Source of the DNA: a virus
Length of the DNA stretch: 64,000 nucleotides
IMG/VR virus record: IMGVR_UViG_3300010354_000067
Span: 1-64,000 of that record
Reading direction: 5' to 3' (one strand)
Shown in pieces: positions 1 to 64,000 of the stretch (positions are counted from its first letter, which is position 1; each line of letters opens with the position of its first letter). The translations under genes and the position numbers were made by a program. A model generated the notes under the pieces. It saw only the letters and a list, made by a program, of their open reading frames with translations. It ran no database searches and was not told the DNA's origin.

Positions 1-63
1 AAAGTCACTAATAGTAAAAGTTCATTACTTGCAGCATTTTTTGAATTTTATCGTTTCTATGAA

Positions 64-92
64 TTGCTAGGTATAGAAATCGCTGCTATACT
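64..92 (+). promoter_or_regulatory. sigma70/SigA-type promoter for nrdJ
   Basis: TTGCTA (64-69), 17 bp spacer, TATACT (87-92) preceded by TGn. Confidence 0.6.
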
Positions 93-126
93 AATGACTT
101 ATTACAATTCAAAGGACGGTGTTCAT

Positions 127-2070
127 ATGTCATTCATCAATGACAATGGATCAATTTCAGATCCATACAGAAACTTTATTCATGTATCAAGATACTCTCG
201 TTGGCTAGAAGAAAAGGGCCGCAGAGAAACTTGGGTGGAAACAGTAGATCGTTACATGGACTTTATGAAGAATCATCTTGTAAAGAACTATAACTATGAT
301 CCAAATGATATTAAGTTTTCACAGGTAAGAGATGCAATTCTTAATCACAAGGTTATGCCCTCCATGCGTGCTATGATGACCGCAGGGCCAGCATTAGAAA
401 GAGACAATATCGCAGCATATAACTGCTCTTTTATTGCTGTAGATAGCCTCAGAGCCTTCGATGAGGCTATGTATATTCTTATGAACGGAACTGGAGTAGG
501 ATTCTCCGTGGAGCAAAAGTATGTCAGCAATCTTCCAGTAATTTCAGAGGAATTCTATCCAACAAACACAACAATTGTTGTTGAAGATAGCAAGTTGGGT
601 TGGGCTAAGGCATATAAGGAACTAATTGGACTTCTTGTTACTGGACAGATTCCAGAATGGGACATGAGCAAGGTACGTCCAGCAGGAGCACGACTTAAGA
701 CATTTGGTGGTCGTGCATCAGGCCCAGAGCCACTTCATGATCTGTTTAATTTTACTGTTGAGCAATTCCAGATTGCTAAGGGCCGTCGCCTTAAGCCAAT
801 TGAGGCACACGATATTATGTGTAAGATTGGCGAGGTAGTTGTTGTTGGAGGAGTTCGTCGTTCAGCACTTATCTCACTCTCCAATCTTGATGATTTTGAG
901 ATGGCTAAGGCAAAGTCAGGACAATGGTGGGAGCAGGAGCCACAGCGTGCCCTTGCCAATAACTCAGCGGTATACAACGCAAAGCCAAACGTAGCACAAT
1001 TCCTAAGAGAATGGAGAAACCTTTATGAATCAAAATCGGGGGAGCGAGGAATTTATAATATGGATTCTGTTCGTAAGCATATTGATCGTTTCGGGCGTCG
1101 TGATTCTTCTAGGGTAATGGGAACAAACCCCTGTGGAGAAATTCTTCTTCGTCCAAATCAATTCTGTAATCTAACTGAGGTAGTTATTGATGCCAATGAT
1201 ACTGTTGACGATCTATTTGAAAAGGTTCGTGTTGCAACAATTCTTGGAACTTGGCAGTCAACATTGAGCAACTTTAAGTACATCCGTAAGACTTGGAAGG
1301 ATAATACTGAAGAGGAAAGACTTCTTGGCGTATCCCTAACAGGAATCTTTGGAAATAAGTTGACTGGAACTCTTCATAAGGATCTTGCAAACATGCTTGA
1401 GGAAATGCGTGGTTTAGCAGTATCTGTAAATATGGATGAGGCAGACACCTTGGGTATTGAGCACTCAGCATCAGTCACTACTGTTAAGCCATCTGGTACG
1501 GTGTCTCAGTTGACTGGAGTTTCTTCTGGAATTCACCCATGGTACTCAAAGCATTACATTCGCACTGTTCGTGCAGATAACAAAGATCCGCTAACTCAAT
1601 TCCTCAAGGACTTTGGAGTTCCAAATGAACCAGATGTAATGAAGCCAGATGCTACAACGGTATTTTCATTCCCAATTGCTGCACCAAAGAACGCGGTAGT
1701 TACAGAAGATCTTTCTGCTATTGATCATCTTGAAATATGGAAGACATACCGAACACATTGGACAGAACATAATCCATCTGTGACAATCAATGTTAAGGAA
1801 GATGAGTGGGTAGACGTAGCCGCTTGGGTATACAACAACTTTGATCATATTGGAGGAGTTTCTTTCCTACCAGCATCAGAGCACTCTTACAAGCAGGCTC
1901 CATACCAGCCAATTTCTGAGCAAGAATACAAGGATGCTGTTGCTGCCATGCCAAAGAGCATTCCTTGGGCATCACTTCCTCTTTATGAAATAGAAGACTC
2001 TACAACAGGATCTCAAGAACTGGCATGTACTGCTGGCGCATGTGATATTGTTGATTTAGTTTCTGCATAA
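127..2070 (+). CDS. nrdJ: class II (adenosylcobalamin-dependent) ribonucleotide reductase
   Basis: NCSF, TNPCGE and TVKPSGT motifs; C-terminal CTAGAC redox pair; ATG 127 follows AAGGA, whereas the track's 64 start lies within the promoter. Confidence 0.92.
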   Translation: MSFINDNGSISDPYRNFIHVSRYSRWLEEKGRRETWVETVDRYMDFMKNHLVKNYNYDPNDIKFSQVRDAILNHKVMPSMRAMMTAGPALERDNIAAYNCSFIAVDSLRAFDEAMYILMNGTGVGFSVEQKYVSNLPVISEEFYPTNTTIVVEDSKLGWAKAYKELIGLLVTGQIPEWDMSKVRPAGARLKTFGGRASGPEPLHDLFNFTVEQFQIAKGRRLKPIEAHDIMCKIGEVVVVGGVRRSALISLSNLDDFEMAKAKSGQWWEQEPQRALANNSAVYNAKPNVAQFLREWRNLYESKSGERGIYNMDSVRKHIDRFGRRDSSRVMGTNPCGEILLRPNQFCNLTEVVIDANDTVDDLFEKVRVATILGTWQSTLSNFKYIRKTWKDNTEEERLLGVSLTGIFGNKLTGTLHKDLANMLEEMRGLAVSVNMDEADTLGIEHSASVTTVKPSGTVSQLTGVSSGIHPWYSKHYIRTVRADNKDPLTQFLKDFGVPNEPDVMKPDATTVFSFPIAAPKNAVVTEDLSAIDHLEIWKTYRTHWTEHNPSVTINVKEDEWVDVAAWVYNNFDHIGGVSFLPASEHSYKQAPYQPISEQEYKDAVAAMPKSIPWASLPLYEIEDSTTGSQELACTAGACDIVDLVSA

Positions 2071-2081
2071 TAGGTCGATGG

Positions 2082-2120
2082 GCAGGGGAGGGTAGTTGGT
2101 TGAGGACTACCCTCCTTTGC
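2082..2120 (+). terminator. 16-bp hairpin after nrdJ, abutting the next promoter
   Basis: GCAGGGGAGGGTAGTT / GACTACCCTCCTTTGC with loop GGTTGAG; no clear U tract. Confidence 0.6.
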
Positions 2121-2126
2121 TATAAT
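2118..2126 (+). promoter_or_regulatory. extended -10 promoter
   Basis: TGCTATAAT, then AGGAG SD and ATG 2143. Confidence 0.7.
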
Positions 2127-2142
2127 TAATTAGGAGATCTTA

Positions 2143-5100
2143 ATGAGCGTTGTTTCAAATCTTTATGCAGCCAAACTTTATTCAGAACATCCTCTTGCCA
2201 TTTGGCCCCTAGACGATGATGTTTCATACATATCTTTAATTACAGATCAGCAAAGAACTTTTGAAGCAGATTCTCCATATGCTGGATGGACAATTACTGG
2301 GGGAACAGCAAACGATAGCCTTCCTTTGCCAGATCAAGGATCACCATTTGATAGTGATATTTATGCGGGGATAGAGGGAAGTGTCCCCGCTGTTGATAAT
2401 ACAATGATTGAGGCAATAAGCCCAGCGCTATTCTCTTTTGATCAATGTAGTGAAGAGTTAGGAACATTTTCTGTTGGAATGTATTTATATCAGCAATCTG
2501 TATATGTAAACTACTACGAATTTGGATATAAGTATTATGATAACTTTTTGTCAAACTGGGTAGAGGTTCTTGAAACAGTTGATGCTACTCCAATAGAACA
2601 GTGGATTAGACTTGAGGCAACATTCAATATTGAAGAGTTTGATACAGACGACTGCTACCTTATTGTCCGCGCTAATGTTGATACTGGAGGTCTATCTGGA
2701 GATTACAACTTTATAATAAATGGTCTTACTGTTGGTCAATGGTCAGAAATCAGTTCGTCACAGAGCCTTGGAGCAACTACAGAAGCAGCGCCAGTATCTT
2801 CTGGAATTGTAAACGATGTTGTTCCAGCAGATCAGTATGGAATTCTTGAAGACAACGGATATTATGTAGTTGAAAATGGAAAACTTTTAGCAAAAAATGA
2901 AGGAATTCCAATGGTCTTTGGATCAAGTAATGTTACAAAAATATATCCTTCATCAGATGAAACTGCTTCGTTTATATTTCCTGGAAAAACTATGCTTTCT
3001 GAGGACGGAAGATATAAAGACTTCACCCTTGAGTTTTGGCTAAAGATAAGACCAACGACAAAAGAATCAAGAAAGATAATTGGACCACTAGATTCTGAAG
3101 ATGGATTATATGTAACAGAAGGATTTATAGCCCTTGTTATTGACGGAAAATTTACTGCTCACAATATCTCTGAATGGTATAGACCAATGATTGTTCATAT
3201 ATCTTTAAGAGAAGAAACAGTATCTCTCTTTATCAATGGTGAGCAGGTCGGTCAAATAACAATTGATAGAGAAAACATGGAATTACAAGACAGCGATTGG
3301 TTCGGAGTCTATAGTTATTCAGATATAAATGTAATGGAGATTGACTGTATATCAATATTCCCATATTCTATTCCATCTATCATTGCTAAGAAAAGATTTG
3401 TGTGGGGACAAGGAACAGATCCAATAGAAATTGTTAATGATTCCTTTAATGGAGAAGAGGCAGTTATTAGTTTTGCAAATGCAAATTATACTGCAAACAG
3501 AATATATCCAGATAAAGAAAGATGGGATGCTGGATACTATAACAATCTTGTTGCAACAACATCATCTATTTCTGTTCCGCAATATTCTTTACCAGATGTA
3601 TATTTAAGTGGTAGAGATATAAAAGAATGGTATGAAGATAATAAACTAGTTAATGATGCAGAATATCCCTTAGGAGATCATCCAAAATTTATTACGTTTA
3701 GGCCAAATCTAAATGCTGGTTCATGGGAGCCTGTTGGTGGAACAAACTGGACAGAACAATGCTACATAAACTTTACATCACTAACATTCCTATCAAATCC
3801 ACTAAGTGCAATTTATGGAATTTTTGAGGTAGAAGAAGAGGTATTAGAATCAAGGCCTCTTATAAAAATTGTTAATGGAATAAATGGAAAGGTATTTGAG
3901 GTTGCAATTGATGGATATGATGTTACATACGTTTTTGATGGAACAGAATTAGACGGAACAGGGTTTACTGTAACAAATAGTCACTTTGCTGTCGGTTTCC
4001 ACATCCCTACCCTATCAAATGCATTTAATTATGAACTTGCATCATTCTTTGGATCTCCAGAAGTTCTTCAGATGTATGTCGGTGGAGATGGGACAACAAC
4101 CTTTGAAGGCAAAATATATAGAGTGGGATTTTCTGATCAACTAAACTATGGAGAAATCGAAGATCAGTTTGACAATGAAACTGGAATTGTAGATTACACT
4201 AGTGATGAACTTCTTGAAGCACATTATGCATCCTATACGCTGTCTCCATTCTTCAGATACAATCAATTCTTTTTAGACATTTCAGTTTCTTCTCAGTGGG
4301 AAGAGTATTTTCCACTATCATCTTTTGCTTCATACATATCTCAAAGAAACGGATCAAGATTTTATGATCTTGATTACTTGCAAATAAATTTTGGATACCC
4401 ATCTCTAATTGAAATAGTTGAAACTATTATTGATAATCCAAACTGGGTATATCAAGAGTTACTTGAAGAATATGCTTATCCAATTCAAAAAAGTTATGCA
4501 ATTTTAGATAACTCAGCGCTTACTGGATACACAGACTATGCAGACCTTGCAGAAAATACTACAGTAGTATTTGAAATTGATACATCTGGATCATCCTTGG
4601 ATGCATTTGTTACGTTCCAACTTTTAGCAGAGGGAGCAGATGAGCCTCTTACAAGTTTTACAAATCTTAAAGAGTTAACAGATTCCTATACAATATATGC
4701 AGATGAGGAAAATACAAATCTTGATCCATTTAAAGCATATAAGACAAAGTTTAGAATAGTAGACGGAACAGTAATATATCCACCAAAAACAATTAACTTT
4801 AAAAATGTGGCTATTGTTGTTCATTTTGTTATTCAACAAGATGGAATTATCAGCAACCCACTTAGAGTTAGGAATCTTGAAATTACGTCTAAGGCACTCA
4901 ATGAGAGTTCCCTCACGCCCATTGGAACAAAGTCTGGTATGCAGATTTATCCATATACAAAGACTGGAATATATTACAGCGGAAAGTCAAAGAATCCTGT
5001 TATGATTGGAAAGGACAATCTTCCATATCTATATCTCACAGAAAAGGGCGGCATAAAGGTTTTACAAACTGATCAAGATAAAGAATACGGAATTATTGTT

Positions 5101-5805
5101 CCAATAAATGCTGCAAAGAGTTCTAACTACATTCTTGGTGCTGCACAGTTATTTATGAAGTATGATATTTTCAATACCCCCGTGGTAGAGTTCCCAGTAT
5201 TCTCATTGACACATCAAGATGGATTTATTGAGTTTACAGTAGAGCCAGATATTAATGCTAATAGATTTAAGATTGCAGCAAGAAATGGAATTACAAAACA
5301 AGAGTATAGTGGAATAACATTTTATCAAAACGGTATACCAGTAAAGAATCCATACGTTATGAAAAACCAGTGGAATGTTATAGGCTTTACATTTGACTCT
5401 CCTCTAGATATGTCTAACTTCACTGGATCTATAAATCTTTTGTATGGTGCTTCATATGACAACGTTTCATTCTTTAAGACCAGTGGACTTAATGAGTTTA
5501 GTATTGTAATTCCAAGACCATGGAGCAGCGTCTTATTTGATGCAGATATTGATCCAATAAACAACCTTGATTGGCAGTATTGGTATGATGAAAATGGAGT
5601 GCTTACCATTCCAAATGAATGGAGAGATGTTTATATTCTTGATGAAGCAACCGTATTTTCTACAACTCCATCAAACATCTATTCCTCATATGTAGGAACA
5701 AATATTGTTGTGATGGATGATAATACTGGAATTTCGATTGCAGAGGATGACTTTAGCATGTATGCAGACGCAACATGGCTAAAAGTTGTTGATAAACCAG
5801 TATAG
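2143..5805 (+). CDS. large virion structural protein with LamG/concanavalin-like domain(s)
   Basis: 1220 aa, acidic and beta-rich; FTLEFWLKI...LFINGEQVG LamG-like pattern; next to the head genes. Confidence 0.6.
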   Translation: MSVVSNLYAAKLYSEHPLAIWPLDDDVSYISLITDQQRTFEADSPYAGWTITGGTANDSLPLPDQGSPFDSDIYAGIEGSVPAVDNTMIEAISPALFSFDQCSEELGTFSVGMYLYQQSVYVNYYEFGYKYYDNFLSNWVEVLETVDATPIEQWIRLEATFNIEEFDTDDCYLIVRANVDTGGLSGDYNFIINGLTVGQWSEISSSQSLGATTEAAPVSSGIVNDVVPADQYGILEDNGYYVVENGKLLAKNEGIPMVFGSSNVTKIYPSSDETASFIFPGKTMLSEDGRYKDFTLEFWLKIRPTTKESRKIIGPLDSEDGLYVTEGFIALVIDGKFTAHNISEWYRPMIVHISLREETVSLFINGEQVGQITIDRENMELQDSDWFGVYSYSDINVMEIDCISIFPYSIPSIIAKKRFVWGQGTDPIEIVNDSFNGEEAVISFANANYTANRIYPDKERWDAGYYNNLVATTSSISVPQYSLPDVYLSGRDIKEWYEDNKLVNDAEYPLGDHPKFITFRPNLNAGSWEPVGGTNWTEQCYINFTSLTFLSNPLSAIYGIFEVEEEVLESRPLIKIVNGINGKVFEVAIDGYDVTYVFDGTELDGTGFTVTNSHFAVGFHIPTLSNAFNYELASFFGSPEVLQMYVGGDGTTTFEGKIYRVGFSDQLNYGEIEDQFDNETGIVDYTSDELLEAHYASYTLSPFFRYNQFFLDISVSSQWEEYFPLSSFASYISQRNGSRFYDLDYLQINFGYPSLIEIVETIIDNPNWVYQELLEEYAYPIQKSYAILDNSALTGYTDYADLAENTTVVFEIDTSGSSLDAFVTFQLLAEGADEPLTSFTNLKELTDSYTIYADEENTNLDPFKAYKTKFRIVDGTVIYPPKTINFKNVAIVVHFVIQQDGIISNPLRVRNLEITSKALNESSLTPIGTKSGMQIYPYTKTGIYYSGKSKNPVMIGKDNLPYLYLTEKGGIKVLQTDQDKEYGIIVPINAAKSSNYILGAAQLFMKYDIFNTPVVEFPVFSLTHQDGFIEFTVEPDINANRFKIAARNGITKQEYSGITFYQNGIPVKNPYVMKNQWNVIGFTFDSPLDMSNFTGSINLLYGASYDNVSFFKTSGLNEFSIVIPRPWSSVLFDADIDPINNLDWQYWYDENGVLTIPNEWRDVYILDEATVFSTTPSNIYSSYVGTNIVVMDDNTGISIAEDDFSMYADATWLKVVDKPV

Positions 5806-5807
5806 TC

Positions 5808-5816
5808 TGCTATAAT
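5808..5816 (+). promoter_or_regulatory. extended -10 promoter, leaderless transcript
   Basis: TGCTATAAT ends 6 nt before ATG 5823; no SD. Confidence 0.7.
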
Positions 5817-5822
5817 TTAACC

Positions 5823-6191
5823 ATGAGCAATACAAGAAAGCCAAAAATTGGCAAGTCTAAGGCCACAGTCATTCATAAGAACTCCGACTGGGGACTTTAC
5901 TTCTGGAAACTTCCAAGTGGACACCTTTTTCATGACGGACAAGGAAACCTCCTTAATATTCCCGCAATGAAGCACGACCTCGCCAAGATTGCAGAACTTA
6001 GAAAGGCTGCTGCCCATTATGGACAACCAGAAGGAACCCCATGGTTTTATCCTGGAATTAAGAGAGCATCTGAAGAAACATATTCTGAGCAGGTAGATAG
6101 AATGAAGAATGGTCTAATTCCTAACCTTAATGATATGGGAGCCGTATACGATGCTCAGCAAACTCTAAGAAAGTATGGCGACGAAGGATGA
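5823..6191 (+). CDS. hypothetical protein upstream of portal
   Basis: 122-aa ORF with ATGA overlap to portal. Confidence 0.75.
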   Translation: MSNTRKPKIGKSKATVIHKNSDWGLYFWKLPSGHLFHDGQGNLLNIPAMKHDLAKIAELRKAAAHYGQPEGTPWFYPGIKRASEETYSEQVDRMKNGLIPNLNDMGAVYDAQQTLRKYGDEG

Positions 6192-7831
6192 CAGAAAGAC
6201 AAGAAATTGTCATCAGATACTCTGATGAAATTGATGCAGAAAATGAATTTTCTTCACAAGATCCATTTAATAAATCTTGGGAGGAAATCAAGGATATGCG
6301 TGGGCTAAATGTCAATTTCAAAAGAAGAACAAGTCGTGCAGAAAATAAGATAGAGAAGGCAATTTCTAATATTCCTACAAATAGGATGGGCCAAGTTACT
6401 GGAGTATATGCTCAGACTGCTCATGTAAGAGCCTCTGGAATTGACAATACTGAATCAAAGCAGTTAAACCCAGGAGAAGTTTTTAGAAATGGTTACGGTG
6501 TTTTTGATGTAATTACTCCACCATACAACCTATATGAACTTGCTAGTTTTTATGATACAAACTTTGCGAATCACGCAGCCATTGATGCCAAGGTAGCAAA
6601 TACCGTTGGCCTTGGATATTATTTTGATACTGCTCCAGACGTTGTTATGCGAATGGAAAACATGGAAAACGAAAGCGCCATGCTCAAGGCTAAGAGAAGG
6701 CTAGAGCGTATCAAGGGTGACGCAATGGAATGGCTAGAAAGCCTTAATGACGAAGATAGTTTTCTTACAACTATGGAAAAGATTTATACAGACCTAGAAT
6801 CCACAGGCAATGGATACATGGAGGTTGGAAGAACTGTAACAGGTGAAATTGGCTATATTGGTCACATTCCATCAACAACAATGAGAGTAAGAAGAATTCG
6901 TGATGGATTTACTCAAATTGTTGCTGGACAGATTGTATACTTCAGAAATTTTGGTGCTACAAATCCAAATCCAATTACAGATGACCCAAGACCTAATGAG
7001 GTTATTCATTTCAAGGCATATTCACCTTTGAATACCTTCTATGGAGTTCCTGATATTCTTTCTGCATATCTTTCTCTCAAGGGAGATCAGTTGGCATCTC
7101 AGTTTAATATTGATTACTTTGAAAATAAGGCTGTTCCTCGTTATATTGTTGTGGTCAAGGGCGCTAGACTTGATCGTGAGTCAGAGGACAGACTCTTTAG
7201 ATTCTTGCAGACAGGTCTTAAGGGACAGAATCATAGAACACTTTATGTTCCACTTCCAGCAGACTCTGAAGGAAATAAGATTGAGTTTGAGATGAAGCCA
7301 ATTGAGGCTAATGTTCAAGAAGCCTCGTTTGAAAAGTATCACCAAAAGAATCGTGATGATATTCTTATGGCACATCAAGTTCCGCTATCTAAGTTGGGTG
7401 GTGTTGATACAGGCGGCTTGGCTGCTGCTTTGGCACAGGATCGCACATTTAAGGAGCAGGTAACTCGTCCAGCACAACGTTATGTAGAAAAGATGGTAAA
7501 TAAGATTGTAAAGACAAAAACTGATCTTATTAACCTTAAGTTTAAGGAACTTACTCTAACAGACGAAGTTGCACAGTCTCAAATCTTTGAAAGATATGTC
7601 AAGACGCAAATTATGACACCAGATGAGGCTAGGGAGAAGTTGGGTATGCCCTCAAGACCAGATGGTGATGGAAATGCTCCGTTCTCTATGAGTCCAAGGC
7701 AGGCAACAGATGCTCGTGCCAATCTTGCACAGAACAGAGAGCGAGATTCAGAAAGGACCAACAATGCGTCTGATAGTGTCGCTACCACAAATGGAAGAAA
7801 CCCTCAAGGTGAGGGAAGAAGGACACAGTAA
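6188..7831 (+). CDS. portal protein
   Basis: GNGYMEV, EVIHFK, YGVP, YFEN.AVP, ILMAHQVP and MTPDEARE..G portal motifs. Confidence 0.92.
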   Translation: MTERQEIVIRYSDEIDAENEFSSQDPFNKSWEEIKDMRGLNVNFKRRTSRAENKIEKAISNIPTNRMGQVTGVYAQTAHVRASGIDNTESKQLNPGEVFRNGYGVFDVITPPYNLYELASFYDTNFANHAAIDAKVANTVGLGYYFDTAPDVVMRMENMENESAMLKAKRRLERIKGDAMEWLESLNDEDSFLTTMEKIYTDLESTGNGYMEVGRTVTGEIGYIGHIPSTTMRVRRIRDGFTQIVAGQIVYFRNFGATNPNPITDDPRPNEVIHFKAYSPLNTFYGVPDILSAYLSLKGDQLASQFNIDYFENKAVPRYIVVVKGARLDRESEDRLFRFLQTGLKGQNHRTLYVPLPADSEGNKIEFEMKPIEANVQEASFEKYHQKNRDDILMAHQVPLSKLGGVDTGGLAAALAQDRTFKEQVTRPAQRYVEKMVNKIVKTKTDLINLKFKELTLTDEVAQSQIFERYVKTQIMTPDEAREKLGMPSRPDGDGNAPFSMSPRQATDARANLAQNRERDSERTNNASDSVATTNGRNPQGEGRRTQ

Positions 7832-7848
7832 CAATTTGATAAAATTGT

Positions 7849-7857
7849 TGGTATAAT
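7849..7857 (+). promoter_or_regulatory. extended -10 promoter
   Basis: TGGTATAAT; ATG 7867 lies 9 nt downstream. Confidence 0.6.
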
Positions 7858-7866
7858 ATGAATAGT

Positions 7867-9147
7867 ATGGATATTTGTAAGGCGCACTGGGTGTCTGATG
7901 GGAACAATCTCCGTCTTTCAATGCCAATAGCCAAAGTAGACAAAGAGCGAAGAATGGTTTCAGGATTCGCTACTCTTGATAATATTGATCGTCAGGGAGA
8001 CATTGTTCCATCTGATGCTAGTGTTAAGGCTTTCGAAAAATTCCGTGGCAACATTAGAGAAATGCACGATGAGAAGAAGGCCGTAGGAAAACTCGTATCA
8101 TTTAAGGAAGATTCTTTCTTTGATCAGGAATCAGGAAAGATCTACAAGGGTGTTTTTGTATCTGCTTATGTAAGCAAGGGCGCTCAGGATACATGGGAAA
8201 AGGTTCTTGATGGAACACTTACAGGCTTTTCAATCGGTGGCAGCGTAAAAGATTATGAAGATACATATGATGAAAAAATGGATAAGTCAATTAGAATTAT
8301 TAAAGAATATGATCTTTTTGAACTATCACTAGTTGATAATCCTGCCAACCAATACGCAAATGTCATTAGCATTGAAAAGGGTCATACTGGAGGGTATCTT
8401 TCTAAGGCTCTCATTGAGAACGTATTTTGGTGCAGTGAGGACGATATCGTTCAACTATCTGCTGGTAGCACATCAGACTGCCCACGATGCGACAAGGGTA
8501 TGAATAACATTGGTTTCGTAGAAACTAGTGACGCAGAAAAGGCAGAGGTAGTAAAGTCTCTTCTTTCTACTATTAAAAATGATGTAAAGGAGGTAAGCAA
8601 GATGAACGAAGAAACAATTGAGACAGCCTCCACAGAAGAAGCAGCAGAAACTGTTGTAGAAGAAACTGTAGAAAAGGCTGTTGAATCAGAAGTAGAAAAG
8701 TCTGATGTTGATGTTGAAAAGGCCGTAGTCGAAGAAGAAACAGTTCCTGAGGCTGGTACGGCAGATGAGACAGAAGCAGAATCCATGGACGAAGAGGACG
8801 ACATGGAGGATAAGGCAATGAGTGCTGGCGGCAAGGGTTATGATGATGAACTCAAGCCAACAAAGGCTCTTGCCGATGAGATGAATTCTGCTTTCAACGC
8901 TCTTGCTGACACCATTAAGGCTCTTAATGAGAAGATTGAAGAACTCAACAAGACTGTTACAGGTGTTAAGCAGGAAGTTGATACAGTAAAGAATGAGTTT
9001 GGAAAGCGCGTAGATGCTGTGGAAAAGGATACCGCTTTCCGTAAGTCTGGCGATCTTGGCGAGGTCGTGCAGGAGCCAATTTTCGAAAAGGCTCAAAAAT
9101 CACTATGGGGCGGTCGTTTCCTCACAAAGTCCGACCTATTTGCATAA
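7867..9147 (+). CDS. HK97-type prohead protease fused to an acidic coiled-coil scaffold
   Basis: REMH, GFSIGG and ELSLVD.PAN catalytic motifs; E/D-rich linker and heptad region; start may instead be 7858. Confidence 0.9.
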   Translation: MDICKAHWVSDGNNLRLSMPIAKVDKERRMVSGFATLDNIDRQGDIVPSDASVKAFEKFRGNIREMHDEKKAVGKLVSFKEDSFFDQESGKIYKGVFVSAYVSKGAQDTWEKVLDGTLTGFSIGGSVKDYEDTYDEKMDKSIRIIKEYDLFELSLVDNPANQYANVISIEKGHTGGYLSKALIENVFWCSEDDIVQLSAGSTSDCPRCDKGMNNIGFVETSDAEKAEVVKSLLSTIKNDVKEVSKMNEETIETASTEEAAETVVEETVEKAVESEVEKSDVDVEKAVVEEETVPEAGTADETEAESMDEEDDMEDKAMSAGGKGYDDELKPTKALADEMNSAFNALADTIKALNEKIEELNKTVTGVKQEVDTVKNEFGKRVDAVEKDTAFRKSGDLGEVVQEPIFEKAQKSLWGGRFLTKSDLFA

Positions 9148-9178
9148 AATACTAAAAGAAAAACGGAGGTGAAATACA

Positions 9179-10282
9179 ATGTCTGAAGAAATTTTGAAGA
9201 ACCAGCCCAGCGAGACAGGCGAATATGGCGATCCTAACCCAGGTCTATATCAGGGTCAGGGTGCATTCGCTGCTGGTGGAATTGGTACTGTAACAGACCC
9301 CGCCGCTGGCGTATTGGGAAACATCCCAACAGCCAACTACGGAGATACCACAGGCCCAAACGCCGTTAACCCAACAGGTGTTGCTTCAGGTCTACTCAAT
9401 CCTGAGCAGGCTCGTCGCTTCATCGATTATGTTTGGGACGCAACAGTTCTCGCTAACGATGGTCGTCGTGTAACCATGCGTGCAAACACCATGGAAATCG
9501 AAAAGGTCAACGTTGGAGAGCGTGTTATTCGTGCAGCAGCCCAGGCTCTTGGTGAGTACACCAATGCTGGCGCTACCTTCACAAAGGTTGAACTTACAAC
9601 CAAGAAGATTCGCCTTGACTGGGAAGTTTCAACAGAGGCATTGGAGGATAACATCGAAGGTGGTGCTCTTGAGGATCATCTCGTTCGTTTGATGACAAAT
9701 GCTTTTGCAAACGATATCGAAGATTTGGCTATTAATGGCGATGGAGGTGCTGATCCATTCCTTGGAATCATGGACGGTTTCGTCAACCAGGTAACAACTG
9801 GTGGCGACGCTCATGAGGCAGTCGTTACTGTTACAGGTAACGAGTGGACTCCAGAGGTAATGCAGCAGATCATTTACGCTTTGCCACGCAAGTACCGCGC
9901 ACTAAAGAGTGGCCTGAAGTTCTATGCAGGCACAGACACATTCGCAGGAATCGTTGCTAGCAACGGTACTCTTGCTGATGCTGTTTACACATTCGGCGCA
10001 CGCGATACCTACCTTTCTGGTGCAGACCAGACCCTTGGTAATGCTCGCGTAACTCGCGTTCTCGGTATTCCAGTTCTAGAAGTTCCTTACTACCCTGCTG
10101 ATTATGTCGATTTGACATTCCCACAGAACCGTGTATGGGGCTTCCAGCGCGATATCACAGTTAACCGTGAGTACAAGCCAAAGAAGGACACAATCGAATA
10201 CACAGTATTCGTTCGCTTTGGTATCACTTGGGAAGAACTAGACGCAGTTGCTTACGCAGATGCTGGTGCAGATCCTTCCTGA
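9179..10282 (+). CDS. major capsid protein (HK97 fold)
   Basis: Follows protease; GGAGG SD; GLLNPEQARRFID, EALEDNIEG and DIEDLAING motifs; strongly biased codon use. Confidence 0.92.
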   Translation: MSEEILKNQPSETGEYGDPNPGLYQGQGAFAAGGIGTVTDPAAGVLGNIPTANYGDTTGPNAVNPTGVASGLLNPEQARRFIDYVWDATVLANDGRRVTMRANTMEIEKVNVGERVIRAAAQALGEYTNAGATFTKVELTTKKIRLDWEVSTEALEDNIEGGALEDHLVRLMTNAFANDIEDLAINGDGGADPFLGIMDGFVNQVTTGGDAHEAVVTVTGNEWTPEVMQQIIYALPRKYRALKSGLKFYAGTDTFAGIVASNGTLADAVYTFGARDTYLSGADQTLGNARVTRVLGIPVLEVPYYPADYVDLTFPQNRVWGFQRDITVNREYKPKKDTIEYTVFVRFGITWEELDAVAYADAGADPS

Positions 10283-10297
10283 TAACTAAATAACCAC

Positions 10298-10340
10298 ATG
10301 TTTGTGGGGGGCTGGCCTTAAACCAGTCCCCCTCAAGCAT
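10298..10340 (+). terminator. hairpin after capsid gene
   Basis: ATGTTTG-T-GGGGGGCTGG / CCAGTCCCCC-T-CAAGCAT. Confidence 0.65.
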
Positions 10341-10344
10341 ATTC

Positions 10345-10353
10345 TGATATAAT
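10345..10353 (+). promoter_or_regulatory. extended -10 promoter
   Basis: TGATATAAT upstream of ATG 10378. Confidence 0.65.
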
Positions 10354-10377
10354 TACAATGAGGAAAGGTTAATAACT

Positions 10378-10821
10378 ATGTCGGATTTTTCTACAATGAC
10401 GGTCGCTCAACTTAAATCATATGCAGATGATAATGATATTGACTTGGGAGATGCAAAGAGAAAGTCAGAGATTCTTGGAATTATTAATGGATTTACTGTA
10501 AAGGTAGAAGAGCAGAAGATTATCGGATCAGATAAGATTGTTACAGAAAAGAGAATCCCAAAGTCTGCAACAAAGGCAGATGAAAATGGAATTATGACAA
10601 CAGCAACTGCTGATAATTTTAAGGATAAGACTTTTTCAAAGTCTGAGCCAGATAATTCAAAGACAGCAATTCATTCAGAAAAGAACCTTCACTGGAATGG
10701 CGTTGGATCTTTAAAGAAGGGTTACAATATTGTTACAAAGGAGGTAGCCGAAAAGTGGCTTACTCGCAGGGGTATTCGTCAAGCAACTCCTGAAGAAGTA
10801 GCGTCATATTACGGTCTATAA
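10378..10821 (+). CDS. protein with N-terminal HeH/LEM (Rho-N-like) domain
   Basis: MTVAQLKSYADDNDIDLGDAKRKSEIL pattern; typical position after the capsid gene. Confidence 0.6.
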   Translation: MSDFSTMTVAQLKSYADDNDIDLGDAKRKSEILGIINGFTVKVEEQKIIGSDKIVTEKRIPKSATKADENGIMTTATADNFKDKTFSKSEPDNSKTAIHSEKNLHWNGVGSLKKGYNIVTKEVAEKWLTRRGIRQATPEEVASYYGL

Positions 10822-10822
10822 A

Positions 10823-11785
10823 ATGGATATATTACGTCAAACACCATTTCCATTGCAGGTTTCATATGATGGATTTGCAAATAACACAGACTATGCTCTA
10901 GAAATTTATGACGATCACACAAATTTGGTTGAATCATATGTCGTAACCTCTAATGGTTCTGGAGTAATTACTTACGATCTTGTTGGAGATTTTGAAAAGT
11001 TTGACGATACATACTCTCTTTATATTTATACCCTTGATCTTAATGATGAACCAGATGAAACAGTTCTCATTGACAATCTTTATATTTATAGGCCATACAT
11101 AAATCCTCTTTCACTAGCAGATACCCCAGGAGAAGAAGAAGAGTATATTAATTTAGAAAAAACAGCGAGACAAATAATAGATACCCTGGTGGGTGGATTC
11201 TATTATCAAAGGGGAGAAGTAGAAACCGTTGGTTTGGGTGCAGACTATTTAGCATTACCAAGAAGAGCAAATAAAATAAACAGTGTATATGAAAATAACG
11301 TAAAGGTATATGACAGAATAGATCCAATTGACGGACAGTATACATATGTTATTTCTCCTGATAAGAGTGCAATGACTATCCAAGTAACTGGAACAGAGTC
11401 CTACAATCGTATGCAGGGTAAGTCTGTTCATCTACCAGTCGCAGCATCTGATTCCTTTATGCTTTATGGAGATGACTATGATGCCGTAACTGCCCTGACA
11501 GAAATCAGGGGGGCAGCAATGTTTCCAAAGGACTGGGACTACACTGTTTATGGAGAGTGGGGTTGGCCCGTAGTACCGCAGGATATTAGAGATGCAACAA
11601 AGATGCTTATCAATGATATCAAGTGCAATAATCTTTCATATGTAAACAAGTATATAACAGAATATCAAACTGATCAGTTCAGAATAAAGTATTCAGATCT
11701 TTCTCTGAAGGGAACTGGCAATCTAATTGTTGACAGAATTTTAGAAAATTATACAATTCCCATTTATAAAATAGGAGTGTTATAA
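10823..11785 (+). CDS. head-tail adaptor/connector
   Basis: ARQIID..G, YGEWGWPVVPQDIRDAT and VDRILENY motifs; synteny. Confidence 0.7.
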   Translation: MDILRQTPFPLQVSYDGFANNTDYALEIYDDHTNLVESYVVTSNGSGVITYDLVGDFEKFDDTYSLYIYTLDLNDEPDETVLIDNLYIYRPYINPLSLADTPGEEEEYINLEKTARQIIDTLVGGFYYQRGEVETVGLGADYLALPRRANKINSVYENNVKVYDRIDPIDGQYTYVISPDKSAMTIQVTGTESYNRMQGKSVHLPVAASDSFMLYGDDYDAVTALTEIRGAAMFPKDWDYTVYGEWGWPVVPQDIRDATKMLINDIKCNNLSYVNKYITEYQTDQFRIKYSDLSLKGTGNLIVDRILENYTIPIYKIGVL

Positions 11786-12235
11786 ATGCTATGCTGTCAC
11801 GAGACACTGTTTTCAATGAAGATGGACATATATTATGCAACAGAGTCTCAGGACAGATTTGGTAAAGAGGTAAAGACTTGGGAGTTTGACAGATCTTTGC
11901 TTGGTTATGCAGAAATTCTTGGATCAGTAAGTAAGGATGGACTTAAGGCATCACAATTTTTTGAATATGAAGGAAAATTGATCGGTAGATCAAAGCAAGA
12001 TCCCAGAGTATCTATTGAAGGAATAAACTATCCAATAACAAGCATAATTATTACTGATATTAGAGATGCTGGAACTGATACACAGTTTTATACAGAGTCA
12101 TATGGCGAAAGAGCGGGAGAGTCAACTATCTTTGAAATAATGGCAGTTGAGCCATACGTTAATCCATGGAACCAAATTGAATACTATAAGATATTATTCA
12201 ATAGATCTGATAAGCAGGTGATTGTCAGTGATTAA
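11786..12235 (+). CDS. head closure/stopper protein
   Basis: QDRFGKEVKTW-type N-terminus; synteny. Confidence 0.55.
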   Translation: MLCCHETLFSMKMDIYYATESQDRFGKEVKTWEFDRSLLGYAEILGSVSKDGLKASQFFEYEGKLIGRSKQDPRVSIEGINYPITSIIITDIRDAGTDTQFYTESYGERAGESTIFEIMAVEPYVNPWNQIEYYKILFNRSDKQVIVSD

Positions 12236-12908
12236 AACAAACTTCGACACACGAAACCTAAGCAAAATTTTAGGCAATACAGTAAAGTATTCAAATGGTT
12301 TTATTGATGGAATAAATATTTCTCAAACAAATTTTAATAAAGATTTAGGAAACTTTATCAAAGATGCTTTGAATAAATATATTGATGCAAAAGCCAGATC
12401 AAATCCAGAATCCTTTCATCACATATACGAATGGGAAATGACTGGTCAGCCAAATGGCAGACTATTTGATTTTTCAATTTCTTATACAAAAAATTTAATA
12501 AAGTTTACTGGTAAACTGCTTCCATCTAGAACCCCCTCCCCTAACTCTGGAGATGTTTTTAGGGATAAAGCAACAATTATGGAAGACTCGGTTACAATAA
12601 CTATTGAACCAAAAGATGCAAATGTTTTGGTTTTCGAAAATGATGGGGAAACAATTTTTACATCGGCTTCAGTCACCATAGAAAATCCAGGAGGGGCAGA
12701 AGTTGGTGGTAGTTTTGAAAATGCAATACAAGATTTTTTCAATAATTATATTAGTGCTGGACTATTAAGGGGATCTGGAATTTTTGATAAACTTGGATAT
12801 CCAAGAGAATACTTACAAAAATTTTCTCAAGGAACAAAATACGGTAAAAATCCAGGCATCGTTGCTGGTAAAGAATATCTAAACATAAGGGGAATTGGTA
12901 TAGAATGA
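12228..12908 (+). CDS. neck/tail completion protein (putative)
   Basis: Synteny; GTG start after AGGTG (TTG 12222 is the alternative). Confidence 0.5.
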   Translation: MIKTNFDTRNLSKILGNTVKYSNGFIDGINISQTNFNKDLGNFIKDALNKYIDAKARSNPESFHHIYEWEMTGQPNGRLFDFSISYTKNLIKFTGKLLPSRTPSPNSGDVFRDKATIMEDSVTITIEPKDANVLVFENDGETIFTSASVTIENPGGAEVGGSFENAIQDFFNNYISAGLLRGSGIFDKLGYPREYLQKFSQGTKYGKNPGIVAGKEYLNIRGIGIE

Positions 12909-13432
12909 GTTTTGCTGACTTAGGAGTAGCACCACTTGCAGTAAATGGTTATTTGTGGGATACTATGAAGGCAATTGAACCTACTCTTCAAAATAAGTAT
13001 AAAACAAAAGTTCCAATTTTTCCTCTTAGTGATCAGGCATCGGGAACAAAGTCTTGGGAAAACAAGACGTATATCATTTATGATAGAATGTTTAAACTTG
13101 GTGGTGGACCATTTTATCCAAAGAAGAAAGAGCAACTTCTTTATTATGTTAAAGGAAATGAAGAAGATACCTTTTTGTGGGGGGCAGCATTACAAACTAT
13201 TTTAGATAGAATGGACGATGCTGGAAAAGATATTAATCAGTGGATTAGGGAAAATGGTGGAAACGATGCTTTTCCAGTATTCTTTCATTATTTGAGAATT
13301 TATCAAACAGATTCATCAATTTCATCATCCTCTGAAATGAAACGAGACTTCTCCTCTAGAGCATACTATATAACAGAATTTGTTATTGATATATGTTATC
13401 ACTATACAAAGTCCCTTGAAGACTATTTATAA
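12905..13432 (+). CDS. tail terminator (putative)
   Basis: Immediately before the major tail gene; size and beta-strand C-terminus fit. Confidence 0.5.
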   Translation: MSFADLGVAPLAVNGYLWDTMKAIEPTLQNKYKTKVPIFPLSDQASGTKSWENKTYIIYDRMFKLGGGPFYPKKKEQLLYYVKGNEEDTFLWGAALQTILDRMDDAGKDINQWIRENGGNDAFPVFFHYLRIYQTDSSISSSSEMKRDFSSRAYYITEFVIDICYHYTKSLEDYL

Positions 13433-13508
13433 AAAGTCCTGTATAATAGGAAATGAGGAAACACCCCATAGTTAACACAAATAACTATGGAAGTAGAGGT
13501 GAAAAAGT

Positions 13509-14189
13509 ATGGCATATACACGCGGAGATTCTAAGAACATTATTGTTGGCGCAGCCGCAATGTTCGTTTCAACAGGAGCAGAGTTTGATCCAGATACAGT
13601 AGTCTTCCCAGACTTTGTTGAGGACGATTCTTACCTTGACACTCTTACTGATTCAGTAGAGGGTCAGGCTCTCGTTCGTAACATTGGCTTCACAACCAAT
13701 GGTCTTGAGTTGCAGTTCCAGCCAGATTTTGGTGAGGTGCAGGTAGACCAGTTGCTTGACGTTGCAAAGTTGTACAAGCAGGGTATGCAGGTTAACCTTG
13801 CTACAGCATTCGCAGAGGCAACTCTTGAGAACCTTCTTGTTGCAATCGCAGCACCATCAGGTGACTATGATGCAAGCGTCACATTGGACAGCCCAATGGA
13901 CACAGGAACAATTTCTCAGGCTTCAACACTTGAACTAACATCAGGTGCTATTGGAGAATGTCCTGTAGAGCGTGGACTCGTTGCAGTAGGCCCAGGCACA
14001 GGTGACTGTGATCCTAACGCCTACATTGAGCGTATCTACGTTGCATACCGTGCGCTGTCAATTGACAACGTAACAGTATCAGCAAAGCGCGACGAGGCCT
14101 CAATGTTTGAGGTTTCATTCCGTTTGCTTCCTGCAAACAATGGCTCATATGGAAAGATTGTTGACCGCACAGTCAACAGCACTACCTGA
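13509..14189 (+). CDS. major tail tube protein
   Basis: NIIVGAA, IGFTTNGLELQFQPD, VDQLLD and AEATLENL motifs; GAGGTG SD. Confidence 0.85.
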   Translation: MAYTRGDSKNIIVGAAAMFVSTGAEFDPDTVVFPDFVEDDSYLDTLTDSVEGQALVRNIGFTTNGLELQFQPDFGEVQVDQLLDVAKLYKQGMQVNLATAFAEATLENLLVAIAAPSGDYDASVTLDSPMDTGTISQASTLELTSGAIGECPVERGLVAVGPGTGDCDPNAYIERIYVAYRALSIDNVTVSAKRDEASMFEVSFRLLPANNGSYGKIVDRTVNSTT

Positions 14190-14213
14190 TAAAAAATAAC
14201 TTAATAGTCGATT

Positions 14214-14238
14214 GCCCCTCTGGAAACAGGGGGGCTTT
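14214..14238 (+). terminator. intrinsic terminator
   Basis: GCCCCTCTG-GAAA-CAGGGGGGC-TTT. Confidence 0.75.
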
Positions 14239-14243
14239 CGTCA

Positions 14244-14252
14244 TGCTATAAT
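14244..14252 (+). promoter_or_regulatory. extended -10 promoter
   Basis: TGCTATAAT, then AAAGGA SD and ATG 14280. Confidence 0.7.
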
Positions 14253-14279
14253 TGTGTAACCAAAAAGAAAGGATAAATT

Positions 14280-14615
14280 ATGGCAACGTCAGTTTATGAA
14301 ACATCTGAAATTGAACTTTTGGATGGTACAAAGATTAAGATGCGACCACTGAAGATTTCTCTTCTTCGTGAATTTATGAAGAAGTTTGAGGGTATTGCAA
14401 AGGTTTCAGAAAGCAATGATAAGTCAATGGATATTCTTATTGATTGTGTTCAAATTGCTATGAAGCAGTATGCGCCAGATCTTTCTACAGATCGTGAAAG
14501 ACTTGAGGACAATATTGATCTTCCAAGTGTATATAAGGTAGTAGAGGCAGCATCGGGAATCAAGTTTGATGACGAGGGAAACGCACAGGCGACGGGGATT
14601 CGTGGTCAGATCTAG
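14280..14615 (+). CDS. tail assembly chaperone (gpG-like)
   Basis: Between tail tube and tape measure genes; slippery site near the 3' end. Confidence 0.85.
   Translation: MATSVYETSEIELLDGTKIKMRPLKISLLREFMKKFEGIAKVSESNDKSMDILIDCVQIAMKQYAPDLSTDRERLEDNIDLPSVYKVVEAASGIKFDDEGNAQATGIRGQI
14576..14582 (+). other. -1 programmed ribosomal frameshift heptamer G GGA AAC
   Basis: XXXYYYZ in the correct phase; the -1 frame is open from 14576 to the stop at 14974. Confidence 0.85.
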
Positions 14616-14974
14616 ATCTTGCTGATCTAGAGTCTAAAGCGTTCCTACTTGGAATCTGGAAAGATTTTTCAGAATTAGAAGATTCTGTTTCTATGCCAGA
14701 ACTTGTTGCAATCCTCGTCGCTAAGTCAGAAAAAGATAATCAAGATAGAAAGTTTTTTGCTGCTCTCCAAGGGGTTGATCTTGATAAGAATTCTGGATCT
14801 AATTCTCAGAAAAAATGGGAAGATCTAAAAGCAAGAGCCTTTAGCAAGGGTTCTGTTACAGACTCTAATGATATAGTTTCACTCCAAGGGCAGACCGCAA
14901 AGCAAAAGGGTTTCGGCATAGGTAGAGGACTTGAATATTCAAATGCCAACACACTTAAAAACCCATTTGGTTAG
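14576..14974 (+). CDS. tail assembly chaperone frameshift extension (gpGT C-terminal part)
   Basis: -1 frame reads KRTGDGDSWSDLDLADLESKAFLLGIWKDF... into the track ORF 14693-14974. Confidence 0.8.
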   Translation, partial: GKRTGDGDSWSDLDLADLESKAFLLGIWKDFSELEDSVSMPELVAILVAKSEKDNQDRKFFAALQGVDLDKNSGSNSQKKWEDLKARAFSKGSVTDSNDIVSLQGQTAKQKGFGIGRGLEYSNANTLKNPFG

Positions 14975-15001
14975 TGTATAATTATATAGAGGTGCAGACC
15001 C

Positions 15002-18000
15002 TTGGCTGATAATGTAAATGCAAATATTAGAGTTGATTTAGACACCTCTGATGCGCTTGCGTCCCTAAGAAATCTTCAAAATCAAATATCTTTATTTAAT
15101 AAATCTGTTATACAAAGCAATGCTACAGCCGTGGCAGCGCAAAAGAGTATGCTGTCTACGCTTTCTGCCCAAATTGATTCAACAAGACAATTTACCGCAT
15201 CAATGGTAAATGTTGAAACTAGTGTTTCAAGACTTGGTAGGACAATTGATAAAAATAAACTATCTCTTGGTGAATATTTTAGATATGGTGTGGCCTCAAG
15301 TAAAAGTTTTGGCAGGGTGTTTGGAAGAGAACACACTGCAATTATGGAACTTGCAGCAGATAGAGTAAAAAGACTACAAACCCAGTACGTTGCTATGGGT
15401 CAAGCACAAAATGGTGTAATGAAGGCAATGGCTATTAGGCCAATGAACTTGTTCAATGCAGATGCCGCAGTAGCCATACAAAGACAACAAATTTTTAACA
15501 AACTTCTTCATGATGGAAGCACAAGCCTTATCAACTTTGGTAAAAATACTCAGTGGGCTGGCCGACAACTTATGGTCGGCTTTACTGTACCCTTGACAAT
15601 TTTTGGAGGAATGGCTGGAAAAATTTTCATGGATCTGGAAAGGCAAATTGTAAACTTCCGTAGGGTTTATGGAGATGCTACTACACCTCTAGAAGAAACA
15701 AATGGAATGATTTTGCAAATTCAAGAACTTGCAAAAGAATTTACAAAATATGGTATTGCTGTAAGGGATACCATTGCTCTTGCTTCAGACGCTGCTGCCG
15801 CTGGCGCACAAGGAAAAGATCTTCTTGCTGCAACGGCTGAGGCAACCAGGTTGTCTACACTGGGCATGATTGATCAGCAACAAGCGCTTACAGCAACCAT
15901 TGCTCTTCAGTCAGCATTTGGACTAAGTGCTGAAAAACTTGCTGAATCAGTAAACTTCTTGAACGCAGTAGAAAACCAAACGGTTGTGTCTCTTGCAGAT
16001 ATTACTGAGGCAATTCCTAAAGTTGCTCCAGTTATCAAGGGCTTGGGCGGAGATGTTGAAGACCTTGCAGTATTCATGGCAGCACTTAGAGAGGGTGGTG
16101 TAACGGCGGCAGAAGGAGCAAACGCACTAAAGTCTGGTTTAGCATCACTTATTAATCCAACAAAGAATGCAAGGGAGCAACTTGCAAAAGTAGGAATTAA
16201 TATTGATGCAATACTAAAGACTAATAAGGGTGATATACAAGGAACAGTAAGAGCATTTGGGGATGCATTAATGACCCTTGGTAAATTTGAGCGTCAGCAA
16301 ACATTGGCTAAAGTTTTTGGAAAATATCAGTTTGCTAGACTTGGTGCATTATTTGAAAATATTTCTAGAGATGCATCACAGGCACAAAGAGTAGTAGATC
16401 TTACAGGAATGAGTGTCGAAGAACTAGGAAATCTTGCAGAGAAAGAACTCGGTGCTATTGAAGAATCCATTGGGGTTAAGTTTACGGGTGCTGTAGAAAG
16501 ACTTAAACTTGCAATTGCTCCAATAGGAGAAGCGTTTTTAAGAGTTGCTACGCCAATAATTGAATTTGCTACAAAGTTAGCAGAAAAATTTAATGAACTT
16601 GGTCCAAATGTTAAAAATTTTGTCGTTGTTCTTGCTGCTGGTCTAGGAGTTGTAGTTCCAACAATAATCATGCTTATAGGTTTGTTTGCTAACTTTGCAG
16701 GAAATGCTGTAAAGGGTTTGTCATTAATGAATAACTTCTTTAATAGATTAAAGGGGGGCGCTGGAACTCTTGATTATTTAAGTGGCGAACAACTTGATGC
16801 CGCTGCTGCTGCTGCTTCACTAGAGGGCCAAACATCATCCCTTACTGGGGCGCTTAACGTACAAAGAAACGCCGTAGACCAACTTGCTAAATCATATGGA
16901 AGATATATTACTGCTGCTCAAGCAGCCGCATCCAATTTACCTCAAGGATTTCGTGGACCAGCAAAAAGAATGGCATCTGGGGGATTAGTTAGTGGATCAG
17001 GAAACAAAGATACTGAGCCAGCCTTGTTAACACCTGGGGAATTTGTTATGAACCGTGGTGCCACAGAAAAATTTGGCCCAATTCTTGATGCAATGAATCG
17101 TGGAACAGTTAAGGGACTTCAAGAAGGAAGCAGATCTTCAAAGCAATCTGGTGCCGCATCTAGACAATTTAAGTCGGGTGCTTTTGTACTCAGAGGACTT
17201 GGAGCAAATATTGGGGCAGGCGGTGCTGGATCAGGAATTCTATCAGATATCCTTGGAGTTAGTGCTAGAAGCATTGCTGATGTAACATCGCTATTTGTTT
17301 CAGAAATTTCTCAATCTGCTGGAGTAACAGTAAGTGCAATAAACAAGGAAATTAAGGCTTGGCAACAGCAAAATAGATCATATCTTGAGCAATTAAATAG
17401 ACAACTTGCAGATGCAATCATCAATAATGATGTAAAAGAGCAACAGAGATTGCTTGACGAAGCAAATTCAAAATTTGTTGCAGACATGAAGAGGTCTAGT
17501 GGACCACTTTCTAAATTTGCAACCGAAGCAGAAAGAAGATATCCAGAGTTAAGTGCTGATCTAGAAAATACTCAAAGAATTATTAGAAGCACTAAACTAA
17601 ACTTGTCTGATGCAAATCAATCTGCACAGTTTTTTGAAGAAAATATGAAAAAAACTGCTCTTCTTTCAAAACTAGGAAAACCAGGAACATATCAACCACA
17701 AGCAAGAGTTGCATCTGGAGCATTGCCATTTTTTGGTTCAGGCATAGGAATGGGTATTCCAGCACAACTTATTGATCCTAGAGTTAGGGCAACAGCAGGA
17801 AGAGAAACTTCCATGGGCCTATCTGCTGCACAATCTGCTGCACTTTATAGAGCAGGAACATCTGCTGAGCATGTTATGAAAACTCCTCAACAAGTAGCAA
17901 AAGAGGCAAGAACGCTAGCCGTTGTTGCTTCAAAATCAGCAGGAGGCACAATAATAAAAGAAATGCAAAAGGCTTCTGTTCGTGCAGGAAGCGTAATTGG

Positions 18001-21000
18001 TCCTAGTGTCATGAGAGGTGCTAGTGCTGCATCACCCCCACCATGGTCAACACAACTTGGTATGTGGATTGGCGAAGGCATTCAGCAAGGAATGACAACA
18101 AGCCTAGCAGACGTTTCTGCAAGACTAAAGCAACAAATGACTGGTCCAAATAGAGGATTTTTGCTTCCTGCGGGACCATCATCTCCTTTCCCTCAGGGAA
18201 ACATAAATGCTCCAATGAACAATATGTCAAATCAAACAAATCAGGCTGCTGGAGCAATGGCAAAAGTAAAGGTGGCAGCAGGAAATCTAGGAAGATCTTT
18301 GATGAAGGGTGGAGGCAAACTTAGTGGGGCAATGTTTGCCCTTGATGGCCTTGTGTTTGGCCTTTCTATGATGGATAATAGTATCGGTCAGTTTGCTCAA
18401 AATATTATGCCAGTGGTTTTCGGTTTACATGGACTAAAAATGGTTCTTCCCCTATTGGCTTCACCTGTTGGCCTTCTTGTGGGTGCTCTTGCTGCACTAA
18501 CAGCAGTCGTTATTGTTGGTAGAAATAGAATTGAGGAAGCCCTTGATGAAGCAGTAAATCGTGGAAAAGAAGCAGCAACGTCAATGAAGGATGTTGCAAG
18601 TATTGGAAAAATATTTGGAAAGTCCTTAAGAACTTTAAATGTTCAAAAAATAGGTTTTCAAACAGCACAAAAAACAAGGGCACAAGAATATTTTGCAACA
18701 GAAGAAGGTGCCGCTCAAATATCTGCTCTTTCTGAACAAAGAGCAACAATGGGTAGGGAAAAGTTTACTTTATCAATGGCACAAGATATTGCAACAGCAG
18801 CAATAACACAGGGACTTTCTGGAAAACAAATTGATGCATATATAAGTGCTGTAGCAGAAAAATTAAACGATAAGCAACTTTACTACAATTTAAGGGGGGA
18901 ATTGGTAGAACTTCTTGATCCAGAAAACAAAGAAGATATATTAAAGAATGGTCTATTAATTAAAGTAAAGGCTGAAACAGCAACAGAATTTTTGAAGGAA
19001 TCAATGCAAATTCCAAAAACAACACTTGATCAATTAAGAGCAGATATTGGACAAATTTATCGTGAGGCTACACCTAAAGGTGTTATGGAAACAGCAGTTT
19101 CAGAAGCAGATAGGCTTGCTCAAGAAATTCAAAAATTAGAGCAGGAAAGAGTTGATTTAGCAAATGCAATAGCAGAAGAGGGTCCAGGCGGTCCAGCAGA
19201 AACAAGATGGAAAGAATTGACATATATTATTATTCCAGAATTAACAAGACAAATGAATTCTGCATCAAGAGAAATAAATTATAATAACGTTGAACTTGAA
19301 GATAGAGCAATGGCACTAGAAAATGCTACTAAGTGGGGAGCAATTTTTGGAGAAAAACTATCTTTGTCAAATCAATTTTTAGCGTATCAGAAACAACTAC
19401 TTGATAGCGGAAAAATAAAACAAAAAGAATATAATAAGCAGATGGCAGAAGCAAATAAAGTAATTGCACAAAATACTGTGTCAATGAAGCAAGCAGCGAA
19501 ATCTCTACAGGGACTTGAGGATGGCGGAGAAGCACTGGGTGCTTTTATGAAGCAATTAGGGGATCAAATATTCGCAGGTTTAGACGAAGAGTTACGAACA
19601 AAGATTTCTGATGCACTAGCATCTATTAAAGATGTTTCCGCGTCTATTGATCTACAAGTTGCATATGCTCAAGGAAGTATAACTACACAAGATTTAATAG
19701 ATTTATCTTCTGTTGTTGATTCTTTTCCACCATTTGCAAGAACAGATTTAATTATTGCATACGGTAAAGGTTCGCTTACATCTGAAGAATTAGTCTATAT
19801 AAAAGATAATGCAGATGCACTCGTTGGACTTGATGGAACACAAATTGATTTCTTAATTTCTGTTAGTGGTCTAGATAATATGATAGCCGCTATAAATCTT
19901 ATGAAACAAGTTAATGCATTAGGACCAATTACTGATGCAAACTTTATGCAATATTCTGCATTGCAAAATCAATTGTCTGCCTTAGCAAAGGATATTCCAC
20001 AGCCCACCATGGGAGACACAGGAGATGATGGCCCGAAGCCACCACCACCTCCCCCAGGCGGTGACGGAGAAAAGACAAAATCTTGGCTTGAACAACTTAT
20101 AGCAGACACTGAAGCAACATTATCTTTATTGCCAGGAATGATTAATAAGATAAAGAGCAAATATCCTAATATTCCTGTACAAATTCTTGAGGCTATTGGA
20201 GTTGGAGAAGAGGGACAAAAAAGGGCGCAGGAAGTTCTTAACATGTCTGCTAATAAATTTAAAGAATTTATGGCAAAATACAGAGAAAGTTTAATCAGAA
20301 CATCACAAAGTGCCTTGGGCATAAAAGTTGCTCAGAGGGAACAACAAGATTTGGCAAAAATGCAGTTGCAGCAAACCACAGTTGATGGAAGAAAAGTTGA
20401 AAAACAAGTTATTGAAGATATTCTTCAAGACGAAGGAGCAATTGCTGCAATTCTTTCTAATAATGTAAAAAAGATTAATGAATATGTCCGTGAATACAGA
20501 AAGTTGCAAGAAGAGCAAGATCCTGTAAAAGAAAAAATTGAAGAAATTACAAAAGAAAATGAAAAAATTATAAAAGCAATTGATAAGCAAATTAAAAAGC
20601 AGCAAGATGTTGTAAAGGTAATTCAAGATCAAATTGATGCTCTTGAAAAGAAGAACGAAGAGGATCAGTGGTCTATTCGTGGCAAAGAAAGAGAAAAAGA
20701 ACTTATTGATAGGCAGATCGAATCTCTTGAGCGTGCCAACGAAATGGATCAAAGGCGTATAGATGTTCTTCAAAGACAAGATGAGTTGCGTAATAGAGAG
20801 GCAGATGCTTTAAATTATGAATTAGATGCAATGTCCTCTATTGAAGAAAAAATTAAAGAAACATATCAACAAAGAATAGACGCCCTTGATAAAGTAACTC
20901 AACTTAATGATCATATTCTTCAGCAGGAAAGACAGAGACTTGGACTTTCTCAAGCGCTATCTGAAGGAGATATTTATGCTGCTACTGCCGCTGCACAAGA

Positions 21001-22105
21001 AATGCGTCAAACACAAACTCAGTTTGCTCAGCAACAAGTCAGGGCTGGTCTTGAGCAAGGAATGGAAAATGCTATTGCTGGCCTTACAACCTCAGAAGGC
21101 CTCACAAGAGAGCAAGCAGAAGCAAGGATTAAAGTTATTAAAGATCAGTCATATCAAACATCTCTATTAATTAGAGATATTGAAGACAGAATTTTTGAAC
21201 GCAATCAGCAAATAATTCCACTCAAGGATCAGCAGTACCAACTTGACCTACAAATAAGAGAAATTTCAGATAGAATATTTGAAAGAGAAGGTCAAATATA
21301 TGATATTAGAACTAAGCAACTAGATCCAGCCCAACAAGTTCTTGATAAACTAAATGAACAAAGAAATAGGGTACAAGAAACAACTGATGAGGTTATTGAC
21401 ACTTATAAGGCAACAGCAGATTTAGCAGATGTGACTAAAGATGCCACTGGTCAAGCAGACAATTTGGCGGCAGCGTGGCACGATGTAGCAAAACAAATTG
21501 ATGCTGCAAATAAATTAGCAAAAGAAGAAGCGGCACAACTTATTGCTCCTCAAAGAAAGAAGGGCGAAACTGAAGTTTCATATGCTGATAGAGTTGCTAG
21601 ATATAATGCTTCTTTAGCAGGAATTAGGGAAAGAAGAGATCGTGCAGTTGCGGCAGCACTAGCATCTGGCAGAGCAAAAATGGGAACAGGAATGTATGGG
21701 GGAGGAATGGTCAAGAAATATGGTAGTGGCGGAATGATGAGAAAATATGCCTATGGTGGAAGCGTACTGGGTGTTGGTTCTAGGGACTCAATTCCCGCCA
21801 TGCTTACTCCTGGAGAATTTGTAATTCGTAAGGCAATGGTGGATAAATATGGAAAGCCACTTATATCTGCACTCAACCAAGGATCTTTTGCAATGCCAAC
21901 CTACAAAACATCAGAATCTACAGCAGGCAATGTCTCAGTTAAGTCAGAAAACAATACAAATGTTCTTGCTCCAATGTATAATAACTATAGCGTTAATGTT
22001 AGTGTAAGCAATGCTAATGCTTCCGCTGATGAAATTGCGAATAAGACAATTATGAAGATTAAGCAGATGCAGGATACAAGAGTTAGGGGCAGCCGTGGCT
22101 ACTAG
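15002..22105 (+). CDS. tape measure protein
   Basis: 2367 aa, Ala-rich helical, TP901-like core region, hydrophobic segments and coiled coil; TTG start after GAGGTG. Confidence 0.95.
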   Translation: MADNVNANIRVDLDTSDALASLRNLQNQISLFNKSVIQSNATAVAAQKSMLSTLSAQIDSTRQFTASMVNVETSVSRLGRTIDKNKLSLGEYFRYGVASSKSFGRVFGREHTAIMELAADRVKRLQTQYVAMGQAQNGVMKAMAIRPMNLFNADAAVAIQRQQIFNKLLHDGSTSLINFGKNTQWAGRQLMVGFTVPLTIFGGMAGKIFMDLERQIVNFRRVYGDATTPLEETNGMILQIQELAKEFTKYGIAVRDTIALASDAAAAGAQGKDLLAATAEATRLSTLGMIDQQQALTATIALQSAFGLSAEKLAESVNFLNAVENQTVVSLADITEAIPKVAPVIKGLGGDVEDLAVFMAALREGGVTAAEGANALKSGLASLINPTKNAREQLAKVGINIDAILKTNKGDIQGTVRAFGDALMTLGKFERQQTLAKVFGKYQFARLGALFENISRDASQAQRVVDLTGMSVEELGNLAEKELGAIEESIGVKFTGAVERLKLAIAPIGEAFLRVATPIIEFATKLAEKFNELGPNVKNFVVVLAAGLGVVVPTIIMLIGLFANFAGNAVKGLSLMNNFFNRLKGGAGTLDYLSGEQLDAAAAAASLEGQTSSLTGALNVQRNAVDQLAKSYGRYITAAQAAASNLPQGFRGPAKRMASGGLVSGSGNKDTEPALLTPGEFVMNRGATEKFGPILDAMNRGTVKGLQEGSRSSKQSGAASRQFKSGAFVLRGLGANIGAGGAGSGILSDILGVSARSIADVTSLFVSEISQSAGVTVSAINKEIKAWQQQNRSYLEQLNRQLADAIINNDVKEQQRLLDEANSKFVADMKRSSGPLSKFATEAERRYPELSADLENTQRIIRSTKLNLSDANQSAQFFEENMKKTALLSKLGKPGTYQPQARVASGALPFFGSGIGMGIPAQLIDPRVRATAGRETSMGLSAAQSAALYRAGTSAEHVMKTPQQVAKEARTLAVVASKSAGGTIIKEMQKASVRAGSVIGPSVMRGASAASPPPWSTQLGMWIGEGIQQGMTTSLADVSARLKQQMTGPNRGFLLPAGPSSPFPQGNINAPMNNMSNQTNQAAGAMAKVKVAAGNLGRSLMKGGGKLSGAMFALDGLVFGLSMMDNSIGQFAQNIMPVVFGLHGLKMVLPLLASPVGLLVGALAALTAVVIVGRNRIEEALDEAVNRGKEAATSMKDVASIGKIFGKSLRTLNVQKIGFQTAQKTRAQEYFATEEGAAQISALSEQRATMGREKFTLSMAQDIATAAITQGLSGKQIDAYISAVAEKLNDKQLYYNLRGELVELLDPENKEDILKNGLLIKVKAETATEFLKESMQIPKTTLDQLRADIGQIYREATPKGVMETAVSEADRLAQEIQKLEQERVDLANAIAEEGPGGPAETRWKELTYIIIPELTRQMNSASREINYNNVELEDRAMALENATKWGAIFGEKLSLSNQFLAYQKQLLDSGKIKQKEYNKQMAEANKVIAQNTVSMKQAAKSLQGLEDGGEALGAFMKQLGDQIFAGLDEELRTKISDALASIKDVSASIDLQVAYAQGSITTQDLIDLSSVVDSFPPFARTDLIIAYGKGSLTSEELVYIKDNADALVGLDGTQIDFLISVSGLDNMIAAINLMKQVNALGPITDANFMQYSALQNQLSALAKDIPQPTMGDTGDDGPKPPPPPPGGDGEKTKSWLEQLIADTEATLSLLPGMINKIKSKYPNIPVQILEAIGVGEEGQKRAQEVLNMSANKFKEFMAKYRESLIRTSQSALGIKVAQREQQDLAKMQLQQTTVDGRKVEKQVIEDILQDEGAIAAILSNNVKKINEYVREYRKLQEEQDPVKEKIEEITKENEKIIKAIDKQIKKQQDVVKVIQDQIDALEKKNEEDQWSIRGKEREKELIDRQIESLERANEMDQRRIDVLQRQDELRNREADALNYELDAMSSIEEKIKETYQQRIDALDKVTQLNDHILQQERQRLGLSQALSEGDIYAATAAAQEMRQTQTQFAQQQVRAGLEQGMENAIAGLTTSEGLTREQAEARIKVIKDQSYQTSLLIRDIEDRIFERNQQIIPLKDQQYQLDLQIREISDRIFEREGQIYDIRTKQLDPAQQVLDKLNEQRNRVQETTDEVIDTYKATADLADVTKDATGQADNLAAAWHDVAKQIDAANKLAKEEAAQLIAPQRKKGETEVSYADRVARYNASLAGIRERRDRAVAAALASGRAKMGTGMYGGGMVKKYGSGGMMRKYAYGGSVLGVGSRDSIPAMLTPGEFVIRKAMVDKYGKPLISALNQGSFAMPTYKTSESTAGNVSVKSENNTNVLAPMYNNYSVNVSVSNANASADEIANKTIMKIKQMQDTRVRGSRGY

Positions 22106-22739
22106 TGCGTATATGACGGGTAGAAGAGGCTATTTGGCTGGAGCCACGAGGCCACAGGCCATTCTGCTTTCAGACAATGCTGGAACACTTCAGAGTGGCA
22201 AGTATATACCAAATGGAACTGAGTGGGAAGACTTTATCATTCTTACTGACGGTAATCGTGGAGAAATTTCATTGTCTCAACAAAGAATAGAATCAAGACA
22301 AAGAATGATAAATGGAAATATGCGTTCCTACTGGATTGCAGACAAACTTAATCTATCAACATCTTGGACAAGAATTCCATCACGAGCATATTCTGAAAGC
22401 GTTGATTTTGATCCATCAAATGGATCAATTACAAACAATCCTGAGACTTATTCAATGTATACCGTCGATGGTGGTGCAGGAGGGGTGGACATTGTAAACT
22501 GGTATGAAGATCATCCTGGCCCATTCTATGTATTCTTGGCATATGATAAGTTTAGGGTTGACGGAGTAGAAAACTTTGATAGACTTGATGGATATAATCA
22601 GGTACTAAAGATGTATTTTGCATCATTTGACTATAATATTGAAAAAAGAGGCGGAACAACAATAGGAAACATGTGGTCTAACAATAAGACAACTGGATTT
22701 GATTTCTGGAATATCAGTATGTCTCTGGAAGAGGTATAA
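22095..22739 (+). CDS. distal tail (Dit-like) protein
   Basis: Directly after the tape measure; RMINGNMRSY pattern and SLEEV end. Confidence 0.6.
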   Translation: MATSAYMTGRRGYLAGATRPQAILLSDNAGTLQSGKYIPNGTEWEDFIILTDGNRGEISLSQQRIESRQRMINGNMRSYWIADKLNLSTSWTRIPSRAYSESVDFDPSNGSITNNPETYSMYTVDGGAGGVDIVNWYEDHPGPFYVFLAYDKFRVDGVENFDRLDGYNQVLKMYFASFDYNIEKRGGTTIGNMWSNNKTTGFDFWNISMSLEEV

Positions 22740-25700
22740 TGTTTCAGTCCACCGAATTAGCAGATCATCTCAGAACATCTGACACAATTAAAACAGAAAC
22801 TTCAATATATGCTGAATGGAACATGAATCGTCCAGGAAATATTGCAAGGCTGGGAAACTATAGATACCGACCAACATACACTGGATCTCAATACTTCTTA
22901 ATTCCAATGAACTATGATCCAATTGACAGCGGATACTATTATACTGACGCTACTGATTCTGACATTGCAATAGATAGCGGATTTGATGACAACGATGATC
23001 CAACTTTGTTTATTTCAAAAAAAGAAAAAATGAAGTTGCTCTATTCACTAGAAGACTGCATCAAGCCACATAGACCAAGGTCTGGGATAAATAAGCCCCT
23101 TTACCTAGGAAACATTGGTGCGCCATATAGTCAAGCACAATATATTACAAATCCATCACCAATAAATTCAGTTACTGACGCACAAGAATTAAATCAAGGG
23201 TATATTGTTAATAGGCCAAGATACTACATGGGACATAGAGATGATATTTTTAAGTATTGGACTTCATATAGAACAGAATACGGTATGCCAACCCCAAGAC
23301 CAGGGCAAGTTGATGCAGAGGTTCTTAGGCAGGTAGAAAGAGGAATATCATTTTCTCAAAACAATCAGTTTTATATTGAAGATGCTGCCCCATTTGTTGT
23401 ATATAACGATCAAATTCCAACAAATAAAATAGTTGTAAAGATGCAAACAAATGTGGGAGATATTAACCTTGGAAATGTAAGGTATGGAAACGAATCTATT
23501 CCAGATCCCCTATACGGAACTGCAAATCAAACTACTCCAACAGAGTGGAGAATAGAAAAACTCAACGCTGATAGTTCTTGGGAAATCATAGCGGAATTTG
23601 ATTCAACATCCCTTGATGAAGAAGACAATCCAATTATTGGTCCAGATGGATATATTGAGATATCATATGGCCTACAACTTCCAGATCAATATAAAGATGT
23701 ATATGTGTTTGCTGATACCATTACAAGCGCTACCCTTCTTCCTGAAGTTGCCCCTGAAGGATATGCATACTTAGTTAAAGAATCAGAACACGATCTTGGA
23801 ACAATGTGGATTTATTATGAAGATGATTGGGAGTCATTTGTTCCTGACTACTCTTGGCAACTTTCTAACGAGGAAATAAGTCATACTAGTAATTTTGTTA
23901 CTCAGCCAGCAAACCCAGACTACTTTATCAATGTTAATGGAAATGTTCAATTTAGAGAATTTGAATTTATCAATGGCATAAGAATTGTTGTAAAGACAAT
24001 GAACAAGGCAAACTGCACATTTGATCTTATTGAATTTTCTCCTAGGCTTATTGTTGATATTGGAAATATTGTTCAGGGATTCAATGTAACAAAGTCATTG
24101 TCTGATCTAGGAAATGGATCAATTCCAGTAGGAAGCCTTTCTGTATCAGTTGGACAACTTGACATATTTGATACAGATTTTTCTTTCAATCAAAACAATA
24201 CTTTTGATCCAGAAACAAATACAGGAAGCATTTTAGCCCCATATTTAGATATGCCAGTTAAATTTCTTTTTTATGATATTGTAAGACAAGTAAATGGATA
24301 TGACTACTTTATTCCAGTAAAGTCAATGTACAGCGAATCATTTCCACAATCAAGCGGTACAGGAGCGATTGTTAGCATACAGTTAAGGGACTTTTTCTTC
24401 TATCTAGAATCTACTCCAGCGCCACAACTTCTCCTTACTGATGTATCTCTGAGTTGGGCCATAACAGTTTTAATGGACTATATTGGGTTCTCAAATTATA
24501 CATTTAAAAGAATTGCTGGATATCCAGAAATGACAATTCCCTACTTCTTTGTAGAGCCAGATCAAAACTGTGCAGAAGTTCTTCAAAAACTTGCAATAGC
24601 AAGCCAGTCTGCAATGTTTTTTGATGAATATAATAATCTTGTCGTAATGTCAAAAGAGTATCTGCTTCCAAGCAGTGCAGATGAAAGAGCAACGGATATG
24701 ACACTTTATGGTCAAGTAGAAGATTCTTCTCTACCAAACATTGTAAATCTTTCATCAGATGAGAAAAAAGTATATAATGATGGTCAAATAAACTATACAA
24801 CAAGATATATCCAAAGATCAATTGGGTCTACTCAAACCGCACAGAAACTAGACCAATATAAGCAATATATTTATAAGCCAGTACTGCTCTGGGAAGTTCC
24901 AGGAAGAGAAACATTAAAAACAATCAACGATCTTGTAGCACAAAATAGCGGGTATACATTGGGTGCAGTTCCGCTCAACACCAACCTTACTGCTGATTTA
25001 CCATATGTAAGACTAAATACAATATACAACAACATTATTGATGTTGGAGAAAATATATTTTGGATTCCATCATGTTCTGGATATTTTTATGCCAACGGAG
25101 AAATTATTCGATATGATGCTATAGAATTTGCCATAACTGGTCAAGCAGAACCAATATGGATTACAAGCAATCAGCAATATCAAGATTACATGGCATCTCT
25201 CCCATTTAATGGCAAAATGTATGCTACTGGCAACGTCCGTATTTATACAAAGCCAGAATATGAAATAATTGATGACACAATAAATCTTAAAGACGGGGTA
25301 ATTAAAGAACATGGGCGTGGACAATTTGGAACACCAGTAACACAACATATTGCTGGTCTAACTGATGATAACTATTGGACCAACTCAAACTATGTTGGCG
25401 GCTGTATTATGGATTCAGCAAAATATCTTTTTACAACTAACTCATATGTTGAATATCCAACAACTATGACGACTGGTATAGCAGGAAAAATTCAGGAAAC
25501 TCCGTATGTTAATTCAGATATCTTTGCTCAATCATCAACACGAAATGGAATAATTAAGAACTTCCTTGCTGACAAATACTATGCAGAAGAAGAAATAAAT
25601 TATCTAAAAACAACTGGTCCAGGAACAATACAGGCATCTGGTCTTGTATTCAATGGACCAGTGTTTGGAGATGTTTCTATACCAGAGCAGGGCGTTCCCT

Positions 25701-27550
25701 CACTTGGTCCATCATCATTTATCTCTTATGTATACAAAGATTTTGTTGATCAAAATGGGCAAAGCATTCCATATAAGCACTTTGGTACGAGAATGAGAGT
25801 TGTTGGAAGAATAGAGGGAGGAACTGAAAAATCACAAACTCCTAGTGGATCATACCCAATTTTCGAAGGATCTGCTGGAGAAAACCTCTACTCATCATCT
25901 GGTCCTTTAGTAGAAACTTCTTCAGATCAGCAGGTAAAAATATATGGGGGATCTGGGGGAATTGGTATTGGTGTAAATAAGCAAACAAACAACGGATACT
26001 TTTTTGAAATAGTCGCCTTGACAGCAGACAATGTTGAAAGTTATGTTTCAGATAATAATGCAAATGCAAATGTTGCAAAAATTCTTAGTTCTCCAGCACC
26101 GTCTTGTACGAATAATGTTGTTACTGTAAATACTGAAAGCCAAGTTAATTTTCAGGTAGGACAAAGAATAACAATTTCTGGTCTTGTCGATGCAAACGAC
26201 CCACTAAATACAAGAACAAAACTTAATGGAGAGTATGTCATTACAGCAGTAAACACAAATAAAAAATCTTTTCAGTATACTATCGATGCTAGTCCAGCAC
26301 TTACTACTACATCTAGCACAGGAGGAATTGCATCATCAATTGATCAAGAAGAAACAAATATTTCAAACATATATTTTTATAAAATAGTTTCTGATGGAAA
26401 TGGAAATGCTATTCCATATAGACTTTGGAGAGGTTTAGCACAAATTAATGTTGATTCTGGAGAATTCTTAGGACAAAATAGATTAGCGGGTGAGTCTTCT
26501 ACTACAGTATATGATCTTTCAGTTGAGTATTCTAATATTGGATCGTCTAGAAGGTTTTATCTTTATATGAATGGCAAGCAGATTGCCACGGTAGATGATA
26601 CCAATCCTCTTCCAGAATTTAACAACATGGTTATTTTCACCAGAGGCTCTTCAAGATGCATATTTGAAAATGTCTATGCTCTTGCAAATAATTATTCTCA
26701 AAATACTTCGTTTACTGCCCAAAAAGGAATTTCCGCCGTGTTTGGTGATGGAGAAGTCGATGCAACAGAGGCTCTAAGAAAGTATGCTCTAAGCGGAATA
26801 ATTCAAAAAACATATTTGTCTGGAATAAGTAGTGCTGAATCTCCACAATACTTAATGTATTTTGAAGAGTTTGGAACAATTCTAAGAGAATGTGCATACT
26901 TTAATATAAAATATGACAGAGCCTATCCTGCCCTATATGCAAAAATGATGAAGACGCTAAACAGAGTAAAAGGCTACAGCGTTTCTGGATTTTATGCAGG
27001 ATCTTACGGAGCAGACTTCCTAGTATTTAACTGCACAGACTTTAATCTTAATCTAGACGACACATCTGGAAACTATTTGAGAATTCAAGGTGTTGCATTT
27101 ACTCAAAATACAACGTATACTCTTACTGTAGATGAGTATTTCAAAAATAAATCCACTGTATCAGAAACTGAACTTGGAACTTCAAGTACAATAACTAATC
27201 CATTTAGAGTTATAGAAGAATACAATAGGATTAAGAATAGTAGAATTCGATATGGAGTAAATCAGTTTACCCCAATTGATAGTCCATATATTCAATCAAC
27301 TGATGTTGCCGAAGGAATTTTTGGATGGGTTGTTGATAAGGTTTCAGTTCCCAAGAAGGTGGTTGGCCTAAATCTCTTTGGTACGAATAATATGCAAATC
27401 GGAGACATTGTAAATATTGACTACAAGGATCAACAAGGATTAGGAATTGACATTATTTCTCCACAAGACAAACGATTTGTTGTTTATAATATTGAATATA
27501 AGAAAAGTTTTCAAGGAATAGAAACTACAGCATATTTGGTGGAGGTATAA
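22739..27550 (+). CDS. large tail tip/baseplate hub protein
   Basis: 1603 aa; LQKLAIASQSAMFFDEYNNL and MQIGDIVNI hub-type motifs. Confidence 0.7.
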   Translation: MFQSTELADHLRTSDTIKTETSIYAEWNMNRPGNIARLGNYRYRPTYTGSQYFLIPMNYDPIDSGYYYTDATDSDIAIDSGFDDNDDPTLFISKKEKMKLLYSLEDCIKPHRPRSGINKPLYLGNIGAPYSQAQYITNPSPINSVTDAQELNQGYIVNRPRYYMGHRDDIFKYWTSYRTEYGMPTPRPGQVDAEVLRQVERGISFSQNNQFYIEDAAPFVVYNDQIPTNKIVVKMQTNVGDINLGNVRYGNESIPDPLYGTANQTTPTEWRIEKLNADSSWEIIAEFDSTSLDEEDNPIIGPDGYIEISYGLQLPDQYKDVYVFADTITSATLLPEVAPEGYAYLVKESEHDLGTMWIYYEDDWESFVPDYSWQLSNEEISHTSNFVTQPANPDYFINVNGNVQFREFEFINGIRIVVKTMNKANCTFDLIEFSPRLIVDIGNIVQGFNVTKSLSDLGNGSIPVGSLSVSVGQLDIFDTDFSFNQNNTFDPETNTGSILAPYLDMPVKFLFYDIVRQVNGYDYFIPVKSMYSESFPQSSGTGAIVSIQLRDFFFYLESTPAPQLLLTDVSLSWAITVLMDYIGFSNYTFKRIAGYPEMTIPYFFVEPDQNCAEVLQKLAIASQSAMFFDEYNNLVVMSKEYLLPSSADERATDMTLYGQVEDSSLPNIVNLSSDEKKVYNDGQINYTTRYIQRSIGSTQTAQKLDQYKQYIYKPVLLWEVPGRETLKTINDLVAQNSGYTLGAVPLNTNLTADLPYVRLNTIYNNIIDVGENIFWIPSCSGYFYANGEIIRYDAIEFAITGQAEPIWITSNQQYQDYMASLPFNGKMYATGNVRIYTKPEYEIIDDTINLKDGVIKEHGRGQFGTPVTQHIAGLTDDNYWTNSNYVGGCIMDSAKYLFTTNSYVEYPTTMTTGIAGKIQETPYVNSDIFAQSSTRNGIIKNFLADKYYAEEEINYLKTTGPGTIQASGLVFNGPVFGDVSIPEQGVPSLGPSSFISYVYKDFVDQNGQSIPYKHFGTRMRVVGRIEGGTEKSQTPSGSYPIFEGSAGENLYSSSGPLVETSSDQQVKIYGGSGGIGIGVNKQTNNGYFFEIVALTADNVESYVSDNNANANVAKILSSPAPSCTNNVVTVNTESQVNFQVGQRITISGLVDANDPLNTRTKLNGEYVITAVNTNKKSFQYTIDASPALTTTSSTGGIASSIDQEETNISNIYFYKIVSDGNGNAIPYRLWRGLAQINVDSGEFLGQNRLAGESSTTVYDLSVEYSNIGSSRRFYLYMNGKQIATVDDTNPLPEFNNMVIFTRGSSRCIFENVYALANNYSQNTSFTAQKGISAVFGDGEVDATEALRKYALSGIIQKTYLSGISSAESPQYLMYFEEFGTILRECAYFNIKYDRAYPALYAKMMKTLNRVKGYSVSGFYAGSYGADFLVFNCTDFNLNLDDTSGNYLRIQGVAFTQNTTYTLTVDEYFKNKSTVSETELGTSSTITNPFRVIEEYNRIKNSRIRYGVNQFTPIDSPYIQSTDVAEGIFGWVVDKVSVPKKVVGLNLFGTNNMQIGDIVNIDYKDQQGLGIDIISPQDKRFVVYNIEYKKSFQGIETTAYLVEV

Positions 27551-27551
27551 A

Positions 27552-28214
27552 ATGGCAATTGATTTTGATACATTGTCTAGAATTATTCGTGAGACAGATG
27601 CTGCATATGCGGCAGGAAATGATGCACAGAAGCAGGCAGCAGTAGCACAGAGAGAGTCCGTGGTCAATCAGTGGGCTTCACAGGGGTATCAGAACGTTGC
27701 TTCTGCTCCCGCTCCTGCACCACCATCTAGCAGTGGTGGAGGATATTCTCCTCCTCCCGCACCATCCCCAGTGCCTAAAAGCCCTTGGGTTACCACATCA
27801 TCATATGTGCCACCAAGCGGAGTAAAGCAGGCAGAGCCAGACATTATTTTAGATCCAGAAACAAATACAAGCGGGGACTATATTGCAGAAAGATTTTTTG
27901 AGGAAATTGGTGGCACAGAACTTATTAGTATTTCTAGACATGATCTTATAGATGGAATAAACGTAACATATAGCGCTATTGCAAATCTTTCTCAAATAAG
28001 AAGAAGGTTTAATCCAAACAATATTATTGCAATGGATATTTATTCAGATAACGAATTTTCCAAGTCTGCAATTGATCTTATTTCTAGAGGAATGAATGAG
28101 CCATATTTTGATGATAATGGAGATCTCATTGTTGAAGTTGATATAATAAGACCAGAGGAAAATATTGAGGCACAGATTTCTCAGCAGGGAACTATAACAA
28201 GGATAGAGATATGA
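27552..28214 (+). CDS. minor tail protein with Pro/Ser-rich linker
   Basis: Tail-module synteny; APAPAPPSSSGGGYSPPPAPSP. Confidence 0.55.
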   Translation: MAIDFDTLSRIIRETDAAYAAGNDAQKQAAVAQRESVVNQWASQGYQNVASAPAPAPPSSSGGGYSPPPAPSPVPKSPWVTTSSYVPPSGVKQAEPDIILDPETNTSGDYIAERFFEEIGGTELISISRHDLIDGINVTYSAIANLSQIRRRFNPNNIIAMDIYSDNEFSKSAIDLISRGMNEPYFDDNGDLIVEVDIIRPEENIEAQISQQGTITRIEI

Positions 28215-29548
28215 TTACAAATAGCGGAAAAGAGATAATTTCCAAGTACCTCCTTGGTCAGACACCATCATATGCAACACATGTTGCCATTGGTTGTGGT
28301 GCAACACCACTTGATGGAAATGATCCAGCACCTTCACCATCTACATTGGCAGCAAAAACCAAACTTGATTTTGAGATGGCTCGTGTTCCAATTACATCAA
28401 AGGGGTTTGTTGATGATAACGGCACAACTAAGGTATCTTTTACTGCTGAGTTGCCACAAGAAAATAGATATGATATTACAGAAATAGGACTTTGGTCTGC
28501 TGGTAATAATAGTCTTGCAAAAAACTTTGACAGCAGGGTGGCATTTAATTTTTCTGAACCGTGGCAGGCACATAATACAGCAATTTCTGAAATTACTACT
28601 CCAGCACCTCTAGGAAGCAGCGGGAATATTACAACTTCCCTAAAATATTTTAGAGCATCAAGTAATAATACAATTTTTGCAGATGCTGATAGAAAAGCAC
28701 GACAAGAGGGACCAAGATTCCTTAACTCTAAGATATTTTTACGAGGAGATTCTTCTATAATTCAGGGTGCAACAGGGTCTTGGTCAGGAGATTCTCCAAC
28801 ATACTCTGTTACAAACAAGGTTGCTGCAACTGGAACTGCCACCCTTACTACCTCAACTGATCATTTACTTAATGTTGGAGATAGCATCATTGTTGATATT
28901 GCAGATGCAAATTTTGATGGAGTAAAGACTATTACTGCTAGGACAGACAACACTGTAAGTTTTGCTTCTGCCGCTACAGTAGGCTCCGCAGCAGCAAGCG
29001 GAACAATAGTAATGGAACTTTCTACCCATATTCACCTTAATGCAATTAACTTTGATATTTCTAGAAATTCACCATCAGACATTATTTCTGTAGCATTTAG
29101 CGTAATTAATAAGGATGCGCTAGCACCAGCGGTAGATCCAGATTATGTAAAGATTCTTATTGAGTTTTATAGAAACGAAATCTCAACAACATCTGGATAT
29201 GCTAAGGCAGAGATTTATGTTGATGGAGTAGATCTTGTGGATAATAGATATCAGGTAGTGGAGATTCCCATCTCTGATTTGATTACTAGCGCAGACTTTA
29301 GTTCAACACAGGCGAGGGTATGTAGAATCTTTGCCTCTGTTGTTTACACTGACAGCGGAGAGCAAATGACCTCGCCAATACACTATGTTGATCTAGAGGG
29401 AATTAGAATTGAAAACGTAAGCACACAAAATCCTTTGTATGGTCTTGTAGGCTATTCAATAGTAAGAACAACTGATGGTCAGCCATTATATAAGTATCAG
29501 AATACAAACAACTATGTAGAGTTCAGGTTCAATTTGGATGTGGGATAA
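28211..29548 (+). CDS. minor tail/baseplate protein
   Basis: MITNSGK...HVAIGCG...ITEIGLWS fibre-base-like N-terminus. Confidence 0.6.
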   Translation: MITNSGKEIISKYLLGQTPSYATHVAIGCGATPLDGNDPAPSPSTLAAKTKLDFEMARVPITSKGFVDDNGTTKVSFTAELPQENRYDITEIGLWSAGNNSLAKNFDSRVAFNFSEPWQAHNTAISEITTPAPLGSSGNITTSLKYFRASSNNTIFADADRKARQEGPRFLNSKIFLRGDSSIIQGATGSWSGDSPTYSVTNKVAATGTATLTTSTDHLLNVGDSIIVDIADANFDGVKTITARTDNTVSFASAATVGSAAASGTIVMELSTHIHLNAINFDISRNSPSDIISVAFSVINKDALAPAVDPDYVKILIEFYRNEISTTSGYAKAEIYVDGVDLVDNRYQVVEIPISDLITSADFSSTQARVCRIFASVVYTDSGEQMTSPIHYVDLEGIRIENVSTQNPLYGLVGYSIVRTTDGQPLYKYQNTNNYVEFRFNLDVG

Positions 29549-30345
29549 TGCCAAAAATCATTATTCCTAGAGAAAATCTTCCAGAGATTGATATTTATAC
29601 TCAAAAATATAATGTCAGGTATAGAATTGTTTCTGAAAACCAAAATAATATTTCATACTGGTCGCCCATTTTTGAGGTAGATCCAGAAATAATTTTTTGG
29701 AGAGGAACAATTGATTCTCCAGGCTATATGTATTTAGAAAAACTTGGATCTTCTTTTGTAACCATTACTTGGGATTCTGTATCAATATATAAAGAGGTAG
29801 ATGAAGAACTTACAAATATAGGAGAACTTTCTGACTATGATCTGTGGATAAAGTGGGCGCAAAATGGTGGGGCAAATCCCAGTGACTGGATATACAAAGA
29901 AAGAATTTCTTCAACCTCTGTAAACATAAATATTCCCGCTACATACATTGACTCAACAGGAACATCAAGATCATCTATCAAATATATGTATGTAGAAATA
30001 TACAGACCAGGAAGACCAATTTTAAGATATGAACAAACCTACGAGTTTCCACAAAACTCAACAACTGTTGATATAACAAATAATTGGATTGATTTTGGTC
30101 AAGGGCATGGGTCAGCAACTGGAACTCCAGGCTTATATACTTCTACTACCCCAATCGGTGGACTAACTAGTGGAAATACCTATTACACTAGAACAATAAA
30201 CTACACAACAATAGCGCTATATCCAACAAAACAAGACTCGCTTGATGATACTAATAGAATTAATCTAACATCTACTGGATCTGGGGTTGGCTCATTTACT
30301 GGATTTCCATTTAGAATGTATGACTCAGTAATAACAACGCTCTGA
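29548..30345 (+). CDS. minor tail protein
   Basis: Synteny; beta-rich, YNVRYRIVSE..NISYWSP. Confidence 0.55.
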   Translation: MPKIIIPRENLPEIDIYTQKYNVRYRIVSENQNNISYWSPIFEVDPEIIFWRGTIDSPGYMYLEKLGSSFVTITWDSVSIYKEVDEELTNIGELSDYDLWIKWAQNGGANPSDWIYKERISSTSVNINIPATYIDSTGTSRSSIKYMYVEIYRPGRPILRYEQTYEFPQNSTTVDITNNWIDFGQGHGSATGTPGLYTSTTPIGGLTSGNTYYTRTINYTTIALYPTKQDSLDDTNRINLTSTGSGVGSFTGFPFRMYDSVITTL

Positions 30346-30351
30346 TATAAT
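30343..30351 (+). promoter_or_regulatory. extended -10 promoter overlapping a TGA stop
   Basis: TGATATAAT, then AAGGAG and ATG 30367. Confidence 0.65.
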
Positions 30352-30366
30352 TAACAAGGAGAAAAA

Positions 30367-30810
30367 ATGGCAAAAGTACCTTTACCAGATCGTGGGCAAC
30401 CATTAGACGTTACCTACATCTATCAAATTGCTAACGCTGTCAACGATCTTGCAGATACAATTTCAACAGCAACATATAACTACACAACTGTTGACACTAG
30501 GACTGTGGGAAAGCAAGACGTAAAGAATAATAATGCAAAGTTCTATGCTGGATATAAGGATGTTGTAACAGAAGAAACTGTTTCAGCAAACACCACAAAA
30601 ACTTGGGCAATTGATTTTGCATCAGACTTTAAGTACCCACCAATTGTAACTGCCAGTCCAGTAAATACTGGAACGAGCACGGTAGGAAATGACGTTACTG
30701 TTGCCATTACGTCTATCACAACAGCAAGAGTAGAGGGAATCGTTAGATTTAACTCCTCTGGATCTGTAAGCACATCTGTAAACATTATCGCCATTGGCAT
30801 ACCTGCATGA
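30367..30810 (+). CDS. small tail/fibre protein with H-type lectin-like C-terminus
   Basis: IDFASDFKYPPIVTAS...VNIIAIG pattern. Confidence 0.55.
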   Translation: MAKVPLPDRGQPLDVTYIYQIANAVNDLADTISTATYNYTTVDTRTVGKQDVKNNNAKFYAGYKDVVTEETVSANTTKTWAIDFASDFKYPPIVTASPVNTGTSTVGNDVTVAITSITTARVEGIVRFNSSGSVSTSVNIIAIGIPA

Positions 30811-30816
30811 TATAAT
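30808..30816 (+). promoter_or_regulatory. extended -10 promoter overlapping a TGA stop; near-leaderless
   Basis: TGATATAAT ends 8 nt before ATG 30825. Confidence 0.65.
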
Positions 30817-30824
30817 TAACCGCT

Positions 30825-31019
30825 ATGCTAGTGTGTAAAAGATGCAGCGGAAGAATATTTGTTGACAGCATGTACAATGCTGAAAATCATGTTGAAATAT
30901 TTTGCATAAATTGTGGTTTTAGAAAGTTTTATCACAACTGGCAGCCAGATGATAGGGAGGCGTTATGGTTTCTAGCGGCAGAGAAGATCAGGGCAAAGAG
31001 ATCAATCTCTCCGTTATAA
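30825..31019 (+). CDS. small zinc-ribbon protein
   Basis: CKRC...CINCG. Confidence 0.7.
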   Translation: MLVCKRCSGRIFVDSMYNAENHVEIFCINCGFRKFYHNWQPDDREALWFLAAEKIRAKRSISPL

Positions 31020-31507
31020 AGCGACCCAGACGCAAGGTTTGGTTTTTAAATGGAGATCTTGTTCGTGTAGAGCATACTAGTCGTGCAGCAGGAATCGTAA
31101 CCCTATATAATCTTACTCAGGATAGAAGAGAAACTACCACAGTAATAGATTTTAAAAAGAAAAGGAAGCGTGCTTTTACAGTTAAAGAAACAGCACAACT
31201 GCTGAACTGCCATAGAAAGCATATTCCAAGACTAGTAAAAAGAGGCATCATTCCAGATCCAGTGGGGGAACTTCCAAATGGAGAAAGAGCCTTTCACCAC
31301 TTGTCATATTACTCAGAAGACGTTATAATGGAAGCACGCAAGGCTATGTCTCAAATACACCATGGCGCTGCTCGTAAGGATGGTCTTATTACTAATAACA
31401 AGACTCCTACTGAGCAGGAGTTGCGTTATGCAATGGGAGATGGTATCCTGTTGTATACGAAAACCGAAGACGGTAGATTCGTACCAATTTTCAACGAAAC
31501 CATCTAG
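30965..31507 (+). CDS. DNA-binding protein with MerR/excisionase-like HTH
   Basis: FTVKETAQLLNCHRKHIPRLVKRGIIP; GGGAGG SD. Confidence 0.7.
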   Translation: MVSSGREDQGKEINLSVIKRPRRKVWFLNGDLVRVEHTSRAAGIVTLYNLTQDRRETTTVIDFKKKRKRAFTVKETAQLLNCHRKHIPRLVKRGIIPDPVGELPNGERAFHHLSYYSEDVIMEARKAMSQIHHGAARKDGLITNNKTPTEQELRYAMGDGILLYTKTEDGRFVPIFNETI

Positions 31508-31521
31508 CGAAAGGATCGTAC

Positions 31522-31719
31522 ATGGAACCTACTAAGGTTCAGTGGTCCCTTGGATACACACTCAATACAGGTAATTTTCAGTCACTTAGGCTGGATTGTC
31601 AAGTAAATGATTTTGTGCGCGAGGGAGAATCAACTAAGGATGCATCAGATAGGATCTATGCATTTGTAGAGCAGCAACTAATTGAGAAGTTAAACGAGGC
31701 CAAGGAGGAACTGGCATGA
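31522..31719 (+). CDS. hypothetical phage protein
   Basis: AAGGA SD; LGYTLNTGNFQSLRLD. Confidence 0.75.
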   Translation: MEPTKVQWSLGYTLNTGNFQSLRLDCQVNDFVREGESTKDASDRIYAFVEQQLIEKLNEAKEELA

Positions 31720-31925
31720 AGAAGAATCACGCATATCTAGCATGGGGTGAGTCCCCCTTTGTAGTCTGCTCATGGGGAGAGACACCAGGCAAGGCTCTAA
31801 GGAAGTTGGGTCGCCTAATTGATCAGCAGGTTAAGGAAGACGAAAGTGTAATTGTGCTTAGCACAAATTGTCACTATGATGAGGATGGCGTTTTTAACGC
31901 AAACGCAACTCTGTCAAGGTTTTAG
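31716..31925 (+). CDS. hypothetical protein
   Basis: GGAGG SD; ATGA overlap. Confidence 0.7.
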   Translation: MKKNHAYLAWGESPFVVCSWGETPGKALRKLGRLIDQQVKEDESVIVLSTNCHYDEDGVFNANATLSRF

Positions 31926-31927
31926 TC

Positions 31928-32248
31928 ATGGCTGATCGCAAGGAAAGGTTTGCGATTCTAAGTAGATTTGAAAAGCATTACAAGATGAGCGGCCTGCCAC
32001 CCACAATGATTAACAAGTACAATGAACAGTGGGCGGCAGACGCTCTGATTGAATCGTTTTCTCTAGACGAAATCTATGAGGCTATGGAATACTACTTTCA
32101 AATTAATCCACGCCCGTCGTGGAAGGGATTTGCAAACAATGTAGATCGTCTGCTACAATCCAAGGCAGATAAAGAAGAAGATATGAGGCTGCGTGCTGAG
32201 AGGCGTGCAATGGCAAAGGAGTGGTTGAGTGAGCAATCTAGAGGCTAA
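31928..32248 (+). CDS. hypothetical protein, possible helicase partner
   Basis: Helical 106-aa ORF overlapping the helicase start. Confidence 0.6.
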   Translation: MADRKERFAILSRFEKHYKMSGLPPTMINKYNEQWAADALIESFSLDEIYEAMEYYFQINPRPSWKGFANNVDRLLQSKADKEEDMRLRAERRAMAKEWLSEQSRG

Positions 32249-33443
32249 GACAATTTCTGCTGTACTGAATGATAAGCAGGTACACGTTCTTCTACAGGCA
32301 AACGTAGACACTCTTCTTAGGACACATGGAGATATCTGGGAGTTTGTTCGTGAATATTATGAACAGAATTCAACCGTTCCCCCAGTAGATCTTGTAACCA
32401 AAAAGTTCTCAGACTTTGATTATGACAACGATACTGGTGCAACAAAGTACCATCTTGAAGAGTTACGCTCAGACTATCTCAATGACAGTCTAAAAATGAT
32501 TCTTAGGTCTGCTGCTACAAATATGCAAGAGGGTAGAACTGCGGAGGCATTGGATGGACTTATTGTAGAAACAGCAAATGTCAAGCGCATTACATCGTCA
32601 GTAAGAGATCTAGACGTATCAGATATTGATAGTGCTGTCGCTCACTTTGAGAATATCAGAAAGATGCAGGAGGCAGGAACACATGGAATCTACACAGGAC
32701 TCGCAGGATTTGACAACTATCTACCTGCGGGAATTACGCCAGGTCAGTTGGGCGTCCTTCTGGCTTATCCTGCTATTGGTAAGTCTTGGATGGCTCTTTA
32801 TCTCGCTGTTCAGGCTTGGAAGAATGGCAAGTCGCCGCTCATCGTATCACTGGAAATGACTGAGGCAGAGGTTCGTAATAGAATTTATGCAATCATTGGT
32901 CAGGGTATGTGGAGTCATAGAAAGTTGTCCTCTGGTCAAGTAGAAATTGACATGTTCAAGAAGTGGGCAGAGAAGACTTTTGATGGCAAGCCAAGCATTA
33001 ATATTATCTCTAACGACGGAATTGGTGAGGTGTCTCCTAGTGTTCTCAGAGGAAAGATTGATCAGTATAAGCCTGATATTGTTTTCGTTGATTATCTTAA
33101 TCTAATGACCAGCAATACTCGTACAGAAAGTGAAGTGGTTAAGATGAAGAATCTTAGTCGTGAACTTAAGTTGCTGGCTATTGGAGAGCAGATTCCTATT
33201 GTGGCTATCTCATCTGCCACCCCAGACGATGTTACGGACATGAATAGTGTGCCAACGCTTGGACAGACCTCTTGGTCACGACAGATTGCCTATGATGCTG
33301 ACTGGCTGCTTGCACTAGGTCGTGCCCCAAACAGCGACGTTCTTGAGGCGGTATTTAGAAAGAACCGCAACGGATTCCTTGGAGAATTTATGGTTCAGGT
33401 AGATTTTGATAGTGGTCGTTTTATTTACAAAGATTTTGAGTAA
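32229..33443 (+). CDS. dnaB: DnaB-like replicative helicase
   Basis: Walker A AYPAIGKS, SLEM, VFVDYL, IAYDAD and KNRNG. Confidence 0.92.
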   Translation: MSNLEAKTISAVLNDKQVHVLLQANVDTLLRTHGDIWEFVREYYEQNSTVPPVDLVTKKFSDFDYDNDTGATKYHLEELRSDYLNDSLKMILRSAATNMQEGRTAEALDGLIVETANVKRITSSVRDLDVSDIDSAVAHFENIRKMQEAGTHGIYTGLAGFDNYLPAGITPGQLGVLLAYPAIGKSWMALYLAVQAWKNGKSPLIVSLEMTEAEVRNRIYAIIGQGMWSHRKLSSGQVEIDMFKKWAEKTFDGKPSINIISNDGIGEVSPSVLRGKIDQYKPDIVFVDYLNLMTSNTRTESEVVKMKNLSRELKLLAIGEQIPIVAISSATPDDVTDMNSVPTLGQTSWSRQIAYDADWLLALGRAPNSDVLEAVFRKNRNGFLGEFMVQVDFDSGRFIYKDFE

Positions 33444-33466
33444 CTTGTTGCAAAAATACAAAGTAA

Positions 33467-33475
33467 TGGTACAAT
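33467..33475 (+). promoter_or_regulatory. extended -10 promoter, leaderless
   Basis: TGGTACAAT ends 6 nt before ATG 33482. Confidence 0.65.
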
Positions 33476-33481
33476 GATATT

Positions 33482-33760
33482 ATGACTACACATAATCTAG
33501 TTACACTAAGCAGCACAGAAGATACACTTCTTTCTCCAAACGGGGTACATTCTGGAGTAAATATTTCAATTCAGAATGTAAACGCATCTGGATACATCTA
33601 TCTTGGCGGAGAGGGAGTAACAACGTCAGACTATGGATTTAGGCTTGCTGTAGGCAACGCTATTTCTTTTGAACTTGATGCACTTGATTCTATCTATGCA
33701 GTATCTCAAACTAACGGACTGTATGCTGCTGTTATTATTACAACTTTGGCTGAATTATAA
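33482..33760 (+). CDS. small beta-sandwich virion/decoration-like protein
   Basis: ISIQN....IYLGG..VT...YGFRL..G pattern. Confidence 0.5.
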   Translation: MTTHNLVTLSSTEDTLLSPNGVHSGVNISIQNVNASGYIYLGGEGVTTSDYGFRLAVGNAISFELDALDSIYAVSQTNGLYAAVIITTLAEL

Positions 33761-34281
33761 TGATTAGATTTGATAATCCACAGGCTGGCAATACGCTACT
33801 GCCCTCCACTTTTGGGGCATACTATGGAGCATTCTATAGTAGCGTGGATCAATCATTGGCAGCCAATACAGCGGGGGCAATGAAATTTGAAAACACTCAA
33901 CTATCAAATGGTATTTCAATTACTAATAATGCTCTAGGATTTCCAACAAGAATTACATTTGATAATATAGGAATATATAATATTGCTTTTTCTGCACAGT
34001 TGCATAATACTGGTGGAGGAGGCTCTGGAACAATTGTAGATATTTGGTTAAAGCATAATGATCAGACAGAGCCAGATACAAATACTAGAACTACTGTAAA
34101 TACAAATAGCCCATATATTGTTGCGGCTTGGAACTTTTTTGTAGAAGTAGATACTTTGCCACAGTGGTTTGAAATCTTCTGGCAGACAGAAAATGCTAAT
34201 ATTCGTCTAGAACAACTAGGGGCTAGTGGTAATATGCCAGCAACGCCATCTATTATTCTAACAGCAAATCAAGTTGGATAA
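33760..34281 (+). CDS. C1q/BclA-CTD-like beta-sandwich protein (fibre-tip-like)
   Basis: YGAFYS...MKFENT..SNGI...GIYNIAFSAQL...VDIWL pattern. Confidence 0.5.
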   Translation: MIRFDNPQAGNTLLPSTFGAYYGAFYSSVDQSLAANTAGAMKFENTQLSNGISITNNALGFPTRITFDNIGIYNIAFSAQLHNTGGGGSGTIVDIWLKHNDQTEPDTNTRTTVNTNSPYIVAAWNFFVEVDTLPQWFEIFWQTENANIRLEQLGASGNMPATPSIILTANQVG

Positions 34282-34284
34282 TAC

Positions 34285-34293
34285 TGATATAAT
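34285..34293 (+). promoter_or_regulatory. extended -10 promoter, leaderless
   Basis: TGATATAAT ends 6 nt before ATG 34300. Confidence 0.7.
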
Positions 34294-34299
34294 TTATGC

Positions 34300-34638
34300 A
34301 TGAACAACTTCATACATAAATCAATCAAACGTTTTTATTTAGACGGACAGATTCATGATGATGCGTTCATACCTCGCTTGCGCGAAGAATACATAAAAAT
34401 ATTAGAAACACAAATGAAGTTACAGGGCTATGCCCCACGACTTGACATTGACCCAGATTTTACAATAGAATATACAGGAAAATACTACGAATTTAAATTA
34501 TCAGTTTACGGTACTTTTGTAGGGAAAAGGAATGCAGAATGTCTAAGAGGAATCGACAAGAACAAACCAATATTTATACCCCAGAACAAGTTAGGCGAGT
34601 CGTCCTTGGATCAGGAATACAGATCGAATCAGAAGTAG
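34300..34638 (+). CDS. hypothetical protein
   Basis: 112-aa ORF with its own promoter; overlaps primase by 100 nt. Confidence 0.7.
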   Translation: MNNFIHKSIKRFYLDGQIHDDAFIPRLREEYIKILETQMKLQGYAPRLDIDPDFTIEYTGKYYEFKLSVYGTFVGKRNAECLRGIDKNKPIFIPQNKLGESSLDQEYRSNQK

Positions 34639-35483
34639 ACTCTGACTATATTGTATTCTGCCCATTTCACAATAACTATCGTACTCCAGCAGGAGAGGTT
34701 TCAAAAGAAAGAGGAACCTTCTTTTGTTTTTCCTGTCAAACCTCAAAGTCTCTTGTTGAATTCGTAATGTTTGTAACGAGAAAGTCATACTTTGAGAGCA
34801 TCAGGCTCATTGAGTCTTTTGAAACAGAGTCAAATATCCTTGACATTATTGATAATACCCTAGTAAAAACTAATGACTTTAAGCCGTTTGATGAACTTCT
34901 TATTAGAAGGTTGCATCAGCAAGCGCTTGATTCCCCTAGGGCTATGCGGTACTTTGAGGGACGTAGGATATCGGAAAATTCAATTAAGACATATCTATTG
35001 GGATATTCAAATAATCAAGATATGGTAATTGTCCCAATGTATGATCCAAGCGGGAAAATCTGTGTTGGCTTTGTTGCAAGGTCTGTAGAGGGTAAAGAGT
35101 TCAAGAATACCCCAGGACTTCCAAAATCTAAGATTCTTTTTAATCTTAGTCGTGCAAAGCAATATAATTCTGTCTATGTTGTAGAATCATCCTTTGATGC
35201 AATTAGGCTCAATCAAAATGGTGTAGCCGCTGTTGCTACACTAGGAGCAAATGTATCAAGAAATCAGACCGACCTCTTGACAAAATACTTCAATGATGTT
35301 ATAGTTGTCGGAGACAATGATGATGCTGGAAAAGAGATGCAGGGCAAGATCCTAGATCGCTTAGGCAATCGTGCTACACTTATCGGTATTCCAAGCAGAT
35401 TCAAGGATATCGGAGATATGTCAGATTCTGATATCCAAGAGTTAGTAAAAAGAATAAAAGATCCACTATTAAACTACATTTAG
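34539..35483 (+). CDS. dnaG: DNA primase (CHC2 zinc finger + TOPRIM)
   Basis: CPFH...CFSC; VVES.FD; GDNDDAG; KDIGD. Confidence 0.92.
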   Translation: MSKRNRQEQTNIYTPEQVRRVVLGSGIQIESEVDSDYIVFCPFHNNYRTPAGEVSKERGTFFCFSCQTSKSLVEFVMFVTRKSYFESIRLIESFETESNILDIIDNTLVKTNDFKPFDELLIRRLHQQALDSPRAMRYFEGRRISENSIKTYLLGYSNNQDMVIVPMYDPSGKICVGFVARSVEGKEFKNTPGLPKSKILFNLSRAKQYNSVYVVESSFDAIRLNQNGVAAVATLGANVSRNQTDLLTKYFNDVIVVGDNDDAGKEMQGKILDRLGNRATLIGIPSRFKDIGDMSDSDIQELVKRIKDPLLNYI

Positions 35484-35491
35484 GAGATATC

Positions 35492-36172
35492 ATGGGAATT
35501 ATGAAGGGACTAAAGGCCATGGAACAGGCCATTGACAAGCCCCGTGCAACAGATAACAGCGGAGGCATGAAGGTTCGCTGGGTTAAGATTGACGATGGTC
35601 AGTCAGCAAAGGTTCGTTTTGTAAATGAACTTGACTCTGATTCACCAAACTATAGCGAGGATCGTGACCTTGCTATCGTTGTTTCAGAGCATACAAATCC
35701 AAAGGATTACAAGCGTAAGGCTGTTTGTACAATGGATAGCGAGGGACGTTGCTACGGATGTGAGATGGCTCGCAAGGAAACAATGGAAGATCGCAAGCGC
35801 GGTGGATCGTGGCGACCACGACTGCGCTTCTACACCAACCTTTTGGTTGATGACGGCATTGAAGAGCCATACGTTGCAGTATGGTCACAGGGTGTAGGCA
35901 AGCAGTCTGCATTCAATAACATTCGTGAGTACGCCTTGGAGACTGGAAGCATCAGTAACCTTGCGTGGAAGTTGAAGCGTCAGGGCACAGGCACTGATAC
36001 AACGTATGTTCTTCTTCCAAGTGCTCCCGATAAGGAGCCATTTGAGTGGAATGGTGTTGAGCCATTCAATCTTGAGAAGGTAGTTCGTGAACTGCCATAT
36101 GCAGAGCAGGAGTCATTCTACCTTGGCTTTGATGGTCCAGTAGGTTCTACCACATCAAATATTGATTGGTAA
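35492..36172 (+). CDS. single-stranded DNA-binding protein (gp32-like, Zn-binding)
   Basis: KVRF, H..C..C..C ligands, KRQGTGTDTTY and an acidic-aromatic C-terminus (NIDW); between primase and polymerase. Confidence 0.7.
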   Translation: MGIMKGLKAMEQAIDKPRATDNSGGMKVRWVKIDDGQSAKVRFVNELDSDSPNYSEDRDLAIVVSEHTNPKDYKRKAVCTMDSEGRCYGCEMARKETMEDRKRGGSWRPRLRFYTNLLVDDGIEEPYVAVWSQGVGKQSAFNNIREYALETGSISNLAWKLKRQGTGTDTTYVLLPSAPDKEPFEWNGVEPFNLEKVVRELPYAEQESFYLGFDGPVGSTTSNIDW

Positions 36173-36179
36173 TTAGACT

Positions 36180-36290
36180 GGTGGGGGAGGGTACGCGATT
36201 CGTGTATGGTATTTCGTGTAATAACTTAGGATGGTTGTAGTTAGTCGGCTGAGTTACGGTTGAGATTCCTACAGAAGTCCCTCCCCCACC
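36180..36290 (+). ncRNA. unclassified structured element between ssb and dnaE
   Basis: Perfect 12-bp closing stem GGTGGGGGAGGG / CCCTCCCCCACC with internal hairpins. Confidence 0.55.
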
Positions 36291-36305
36291 TTATTAGAAA
36301 GGATT

Positions 36306-39300
36306 ATGTTGTATACCCCTCTTCATGTACATACACACTTTAGCCAGATGGACGGCGTAGCAACTCCAGAAGAGTATGTTGCACGAGCAGCAGAGGTTGG
36401 AATGTCTGCCATTGCAATTACAGATCATGGAACGCTATCAGGTCATCGCCCAATGTATCGTGCAGCAAAGTCTGCTGGCATTAAGCCAATTCTTGGAATT
36501 GAAGGCTACATCACAGCAGATAGGCACGACAAGAGAGATAAGTCAGAGAGAACTACTCCGCTTGACCTTGTTTATAATCATATTGTTATTCTTGCTAAGA
36601 ACGATCAAGGCCTAGAGAATCTAGGAAAACTTAATGAGATTTCGTGGAATGAGGGGTATTACCGTAAGCCAAGAATAGACTTTGAGGTCTTGGATAAGTA
36701 TGGCGACGGACTCATTATTACATCAGCCTGTATGTCTGGCCTTATTAACAAGGCTATTGAGGCTGGAGAATTTGCTGTAGCAAAGCAGCATCTGAAGTGG
36801 TTTGGGGACCGCTTTGGGGAAGACTTTTATGTTGAGGTAATGCCTCATAATCCTCCTGAAATTAATCAAGCACTAGTACAACTTGCTGATGCTGGAGGGT
36901 ATAAGTTAGTGGTTACTCCAGACTGTCACCATGCAACTCTTGATCAGAAAGAGATTCAGGAGATGATGCTTATTCTTAATACTCATGCCAAACTTGAGAA
37001 GGATATCTCCTTTGAGAAGTCAAGGAAGCATGAGAATATGATGGAGAGACTGGACTATCTCTATGGTAAGGATAGAATGATGAGTTTCAATAAGTTTGAC
37101 ATTCATCTTCTTTCACCAGAAGAGATGGTAGAGGCGATGAATAATAACGGAGGGTTCCGCGATGATATGTTTTCTAATACGCTTGAGATTGCAGACAAGG
37201 TTGAGGATTATACAATTAGTCGCAATCTCAACCTGCTTCCTGTCGAATACCGCGACCCTGATTCAGAAATCAGGAAGGAATGCTTGGAGTTTCTTAGTGC
37301 AAATGGTCTAGAGTCAGAGGACTATATTGCTAGACTTGATGAAGAGTTAGGCGTAATCAAGGATAAGAACTTTGCGTCTTACTTTATTGTTGTAAGGAAC
37401 ATGCTCACTTGGGCAAAGAAGAATGGGATCATGGTAGGCCCAGGCCGTGGATCTAGCGCTGGCTCTCTAGTATGTTACGCCCTTGGAATCACAGACATTG
37501 ATCCCATTAAGCATGGGCTTCTCTTCTTCCGATTTATCGATCCAGAGCGTGATGACTTCCCAGACGTTGATTCTGATATTCAGGACAGCCGTCGTGAAGA
37601 GGTAAAGGATTATCTAGAAAGGCAATATCGACATGTTGCATCAATCGCTACCTTCCTTCAGTTCAAGGATAAGGGGGTCGTCAGAGATGTTTCTCGTTGT
37701 CTCAACATTCCACTGTCTGATGTTAACCGTGCGCTTAAGGCAGTTGATACTTGGGAGGAATATATAACCTCAAAGAATACCTCATGGTTTAGGGAGAAGT
37801 ATCCAGAAGTTGAGGTATATGGAGATAAGTTGCGCGGAAGAATTCGTGGAACAGGAATTCACGCAGCAGGAGTTGTTACTTCTAAGATTCCTATCTCTAA
37901 GGTTGCTCCAATGGAGACTCGCTCAGTTACAGGATCAGAGGGACGTATTCCTGTCGTTGCAGTAGACATGGAAGAGGCAGCAGATATTGGCCTGATTAAG
38001 ATTGACGCACTTGGCCTTAAGACTCTAACAGTAATTAATGATTGTCTCTCTATTATTGAAGAGAGAACTGGAAAGCGACCAGATCTCCATAAGATTAATA
38101 TGGAAGACAAGAACATCTATACAATGCTCTCAGATGGTCACACCAAGGGAGTATTCCAGTGTGAAGCAACTCCGTATACCAACCTTCTCGTAAAGATGGG
38201 TGTGCATAAGTTTGATGAACTAGTAGCCTCAAATGCTCTAGTACGCCCAGGCGCAATGAATACTATTGGTAAGGACTACATTGCTCGCAAGCAGGGAAAG
38301 CAGGGGATCGTCTATCCTAGCCCTATTATGAAGGAGTTTACAGAGGATACTTACGGTACAATTCTATATCAAGAGCAAGTTATGCTTGCTTGCGTGAAAC
38401 TTGGTGGCATGACCATGGGTGAGGCTAACAAGGTTCGCAAGATTATTGGTAAGAAGAAGGATGCCCGTGAGTTTGACCAGTTCAAAGAGTTATTCGTTCG
38501 GAATGCTACTGGGCCGCTTGGCGGGTCGGCTGCTGAGAAGATGTGGCATGATTTTGAAGCCCACGCAGGGTACTCGTTCAATAAGTCTCATGCGGTCGCT
38601 TACTCAACTGTGTCGTACTGGACGGCATGGCTAAAGCATTATCATCCACTAGAGTTTATGTTTGCCCTTCTCAAGAATGAGAAGGATAAGGATGCTCGTA
38701 CAGAATATATGATTGAGGCAAAGCGTATGGGCATACCTATGCGTCTGCCACACATCAATGATTCAGATATTGACTTCAAGATTGAGGGGAAGGGTATTCG
38801 CTTTGGGCTGGCTAGCATTAAGTTTATTTCTGATAAGATCGCTGAGCGATATATTGCTGCACGGCCCTTCAGAAGTTATAAGGATGTTCAAGAATTTACA
38901 TTCACTAAGGGTAATGGAGTAAATTCTCGTGCCCTTGAATCAATGAACAAGGTAGGCGCTCTGACATTTCCAGACAACCCAGCGAATCAGGAAACTATTC
39001 GTGAGAATATGTACGAGTATTTAAATCTACCAGAGTTTAATTTGCAAATCCCCCAGCACTATCATGCTTACATTACTACTGCTGATGAGTTTGATGAAAA
39101 GGGAGCGTTTATTATGATGGGCGTTGTCCGTGGAATCAAGCGCGGTAAGGGATGGAGCAGAGTAGAACTACTAGACAGCACAGGAAGCGTAGGTATTTTT
39201 GATGATGAGGAAACATCCATCGAAGCAGGTCGCACTTATATTATTCTTGTTGGATCTAACAGAGTCGTGGAAGCGGTTCCTATTGATGAGATACGAGAAA

Positions 39301-39575
39301 GTAACAGCCCGTTGGTACGGTTCCTAAACTATAAGCAGTTGCCGTATGGACAGGATGAGTATTTTGTGCTATCCTTTAAGCCTCGCATTACTAAGGCTGG
39401 AAAGCGAATGGCAAGCCTTGTAGTTGCTGACAGCGGAAGGGAACTTATGAGCATGATTGTTTTTCCCTCAACCTTTGCAATGGCATATACCAGAATCGAA
39501 GAGGGCAATGCATACAAGATCAACTATAGTCTTTCAAAAGATGAAGATTTAGTATTTCAGGAGGTAGTAGCATGA
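36306..39575 (+). CDS. dnaE: DNA polymerase III alpha subunit (family C)
   Basis: PHP motifs HVHTHFS..DG, TDHG and DCH; GPGRGSSAGSL; PDVDSD; KIDALGL; YSFNKSHA; no intein seen. Confidence 0.96.
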   Translation: MLYTPLHVHTHFSQMDGVATPEEYVARAAEVGMSAIAITDHGTLSGHRPMYRAAKSAGIKPILGIEGYITADRHDKRDKSERTTPLDLVYNHIVILAKNDQGLENLGKLNEISWNEGYYRKPRIDFEVLDKYGDGLIITSACMSGLINKAIEAGEFAVAKQHLKWFGDRFGEDFYVEVMPHNPPEINQALVQLADAGGYKLVVTPDCHHATLDQKEIQEMMLILNTHAKLEKDISFEKSRKHENMMERLDYLYGKDRMMSFNKFDIHLLSPEEMVEAMNNNGGFRDDMFSNTLEIADKVEDYTISRNLNLLPVEYRDPDSEIRKECLEFLSANGLESEDYIARLDEELGVIKDKNFASYFIVVRNMLTWAKKNGIMVGPGRGSSAGSLVCYALGITDIDPIKHGLLFFRFIDPERDDFPDVDSDIQDSRREEVKDYLERQYRHVASIATFLQFKDKGVVRDVSRCLNIPLSDVNRALKAVDTWEEYITSKNTSWFREKYPEVEVYGDKLRGRIRGTGIHAAGVVTSKIPISKVAPMETRSVTGSEGRIPVVAVDMEEAADIGLIKIDALGLKTLTVINDCLSIIEERTGKRPDLHKINMEDKNIYTMLSDGHTKGVFQCEATPYTNLLVKMGVHKFDELVASNALVRPGAMNTIGKDYIARKQGKQGIVYPSPIMKEFTEDTYGTILYQEQVMLACVKLGGMTMGEANKVRKIIGKKKDAREFDQFKELFVRNATGPLGGSAAEKMWHDFEAHAGYSFNKSHAVAYSTVSYWTAWLKHYHPLEFMFALLKNEKDKDARTEYMIEAKRMGIPMRLPHINDSDIDFKIEGKGIRFGLASIKFISDKIAERYIAARPFRSYKDVQEFTFTKGNGVNSRALESMNKVGALTFPDNPANQETIRENMYEYLNLPEFNLQIPQHYHAYITTADEFDEKGAFIMMGVVRGIKRGKGWSRVELLDSTGSVGIFDDEETSIEAGRTYIILVGSNRVVEAVPIDEIRESNSPLVRFLNYKQLPYGQDEYFVLSFKPRITKAGKRMASLVVADSGRELMSMIVFPSTFAMAYTRIEEGNAYKINYSLSKDEDLVFQEVVA

Positions 39576-39904
39576 TTGATCTAGACGAACTTGCATTTGA
39601 TCTACACGCAAATGCAGTTAACAAGGGCTTTTGGGAGCCTAACACAGAAGACAACCACATTGTCTTTTATCTCAAGCAACTTGCCATGGTGCATTCTGAG
39701 GTAAGTGAAGTGCTTGAGGCAATTCGTAAGGAGAAGGGACAAGACAAGGTTGTTGAGGAGTTTGCTGATATTCTTATTCGCGTTCTTGATCTTTATGCAG
39801 GCATGTTCCGTGATGGAGCGGTAACAGATTCACTACAGGCAGTTCTTCTTGCCAAGGCCCACACAAATACTCAACGACCAAAGATGCATGGGGTATTGGC
39901 GTGA
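39572..39904 (+). CDS. MazG-like NTP pyrophosphohydrolase
   Basis: SEVSEVLEA...EEFADILIRVLD. Confidence 0.85.
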   Translation: MIDLDELAFDLHANAVNKGFWEPNTEDNHIVFYLKQLAMVHSEVSEVLEAIRKEKGQDKVVEEFADILIRVLDLYAGMFRDGAVTDSLQAVLLAKAHTNTQRPKMHGVLA

Positions 39905-40911
39905 GCAATGTCGAAGAGGTTCTTGCTAATCTTAATCCAAAGTTACGACAAAAGATTGGACTTGGCTCTGAGGTAGAACAGATTCAGTTTGCTAGTACAC
40001 CTAGTTTTGGACTAAACCGTGCTCTTAATGGCGGTCTTCCCTATGGTCGTCAGGTATTGGTTTGGGGCAATAAGTCAAGTGGTAAGTCATCATTCCTCTT
40101 GCAAACAGTTGCAGAGGCTCAAAAGGAGGGCAAGGTATGTGCTTGGATCGATGCAGAAATGACGTTCTCCCCAGAGTGGGCGGCACAGTTAGGCGTAGAC
40201 ACAAGCAGCCTTATTGTTTCTACCGCCCGTACAGTCAACGATATGGTGGATGTTGGTACGGATCTTATGCAGGCGGGTGCTGACATTATTGTTGTAGATT
40301 CTATCTCAGCCTTGCTGCCAGCAATTTACTTTGAGAAGGACAGCACAGACCTGAAGCAACTAGAAAATACAAAGCAGATTGGTGCAGAGGCTAGAGATAT
40401 GACCAATGCTGTCAAGATGCTCAACTATGCTAATAACCAAGACAAGCCAACACTACTTATTCTTATTAGTCAGGCTCGTAATAATATTGGAGCAATGTAT
40501 GCAACTCAGCAGCCCACAGGCGGCATGGCAGTTAAGTTCTATTCGTCTACTATCATCAAGTTGTTCTCTTCTGAGTCTGACAATCAGGCTATCAAGGGGA
40601 AGATCTATGTTGGTGATAAGATCATTGAAGAGAAGGTTGGAAGAAAGGTTCGTTGGGAAGTTCAGTTTTCAAAGACGAGTCCAGCATTCCAGTCAGGGGA
40701 GTATGACTTTTATTTCCGTGGAGCCGATTTGGGAGTTGACTCAATCGCAGACCTTGTTGATACGGCAGAAATGCTTGGAATTATTGAACGAGGTGGCGCA
40801 TGGTATACCTGTGAAGGAGAGAGATTCCAAGGAAGAGAGAAACTAGTTCTTGGGGTCAAGGAGAATCTTGATATGCAGGAATCACTTATTAAGAGGATAA
40901 AGAGTGTCTAG
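39901..40911 (+). CDS. recA: RecA/UvsX-like recombinase
   Basis: GGLPYGR, GNKSSGKS, WIDAE, VVDSI, GG.AVKFYSS and GAWY. Confidence 0.93.
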   Translation: MSNVEEVLANLNPKLRQKIGLGSEVEQIQFASTPSFGLNRALNGGLPYGRQVLVWGNKSSGKSSFLLQTVAEAQKEGKVCAWIDAEMTFSPEWAAQLGVDTSSLIVSTARTVNDMVDVGTDLMQAGADIIVVDSISALLPAIYFEKDSTDLKQLENTKQIGAEARDMTNAVKMLNYANNQDKPTLLILISQARNNIGAMYATQQPTGGMAVKFYSSTIIKLFSSESDNQAIKGKIYVGDKIIEEKVGRKVRWEVQFSKTSPAFQSGEYDFYFRGADLGVDSIADLVDTAEMLGIIERGGAWYTCEGERFQGREKLVLGVKENLDMQESLIKRIKSV

Positions 40912-41059
40912 GTATTCTAAATACTCTGGAAAGTTTTTCTGTCAAAGTTGTAAGGACGTTGTTGCTGAAGCAAGGTTCTACTCAAGTTCATATGAACTTA
41001 CATGGATGTGCAAGGACAAACATCTTTCTAAGGTAAATCTGTATGCGAGGGGATACTAG
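40904..41059 (+). CDS. small zinc-binding protein (51 aa, below track cutoff)
   Basis: GTG start after GAGGA; CQSC...WMCKDKH; fills the gap exactly. Confidence 0.7.
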   Translation: MSRYSKYSGKFFCQSCKDVVAEARFYSSSYELTWMCKDKHLSKVNLYARGY

Positions 41060-41358
41060 TGAGCGAGCGCGGCGAGGCCAAGAGAATCGGTGCAACTCAG
41101 CATAAAAACTCTGGAAGAGGAATGAAGAAGGGGGATGCAACATGGAAAAACTATGTTGTTGACTTCAAGGAATATTCAAAGAGTTTTAGTCTTAACCAAG
41201 ATGTGTGGGCAAAGGCAGTCACCGATTGCATGAAGGTAGATAAGAGTAAATCTCCAGCAATTATTGTTGTTCTTGGAGAAGGAAATCACAAGGTTCGCCT
41301 TGCCGTGATAGAATTAGATGAACTAGAAAGGCTAACAGAAAATGACAACAACTCTTGA
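41059..41358 (+). CDS. PD-(D/E)xK nuclease, Hjc-like resolvase
   Basis: E...SGRG..KGD....VVDFKE. Confidence 0.7.
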   Translation: MSERGEAKRIGATQHKNSGRGMKKGDATWKNYVVDFKEYSKSFSLNQDVWAKAVTDCMKVDKSKSPAIIVVLGEGNHKVRLAVIELDELERLTENDNNS

Positions 41359-41665
41359 GTTGGTAAATGAGGTAGCAGAGTTTACTGATATCTCAGAAAT
41401 AATGGAAGATGAAGAACTTACTAGCGCACTTGGACTTATTGTTAAGTTAATGATGAATCCAGATGTACCACCACAGAAGGCGGTAAATCTTATAGTGCAA
41501 CTTGAAGCATATGCAGCAAAGTTTGCAATGCTTGCATCGTATTATACAAATGTAAAGAAGGACAACAGGGCAAAGAAAAACCTTTATTTCTCTGCCAAGG
41601 AAGCCACACAGCGTTTGTGTGACAGCATGAAGTATGCAGCCAAGGCAGGAGGATATTATGGCTAA
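41342..41665 (+). CDS. hypothetical helical protein
   Basis: 107-aa ORF in the operon. Confidence 0.7.
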   Translation: MTTTLELVNEVAEFTDISEIMEDEELTSALGLIVKLMMNPDVPPQKAVNLIVQLEAYAAKFAMLASYYTNVKKDNRAKKNLYFSAKEATQRLCDSMKYAAKAGGYYG

Positions 41666-42425
41666 GAACTTTTTGAAGCAGGTTATGAATAAGCAGCCAG
41701 AGGGACCAATAGATACTAAGGCGCTTATTGAAAAAATAGAAGCAGGATATCTCGTTGGAAGAGATCCAAAGTTTACACAGAAGAAATCTTTTAGCCCATC
41801 AACACTTGTATATGGAAATGGTGCATGTCCACGATACTGGTTCCTAGCATTTACTGGAGCAGAGTTTGAAGATAATGCAGATGCCTACGCTGTAGCAAAT
41901 ATGGCAAGCGGTACAGATGGTCATGCTCGTATTCAAAAGGCTATAACAGACGCAGGAATTATGGTGGAGGAAGAGAAGAAGATTATCTCATCTGATCCTC
42001 CTATCTTTGGCTTTGCAGATGCAATTGTGCAATGGGAAGAAGAGCAGCCAGTTGTAGAGATTAAGACTATGAAGGAAGAGTCGTTTGCATATCGTAAGCA
42101 CGCTAAGCCACCTTCATACCATCTTATGCAGTTAATCATCTATATGAAGGTTCTTGGCAAGAAGTTGGGCATTCTTCTTTATGAGAATAAGAATACTCAT
42201 GAACTTCACGCAATTACTGTTGAACCAACAGATGAGTATAAGGCTTGGGCAGACTACGCATTTGACTGGATGAAGACTGTGAGAAAGTCTTGGGAGGATG
42301 GAATTCTTCCTCACAAGCCATATAGGTCTAATTCCAAGGTATGTAAGTCGTGTCCAATACAAAAGGCATGTGCAAACGCAGATAAGGGAAGCGCTAAGTT
42401 AACTCCCTTGGAGTACCTTGAATGA
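41658..42425 (+). CDS. Cas4-like PD-(D/E)xK exonuclease
   Basis: FSPS..ACPR, G.AD, VEIKT, QLIIY and CKSCPIQKAC (4-Cys Fe-S pattern); GGAGG SD. Confidence 0.85.
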   Translation: MAKNFLKQVMNKQPEGPIDTKALIEKIEAGYLVGRDPKFTQKKSFSPSTLVYGNGACPRYWFLAFTGAEFEDNADAYAVANMASGTDGHARIQKAITDAGIMVEEEKKIISSDPPIFGFADAIVQWEEEQPVVEIKTMKEESFAYRKHAKPPSYHLMQLIIYMKVLGKKLGILLYENKNTHELHAITVEPTDEYKAWADYAFDWMKTVRKSWEDGILPHKPYRSNSKVCKSCPIQKACANADKGSAKLTPLEYLE

Positions 42426-42715
42426 AAACTTGCGAATGGTGCTCTCAGGAGTTCCAACCAAGAGTAAGTTATCAAATTTACTGTTCTCCTGAATGCAGAG
42501 ATTCTGCAACTAAAGAAAAAATAGCAGAGCGCCATCAAATAAATAGAATTAAAAATCGTTCTAACAAAGAACGAAGATGTGCTGGTGGATGTGGAATTCT
42601 AATATCTGTTTATAACAATAATGGATTTTGTAACTCCTGCATGGTAAATAAAAGAAAAGTAGATAAGATGTTAAGAGAACTAAAAGGTCTTTTTGATTAT
42701 GAACAAGAAAATTAA
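42422..42715 (+). CDS. double zinc-finger protein
   Basis: CEWC..YCSPEC and CAGGC..FCNSC. Confidence 0.75.
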   Translation: MKTCEWCSQEFQPRVSYQIYCSPECRDSATKEKIAERHQINRIKNRSNKERRCAGGCGILISVYNNNGFCNSCMVNKRKVDKMLRELKGLFDYEQEN

Positions 42716-43280
42716 AACAGTAGGAAACAGTCTGCCACAATCATTTTGTGCAGTTGATGCAAGTACAAACAGCCTAGCCTTTGCGTTTTTTGTGGATGGG
42801 TCATTAGAAAAATATGGAAAAATAAGATTCTTTGGAAATGATATATACGAGAAACTTGGCGACACTTCACACAAAACAATGTCCTTTTTCAAAACACTGT
42901 CTACTGATAATATGATTATTGAAAAAACTATCTTTGCTAATAGCGCACAGGTAGCAGCAAACCTTGCACTTAGCCAAGGTGCTCTTATTGGCGGGGCAAA
43001 AATAGGTGGCGTTCGTAATGTCTATGGAGTAGCACCAATGTCGTGGCAATCATATGTAGGAACAAGATTGCTTACAACTGATGAGAAAAAGACTATACGA
43101 GATAGGAATCCAGGAAGATCTAATTCATGGTATAAGTCTCAGGAACGTGAACAGAGAAAGCAAAAAACCATTACTACTGTCAATGAAAAGTTTAATATAA
43201 AGTTATCAGATAATGATATTGCTGATGCGTGTGGTATTGGTATGTACGCTCTTGACAACTGGGAAAGGCTTATGGCATAA
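42693..43280 (+). CDS. RuvC-like Holliday junction resolvase
   Basis: AVDAST, IIEK and DNDIADA acidic tetrad. Confidence 0.75.
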   Translation: MIMNKKIKTVGNSLPQSFCAVDASTNSLAFAFFVDGSLEKYGKIRFFGNDIYEKLGDTSHKTMSFFKTLSTDNMIIEKTIFANSAQVAANLALSQGALIGGAKIGGVRNVYGVAPMSWQSYVGTRLLTTDEKKTIRDRNPGRSNSWYKSQEREQRKQKTITTVNEKFNIKLSDNDIADACGIGMYALDNWERLMA

Positions 43281-43429
43281 TGAGAAACAGCGGGTTGCAT
43301 TTGAGCGAGGCATTCTTAAAAAAAAGATATGTTCAGGAAAGAAAGTCTCCAGAAGATATTGCCAAAGAGTGTGGAGTCAGTGTACAATTGATCTATAGGC
43401 AACTAAAAAAGTTTGGATTAAAAAAATGA
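43280..43429 (+). CDS. small HTH protein (49 aa, below track cutoff)
   Basis: SPEDIAKECGVSVQLIYRQLKKFG; overlaps the flanking stop and start codons. Confidence 0.8.
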   Translation: MRNSGLHLSEAFLKKRYVQERKSPEDIAKECGVSVQLIYRQLKKFGLKK

Positions 43430-43641
43430 ATGATATGGTAAATCATCCAAAGCATTATACAAGTGATCCAAGTGGCGTTGAATGTATTCAAATTGTTCGA
43501 CATAGAAATTACAATATCGGAAACGCTATCAAGTACCTCTGGCGTGCTGGCCTTAAAAATGAAGACAAGCATATTGAAGATCTTAAGAAGGCAATCTTTT
43601 ATATTCAAGATGAAATCAAAAGAATTGAGGGAGGGTACTAA
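43426..43641 (+). CDS. DUF3310 (SaV-like) protein
   Basis: VNHPKHY...GNAIKYLWRAG.K...EDLKKA.FY. Confidence 0.9.
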   Translation: MNDMVNHPKHYTSDPSGVECIQIVRHRNYNIGNAIKYLWRAGLKNEDKHIEDLKKAIFYIQDEIKRIEGGY

Positions 43642-43934
43642 TGCCTCGTCGCAAAGCAATTGTTAGTCCAAATGCTCACCTTTATCATCGTGTTCCTTAT
43701 TTCACTATGCCTGATGGTAGGATTATTGAAAAAGATGAGATTATCAAGATACAGGGTGAGCATGGTGGAAAGTTCAAGTTCCTTGAGCATGTAACACGAA
43801 CTGATTCTGGAATTGATTGGATTGATTGTTTTGAGATCCGTGGTGGTGTTCTCTGTGGTTGGAGATCTTTTAGAGTGGAGAGAATCAAGCCTCTGCCAAA
43901 AACTAGAAGGAAGCGTAGGAAGAAGGTAGTGTAG
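43641..43934 (+). CDS. hypothetical SH3-like protein with basic tail
   Basis: GGAGG SD; IIKIQGEHG.KFKF...WIDC...RSF. Confidence 0.65.
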   Translation: MPRRKAIVSPNAHLYHRVPYFTMPDGRIIEKDEIIKIQGEHGGKFKFLEHVTRTDSGIDWIDCFEIRGGVLCGWRSFRVERIKPLPKTRRKRRKKVV

Positions 43935-43936
43935 CG

Positions 43937-44275
43937 TTGGCTCAGGACAACCTAAAAAGGTATGTTCAACCTTTACTATTCTCAGTAGAGAAGAATAGAA
44001 AGGAAAAGCCAGAACGACGCTCTGCCAAAGACAAGAAAAAAGTCCAAGAGATGCTTGGACAGATAAAAGAAAAAAATGGCTGCAATGATTGTGGTGGAAA
44101 ATATCCATCATATATTCTTGACTTTGACCACGTTTATGGCAAGAAGGTTGCAAATATCGGACAAATGCTAAATTATTTTTCTATTGATGATATCTTAAAG
44201 GAAGTAGCAAAATGTGAGATTGTTTGTTCCAACTGCCATAGAGAAAGAACACATCAAAGAAAAAATAATAAATGA
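43937..44275 (+). CDS. HNH endonuclease
   Basis: CNDC..LDFDHV...CEIVCSNCHRERT. Confidence 0.8.
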   Translation: MAQDNLKRYVQPLLFSVEKNRKEKPERRSAKDKKKVQEMLGQIKEKNGCNDCGGKYPSYILDFDHVYGKKVANIGQMLNYFSIDDILKEVAKCEIVCSNCHRERTHQRKNNK

Positions 44276-44324
44276 TTATGTGATTTATGGCACATAAAAA
44301 AACATCGATTTTTATCCATAACTA

Positions 44325-44333
44325 TGATATTCT
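44325..44333 (+). promoter_or_regulatory. putative extended -10 promoter for the transglycosylase
   Basis: TGATATTCT (TGn-TAnnnT); predicted start site near 44340. Confidence 0.5.
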
Positions 44334-44365
44334 GGATAAGTGTTGCCGCCGCAAGGAGGAAACAG

Positions 44366-44902
44366 ATGATAACGAAACTGCTAGGAGGTGTGTTAATAGT
44401 GACGGTATTGATGAGTGGATCGTCTAACGCCATTGCTAACACTTCCACCGAACAGGTGTATGCTAAGTCTGCACCGATTGCGACGGAGGCTTTTATGAAT
44501 AAGCCTGTCGTAAAAAATATACAGGCTTCATCAAAGCCAAAGGCCTGTAAAAACTGGCTCGTTAAGGAACTTAAGGAGGCAGGGTTTAAGGGCAAAGGAC
44601 TGCGAATCGCATGGGCAATTGCTATGCGTGAGAGTGGAGGAAGGGCTAACGCGATTTCCTCTACTGGAGACTATGGAGTCTTTCAGTTCAATCGCGCTGC
44701 ACATAGCGGTCAGCCTTGGTGGAATACCAAGAAGATGCTTGACCGTAATTACAACATCATGATTGCCTATCGCATTACGCAAGGAGGCAGGACGTTCTAC
44801 CCTTGGGACATTGATGGACGAGGAAATCACAAGGGAGCGTATACATCATCTGGTGTATACAACAAGTATAAGTCGTGGTATAACAAGTATCCATGCAAGT
44901 AG
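44366..44902 (+). CDS. secreted lytic transglycosylase/lysozyme-like protein
   Basis: Signal peptide MITKLLGGVLIVTVLMSGSSNAIA; AIAMRESGG catalytic Glu; DYGVFQFN; AAGGAGG SD. Confidence 0.85.
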   Translation: MITKLLGGVLIVTVLMSGSSNAIANTSTEQVYAKSAPIATEAFMNKPVVKNIQASSKPKACKNWLVKELKEAGFKGKGLRIAWAIAMRESGGRANAISSTGDYGVFQFNRAAHSGQPWWNTKKMLDRNYNIMIAYRITQGGRTFYPWDIDGRGNHKGAYTSSGVYNKYKSWYNKYPCK

Positions 44903-44903
44903 T

Positions 44904-44962
44904 GTAGTGGCAGGGTAGGAAACCTATTTCAACAGGTGGCAACATTCCTACCCTGCTACTGC
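44904..44962 (+). terminator. 18-bp stem with a 23-nt structured loop
   Basis: GTAGTGGCAGGGTAGGAA / TTCCTACCCTGCTACTGC. Confidence 0.6.
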
Positions 44963-44968
44963 TATAAT
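44960..44968 (+). promoter_or_regulatory. extended -10 promoter for the terminase operon
   Basis: TGCTATAAT, then AAAGGAG and ATG 44990. Confidence 0.7.
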
Positions 44969-44989
44969 TGTTACCTCTAAAGGAGAATT

Positions 44990-45517
44990 ATGGACAGCAA
45001 AGATATCGTATTGCATATCGAAGAGGTAAACAAGGTAGCAGCAGAATATATCAAGGGCAAGGATGCCTCTGCTATCTCTAAAGAACTTGACATTCCTCGT
45101 AATCGTGTTCTTAATCTTTTGAATGAATGGCGCGAGATGATTGCCAACAATGAGGCAGTCAGAATCAGAGCGCGAGAAGCCCTCGCTGGCGCTGACCAGC
45201 ACTATAATCATCTTATTCGTCAAGCATATGAAGTAATTGAAGATGCGAACACCATGTCTAATCTCACTGCCAAGACCACTGCAATTAAACTGATCATGGA
45301 TATTGAGGGTAAGCGAATTGACATGCTTCAAAAGGCTGGCCTTCTAGAGAATAAGGAACTCGCAGATCAACTCTTGGAAGCAGAAAGAAAGCAGGAAATT
45401 CTTATAAAGATTCTTAAAGAGGTGTCTGGAGAATGTCCAAGGTGCAGAAATGAAGTGGCAAGAAGACTTGCTCAGGCATCTGGACAAGAGGAAGTGATTA
45501 CGGTTGAGCATACTTAA
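44990..45517 (+). CDS. terminase small subunit (putative)
   Basis: N-terminal HTH, helical body, overlaps the large subunit start. Confidence 0.65.
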   Translation: MDSKDIVLHIEEVNKVAAEYIKGKDASAISKELDIPRNRVLNLLNEWREMIANNEAVRIRAREALAGADQHYNHLIRQAYEVIEDANTMSNLTAKTTAIKLIMDIEGKRIDMLQKAGLLENKELADQLLEAERKQEILIKILKEVSGECPRCRNEVARRLAQASGQEEVITVEHT

Positions 45518-47291
45518 TTTTGATGACTTTATTGGTGCATTAGACGATGATCCTTTTGAAGAATATCCAGTAGACATTAGAACGTTTGTTCATGATGAAC
45601 ACTATCTAGGTCAGCCAGAACTATCAGACATTCAGTATGATGTAGTTGAGGCTGGTAGCCAGATATATCGTCTTGATGATCTTAAAAGATTTATGAGTGA
45701 TACAGATGCAAAAAGACATTATGAAAAATATACAAAGAACGAAGTAATTCTCCAGTGTGGAAAGGGTAGTGGAAAAGATTACGTTTCTACTGTTACTGTT
45801 GCCTACATTGTATATAAACTTCTTTGTCTCAAAGATCCAGCAAAATATTATGGAAAGCCATCTGGTGACGCAATCGATATTATCAATATTGCTATTAACG
45901 CTCAGCAGGCAAAGAATGTTTTCTTCAAGGGCTTTAAGTTGAAGATTGAAAGAAGCCCTTGGTTTGCAGGAAAGTATGATCCAAAGGTAGACAATATTGA
46001 ATTTGATAAGTCAGTAACAGTCTATTCAGGACACTCAGAAAGAGAAAGCCATGAGGGTCTAAACCTAATCGCTGCCGTCCTTGACGAGATCTCTGGCTTT
46101 GCTCAGGAATCTGCAAGTGGTAATGAGAATGCCAAGACAGGTGACGCTATCTACAAAGCCTTTCGTGCATCAGTAGACTCTCGCTTCCCTGATTTTGGAA
46201 AGGTTCTGCTTCTATCATTCCCAAGATACCAAGGTGACTTTATTTCAAAGAGATATGAAGACGTTGTTCTTGAAAAAGAAACAGTGCTAAGGCAGCATAA
46301 CTTTTTTATTAATCCAGAACTTGGGGACATTGATGGGAATCAATATTCTATTGAGTGGGAAGAGGATCATATTGTTTCCTATAGGGTTCCGAAGGTATAT
46401 GCAATTAAAAGACCAACATGGGACGTAAATCCAACAAGAAGTATCACTGACTTTGAGCAACTATTCGTTGCTGATTATGCAGATGCGATTATGCGTTTTG
46501 CTTGTATGCCAACATTCTCTAGCGATGCATTCTTTAAGCAAAGAGATAAACTAGAGCGTGCAATGAGTTTAAGAAATCCGCTAGATAATTTTAGAAGACT
46601 TGACTCATCGTTTGTTCCACAAGAGGACAAGATATATTTTGTCCATGCAGACCTTGCACAGAAGCATGACAAGTGTGCTGTGTCAATAGCACATGTAGAA
46701 AAGTGGGTAGAAATAAAATCCTTTAATGACTATCAGCAGATTGTTCCGTTTGTAGTTGTTGATGCAGTCGCTTGGTGGGAGCCACGCAAGGAGGGTCCAG
46801 TTGATCTTTCTGAGGTAAAGAATTGGATTATTCATCTTAGAAGGAATGGGTTTAACCTTGGCCTTGTAACCTTTGACCGTTGGCAATCTTTTGATATTCA
46901 GCAAGAACTTAAGGCGGTAGGTATCAAAACAGATACCTTGTCTGTAGCAAAGAAGCACTATGAAGATCTTGCTATGCTTATTTATGAAGAAAGAGTTGCT
47001 ATGCCACACATTGATCTACTCTTGGAAGAAATGAGCGAACTAAAAATTGTTTCTGATAAGAAGGTCGATCACCCAAGAAAAAAGTCAAAGGACTTGGCAG
47101 ACGCGGTATGTGGAGCAGTGTATGATGCAATTAGCCATACTCCACGAAATACCAATCAAGAAATTAGTATCCATTCATGGAAATCTCTTAACAAAGAGAA
47201 TATGAAAAAGGATGAAATAGCAAACCTTATTGAGCCTCCAAAGGCTTCAGAGGAAATAAAAGATTACCTAACAAACCTAGGAATGTTGTGA
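45504..47291 (+). CDS. terminase large subunit
   Basis: GKGSGKD Walker A, AVLDE Walker B, HADLA, FDRW and SKDLADA nuclease motifs. Confidence 0.93.
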   Translation: MSILNFDDFIGALDDDPFEEYPVDIRTFVHDEHYLGQPELSDIQYDVVEAGSQIYRLDDLKRFMSDTDAKRHYEKYTKNEVILQCGKGSGKDYVSTVTVAYIVYKLLCLKDPAKYYGKPSGDAIDIINIAINAQQAKNVFFKGFKLKIERSPWFAGKYDPKVDNIEFDKSVTVYSGHSERESHEGLNLIAAVLDEISGFAQESASGNENAKTGDAIYKAFRASVDSRFPDFGKVLLLSFPRYQGDFISKRYEDVVLEKETVLRQHNFFINPELGDIDGNQYSIEWEEDHIVSYRVPKVYAIKRPTWDVNPTRSITDFEQLFVADYADAIMRFACMPTFSSDAFFKQRDKLERAMSLRNPLDNFRRLDSSFVPQEDKIYFVHADLAQKHDKCAVSIAHVEKWVEIKSFNDYQQIVPFVVVDAVAWWEPRKEGPVDLSEVKNWIIHLRRNGFNLGLVTFDRWQSFDIQQELKAVGIKTDTLSVAKKHYEDLAMLIYEERVAMPHIDLLLEEMSELKIVSDKKVDHPRKKSKDLADAVCGAVYDAISHTPRNTNQEISIHSWKSLNKENMKKDEIANLIEPPKASEEIKDYLTNLGML

Positions 47292-47298
47292 GGAAACT

Positions 47299-47466
47299 AT
47301 GACATGGTTTTTAATTTGCTGCATTGCAGTTTTTATTCTATCTCTAGTAAGCAATGTATTGTTTTTGCTCAGCCCAATGAATAACCTAAAGGGTGGATCT
47401 ATCCTTGGAATTATTGTGTTTACAGCATTGACAGTATGGGCTATATCTCTTATAATTAGTGGGTAG
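47299..47466 (+). CDS. small two-TM membrane protein, possible holin (55 aa)
   Basis: GAGGA SD; MTWFLICCIAVFILSLVSNVLFLL...ILGIIVFTALTVWAISLIISG. Confidence 0.6.
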   Translation: MTWFLICCIAVFILSLVSNVLFLLSPMNNLKGGSILGIIVFTALTVWAISLIISG

Positions 47467-47472
47467 TGATTA

Positions 47473-47551
47473 CGGCAGGTAGGCAAATTGGTTACGCCGC
47501 CAGTCTTATAAACTGGGATTACGATTGTGGGTTCAAGCCCCACCCTGCCGA
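47473..47551 (+). tRNA. tRNA-Ile, anticodon UAU
   Basis: Acceptor CGGCAGG/CCTGCCG; anticodon arm CCAGT-CT TAT AA-ACTGG; T arm GTGGG-TTCAAGC-CCCAC; discriminator A. Confidence 0.85.
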
Positions 47552-47576
47552 CAAGCATACCTTTTAATTGTAAAGG

Positions 47577-47585
47577 TGGTATAAT
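47577..47585 (+). promoter_or_regulatory. extended -10 promoter, leaderless
   Basis: TGGTATAAT ends 7 nt before ATG 47593. Confidence 0.7.
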
Positions 47586-47592
47586 TTTTTCT

Positions 47593-47736
47593 ATGGACTT
47601 TAAAAAAATTATGTTTGAGCAAGATGAGGAAAAGGCAAAGCAGATTATTGCTGAAATAACTGAGACTGATCCTACAGATAATAGTGAAGACTATACAGTA
47701 GAAGACGAGTCTGAGATTGATTGGACAAACCTATAA
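47593..47736 (+). CDS. small acidic protein (47 aa)
   Basis: MDFKKIMFEQDEEKAK...; 16 of 47 residues D/E; TAATG coupling to the lysin. Confidence 0.7.
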   Translation: MDFKKIMFEQDEEKAKQIIAEITETDPTDNSEDYTVEDESEIDWTNL

Positions 47737-48455
47737 TGGCGAAACTATGTGCTGGTGGCGTAACACTAAGAGATCAAGTAAATAAGAGATGGCCCTCAAG
47801 AGATAAGGCCAGCGATGGTTGGATAGGCGATGCTGCTCACGCAGCACGAGAGGGATGGGGAACCAACGGCAAGGGGTCTTACCACAATCCAGATCCAAAT
47901 GGAATTGTTCACGCTATTGACTTGGACGAAGACTTTTTTGGTAAGGGTAAGGGTCAGGCAGAGGCAAAGAAGTTTGCTGAAGAGTTGGCAACCTATTGTC
48001 GTCAGGGCAAGGATGGTGGACGCATTGCCCATATTGTCTATGAAGATCAAGTAGCCTCTGGCACAGCCAACAACTGGCATTTTCGTGGTAGTGGGTACGG
48101 GCATACCCACCATATTCATATTAGTTTTACAAATAAGGCTGATCGTGATGGAAGCCCATTTAAACTTCCAATTTTTGAAACTGGAGATAAGCCAAAGCCT
48201 CCAGCGCCAAAGCCAGAGCAGGCTCCAGCATATCCAGGCAGATCTAAACTTCAGTTTAAGCAGAAGAACGCTGATGTAAGAGATTTACAGAAGCAGTTAG
48301 TTAAGAAGGGTTTTGAAATCCCCGCTGGTGCAACAGGATATTACGGAGATCAAACCGTAAGCGCAGTAAAGAAGTTTTATAAGTCTATTGGAAAGATTAA
48401 GGATGGAAAGTCAGTCGATCCTCAAGGATGGAACGCTCTGTGGGGTGCTAAGTAA
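47736..48455 (+). CDS. endolysin (M15-like Zn peptidase + peptidoglycan-binding domain)
   Basis: DGWIGD..H, SYHNPD, HAIDLD and HTHHIHISF; Pro linker; VRDLQKQL..G...GYYGDQT..AVKKF. Confidence 0.85.
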   Translation: MAKLCAGGVTLRDQVNKRWPSRDKASDGWIGDAAHAAREGWGTNGKGSYHNPDPNGIVHAIDLDEDFFGKGKGQAEAKKFAEELATYCRQGKDGGRIAHIVYEDQVASGTANNWHFRGSGYGHTHHIHISFTNKADRDGSPFKLPIFETGDKPKPPAPKPEQAPAYPGRSKLQFKQKNADVRDLQKQLVKKGFEIPAGATGYYGDQTVSAVKKFYKSIGKIKDGKSVDPQGWNALWGAK

Positions 48456-49279
48456 TGCCATATGACATTAAGGAAAATTACATGGATTGCAACGGCTATG
48501 CTGTTGTCGGTCCAGATGGGTCAATCAAGGGCTGCCATATAAGCAGGGAAAAGGCACAGGCACAGCAAGCGGCCTTATATTCAGTAGAGGAAAAGGTTGC
48601 AAAGGCTTATTCAATGCTTGATCCATCAGAAAAGGCCTTCCACGATGCCCTTGCTTCTGTAGCAGCAAAGTATGGAAAGTTTAGCAATGAAACTCCTGTC
48701 TATGCAGGGTATGAGCCTGCTGTAGAAAATGAAAACATTCTTAAGGGAATCGTTTGCGGGAATTGCTCATTCTGGCAGGGCGATGGCGTTTGTCAAATTG
48801 TTGCAGGAGAAATTGAATACAACGGTTATTGCCGTCTTGCAGCAATTCCATCAGAACTTGTTAATGCTGATGCCCCAGAGGTTGAAGTAGAGGAGGAAGA
48901 AATGGATAAGCAATATAATGGCTGTGGCTGCCCTACATGCAAGGAGATGAATGTTGCTTGCAAAGACTGCCCAGTTTGTAATTCAGAAATGGGAAAGGCA
49001 GACGGAGTTCGTGTAGGACAAATGGTTTCTTGGAATTCTAGCGGCGGCAGAGCAGAAGGAAGAGTCAAGAGAATTATAAGAGAGGGATCATACAATGTCC
49101 CAAACTCTGATTTTACAATTACTGGCACTCCAGATAATCCAGCGGTAGTCATTGAAGTATATCGTGATGGAAAGCCAAGCGGAAGAATGGTTGGTCATAG
49201 AATGGATACTCTTTCTGCAAAGAAGAGCGTATGGCTTGGAATGTTTGATCCTAGAGTTGGGCTGATGAAGCGTGGCTGA
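48455..49279 (+). CDS. multidomain protein (HiPIP-like Cys domain, Cys-rich knot, Hva1/DUF2945-like Tudor); candidate internal head protein
   Basis: CGNC...C...YC; CGCPTC..CKDCPVC; VGQMVSWNSSGGRAEGRV; C-terminal KSVWLGMF. Confidence 0.65.
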   Translation: MPYDIKENYMDCNGYAVVGPDGSIKGCHISREKAQAQQAALYSVEEKVAKAYSMLDPSEKAFHDALASVAAKYGKFSNETPVYAGYEPAVENENILKGIVCGNCSFWQGDGVCQIVAGEIEYNGYCRLAAIPSELVNADAPEVEVEEEEMDKQYNGCGCPTCKEMNVACKDCPVCNSEMGKADGVRVGQMVSWNSSGGRAEGRVKRIIREGSYNVPNSDFTITGTPDNPAVVIEVYRDGKPSGRMVGHRMDTLSAKKSVWLGMFDPRVGLMKRG

Positions 49280-49649
49280 TACCTATACTCCAACTGCTGG
49301 CATGAAGGCTGCTGCTAGGCGTGCCCTCAAATGGAAGGAAGAGGGTAAGGCAACTGGAGCAGGAACTCCTGTAGGCTGGGGAAGGGCAACAGACATTGTT
49401 GCGGGTAGAGCATTGTCCCTTGATACAGTAAAGCGTATGTATTCATTCTTCTCTCGTCATGAGGTTGATAAGAAGGGTAAAGATTTCTACAACACATCAA
49501 ATCCATCAAATGGTCGCATCATGTGGGACGCATGGGGTGGAGATGCAGGATTCTCTTGGTCAAGAAAGATTGTCCAAAGAGAGGATGCAAAGAAGTTGTG
49601 GAAAGGGTCAGCATTTGATGCAGATGTTGACAAAAGACAGCGCTCCTGA
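49272..49649 (+). CDS. conserved phage protein; candidate internal head protein
   Basis: AARRALKW..GT.VG..RA..LS.DTVKRMYSFFSRH..WDAWGGDAG; C-terminal KKLWKGSAF. Confidence 0.7.
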   Translation: MADTYTPTAGMKAAARRALKWKEEGKATGAGTPVGWGRATDIVAGRALSLDTVKRMYSFFSRHEVDKKGKDFYNTSNPSNGRIMWDAWGGDAGFSWSRKIVQREDAKKLWKGSAFDADVDKRQRS

Positions 49650-49655
49650 TAAAAT
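49627..49655 (+). promoter_or_regulatory. -35/-10 promoter
   Basis: TTGACA, 17 bp, TAAAAT with TGn extension. Confidence 0.75.
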
Positions 49656-49671
49656 TTATATAAAGGAGTTG

Positions 49672-50022
49672 ATGGGAATGATACCCTTCATCTTGTTTAC
49701 ATTTTCTCCATCATTTTCATATTTGTGGGGAGTAATGATAAACTTAATATATCTTGTAAGAACAGACAAAGTAGATAGAGCATTTGATACGATCATAAAA
49801 GACGTAGAAGAGCCAGAGGAAGATGAAGATATGGACGAGTTTATCAGCGTAGCGGTAATAGAGGATAGGGCGTATTGGGTAGTAGACAATACGTTTTATG
49901 TCGCAGAAATAGTAGACGGAGAAATTGATAAAACATCTTCTCGCCCTATCAATGCCTTTGAAATGTCTATAAAAGATATAAATAAAATGTTGTTCATATT
50001 GGATAATCTAGTAGAAGGATAG
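49672..50022 (+). CDS. membrane-anchored hypothetical protein
   Basis: AAAGGAG SD before ATG 49672; hydrophobic N-terminus. Confidence 0.65.
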   Translation: MGMIPFILFTFSPSFSYLWGVMINLIYLVRTDKVDRAFDTIIKDVEEPEEDEDMDEFISVAVIEDRAYWVVDNTFYVAEIVDGEIDKTSSRPINAFEMSIKDINKMLFILDNLVEG

Positions 50023-50024
50023 TA

Positions 50025-50369
50025 ATGAATATCGTTGTTCAGGGAACTAAGGAGTTCTCAGACTATAATGTATTTTTGCGTGCCATGGGCGTTGCTCTTT
50101 CAGATATTTCAGATAAGGAGTTTAACGTCTACTCCGTTGGTCCCGCGCAGGTAAATTCTTTTACTGCTGAGTTTTGTAATCGGTCAGAGAATAGCCTAAA
50201 GCAGCGAGGGATCAAGACAAAGTTCTATCGTGTTCCATCCTCATACATTGAGGAGAATCTTGATAGTTTTGACTATTTTGCTTTTCTTTCAGCACCAAGT
50301 CAGAAGCCATCACGACTGGTTGCTTCAGCAGAACTTCATGGGATCGAAGTAGGAATCTTTAGGTACTAA
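50025..50369 (+). CDS. YspA/SLOG-like protein
   Basis: MNIVVQGTKEFSDY N-terminal motif; ends A...GIEV. Confidence 0.5.
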   Translation: MNIVVQGTKEFSDYNVFLRAMGVALSDISDKEFNVYSVGPAQVNSFTAEFCNRSENSLKQRGIKTKFYRVPSSYIEENLDSFDYFAFLSAPSQKPSRLVASAELHGIEVGIFRY

Positions 50370-50377
50370 GGATAATA

Positions 50378-50758
50378 ATGATTAGTAATAGGGATAATGC
50401 CTATCTTAGTGTTGCACGCTATTGTGCAAAGAAGTCTTCCGCAAGAAAGATGCATGGCGCTATTGTTGTAAAGGGCGGAAGAGTATTGGGAACTGGATTT
50501 AACAGAAATAGGAATAATCCAAATATTGTTTCTCCAGAGCATATCAAGACAGAATGCTCGTATCATGCAGAAGAGTCTGCTATTCGTGATGCTGGAAACG
50601 ATGTTCGTGGAGCAATCATTTATGTAGCAAGAGTAAATAGACATGGAGAAGATCGTGATAGTAAGCCATGTCCCAAGTGCTTGACTCTAATCAAGGAGTC
50701 TGGAATCAAAAGAGTAATCTACACAACAAGTTCAGGGAGAATTGATGTTCATCACTAG
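50378..50758 (+). CDS. cytidine/dCMP deaminase-family protein
   Basis: HGAIVV..G.N, HAE and PCPKC. Confidence 0.88.
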   Translation: MISNRDNAYLSVARYCAKKSSARKMHGAIVVKGGRVLGTGFNRNRNNPNIVSPEHIKTECSYHAEESAIRDAGNDVRGAIIYVARVNRHGEDRDSKPCPKCLTLIKESGIKRVIYTTSSGRIDVHH

Positions 50759-50963
50759 TTTGTCAGAGATGGAGCAGATTGTTGCTTCACGTTCAGACCT
50801 TCATTGGGAAGGCTGGGACGTAGTGCGTTACAAGAAGAACCCAAATGCACAGTTTGATGTGACTGGCGTTTTTAGAAATGGTTCTTGGCACAAGCGTTAC
50901 GTTTTTCCAATCACTGAGGATGGATGGTCCATTCCACATAGCATTGGAAATCGTGATGCATAA
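50745..50963 (+). CDS. hypothetical protein
   Basis: GGGAG SD; LHWEGWDVV. Confidence 0.7.
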   Translation: MFITSLSEMEQIVASRSDLHWEGWDVVRYKKNPNAQFDVTGVFRNGSWHKRYVFPITEDGWSIPHSIGNRDA

Positions 50964-51237
50964 ATGGAAAGATAAAGCAAAGTGTCTTGGAATGGACACC
51001 AATATATTTTTTGATAAGTATGAAGAGGATCAAAAGATTGCAGCGAGCATAGATCTTTTATGTAGAGATTGCCCAGTAAATAGACAGTGTTTTGCCGTAG
51101 GTGTCTCCAACAAGGAATGGGGAGTCTGGGGTGGTGTTTATTTAAAAGAGGGAAACATCGACAAGGAGTTTAATGCTCATAAGACAAAGCAGTCATGGTT
51201 TGATACTTGGCAGTCCTTGACGATGGAGAAGAGATGA
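50956..51237 (+). CDS. whiB: WhiB-family Fe-S transcription factor
   Basis: W...AKC..FF...CRDCPV..QC...GVWGG. Confidence 0.9.
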   Translation: MHKWKDKAKCLGMDTNIFFDKYEEDQKIAASIDLLCRDCPVNRQCFAVGVSNKEWGVWGGVYLKEGNIDKEFNAHKTKQSWFDTWQSLTMEKR

Positions 51238-51497
51238 TTTATACACCCAAGATGAAGGCTCTGGTTCATTCAGTTCCAGTACCTGCTGATTTTATAATGG
51301 ACGTTGTAGAGTATGACATGTACCCGCCCTATATTGGCCTTAGATTTTATGAAAGCCACTGGAGACACATGTCTGATAGGGAGCGTCTTAAGTGTATCTC
51401 CTATCTACAAAAGGTTAAGGCTATTATTGAGTCCCATGGCGTGCCAGTAACACTTGATCCAGTGTATGACGTTCCTGGAGGACAAAAGTTAGGATGA
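51234..51497 (+). CDS. hypothetical protein
   Basis: GGAG SD; ATGA overlaps at both ends. Confidence 0.7.
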   Translation: MIYTPKMKALVHSVPVPADFIMDVVEYDMYPPYIGLRFYESHWRHMSDRERLKCISYLQKVKAIIESHGVPVTLDPVYDVPGGQKLG

Positions 51498-52453
51498 GTA
51501 TCTTTGTTTCTATAGTTTCATATCGTGATACAGAACTCTTGCCAACAATTAAAAGTATTTTACAAAATGCTGATGATCCAAGCGATCTTCATTTTGGCGT
51601 AGTGTCACAGGATCTAAAGAATAGTCATCCAGATCTTTCTTTTATCAAGCAACTCTCTTACCTTAAAATGGATTTTCGGGAGGCAAGGGGAGTTGGATAT
51701 GCTAGAAAGATTGCTATGGAAATGTATGACAATCAATCTTTTTATTTTCAAATAGACTCTCATATGCGTGCTGCTCAAGGATGGGATACAAAACTAAAAA
51801 GCATGTACGATACATGCTCTTCTTTAGAAAAAAATGAAAAGATAATCCTGAGCCAATTTCCTGCACCATATGAAATTCATACAGACGGATCAATATTCTA
51901 TCCAAAAAATCATTATGAACTTTGGGACATTCCAAGTTGGTCAAAGGTTCACAACAGAGATCACGGAGCATGGTCAGCAACAAGACAAATAATTAAAGAC
52001 CTTTCTGTGCCACATATATCAGAAACAGTTCTGGCTGGATATCTTTTTGCCCCCAAGCCTTTCGTAAAAGAAATTCCATACGATGAAAGAATATCTTTTA
52101 TGGGAGAAGAACTTTGTATAGCAATCAGAGCCTATACGAGAGGTTGGAAGATATATGCTCCAAATGAAATGCTTCTTTGGCATTTCTATAAAAGAAAGTT
52201 AAGCCCAAAGATTTGGAATCAAAATGATGATATTAAGAGGCCGCTGAAGTGGGTAGAAATGGAAATGGAGTCTAAGAAGGTACAGAAAAATATTCTGCTT
52301 GGTAATGAGACAGGGTTATATGGAATCGATAACCATGACAAGTATCTTGAGTACCAAGACTTTATTGGAATTAACTTTGCTGACTTTTATAAGAATGAGA
52401 TAAACAAAAAGGTGAACAACTCGTTAAGAGTAGAAGAAATAATGTTTCCGTGA
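51494..52453 (+). CDS. GT-A glycosyltransferase resembling the GT60/GlcNAc-transferase family
   Basis: IFVSIVSYRD, EARG.GYAR, QIDSHMR, GEE..IAIRAYTRGW and WHFY. Confidence 0.8.
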   Translation: MSIFVSIVSYRDTELLPTIKSILQNADDPSDLHFGVVSQDLKNSHPDLSFIKQLSYLKMDFREARGVGYARKIAMEMYDNQSFYFQIDSHMRAAQGWDTKLKSMYDTCSSLEKNEKIILSQFPAPYEIHTDGSIFYPKNHYELWDIPSWSKVHNRDHGAWSATRQIIKDLSVPHISETVLAGYLFAPKPFVKEIPYDERISFMGEELCIAIRAYTRGWKIYAPNEMLLWHFYKRKLSPKIWNQNDDIKRPLKWVEMEMESKKVQKNILLGNETGLYGIDNHDKYLEYQDFIGINFADFYKNEINKKVNNSLRVEEIMFP

Positions 52454-52532
52454 CTATAATCATAGTCATTTTGTTTGACCAATGAACAAATTTCTGGTAC
52501 GATATATGTATCACCCAAAAGGAGGAATTTAC

Positions 52533-52688
52533 ATGAAGGCACTTTCACGCCTATTTGCGAATCTTTTCACAAGCCCTGCCACAAGCAGCATAGAAAAGAT
52601 GCACAGAGAATGGGATCGTCAGAGGGCAAAGGCAATGTCCCCAAGCGAACTTTCTGAAATTGATGCAATATTTGCCCGTCACATCTAA
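52533..52688 (+). CDS. small hypothetical protein
   Basis: AAGGAGG SD before ATG 52533. Confidence 0.7.
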   Translation: MKALSRLFANLFTSPATSSIEKMHREWDRQRAKAMSPSELSEIDAIFARHI

Positions 52689-52718
52689 TTGACAATCATC
52701 CACTCCATACGATATAAT
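52689..52718 (+). promoter_or_regulatory. -35/-10 promoter embedded in a 12-bp inverted repeat
   Basis: TTGACA, 18 bp, TATAAT; TCATCCACTCCA / TGGAGTGGATGA. Confidence 0.75.
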
Positions 52719-52779
52719 TTTGGAGTGGATGAGTCATATGATGAGGACTATCTATCATCATACTACGAAGGAGATTTAA

Positions 52780-52959
52780 GTGCTGGATGCCAGAGGAATA
52801 CCAACTAGAGAGTGTCCCAGTTGTGCATCATGCCTGTTTACTGTTCAGGTAGTGTTTGATGATCAATACGAGATCGGCATGTACCTTCTTGATGCAGAGT
52901 GTGCGATGTGTCATACCAAGGTGACCGCTCCTACACCATTGGATTTGGTAGAACAATGA
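52780..52959 (+). CDS. small zinc-ribbon protein (59 aa, below track cutoff)
   Basis: GAAGGAG SD, GTG start; RGIPTRECPSC...ECAMC..TAPTP. Confidence 0.75.
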   Translation: MLDARGIPTRECPSCASCLFTVQVVFDDQYEIGMYLLDAECAMCHTKVTAPTPLDLVEQ

Positions 52960-53192
52960 CAGAGTTCTATGCAAAAATTGTGCCAACAGACAAGGGGATG
53001 TTTAGATTTCGTGCAACAATATGGAGATCAGAAAATAATATTGATAGCCCTTGGATGACTAGAGGATTTTTTACCATCAATGCAGCAAGAAGATGGTCAA
53101 TTAGAAATATAACAAAACTAGTATTCTTTCATAATAAAATGCTATTTATAAAAGAACAGGACATAGTAAGGAGAAAGTGGAATGAGCAATGA
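52956..53192 (+). CDS. hypothetical basic protein
   Basis: ATGA overlap with the previous ORF. Confidence 0.6.
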   Translation: MTEFYAKIVPTDKGMFRFRATIWRSENNIDSPWMTRGFFTINAARRWSIRNITKLVFFHNKMLFIKEQDIVRRKWNEQ

Positions 53193-53352
53193 AGAACTTC
53201 TACAGAAAGTTTTAAGCGCAACAATCGAAAGATTTGGAAAGCAGTCAATAGCACATGAAGCAGAGATTGCAAACCTTTCCTCTCAGATTTTTATTCTATC
53301 TTCTCAGATAGAAGAACTAAAGTCTGATAAGCCAGCAAAAAATAAAGAATAG
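53182..53352 (+). CDS. small coiled-coil protein (56 aa)
   Basis: AAGGAG SD; MSNEELLQKVL...HEAEIANLSSQI. Confidence 0.7.
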   Translation: MSNEELLQKVLSATIERFGKQSIAHEAEIANLSSQIFILSSQIEELKSDKPAKNKE

Positions 53353-53361
53353 TGATATAAT
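53353..53361 (+). promoter_or_regulatory. extended -10 promoter, leaderless
   Basis: TGATATAAT ends 6 nt before ATG 53368. Confidence 0.7.
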
Positions 53362-53367
53362 CACATT

Positions 53368-53655
53368 ATGTATAGATTTATGTTGAATGACATTAGCAAG
53401 CGTGATTATAATACTGCTGCTCGCCGTAGAATGGCTGAATCAGGTCAGGCTATGCCAGACGGATCATTTCCTATTGCCAATCGTGCAGACTTGCAGAATG
53501 CCATTCAGTCAGTTGGTCGTGCGAGCAACTATGAGGCTGCTCGTCGTCATATCATCTCCCGCGCCCGTGCGTTAGGAGCAGAGGATATGCTTCCAGAGGA
53601 CTGGAAGAAGTCAGAGAAGTCAATGTTCTCTAATGTCCTATCACCAAGATGGTAA
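53368..53655 (+). CDS. DUF6582-like helical protein; candidate internal head protein
   Basis: AMPDGSFPIANRADLQNAI..VGRA...HII.RARALG...LPEDW; C-terminal KSMFSNVL. Confidence 0.65.
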   Translation: MYRFMLNDISKRDYNTAARRRMAESGQAMPDGSFPIANRADLQNAIQSVGRASNYEAARRHIISRARALGAEDMLPEDWKKSEKSMFSNVLSPRW

Positions 53656-53807
53656 GCATTTTTGAAGATGATAGCGAATATGTTTGCGTATCACATAACA
53701 TGCTAATTCCATGCCCAATGGGGGACAATCATCTTGTTTCTAATTGGCCCACTGATGTTGCAAAGGTTCTTGACACCATTGCAAATCACAAGTATAATAA
53801 CGAGTAA
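53649..53807 (+). CDS. small hypothetical protein (52 aa)
   Basis: MVSIFEDDSEYVCVSHNMLIPC...; fills the gap. Confidence 0.55.
   Translation: MVSIFEDDSEYVCVSHNMLIPCPMGDNHLVSNWPTDVAKVLDTIANHKYNNE
53770..53798 (+). promoter_or_regulatory. consensus -35/-10 promoter
   Basis: TTGACA, 17 bp, TATAAT. Confidence 0.85.
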
Positions 53808-53827
53808 CTACTACAGTTAGGCAATCA

Positions 53828-54322
53828 ATGCAAACCTTTGTTCCATTTGCAGACTTTGCTGAGTCTGCTTCTGTTCTTGACAGTAAGCGACTTAACAAGC
53901 AACTGCTTGAAGGTCGTCAAATTTATCAAATTATTTCTACCAATAAAGATCGTGGTGCGTGGGTAAATCATCCAGCAGTAAAAATGTGGCGCAACTGTGA
54001 CGTTGCCCTATTTCAATATCTTGCTGCTGTCAAGAATGAGTGCGTTAATCGCGGTATCCAGACTGATAAAAACTGGTCTACTATTCTCTACATGCATCAG
54101 AACAATTGGTATCGTGGCGATAATCTTGTTATGCCTGCATGGTGGGGCGATGAGCGGGTACACCAGTCTCATCGCAACAATCTATATGTAAAAGATCCAG
54201 ACTACTATGCACAGTTTTCACACGACAATCGTGTAACTTGTTGTGATAAGTGTAACTACTTCTGGCCTACCCATACGCTATACTATAACGCAGAATTTGG
54301 AGGATATGTAAATGTCGGATAA
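53828..54322 (+). CDS. pyrimidine dimer DNA glycosylase-like (MSMEG_6728/endonuclease V family)
   Basis: MQTF.P..SA..LD.KRL.KQ..E..QI; HPAVKMW; SHRNNL..KDPDYY. Confidence 0.85.
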   Translation: MQTFVPFADFAESASVLDSKRLNKQLLEGRQIYQIISTNKDRGAWVNHPAVKMWRNCDVALFQYLAAVKNECVNRGIQTDKNWSTILYMHQNNWYRGDNLVMPAWWGDERVHQSHRNNLYVKDPDYYAQFSHDNRVTCCDKCNYFWPTHTLYYNAEFGGYVNVG

Positions 54323-54506
54323 GCAACTTACAGAAGAGCAGGAGAGGGCACTACGAGATCTTGAAAGTGCTAGTCAAAATCTCAGGCGTGCAGCAGGAGG
54401 TAAGGTTGGAGAGTCTGCTGAGAAGGCCTATGGTCAAGCATATACACGATGCTATCAACTTGGTCTGAAGCAATATCCGCCTACTGTTTGTAGATCAACA
54501 CGTTGA
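54312..54506 (+). CDS. hypothetical protein
   Basis: GGAGG SD. Confidence 0.7.
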   Translation: MSDKQLTEEQERALRDLESASQNLRRAAGGKVGESAEKAYGQAYTRCYQLGLKQYPPTVCRSTR

Positions 54507-54531
54507 CAAATGCCTGCCCCTAGGCTAAAAT
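54503..54531 (+). promoter_or_regulatory. -35/-10 promoter for the tRNA cluster
   Basis: TTGACA, 17 bp, TAAAAT. Confidence 0.75.
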
Positions 54532-54543
54532 ATAGGGGTACAC

Positions 54544-54614
54544 GCGACTGTGGTGTAGAGGTAACACAAGTGCCTTCCAAGCATTTATCGCCAGTTCGAT
54601 TCTGGTCAGTCGCT
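54544..54614 (+). tRNA. tRNA-Gly (UCC)
   Basis: GCGACTG/CAGTCGC; AGTGC-CT TCC AA-GCATT; TTCGATT loop. Confidence 0.9.
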
Positions 54615-54650
54615 CGCTTGGGAAGTTGATGTTTTGTCATAATTAAATAA

Positions 54651-54723
54651 CTCGCTGTAGTTCAGGGGACAGAACGCGAAACTTCTAATTTCGATGCCGC
54701 AGGTTCGAATCCTGCCAGCGAGA
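54651..54723 (+). tRNA. tRNA-Arg (UCU)
   Basis: CTCGCTG/CAGCGAG; CGAAA-CT TCT AA-TTTCG. Confidence 0.92.
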
Positions 54724-54727
54724 CTGA

Positions 54728-54810
54728 GCGGGATAGTCCCCAAGGTGGGGAAGCGGTCTGTAAAACCGTCGCCTTCGGCATGGTTGGTTCGATTCCAACA
54801 TCCCGCACCA
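54728..54810 (+). tRNA. tRNA-Tyr (GUA)
   Basis: GCGGGAT/ATCCCGC-A-CCA; GCGGT-CT GTA AA-ACCGT; long variable arm. Confidence 0.88.
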
Positions 54811-54840
54811 TTGACAACTACATAGTGATACCGATATAAT
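54811..54840 (+). promoter_or_regulatory. -35/-10 promoter
   Basis: TTGACA, 18 bp, TATAAT, directly after the tRNA CCA. Confidence 0.75.
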
Positions 54841-54875
54841 ATACCTATCGTTAAAAATTAGTGATAGGATAGATT

Positions 54876-55094
54876 ATGGATACCATGACAGAAGAGAAGT
54901 CAGACACGCTCAACGCTCATGATCGATGTGATTCATGTGGCAGCCAAGCATTTGTTTGGGTTAATGGAGTAGCAGGAGATCTTCTTTTCTGCCGTCATCA
55001 TTTTCTTAAGCATGAGGACAAGTTGCGAGAGTATGCTTTTGAAATTATTGATGAGACTTGGAAGATTAATGAGAAGAGTGAATCTTCCGCATAA
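54876..55094 (+). CDS. small zinc-binding protein of an actinobacterial type
   Basis: LNAHDRCDSCGSQA...LLFCRHH. Confidence 0.75.
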   Translation: MDTMTEEKSDTLNAHDRCDSCGSQAFVWVNGVAGDLLFCRHHFLKHEDKLREYAFEIIDETWKINEKSESSA

Positions 55095-55164
55095 TAAATT
55101 TTAATAGGATAAAATATAGCAAGGCCAGAGAACAATCCCTGCGTAAGTAAATTGCTCTGGTTAC

Positions 55165-55237
55165 GCCTCAATAACTCAGTTGGTAGAGTGTCATACTTGT
55201 AATATGAATGTCGGCGGTTCGATTCCGTCTTGAGGCT
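55165..55237 (+). tRNA. tRNA-Thr (UGU)
   Basis: GCCTCAA/TTGAGGC; TCATA-CT TGT AA-TATGA. Confidence 0.92.
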
Positions 55238-55298
55238 CCGCCATAAATGATATATGAGTGCCGCACGGCGAGGCTCTGATCAGGCTCATATATCGCTT

Positions 55299-55371
55299 GC
55301 CCCCATCGTCTAGAGGCCTAGGATAAAGGATTTTCACTCCTTCGGCACGGGTTCGAATCCCGTTGGGGGTA
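55299..55371 (+). tRNA. tRNA-Glu (UUC)
   Basis: GCCCCCA/TGGGGGT; AAGGA-TT TTC AC-TCCTT. Confidence 0.92.
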
Positions 55372-55375
55372 CAAA

Positions 55376-55447
55376 GGATCATTAACTCAGTGGTAGAGTG
55401 TTTCGTTTACACCGAAAAGGTCGGAGGTTCGAATCCTTCATGATCCA
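55376..55447 (+). tRNA. tRNA-Val (UAC)
   Basis: GGATCAT/ATGATCC; TTTCG-TT TAC AC-CGAAA. Confidence 0.92.
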
Positions 55448-55448
55448 C

Positions 55449-55519
55449 TCCCCGTTGGTGTAACGGCAGCACAACTGACTCTGACTCAGTTAGTCGTAGT
55501 TCGAATCTATGGCGGGGAG
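55449..55519 (+). tRNA. tRNA-Gln (CUG)
   Basis: TCCCCGT/GCGGGGA; ACTGA-CT CTG AC-TCAGT. Confidence 0.9.
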
Positions 55520-55542
55520 CGCAAGACAATCTAAGGAGAAAA

Positions 55543-55755
55543 ATGTATACAAGAATTATCCTAGGCAACGATATTTGGTTTGTTGTTGACGAGGCAGTAG
55601 AAGATATCGTTGCAAAGTTTAACGATAATTCTTCTGTCATTACTGCACGAGTTATTGACGGATATGACGTTTCAGTTATTAAGAGTAAGATTCTGTGTTT
55701 CGTTTCTGTTAGCATTACACAGGAACTAAATATTGAAGTGCCTGAAGAAGAGTAA
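55543..55755 (+). CDS. hypothetical protein within the tRNA cluster
   Basis: AAGGAG SD. Confidence 0.7.
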   Translation: MYTRIILGNDIWFVVDEAVEDIVAKFNDNSSVITARVIDGYDVSVIKSKILCFVSVSITQELNIEVPEEE

Positions 55756-55757
55756 CA

Positions 55758-55789
55758 ATGTTTCCCACATTCTTGTAGTGTGGGAACAT
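55758..55789. terminator. hairpin between the ORF and tRNA-Leu
   Basis: ATGTTTCCCACAT...GTGTGGGAACAT. Confidence 0.5.
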
Positions 55790-55791
55790 AA

Positions 55792-55874
55792 GGCCAAGTG
55801 GTGGAACGGCAGACACGCTTGACTCAAAATCAAGTGCCCGAAAGGGCGTGAGGGTTCGAATCCCTCCTTGGCTA
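55792..55874 (+). tRNA. tRNA-Leu (CAA)
   Basis: GGCCAAG/CTTGGCT; CTTGA-CT CAA AA-TCAAG; variable arm GCCC-GAAA-GGGC. Confidence 0.92.
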
Positions 55875-56909
55875 CAAAGAATTGATAAGATCAATATACT
55901 TTTGTTTTAATTTAGCATGTGAAAAATTATCATATCCTATGGAGAAAGCATGTTCTTTCTGCTCATCGATATTTGATTTAGAAAAGTATTTATCTACTAC
56001 TTCTGCAAGTTGTTCTGGATTAGCATTGTATAAACTAATGCCTATTCTTGTCATAAATGTTTTGACAAAATTGCTATCTACCAGCCAGTCTTTAGGTAAA
56101 ACTAAATTGTTTGGAGATATGTCTGTCATAAATACTGGCAGTCCACTCATAAGAGCCTCATTCATGGGCAAGCAAAGGCCAGCATAGCGTCTAGGAAGGA
56201 TCATTGCATCATAGTTGCTATAAAGATCCTCCTTATTCTTTTCATTGTTTGTTAATATTGAAAGTCTTTCATCTGTGCAAGAGATATCTAGATTACTCTG
56301 TGTTTTTATTACAAGTTCGTAATCTTTTTTAGAATACTTAAGCATCTCAATTACACTATTCGTTCCATTTCTATCGTAAATAGCGGCTTTTCCAGCAACA
56401 TGCAAAAGTCTATTTGATCTATTAGAATTTATGTTTTTGTTTTGTTCAAAAAGTTTTTCGTCGGTGGGTGGGGGCAGATGAGTAACTAAGCATCTATCCT
56501 CAAACTTTTCTTTTACTTCATCAAATCTCCAAAGACTTGGTGCAAGCAAAACATCTGGTAATAATAACTTGCTATCTGAAAGATAGTCTAAGAACTCAAA
56601 GTTGTATTGCAGAATTGTCTTTATTCTCTTCTTTTTTGCAAGGGCAACAAAATGCTTGCTGTAAAAGGTTTCACAACTAATGACAACCTTTAAGCCATCA
56701 AAGAACTTTAATAGTGTTTTATTATCTGGAAAACCTTTGCTTACTACTATTGGCCTTCCCTCATACCACTCATAGTTTTGAATATTTTTATTATGAAATG
56801 TTGATGAGTCAATGATAAGAATTTTTTCTGGATCAAGCATCTTTACAAGTTCATGTGTCTGGTTTCCCAAACCAGTATTATCTGCCCTTACAACAATTCC
56901 AAGTTTCAT
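55872..56909 (-). CDS. GT-B (GT4-like) glycosyltransferase
   Basis: DNTGLG N-terminus; DAMILPRRYAGLCLPMNEALMSGLPVF.TD. Confidence 0.85.
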   Translation of the reverse strand: MKLGIVVRADNTGLGNQTHELVKMLDPEKILIIDSSTFHNKNIQNYEWYEGRPIVVSKGFPDNKTLLKFFDGLKVVISCETFYSKHFVALAKKKRIKTILQYNFEFLDYLSDSKLLLPDVLLAPSLWRFDEVKEKFEDRCLVTHLPPPTDEKLFEQNKNINSNRSNRLLHVAGKAAIYDRNGTNSVIEMLKYSKKDYELVIKTQSNLDISCTDERLSILTNNEKNKEDLYSNYDAMILPRRYAGLCLPMNEALMSGLPVFMTDISPNNLVLPKDWLVDSNFVKTFMTRIGISLYNANPEQLAEVVDKYFSKSNIDEQKEHAFSIGYDNFSHAKLKQKYIDLINSL

Positions 56910-57595
56910 TCTAGTCCATATCTATTTTTTAGGGTTTCTATTGAGTTTGTCTCCCAATATGAAAGCGGTAGTTGTGGATTATTAAATGGGTTTCTATATT
57001 CTCCCCACCCATCTCTTGTTCTTTCTCCGCCCCACTTATCTTTAAAGTAATCATGTACGGCATTGATATTTACTTGGCAACCATCTGTTGTAGCCCCACC
57101 ATCTGCCTGACAGATTGCATCTATTGGAATGTTCCCATATTCATCTATTCCATAGATTCCACATCGATGATCCCAATCACAGTCTTCAAAATATCCTGGA
57201 TAAAAATTTTCATCAAAATATCCAATAGAATCAACAAGTTTTTTATTAATTGCATTGCAATGCCAAGCATGGCTTGTTCTAAACATGAGTCCAGAATAGT
57301 CTTTTAGTTTTTGTAAAATGGGATCAAAGCCGTTTGGGAAATACATTGAACTTGAAACAACAAATGTCCAGTCGTGCCCTTGCCTTAGACCGATATTCCA
57401 CGATCTAGGAACGCCGATATTCTCATCTTGATAAGATATTTCTATGCCAAGGCGCTCAAACTCTTTGCATTCTTTGCTGCCACTATTGTCTATAAGAAGA
57501 ATGTTTTCATAGTTTTTAATTGAGTAGAGACAATTCCTAGTTCTTTCACTCGTCCTATAAACTGGAATGCATATTAGGTAGTCTAGTATCTCCAT
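56906..57595 (-). CDS. GT-A (GT2-like) glycosyltransferase
   Basis: ICIPVY, LLIDNS, ENIGV.RSWN.G and GYFDENFYPGYFEDCD. Confidence 0.85.
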   Translation of the reverse strand: MEILDYLICIPVYRTSERTRNCLYSIKNYENILLIDNSGSKECKEFERLGIEISYQDENIGVPRSWNIGLRQGHDWTFVVSSSMYFPNGFDPILQKLKDYSGLMFRTSHAWHCNAINKKLVDSIGYFDENFYPGYFEDCDWDHRCGIYGIDEYGNIPIDAICQADGGATTDGCQVNINAVHDYFKDKWGGERTRDGWGEYRNPFNNPQLPLSYWETNSIETLKNRYGLE

Positions 57596-58233
57596 CCCCA
57601 AATCATTCCTCCACGTTCCCAACTTCCCATTGTTCTCACATGATGAGTTTCAGAAAGTTTTTGCACCATTGCTCCAAGCGAATCTCCAGCCCTAATATCA
57701 AATTCCATAGTAATGTAATTGCATTTGTTAATGGATTCTCTTGATGCCCCAAGAATAAGTTCTTTCTCGCTACCCTCAATATCTATTTTTAGAACGTCAA
57801 CTTCTTCAATAGAAAAATGAGCAAGAAGGTCATCAAAACTAATAATCTTTATAGTAGAACCAGGCTTGTTGTCCTTAATCGTAGATCCCCCGCCAGAGTT
57901 ATCGATAACGGCTACTCCATTAAAATTACTTACGCCATAGTCAATGACAAAAATTTTATCTTGCATTCCATTTAACTCTATGTTCTTTTTTAAAACCTCT
58001 AGATTATTTGGCTCTGGCTCAACAGCATATACCTGAGCACCCTTTGATGCACAGTAAACAGAGAAGCATCCAATGTTTGCTCCAATATCTAGAACAACTC
58101 CACCACGATTAAGATATTCATCTTCCATTCGATAAACATCTTCTTCCCAAATTTCTCGGATAACAACTGGATCTGTGTCCATGTCTTCTCTTACATAAAA
58201 TTTGCAAGCACCATTTACTTCTTGAATAATCAT
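57583..58233 (-). CDS. FkbM-family methyltransferase
   Basis: VLDIGANIG, AVEP.P.N and VLKIDIEGSE. Confidence 0.9.
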   Translation of the reverse strand: MIIQEVNGACKFYVREDMDTDPVVIREIWEEDVYRMEDEYLNRGGVVLDIGANIGCFSVYCASKGAQVYAVEPEPNNLEVLKKNIELNGMQDKIFVIDYGVSNFNGVAVIDNSGGGSTIKDNKPGSTIKIISFDDLLAHFSIEEVDVLKIDIEGSEKELILGASRESINKCNYITMEFDIRAGDSLGAMVQKLSETHHVRTMGSWERGGMIWGWRY

Positions 58234-59174
58234 AATCCTAATTCCTCTAATATAAACTGCCACCTATCTTTGTAGGTATAGTTTCCTTTTACCAATTCAT
58301 GACCAGCAAGTCTTATCTCTTCCCTTTCCTCGTCATGATCTAAGTAATAATCTATTAATTCCTTCAACTGCTTAAAGTTCTTGTATTGATAAAAGACCAA
58401 ATGCTCTTTATCAACAAATTCTTTTTCCATTCCAGAGATATATGGATGAATAATAAAACCACCGCGCCCAATAGTTTCATAAACTCTATCTGACCAATAA
58501 TCAGAATAAGTAAAGTTTGGACAAAGTGTATCCCCAACAACTACCTTGGTGCTTGCATAAAGTTTATTTAAGTTTTTCCCCCTGACTGTTCCAAGACCAT
58601 CGTTACCCCAATGCTCAAACTTTTTCCCATATGTCTTTTCAAGCCAGTCAATAAGTTGAGTACGGTATTTCCACTCTGGATGATATCTTTTGCTTCCAAC
58701 AAAGATAACTTCATGGCTTAGACTTTTTGCGGGGGTGAAATAAGCCTCTTTATCATAAACTCCAGCGGGTACATAATGTCCCTTTACCGAAGTTTTTTTA
58801 TTAAACCATTCTGCCATCTTTGCATCTACTGTAAAAAAATGACCTATTTCTTTATATACTGGATCAGAAGAAAGATCTCTTTGCCTTTTTAGACCAAACC
58901 ATAGGTCTAGATGGTATGTCATCGTTGGAATACCATTTAATTTTAATTGTTTTAGTACAGTAGACATGGTTAGCCTACCCTTAGTCTTCCATCCATGAGT
59001 ATGGACCCAGACAAAAAGGTCAGCCTTTTTTGCGGCAGCAAGAATTTCCTCACTCGTAGCCTCAGTTTCTTGTAACTTAGTAACCTTGTGTCCCATGGAC
59101 TGTAAGGTTTTCACATGATGGCTTTCGGTGGTATAATCTACTCTGAAGTTTCCAAGAAAAACAATTTTTGCCAT
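58230..59174 (-). CDS. CgeB-like GT-B glycosyltransferase
   Basis: VIFVGS, YWSDRVYE..GRGGF, YYLDHDEEREEI..AG and YTYKDR. Confidence 0.85.
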   Translation of the reverse strand: MAKIVFLGNFRVDYTTESHHVKTLQSMGHKVTKLQETEATSEEILAAAKKADLFVWVHTHGWKTKGRLTMSTVLKQLKLNGIPTMTYHLDLWFGLKRQRDLSSDPVYKEIGHFFTVDAKMAEWFNKKTSVKGHYVPAGVYDKEAYFTPAKSLSHEVIFVGSKRYHPEWKYRTQLIDWLEKTYGKKFEHWGNDGLGTVRGKNLNKLYASTKVVVGDTLCPNFTYSDYWSDRVYETIGRGGFIIHPYISGMEKEFVDKEHLVFYQYKNFKQLKELIDYYLDHDEEREEIRLAGHELVKGNYTYKDRWQFILEELGL

Positions 59175-59198
59175 TTTTTTACCAATCTAAGTGCATAA

Positions 59199-59207
59199 AT
59201 TATATCA
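59199..59207 (-). promoter_or_regulatory. extended -10 promoter for the glycosylation island
   Basis: TGATATAAT on the minus strand, within a GTGCAT/ATGCAC inverted repeat. Confidence 0.7.
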
Positions 59208-59229
59208 TGCACATTTTTGAAATAAGTAA

Positions 59230-59304
59230 TGGTGTGTGGCGCAACGGCAGCGCAATCGGCTGTTAACCGATGGGTTGGAGGTTCGAATCCTCCCACACCA
59301 GCCA
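59230..59304 (+). tRNA. tRNA-Asn (GUU)
   Basis: TGGTGTG/CACACCA-G-CCA; ATCGG-CT GTT AA-CCGAT. Confidence 0.92.
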
Positions 59305-59334
59305 TTGACAAAGGCGTACCATTTTTGGTACACT
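59305..59334 (+). promoter_or_regulatory. -35/-10 promoter
   Basis: TTGACA, 18 bp, TACACT with TGn, directly after the tRNA CCA. Confidence 0.65.
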
Positions 59335-59373
59335 ATTGACACGGAAACTGGCGCACTGAGTTACGGAGAATGT

Positions 59374-59838
59374 ATGAAGCAGACAGCCGTCATATTTGAT
59401 ATGGACGGTACTCTTGCAGATGTGTCATCTATTAGGCATCACCTAAAGTTTTATGATGATACAAAGCGCAGAGTTATCAAGCACTTTGATAAGTTTCATG
59501 ATGAGTCTGTCAATGTACCCCCGCACTCTCATGTAGTGAGTGCAGCGCAGGTAGCGCATATGCTAGGCCATGCTGTGCTTATCGTTACTGCACGCAAGCA
59601 CATGTGGCGTCACCATACTGCATGGTGGCTTGCAATGCATAGCGTTCCTAGCGATGCGCTATTCATGCGGGGTAATGAGGATAATAGAAAAGATTATGAG
59701 GTAAAGAAAGACATACTTGACACAATTCGTCAAGCATATAATGTAATACATGCATGGGACGACAATCCTTCTATCATCAAACTATGGACAGAAGAGGGAA
59801 TTCCATGTACAATTGTGGAGGGATGGGATCATGGCTAG
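59374..59838 (+). CDS. HAD phosphatase (PNKP 3'-phosphatase-like)
   Basis: FDMDGTLAD, VTAR, LFMR..D.RKD..VK and WDDNP. Confidence 0.88.
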   Translation: MKQTAVIFDMDGTLADVSSIRHHLKFYDDTKRRVIKHFDKFHDESVNVPPHSHVVSAAQVAHMLGHAVLIVTARKHMWRHHTAWWLAMHSVPSDALFMRGNEDNRKDYEVKKDILDTIRQAYNVIHAWDDNPSIIKLWTEEGIPCTIVEGWDHG

Positions 59839-59986
59839 AAAGAAAGAGAGCCATGTCCCAGACCCTACACCAGATAGGCAACTAGAGCACCCATCTGGAT
59901 GGTGTATAACTGGACACCATGATGGATGCAAGTATCAATTTGATCATGGTAAGTGTGGATGTATTTGTCATAAGGAGAAGAAATGA
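59831..59986 (+). CDS. small Cys/His-rich protein
   Basis: SGWCITGHHDGC...CGCICH. Confidence 0.65.
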   Translation: MARKKESHVPDPTPDRQLEHPSGWCITGHHDGCKYQFDHGKCGCICHKEKK

Positions 59987-60219
59987 GCAAGTCTAAGTAT
60001 GGAAATAGTAATCTTTATATGACTACCCGCGAGTTTGCGGATCTAGTTATTGAGGTTCTACATGAGCAGAATTATTTTAAGAAGGATGATACTGCTCATC
60101 CAGGCGACATTTGTTTTGCTTTCTCTACTATTTCTGAGACTATTGGCGCAGCAATGTCTTGGGCTATTCAGCAGGAGGCAAAGGTGGTTACAGATAAGAA
60201 GAACGCTGGATATCTTTAA
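59983..60219 (+). CDS. hypothetical protein
   Basis: AAGGAG SD. Confidence 0.7.
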   Translation: MSKSKYGNSNLYMTTREFADLVIEVLHEQNYFKKDDTAHPGDICFAFSTISETIGAAMSWAIQQEAKVVTDKKNAGYL

Positions 60220-60398
60220 TGCCAACCTATACATACATTTGTGCAATGTGCGGTCAATTTGATTGGATTCATCCAATGAATGAAGACTTGCTATATTGTC
60301 CTAAATGTGGAATACCTGACTTCAAGAAGGTATTTGGAAATGTAGGAATATCGTTTAAGGGTTCTGGATTTTATTCTACGGATAGTAAGGGCAAGTAA
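60219..60398 (+). CDS. FmdB-family zinc-ribbon protein (59 aa)
   Basis: MPTYTYICAMCG...CPKCG...FKGSGFYSTD; TAATG overlaps at both ends. Confidence 0.9.
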   Translation: MPTYTYICAMCGQFDWIHPMNEDLLYCPKCGIPDFKKVFGNVGISFKGSGFYSTDSKGK

Positions 60399-61447
60399 TG
60401 CAAAAATATATCGATACCGCTCTTTGTTTTGACGATATCCTTCTTGTTCCACAGAGAAGTTCAGTTTCATCACGGCATTCAGTAGATACAAAAATGATTA
60501 TTGGAAGTGGCAAGAGGGCTATCAGTCTTGATCTTCCCGTTGTTGCTGCACCTATGGATACCGTTTGTGATATTGAAATGTGCATTGCTATGGCTAACGC
60601 AGGAGGATTGGGAATCCTTCATAGATATATGACATATGAAGAGCAGGTAAAAAAGGCCAAGACGCTTGCTGATGCAGAGTTTGGATTTGGCGTTGCAATT
60701 GCATCTAACAATGGTTTTCTTGAGCAGGCTCAGGCACTTTATTACGCAGGAGTGAGAATGCTTCTTGTTGATACGGCAAATGGGCACGGCAAGTATGCCA
60801 TCAATGCGGTCAAGGCCTTGAGAGATAAGTTTGACGATGTACATATTATGGCAGGGAATGTAGCAACTGCTGACGGATTTGCTCGTCTTGCAGAGGCAGG
60901 AGCAGACTCTGTTCGTGTTGGAATTGGCGGCGGTAGCGCATGTACTACTCGTATTGTAAGTGGTCATGGAGTTCCTACACTGGCATCTATTATGGACTGT
61001 GATGCATGGCTAGAAAACTTTGGCTCAAATGGAATCGATACTTGTTCAATCGTTGCTGATGGCGGAATTAGAAACTCAGGCGATATGGTCAAGGCATTTG
61101 CTGCTGGAGCACATGCAGTCATGATAGGATCTATGCTTGCTGGAACAGATGAGTCTCCTGGCACGGTCTTTATCAATGAGCAAGGCCAGCATGTTAAGGC
61201 CTTTCGTGGAATGGCTTCACGAGAGGCACAAAAGGATGCTACAGGCAATGTAAGCGTAGCGGAGGGAATTAGCACAACAATTCCCTACAAGGGATCTGTT
61301 AAAAACATTATTGATGAAATTCGTGGCGGCATAGGAAGTGGCTGCTCATACTCAGGAGTTTATAATCTATTTGAACTATCTTCTTTTGCAAAGTATGTCA
61401 AGGTAACTCACGCATCTCTCAATGAGTCTAAGCCTCACGCACAATAG
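60398..61447 (+). CDS. IMP dehydrogenase/GMP reductase family protein, no CBS domain
   Basis: [35 protein letters not shown] and FRGMAS. Confidence 0.9.
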
Positions 61448-61456
61448 GAGTTAATA

Positions 61457-62530
61457 ATGAACGAGTGGAAGCCTCTTAGTCGCAAGGATCAGCCTAAGGT
61501 GAGCAATGTTGAGATGGACAGCATTACCTCTCAACTTATTCTTCCTTTTGATTATGAATCAGATGGGCTTGAAAGTTTTTATCCTTATGACATTCCTGCT
61601 GATCTACCAGATCAGTGGGGCATTGGCGTTATTGTAGGAGCAAGTGGCACTGGCAAGTCTACGCTGTTGCAAGAATTCGGTACATATGAAAAAGTACAGT
61701 GGAATCATAACATGTCTATTGCATCCCATTTTGGCAGCGCAGAAGAGGCGAGCGAATTGCTAGCAGCAGCAGGACTTATGAGTGTGCCAGAATGGATTAA
61801 GCCATATGATGTATTATCTACAGGTCAGAAATTTAGGGCTGACCTAGCGAGGAGTATTAAAAATAATGCTGTTATTGATGAGTTTACTTCTGTTGTTGAT
61901 CGTAACGTTGCTAAGGCTGCTTCTACTGCACTATCACGATACGTCCGTAAAAACGGCGTTAGAAATATTGTGGTGGCTACTTGCCATAGGGACGTTCTTG
62001 AATTTCTGGAGCCTGATTGGGTCATAGATACTGATAAGGGTGCTTGGTCTATCTCTAAGGAGTGGCAAAGGCGACCTCAACTGGATCTCACAATTTATCC
62101 GTGCGACTACACCCTTTGGGGCTACTTCGCTCCATATCACTACCTCACAGGAAACATCAACAGATCAGCACATTGTTATGTTGGGATCTGGGAAGGACAA
62201 TTAGTTGCGTTTAATTCATGTATCACAGCACCGAACGGTAATTACAAGAACGCTTATCGCGGTCACCGTCTTGTCGTGCATCCTGACTATCAGGGGTTTG
62301 GTTTTGGCCCAAAGATCAGCGAGGCGGTAGCACAACATTATGTGGACAATGGCAAGCGTTACTTTGCAAAGACTGCCCATCCTAGGCTCGGGGGGTACAG
62401 GGATAGCAGCCCTCTGTGGAAGCCTACTAGCAAGAATCATATGAAGCGTAAGGATGGTGCAGGAAATACGCGATGGGAAATCAATCCAGATAGATGGACA
62501 TTTTCTCATGAGTATATTGGCACGGTATAA
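61457..62530 (+). CDS. ABC-type ATPase fused to a GNAT acetyltransferase
   Basis: GASGTGKS, LSTGQ, VIDEF and TCH; then RLVVHPDYQGFGFG acetyl-CoA motif A. Confidence 0.85.
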   Translation: MNEWKPLSRKDQPKVSNVEMDSITSQLILPFDYESDGLESFYPYDIPADLPDQWGIGVIVGASGTGKSTLLQEFGTYEKVQWNHNMSIASHFGSAEEASELLAAAGLMSVPEWIKPYDVLSTGQKFRADLARSIKNNAVIDEFTSVVDRNVAKAASTALSRYVRKNGVRNIVVATCHRDVLEFLEPDWVIDTDKGAWSISKEWQRRPQLDLTIYPCDYTLWGYFAPYHYLTGNINRSAHCYVGIWEGQLVAFNSCITAPNGNYKNAYRGHRLVVHPDYQGFGFGPKISEAVAQHYVDNGKRYFAKTAHPRLGGYRDSSPLWKPTSKNHMKRKDGAGNTRWEINPDRWTFSHEYIGTV

Positions 62531-62531
62531 T

Positions 62532-62747
62532 ATGAGAGTCAATGTATTTCGACAACCATCCATGGAGCCATTCGTGGCTCACATGAGAATAATGTATGAG
62601 GAAAACATGAGAAAAGATACCGAACCATACTGGAGAGAAAGAATATCAAAAGAAATACTGTGGGCATGTGAGCACAGTATTGAGCCATGTATTGAATGTG
62701 AAGAACTGTCTTATTTTATTAAGAATGGATTGAGAAATGCCTCATGA
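62532..62747 (+). CDS. hypothetical protein
   Basis: ATG right after the previous stop; CEH...CIEC. Confidence 0.6.
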   Translation: MRVNVFRQPSMEPFVAHMRIMYEENMRKDTEPYWRERISKEILWACEHSIEPCIECEELSYFIKNGLRNAS

Positions 62748-62925
62748 GAAGTTTTGTAAATCATACTATCCAGATCTAATAAAGATTGAAGACTGCAACT
62801 GGTGTGACTCACTTAGTAAGTTACGGGTTGACATAGCAAATGACGTTGCGCTATACTTTAGTCGCCACCCACAATTTGCAAAAGTGCATACAGACTTTAT
62901 TAATAAACTTATCCTAGGAGAATGA
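62737..62925 (+). CDS. small HCCC zinc-binding protein
   Basis: H-x3-C-x12-C-x2-C. Confidence 0.65.
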   Translation: MPHEKFCKSYYPDLIKIEDCNWCDSLSKLRVDIANDVALYFSRHPQFAKVHTDFINKLILGE

Positions 62926-62926
62926 A

Positions 62927-63073
62927 ATGTTGATTGATCTTGACACGGAGCAGTGGAAGTATATTCATGATGTAATGACAAAAAGCCTGAATAACAATAC
63001 TGAAATATTGTCAATTGATGACAAGATAATGCACAACGAGATTGTTCGTCGTATTAAAAGTAGACTTAAGTAA
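62927..63073 (+). CDS. small hypothetical protein (48 aa)
   Basis: AGGAG SD; MLIDLDTEQWKYIHDVM. Confidence 0.65.
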   Translation: MLIDLDTEQWKYIHDVMTKSLNNNTEILSIDDKIMHNEIVRRIKSRLK

Positions 63074-63088
63074 GATTGGAAATAGAGC

Positions 63089-63256
63089 ATGAATCCACAG
63101 CAGGAAGATATCGAGCGCAAGGAATGGGAGGCACACAAGATGGTCTGTCTCGCAAAGAACCAGTGTCCATATTCTGGACTAGACGGTCCTGAATGTAAGT
63201 CTTGGCTTTGTGATTGTTTTGAGTTTGAAGATATTTGGGGAGTGAGCCAAAAGTGA
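63089..63256 (+). CDS. small Cys-rich protein (55 aa)
   Basis: MNPQQEDIERKEW...CPY...CKSWLCDC. Confidence 0.55.
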   Translation: MNPQQEDIERKEWEAHKMVCLAKNQCPYSGLDGPECKSWLCDCFEFEDIWGVSQK

Positions 63257-63444
63257 AGGGTCATGACGGACTGTGCCCAACACCAAATCCTACAATGTTT
63301 GATCGTAAGCATTGTGCATATTGCAATTTGATTGATACTGTTCGTGAGCATTATCGTGAGAAGGGCAAGGGCAGCAAGACATATGAAGAAGGCTATCATG
63401 ATGGATGGTCTGCTGCTATTGACAAACTTAAAGAGTTGGCGTAA
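63253..63444 (+). CDS. small HCCC zinc-binding protein
   Basis: GTGA overlap start; H-x3-C-x12-C-x2-C; EEGYHDGW. Confidence 0.65.
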   Translation: MKGHDGLCPTPNPTMFDRKHCAYCNLIDTVREHYREKGKGSKTYEEGYHDGWSAAIDKLKELA

Positions 63445-63446
63445 AA

Positions 63447-63592
63447 TGGATGCCGTTGCGCTAGTAAGGCGTGATGACTTCTACGATATTCTTATCAATA
63501 ATAAGAAGGTAGGGTCTGGCTTTTGGCGGTGGGTAGACACAGCCTATTATTTCTATCGTCTAGAAGGAATGGAAGTAAAAATCTATGAGTGA
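63447..63592 (+). CDS. small hypothetical protein
   Basis: MDAVALVRRDDFYDILIN..., the 3' part of the track ORF 63332-63592; start approximate. Confidence 0.5.
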
Positions 63593-63836
63593 TTACAACG
63601 AACTGCCTCTTTACCTTGATGAAACTGGAGAAAAGACTACTGTAGATATGTGGGTATATACAGAGCCAAATAAGTTCTTCATTATCAATGATGTTAATAA
63701 TAATCCAGTTTGCTATCAAGGATGGTGGACGATTCCATTCATTCAATACAATCGTTACGCTACCGTACACATTGAAGCGTCTAAGGTAATGTATTTCGTA
63801 ACGATAGACAATAAAAAGGTAGAAGATTATGATTAA
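63585..63836 (+). CDS. hypothetical protein
   Basis: 83-aa ORF overlapping the previous stop. Confidence 0.65.
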   Translation: MSDYNELPLYLDETGEKTTVDMWVYTEPNKFFIINDVNNNPVCYQGWWTIPFIQYNRYATVHIEASKVMYFVTIDNKKVEDYD

Positions 63837-64000
63837 AGTCCAGCCTAATAGGTCTAAGCGGGAATCTATTCAGCGTACCGAAAGTGGTACGGTTGTGCCA
63901 ACACGGGAGAAGCAATGACTAATGTAAAATGTTGGAACTGTGGCAACGATTTTGAGCATGTAAGTTCGGCGCGAAAAACAGAGACACGCGGCCAATCTAT

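Follow-up and report, generated by a model that had tools for sequence, protein, structure and literature searches.

The stretch of DNA under analysis (hereafter, the window) covers 64,000 nucleotides of a linear viral record of 74 kb, estimated to be 69% complete, which carries ten tRNA genes and whose large terminase shares 54% identity with the terminases of 133-kb Streptomyces phages such as Coruscant. The locus described here is occupied by a gene coding for a putatively secreted, lysozyme-like enzyme that cuts the cell wall, together with its flanking sequences (Table 1). The coding sequence begins with ATG at 44366 and stops with TAG at 44900–44902. When compared with Pfam, its product scored 45 bits with PF18896 (SLT_3, cut-off 27) and 25.2 bits with PF01464 (SLT, cut-off 21.3).

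Table 1. Features at the enzyme locus (positions are those of the window).
Feature	Position	Strand	Remarks
HNH endonuclease gene	ends 44275		upstream of the enzyme coding sequence
Promoter	44305–44333	+	weak -35 TCGATT (44305–44310), 17-nt spacer, extended -10 TGATATTCT (44325–44333); read by eye
Predicted transcription start	44339–44341	+	6–8 nt past the -10 element
5′ pairing segment, UGUUGCCGCC (TGTTGCCGCC)	44341–44350	+	core UUGCCGCC (44343–44350); sole candidate anti-SD strand
Small local hairpin, CCGCC-GCAA-GGAGG	44346–44359	+	CCGCC 44346–44350, GCAA 44351–44354, SD GGAGG 44355–44359
Enzyme coding sequence, 178 aa	44366–44902	+	hydrophobic, signal-peptide-like N-terminus and SLT_3/SLT lysozyme-like domain
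Hairpin within the coding sequence, GGUGU(A)/(U)GCACC	44455–44475	+	loop UGCUAAGUC
3′ hairpin	44904–44962	+	18-bp stem and 23-nt loop (44922–44944); begins 1 nt past the stop codon
Mini-stem in the loop, ACCU (44922–44925)/AGGU (44934–44937)	44922–44937	+	predicted to hold GGU and to leave GGCAACA single-stranded as a toehold
3′ pairing segment, GGUGGCAACA (GGTGGCAACA)	44935–44944	+	adjoins the 3′ arm of the stem; coaxial stacking possible
Extended -10 of the next (late-type) unit, TGCTATAAT	44960–44968	+	overlaps the hairpin end, outside the pairing
phrog_9507 gene	44990–45517		downstream of the enzyme coding sequence; Coruscant counterpart annotated as putative sigma factor
Large terminase gene			downstream of the enzyme coding sequence, as is the phrog_9507 gene

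In Streptomyces phage Coruscant the flanking modules are found in identical order and the enzyme gene is absent, and in more distant syntenic contigs a different gene leads straight into the late gene. The enzyme gene is therefore a moron-like insertion provided with its own expression signals, a promoter of the sigma-70 type and the hairpin. Nucleotide searches against cultured phages yielded only distant Streptomyces phage matches, located in the downstream gene, and protein searches with the enzyme against cultured phages returned no homologue; the cassette has therefore no cultured representative. A scan of viral contigs for the leader pattern gave mostly chance matches, yet it exposed a second cargo family. 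The mature domain of this second family is unrelated to SLT_3 and is placed between the same promoter, leader and signal peptide on one side and the same 3′ hairpin on the other. It has no match in Pfam, and a language-model atlas provides a lead only, to the Transglycosylase-like family PF06737; sequence searches of the PDB gave nothing useful for either cargo family. The cassette carries one or the other of two unrelated lysozyme-like cargoes, and the pairing described below is a feature of the cassette.

A consensus scan of the window called neither the promoter nor the terminator of the cassette, because the -35 element is weak and the hairpin loop is too long for the scan. At the equivalent position of the relatives a promoter of the form TTGACA-17-TAnnCT is clear in most cases. 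A transcript start near 44340, as had been proposed in an earlier note on this DNA, fits these promoters: in 44 of 72 distinct promoter–leader combinations the long-range helix starts 7–8 nt after the -10 hexamer, which is where the 5′ end of the RNA is expected. The 18-bp stem reported to follow the stop codon is also present. It is formed by nucleotides 44904–44921 and 44945–44962, includes two G-U pairs, and has a free energy of -35.3 kcal/mol (z = -5.4; none of 200 shuffles equalled it). The window sequence that follows the hairpin, UAUAAUUG, shows no clear U-tract; in six relatives (L004, L028, L088, L103, L169, and L186) the hairpin is followed by a T-run, and the two together make up a canonical intrinsic terminator. 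A late -10 element of the TGCTATAAT type is kept after the hairpin in most relatives, and some have a T-run and a convergent gene in its place. The loop motif persists across this changed downstream context as well as when the cargo domain is swapped. In the window its form is GGUGGCAAC; clade C, a group of relatives considered below, carries another form. The hairpin located within the coding sequence is conserved; it includes two pairs with compensatory changes (RNAalifold, 44 sequences), and the synonymous sites there are nearly invariant in both protein families. A search with Rfam of positions 40000–50000 (E ≤ 1) detected only a tRNA at 47473 and nothing at the locus.

When nucleotides 44341–44350 and 44935–44944 are aligned in antiparallel orientation, ten consecutive base pairs are obtained, one of them G-U (G44348-U44937); every letter of this complementarity is as the earlier note had it. 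Considered in a single genome, such a match would be only suggestive (chance about 0.002–0.03). Seven other sites in the 64-kb window, counting both strands, bind the 11-nt 5′ end at least as well as the loop does, and the chance of such a site landing in this particular loop is about 0.002. Moreover, complementarity of at least 10 bp between the 5′ and 3′ flanks is shown by 2–4 of the 105 ORFs of the window. That the match is more than chance follows from the comparison with relatives.

Relatives were obtained by protein-anchored scans of viral and metagenome contigs and by the leader-pattern scan, which together gave several hundred loci. Both segments are present in 96 metagenomic phage loci (79 distinct sequences), and within this set no leader was found without the loop motif where the contig was long enough. 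At pairing positions 2–10, 99.6% of the cells are paired across the 79 distinct units, a figure that was reached by none of 20000 shuffles. When the analysis is restricted to 22 representatives, four of the ten pairs change on both sides and 96.8% of the cells are paired. Neither this percentage, nor the number of cells changed on both sides, nor the covariation score was reached in any of 500 shuffles; four pairs changed on both sides were reached in 7 of the 500. Controls in which the partner was slid along the sequence were 27–71% paired. The earlier note had named the flanks of homologous genes as the place where conservation and covariation of the two segments should be looked for, and both are found there.

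The changes on both sides are G-C to A-U, U-A to C-G, and, at two adjacent pairs, C-G to U-A, and wobble intermediates exist. The double C-G to U-A change characterizes clade C (7 distinct units, including L411, L413, L414, L479, L482, and L484), in which 5′ UGUUGUUGCC is combined with 3′ GGUAACAACA and the G-U pair is retained; the ACC/GGU mini-stem is predicted in the loop of this clade as well. The corresponding wobble intermediate, CU opposite GG, occurs in L487, L489–491, and L169. In locus L486 an L489-type 5′ end is joined to a clade C 3′ end, which leaves an internal C-A mismatch, and judging by its sequence the locus looks like a recombinant. The U-A to C-G change is found in L502 (5′ UGCUGUCGCC, 3′ GGUGGCAGCA). 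The G-C to A-U change is found in L028, and L088 and L099 have G-U at that pair. The 3′ motif GGTGGCAA is invariant in 58 of 58 A1 sequences, in which the 5′ half of the loop varies, and it gives way to GGUAACAACA or GGUGGCAGCA precisely where its 5′ partner is altered. The 5′ core of the first 58 sequences showed only one-sided changes that preserve the pair (C to U opposite G, and G to A opposite U), one pair running through G-C, G-U, and A-U. Changes of this kind keep the pairing on the mRNA-sense strand only. In the two upper helices of the 3′ stem, changes on both sides are found at all pairs, with 97 and 83.5% of the cells, respectively, still paired (reached by 0 of 500 shuffles). Outside the invariant motif, the stem and the loop of this hairpin vary freely. 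Beyond the core of the long-range pairing no significant covariation was detected (2.23 bp with the own partner vs. 2.07 bp in cross-pairings, p = 0.14).

Two explanations that dispense with an RNA helix can be weighed against these data. According to the first, an anti-SD or leader function alone maintains the 5′ segment and the binding of a protein or another RNA maintains the loop, their complementarity being incidental. The sampling available before the variants were found was compatible with this explanation, the 3′ motif being invariant and all 5′ changes being compatible with the local hairpin. However, four pairs change on both sides, the local hairpin does not explain the invariant UUG/CAA positions, and the whole pair is replaced in clade B (see below), all of which makes independent constraints very improbable. 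The second explanation, which we regard as extremely improbable, places the function in the DNA, as inverted repeats for an invertase or recombinase, as the site of a DNA-binding regulator, or as the -35 of the downstream late promoter. The two segments do constitute an inverted repeat around a cassette whose cargo is exchanged, and TGGCAA, within the loop motif, is similar to some of the -35 elements found in this phage group. Nevertheless, G-U and U-G pairs and the wobble intermediates maintain pairing on the sense strand only, the orientation is identical in 96 of 96 loci, and the motif has 3 matches in the window when 2.4 are expected. Two candidates of this sort were specifically rejected: a dispersed operator motif TTGCCRCC, two of whose three matches in 64 kb are the paired sites, and a role of the loop motif as downstream -35, the spacing to TATAAT ranging from 16 to 21 nt and the motif persisting where that promoter is lacking.

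Clade B (L229 and L318–L321) occupies the same genomic position, directly upstream of the shared late gene, and its cargo is a lipoprotein-type relative of the second cargo. Its flanks have no sequence in common with those of the window. The clade has a pair of its own, in which 14 nt on the 5′ side, GUGUGCGGGAGUAC, perfectly match the reverse complement of GUACUCCCGCACAC on the 3′ side; this pair is invariant in all members and the neighboring bases vary. When the 5′ fragment is folded alone, an SD-hiding hairpin with a GGGA tetraloop is predicted (-15.8 kcal/mol when folded from the probable start and, with flanking bases included, -23.5 kcal/mol, z = -6.6). The unconstrained minimum free energy (MFE) structure of the full-length RNA consists instead of a 17-bp long-range helix, with most of the SD unpaired. 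Clade B is thus predicted to fold exactly into the switch that the earlier note had outlined, in other letters. In all three versions the 5′ partner lies immediately upstream of the SD. Both segments exist, always co-occur, and covary on the sense strand. Taking into account this co-occurrence, the covariation, and the replacement of the pair in clade B, the pairing is a feature of the sense-strand RNA, and we are highly confident that the long-range pairing is real and under selection.

The hiding of the SD has to be considered separately. The letters of the hairpin CCGCC-GCAA-GGAGG, which had been proposed to hide it, are found in the window; its stability did not hold up there, with -7.7 kcal/mol, z = -1.4, and 18 of 200 shuffles folding as well. 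In clade C the local hairpin has -4.5 to -5.2 kcal/mol (z about -0.5) and is left with U-G pairs. Throughout the relatives its arms are kept and its loop varies both in sequence and in length (3–6 nt). No independent covariation was found for the local hairpin, because its 3′ arm is the SD itself. From these folds, strong hiding of the SD is predicted for clade B only, weak hiding for the window, and marginal hiding for clade C. The 5′–3′ duplex has a mean energy of -18.0 kcal/mol vs. -6.7 kcal/mol for the local hairpin, and the exchange of the latter for the long-range helix is plausible even after a pseudoknot penalty, which at this step is our own estimate. The full-length MFE structure of the window RNA keeps the local hairpin; the programs employed for folding cannot score pseudoknots, and hence this result has no bearing on the pairing. 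The compensating changes of clade C fell in the 3′ loop and not in the local hairpin. Given that clade C repaired the long-range helix and left U-G pairs in the local hairpin, the target of selection is clearly the former; occlusion of the SD is only a possible target.

We propose the following mechanism. In the nascent RNA the local hairpin would form first and would hide the SD partly; the 5′ strand is the sole sequence able to cover the GGAGG located four nucleotides downstream. Once the 3′ hairpin is completed, the 5′ strand would be captured by its loop through the toehold that the single-stranded GGCAACA offers, and the capture would displace both the ACC/GGU mini-stem and the SD. The first 9–13 nt of the mRNA (UGUUGCCGCC) would then form pairs with the loop sequence GGUGGCAACA, and the mRNA would be closed as a pseudoknot that allows the 10-bp helix to be stacked on the 18-bp stem, with a free SD and a buried 5′ end. 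Translation would in this way depend on a complete and intact transcript, and the mRNA, once finished, would be protected at both ends. With the 5′ strand as sole candidate for the anti-SD role, the effect of the 3′ loop is most likely to free the ribosome site. For the model as a whole, completion-gated activation plus end protection, we consider the prospects evenly balanced. What the pairing most likely decides is when, or for how long, the enzyme can be made. The earlier note had suggested that the pairing would allow translation. The pairing itself is conserved and covaries; that it occurs in cis in the cell, that it activates rather than represses and so switches translation on, and that it stabilizes the mRNA is what we infer, with strong SD hiding predicted for clade B only.

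The stability of the mRNA alone could account for these observations. It would be sufficient that the 5′–3′ helix buries the 5′ end, keeping it from RNases that depend on the 5′ end (RNase J, RNase E) or from an endonuclease that cuts the leader, as in hbs, and that it strengthens the 3′ hairpin against attack by exonucleases; effects on the SD would then be incidental. Several data agree with this explanation: the first pairs of the helix lie at the 5′ end predicted for the RNA, the window has a weak local hairpin, clade C keeps the long-range helix as its local SD hairpin decays to wobble pairs, and a precedent exists in Bacillus subtilis hbs, where a 14-bp pairing between 5′- and 3′-UTR acts against RNase Y (PMC5737220). 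Contigs covering nearly the full length of the gene in two RNA libraries also agree with it. These contigs come from two aquatic metatranscriptome runs of separate studies, are identical to the window from 44355/44358 to 44919/44923, and terminate, without loose ends, only a few nucleotides apart. For a relative, an RNA-library contig (X10) contains the complete 5′ segment together with the 11 nt that precede it. Four runs were inspected for positions 43600–45700 and no contig was found over the upstream HNH gene or the downstream genes, a kind of result by which contigs cannot prove absence. Contigs cannot give the ends of an RNA either, and as signs of a discrete transcript they are weak at best. 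The position of the 5′ partner immediately upstream of the SD in every version does not favor a role in stability alone, and neither does clade B. There the SD-sequestering hairpin already begins 2–4 nt from the predicted 5′ end, and since a strong hairpin so near the 5′ end is available, end protection needs no 3′ element; clade B nonetheless conserves a 14-nt complement to the 5′ arm and loop of that hairpin. We consider it unlikely that stability is the only function.

The geometry of the pairing could also serve the opposite purpose. The 3′ segment adjoins the stem, so that coaxial stacking is possible, and the resulting rod of ~28 bp, ending 4 nt upstream of the SD, might hinder the 30S subunit or feed RNase III and thereby limit a dangerous enzyme, as is the case for icaR (PMC3868564). 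Against such a repressing or processing role, the 3′ loop complements the strand upstream of the SD and not the SD or the start codon, and the predicted full-length fold of clade B frees the SD; we find it quite improbable. Improbable in much the same measure is an action in trans, by which a stable 3′-end fragment would pair with the leaders of other copies of the mRNA as a feed-forward activator or as a decoy. This possibility was raised in the earlier note. The hairpin is certainly very stable (-35 kcal/mol) and covariation cannot separate cis from trans, but cis pairing is kinetically favored, the 64-kb window contains no second target of the motif, and no RNA contig covers the hairpin alone (small RNAs are poorly shown by contigs).

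Returning to completion-gated activation, a more specific reading can be put forward, which we hold tentatively and to which we would assign somewhat less than an even chance. The loop of the terminator may be a built-in signal that the transcript is finished, constituting with the leader a portable 5′/3′ control pair on a phage moron, so that a Sec-secreted wall hydrolase is not translated during transcription. If this were true, truncated products would be avoided, the phage DNA would not be tethered to the membrane, and the released mRNA would pass to a closed-loop, end-protected, and translatable form. Such a control pair takes unrelated cargo domains and would have been reinvented with other sequence in a sister clade.

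Very few natural mRNAs of bacteria are described as self-regulated by pairing of their own 5′ and 3′ regions, namely hok, RNAIII/hld, icaR, and hbs (reviewed in PMC7821165). The general kind, a cis pairing between 5′-UTR and 3′-UTR that is kept in evolution, is hence already known, and on its sequence features the cassette would be counted within it. In icaR of Staphylococcus aureus, the 3′-UTR motif UCCCC acts as an anti-SD, covering the ribosome site, blocking translation, and creating an RNase III site (PMC3868564). The cassette resembles icaR in that a 3′-UTR motif pairs in cis with its own 5′-UTR, which in icaR serves to control expression. Unlike in icaR, the loop sequence GGUGGCAACA has no complementarity to the SD; it pairs upstream (44341–44350) and should expose the site. 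The cassette differs as well in having its 3′ partner in the loop of a terminator-like hairpin and in its strong phylogenetic support.

In the hok mRNAs (hok/sok of plasmid R1; tac/fbi), the mRNA of full length is held in a closed, inert state by a 5′–3′ stem and has to be trimmed at the 3′ end before it is translated (PMC9841398). The likeness to hok suggested in the earlier note applies to the topology, a 5′-terminal element that pairs with a 3′ hairpin, and not to the logic, since here the pairing should open and not close the ribosome site. As in hok, the very 5′ end pairs with the 3′ end, there is a choice between folds around the SD (predicted in the case of the cassette), and the product is dangerous to the cell envelope. 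In contrast to hok, the predicted chain has one inversion fewer (the 3′ loop would block the anti-SD, which would block the SD), so that activity is expected of the full-length form. In place of a separate upstream box, the 5′ partner is itself the sole candidate anti-SD, and the product is a 178-aa SLT_3 enzyme and not a small toxin ORF preceded by a mok-like leader ORF. As for an antisense RNA, a consensus scan shows promoter-like sites on the minus strand no more often than expected by chance.

The hbs mRNA of B. subtilis is protected by its 5′/3′-UTR pairing from RNase Y cleavage of the leader (PMC5737220), and its 3′-UTR is not conserved among close relatives (PMC7821165). The cassette shares with hbs a pairing between both UTRs, which in hbs modulates the access of an RNase to the leader; unlike hbs, it has a pair that is conserved and covaries in about 80 phage sequences and that makes use of a hairpin loop.

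These approximately 80 natural variants represent a ready-made collection of disrupting and compensating mutations, including stepwise wobbles, a mismatched recombinant, and the clade B pair. Should the proposed function be confirmed, phages would couple translation, or the lifetime of the mRNA, to the completion of the transcript, and control pairs would move with morons as a unit, whatever the cargo. A 3′ hairpin with a designed loop would then be a compact part for the construction of stable or completion-gated mRNAs.

The closest parallel to the predicted mode of action is found in anti-antisense activation by small RNAs. DsrA and RprA on rpoS, and RNAIII on hla, bind the upstream arm of a hairpin that occludes the SD and set the SD free. 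The cassette would likewise act by pairing with the strand upstream that is predicted to occlude the SD. Those sRNAs act in trans and are made under particular conditions; here the mRNA would carry its activator within its own 3′ end, and the signal would be the completion of the transcript. The cassette differs from the known cases in two respects: in topology, the partner of the extreme 5′ end is the loop of a terminator-like hairpin, and in predicted logic, the 3′ end should open the ribosome site instead of closing it. If the reading of this loop as a completion signal is true, it would be the first natural activating pseudoknot between a 5′ end and a terminator loop in a bacterial or phage mRNA.

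Comparison of the window CDS (44366-44902) with related loci from viral and metagenome contigs (L055, L067, L103, L131, L157, L411 and others) points to a swap of cargo: two unrelated mature domains are carried within one frame, which consists of the same promoter, leader, signal peptide and 3′ hairpin, and which also takes in the first ~12 mature residues. One cargo is the SLT_3 domain. The second cargo family has no Pfam match and is marked by ...RESRF.Y...GAYQF...; as a lead on this family, the atlas points to the Rpf-like PF06737 of Actinomycetota and phages.

In both cargo families, hardly any nucleotide varies in the codons that specify the N-terminus of the mature protein (EQVYAKSAPIAT), and this holds for synonymous sites too. 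These codons fold as a hairpin with arms GGUGU(A)/(U)GCACC and loop UGCUAAGUC, in which two compensatory changes were found, one in L033 and the other in L103/L169/L175. A further conserved pairing within the CDS joins ...GCGACGG... with ...CTGTCGT...; its CGAC/GUCG arms are again present in both cargo families, the distance between them differing greatly. Another GGAGG, 18 nt into the CDS (codons Leu-Gly-Gly), is kept in most relatives, and could be either an alternative partner of the 5′ CCGCC or the product of mere codon constraint.

Coordinates of features in and around the cassette and of two further ORFs
Feature	Position in window	Found in	Basis
Hairpin in CDS	44455-44475 (conserved stretch 44450-44486)	window and both cargo families	nucleotide conservation and compensatory changes
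Second pairing in CDS	44478-44513	window and both cargo families	
Internal GGAGG	44384-44388	window and most relatives	
Extended -10	44960-44968	window and relatives	conserved
ORF with complementary flanks	16327-16671 (-)	window	
ORF with complementary flanks	8686-9096 (-)	window	

The extended -10 element TGCTATAAT directly follows and overlaps the 3′ arm of the 3′ hairpin. It heads a transcription unit whose first gene, phrog_9507, occupies the expected place of the small terminase and is annotated in Streptomyces phage Coruscant as a putative sigma factor.

Locus L486 (IMGVR_UViG_3300013010_002739) looks like a natural recombinant. A 5′ leader of the type of locus L489 (UGUUGCUGCC) is joined there with a 3′ hairpin (GGUAACAACA) of the clade C type, that is, of the relatives in which two adjacent C-G pairs of the long-range helix between leader and hairpin loop are turned into U-A. 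As a consequence of this combination, the helix of L486 contains a C-A mismatch at its middle.

Other complementarities between 5′ and 3′ flanks were also observed. Upon comparing the 40 nt before the start with the 80 nt past the stop in the window sequence alone, two further ORFs exhibited complementarity of 11-12 bp (GTTAGCAAACA/TGTTTGCTGAC and GTGAGGAAACGA/TTGTTTCTTCGT). Within the second cargo family, a clade that is more distantly related (L341, L366, L386, L261, L282) has CTTTCTTTT directly 3′ of the stop codon. This segment is complementary over 9 bp, one of the pairs being G-U, to the SD region of its own gene, which is rich in purines (AAAGGAAAG). Judged from sequence, this match may be either a chance encounter of a purine tract with a pyrimidine tract or an icaR-like arrangement.
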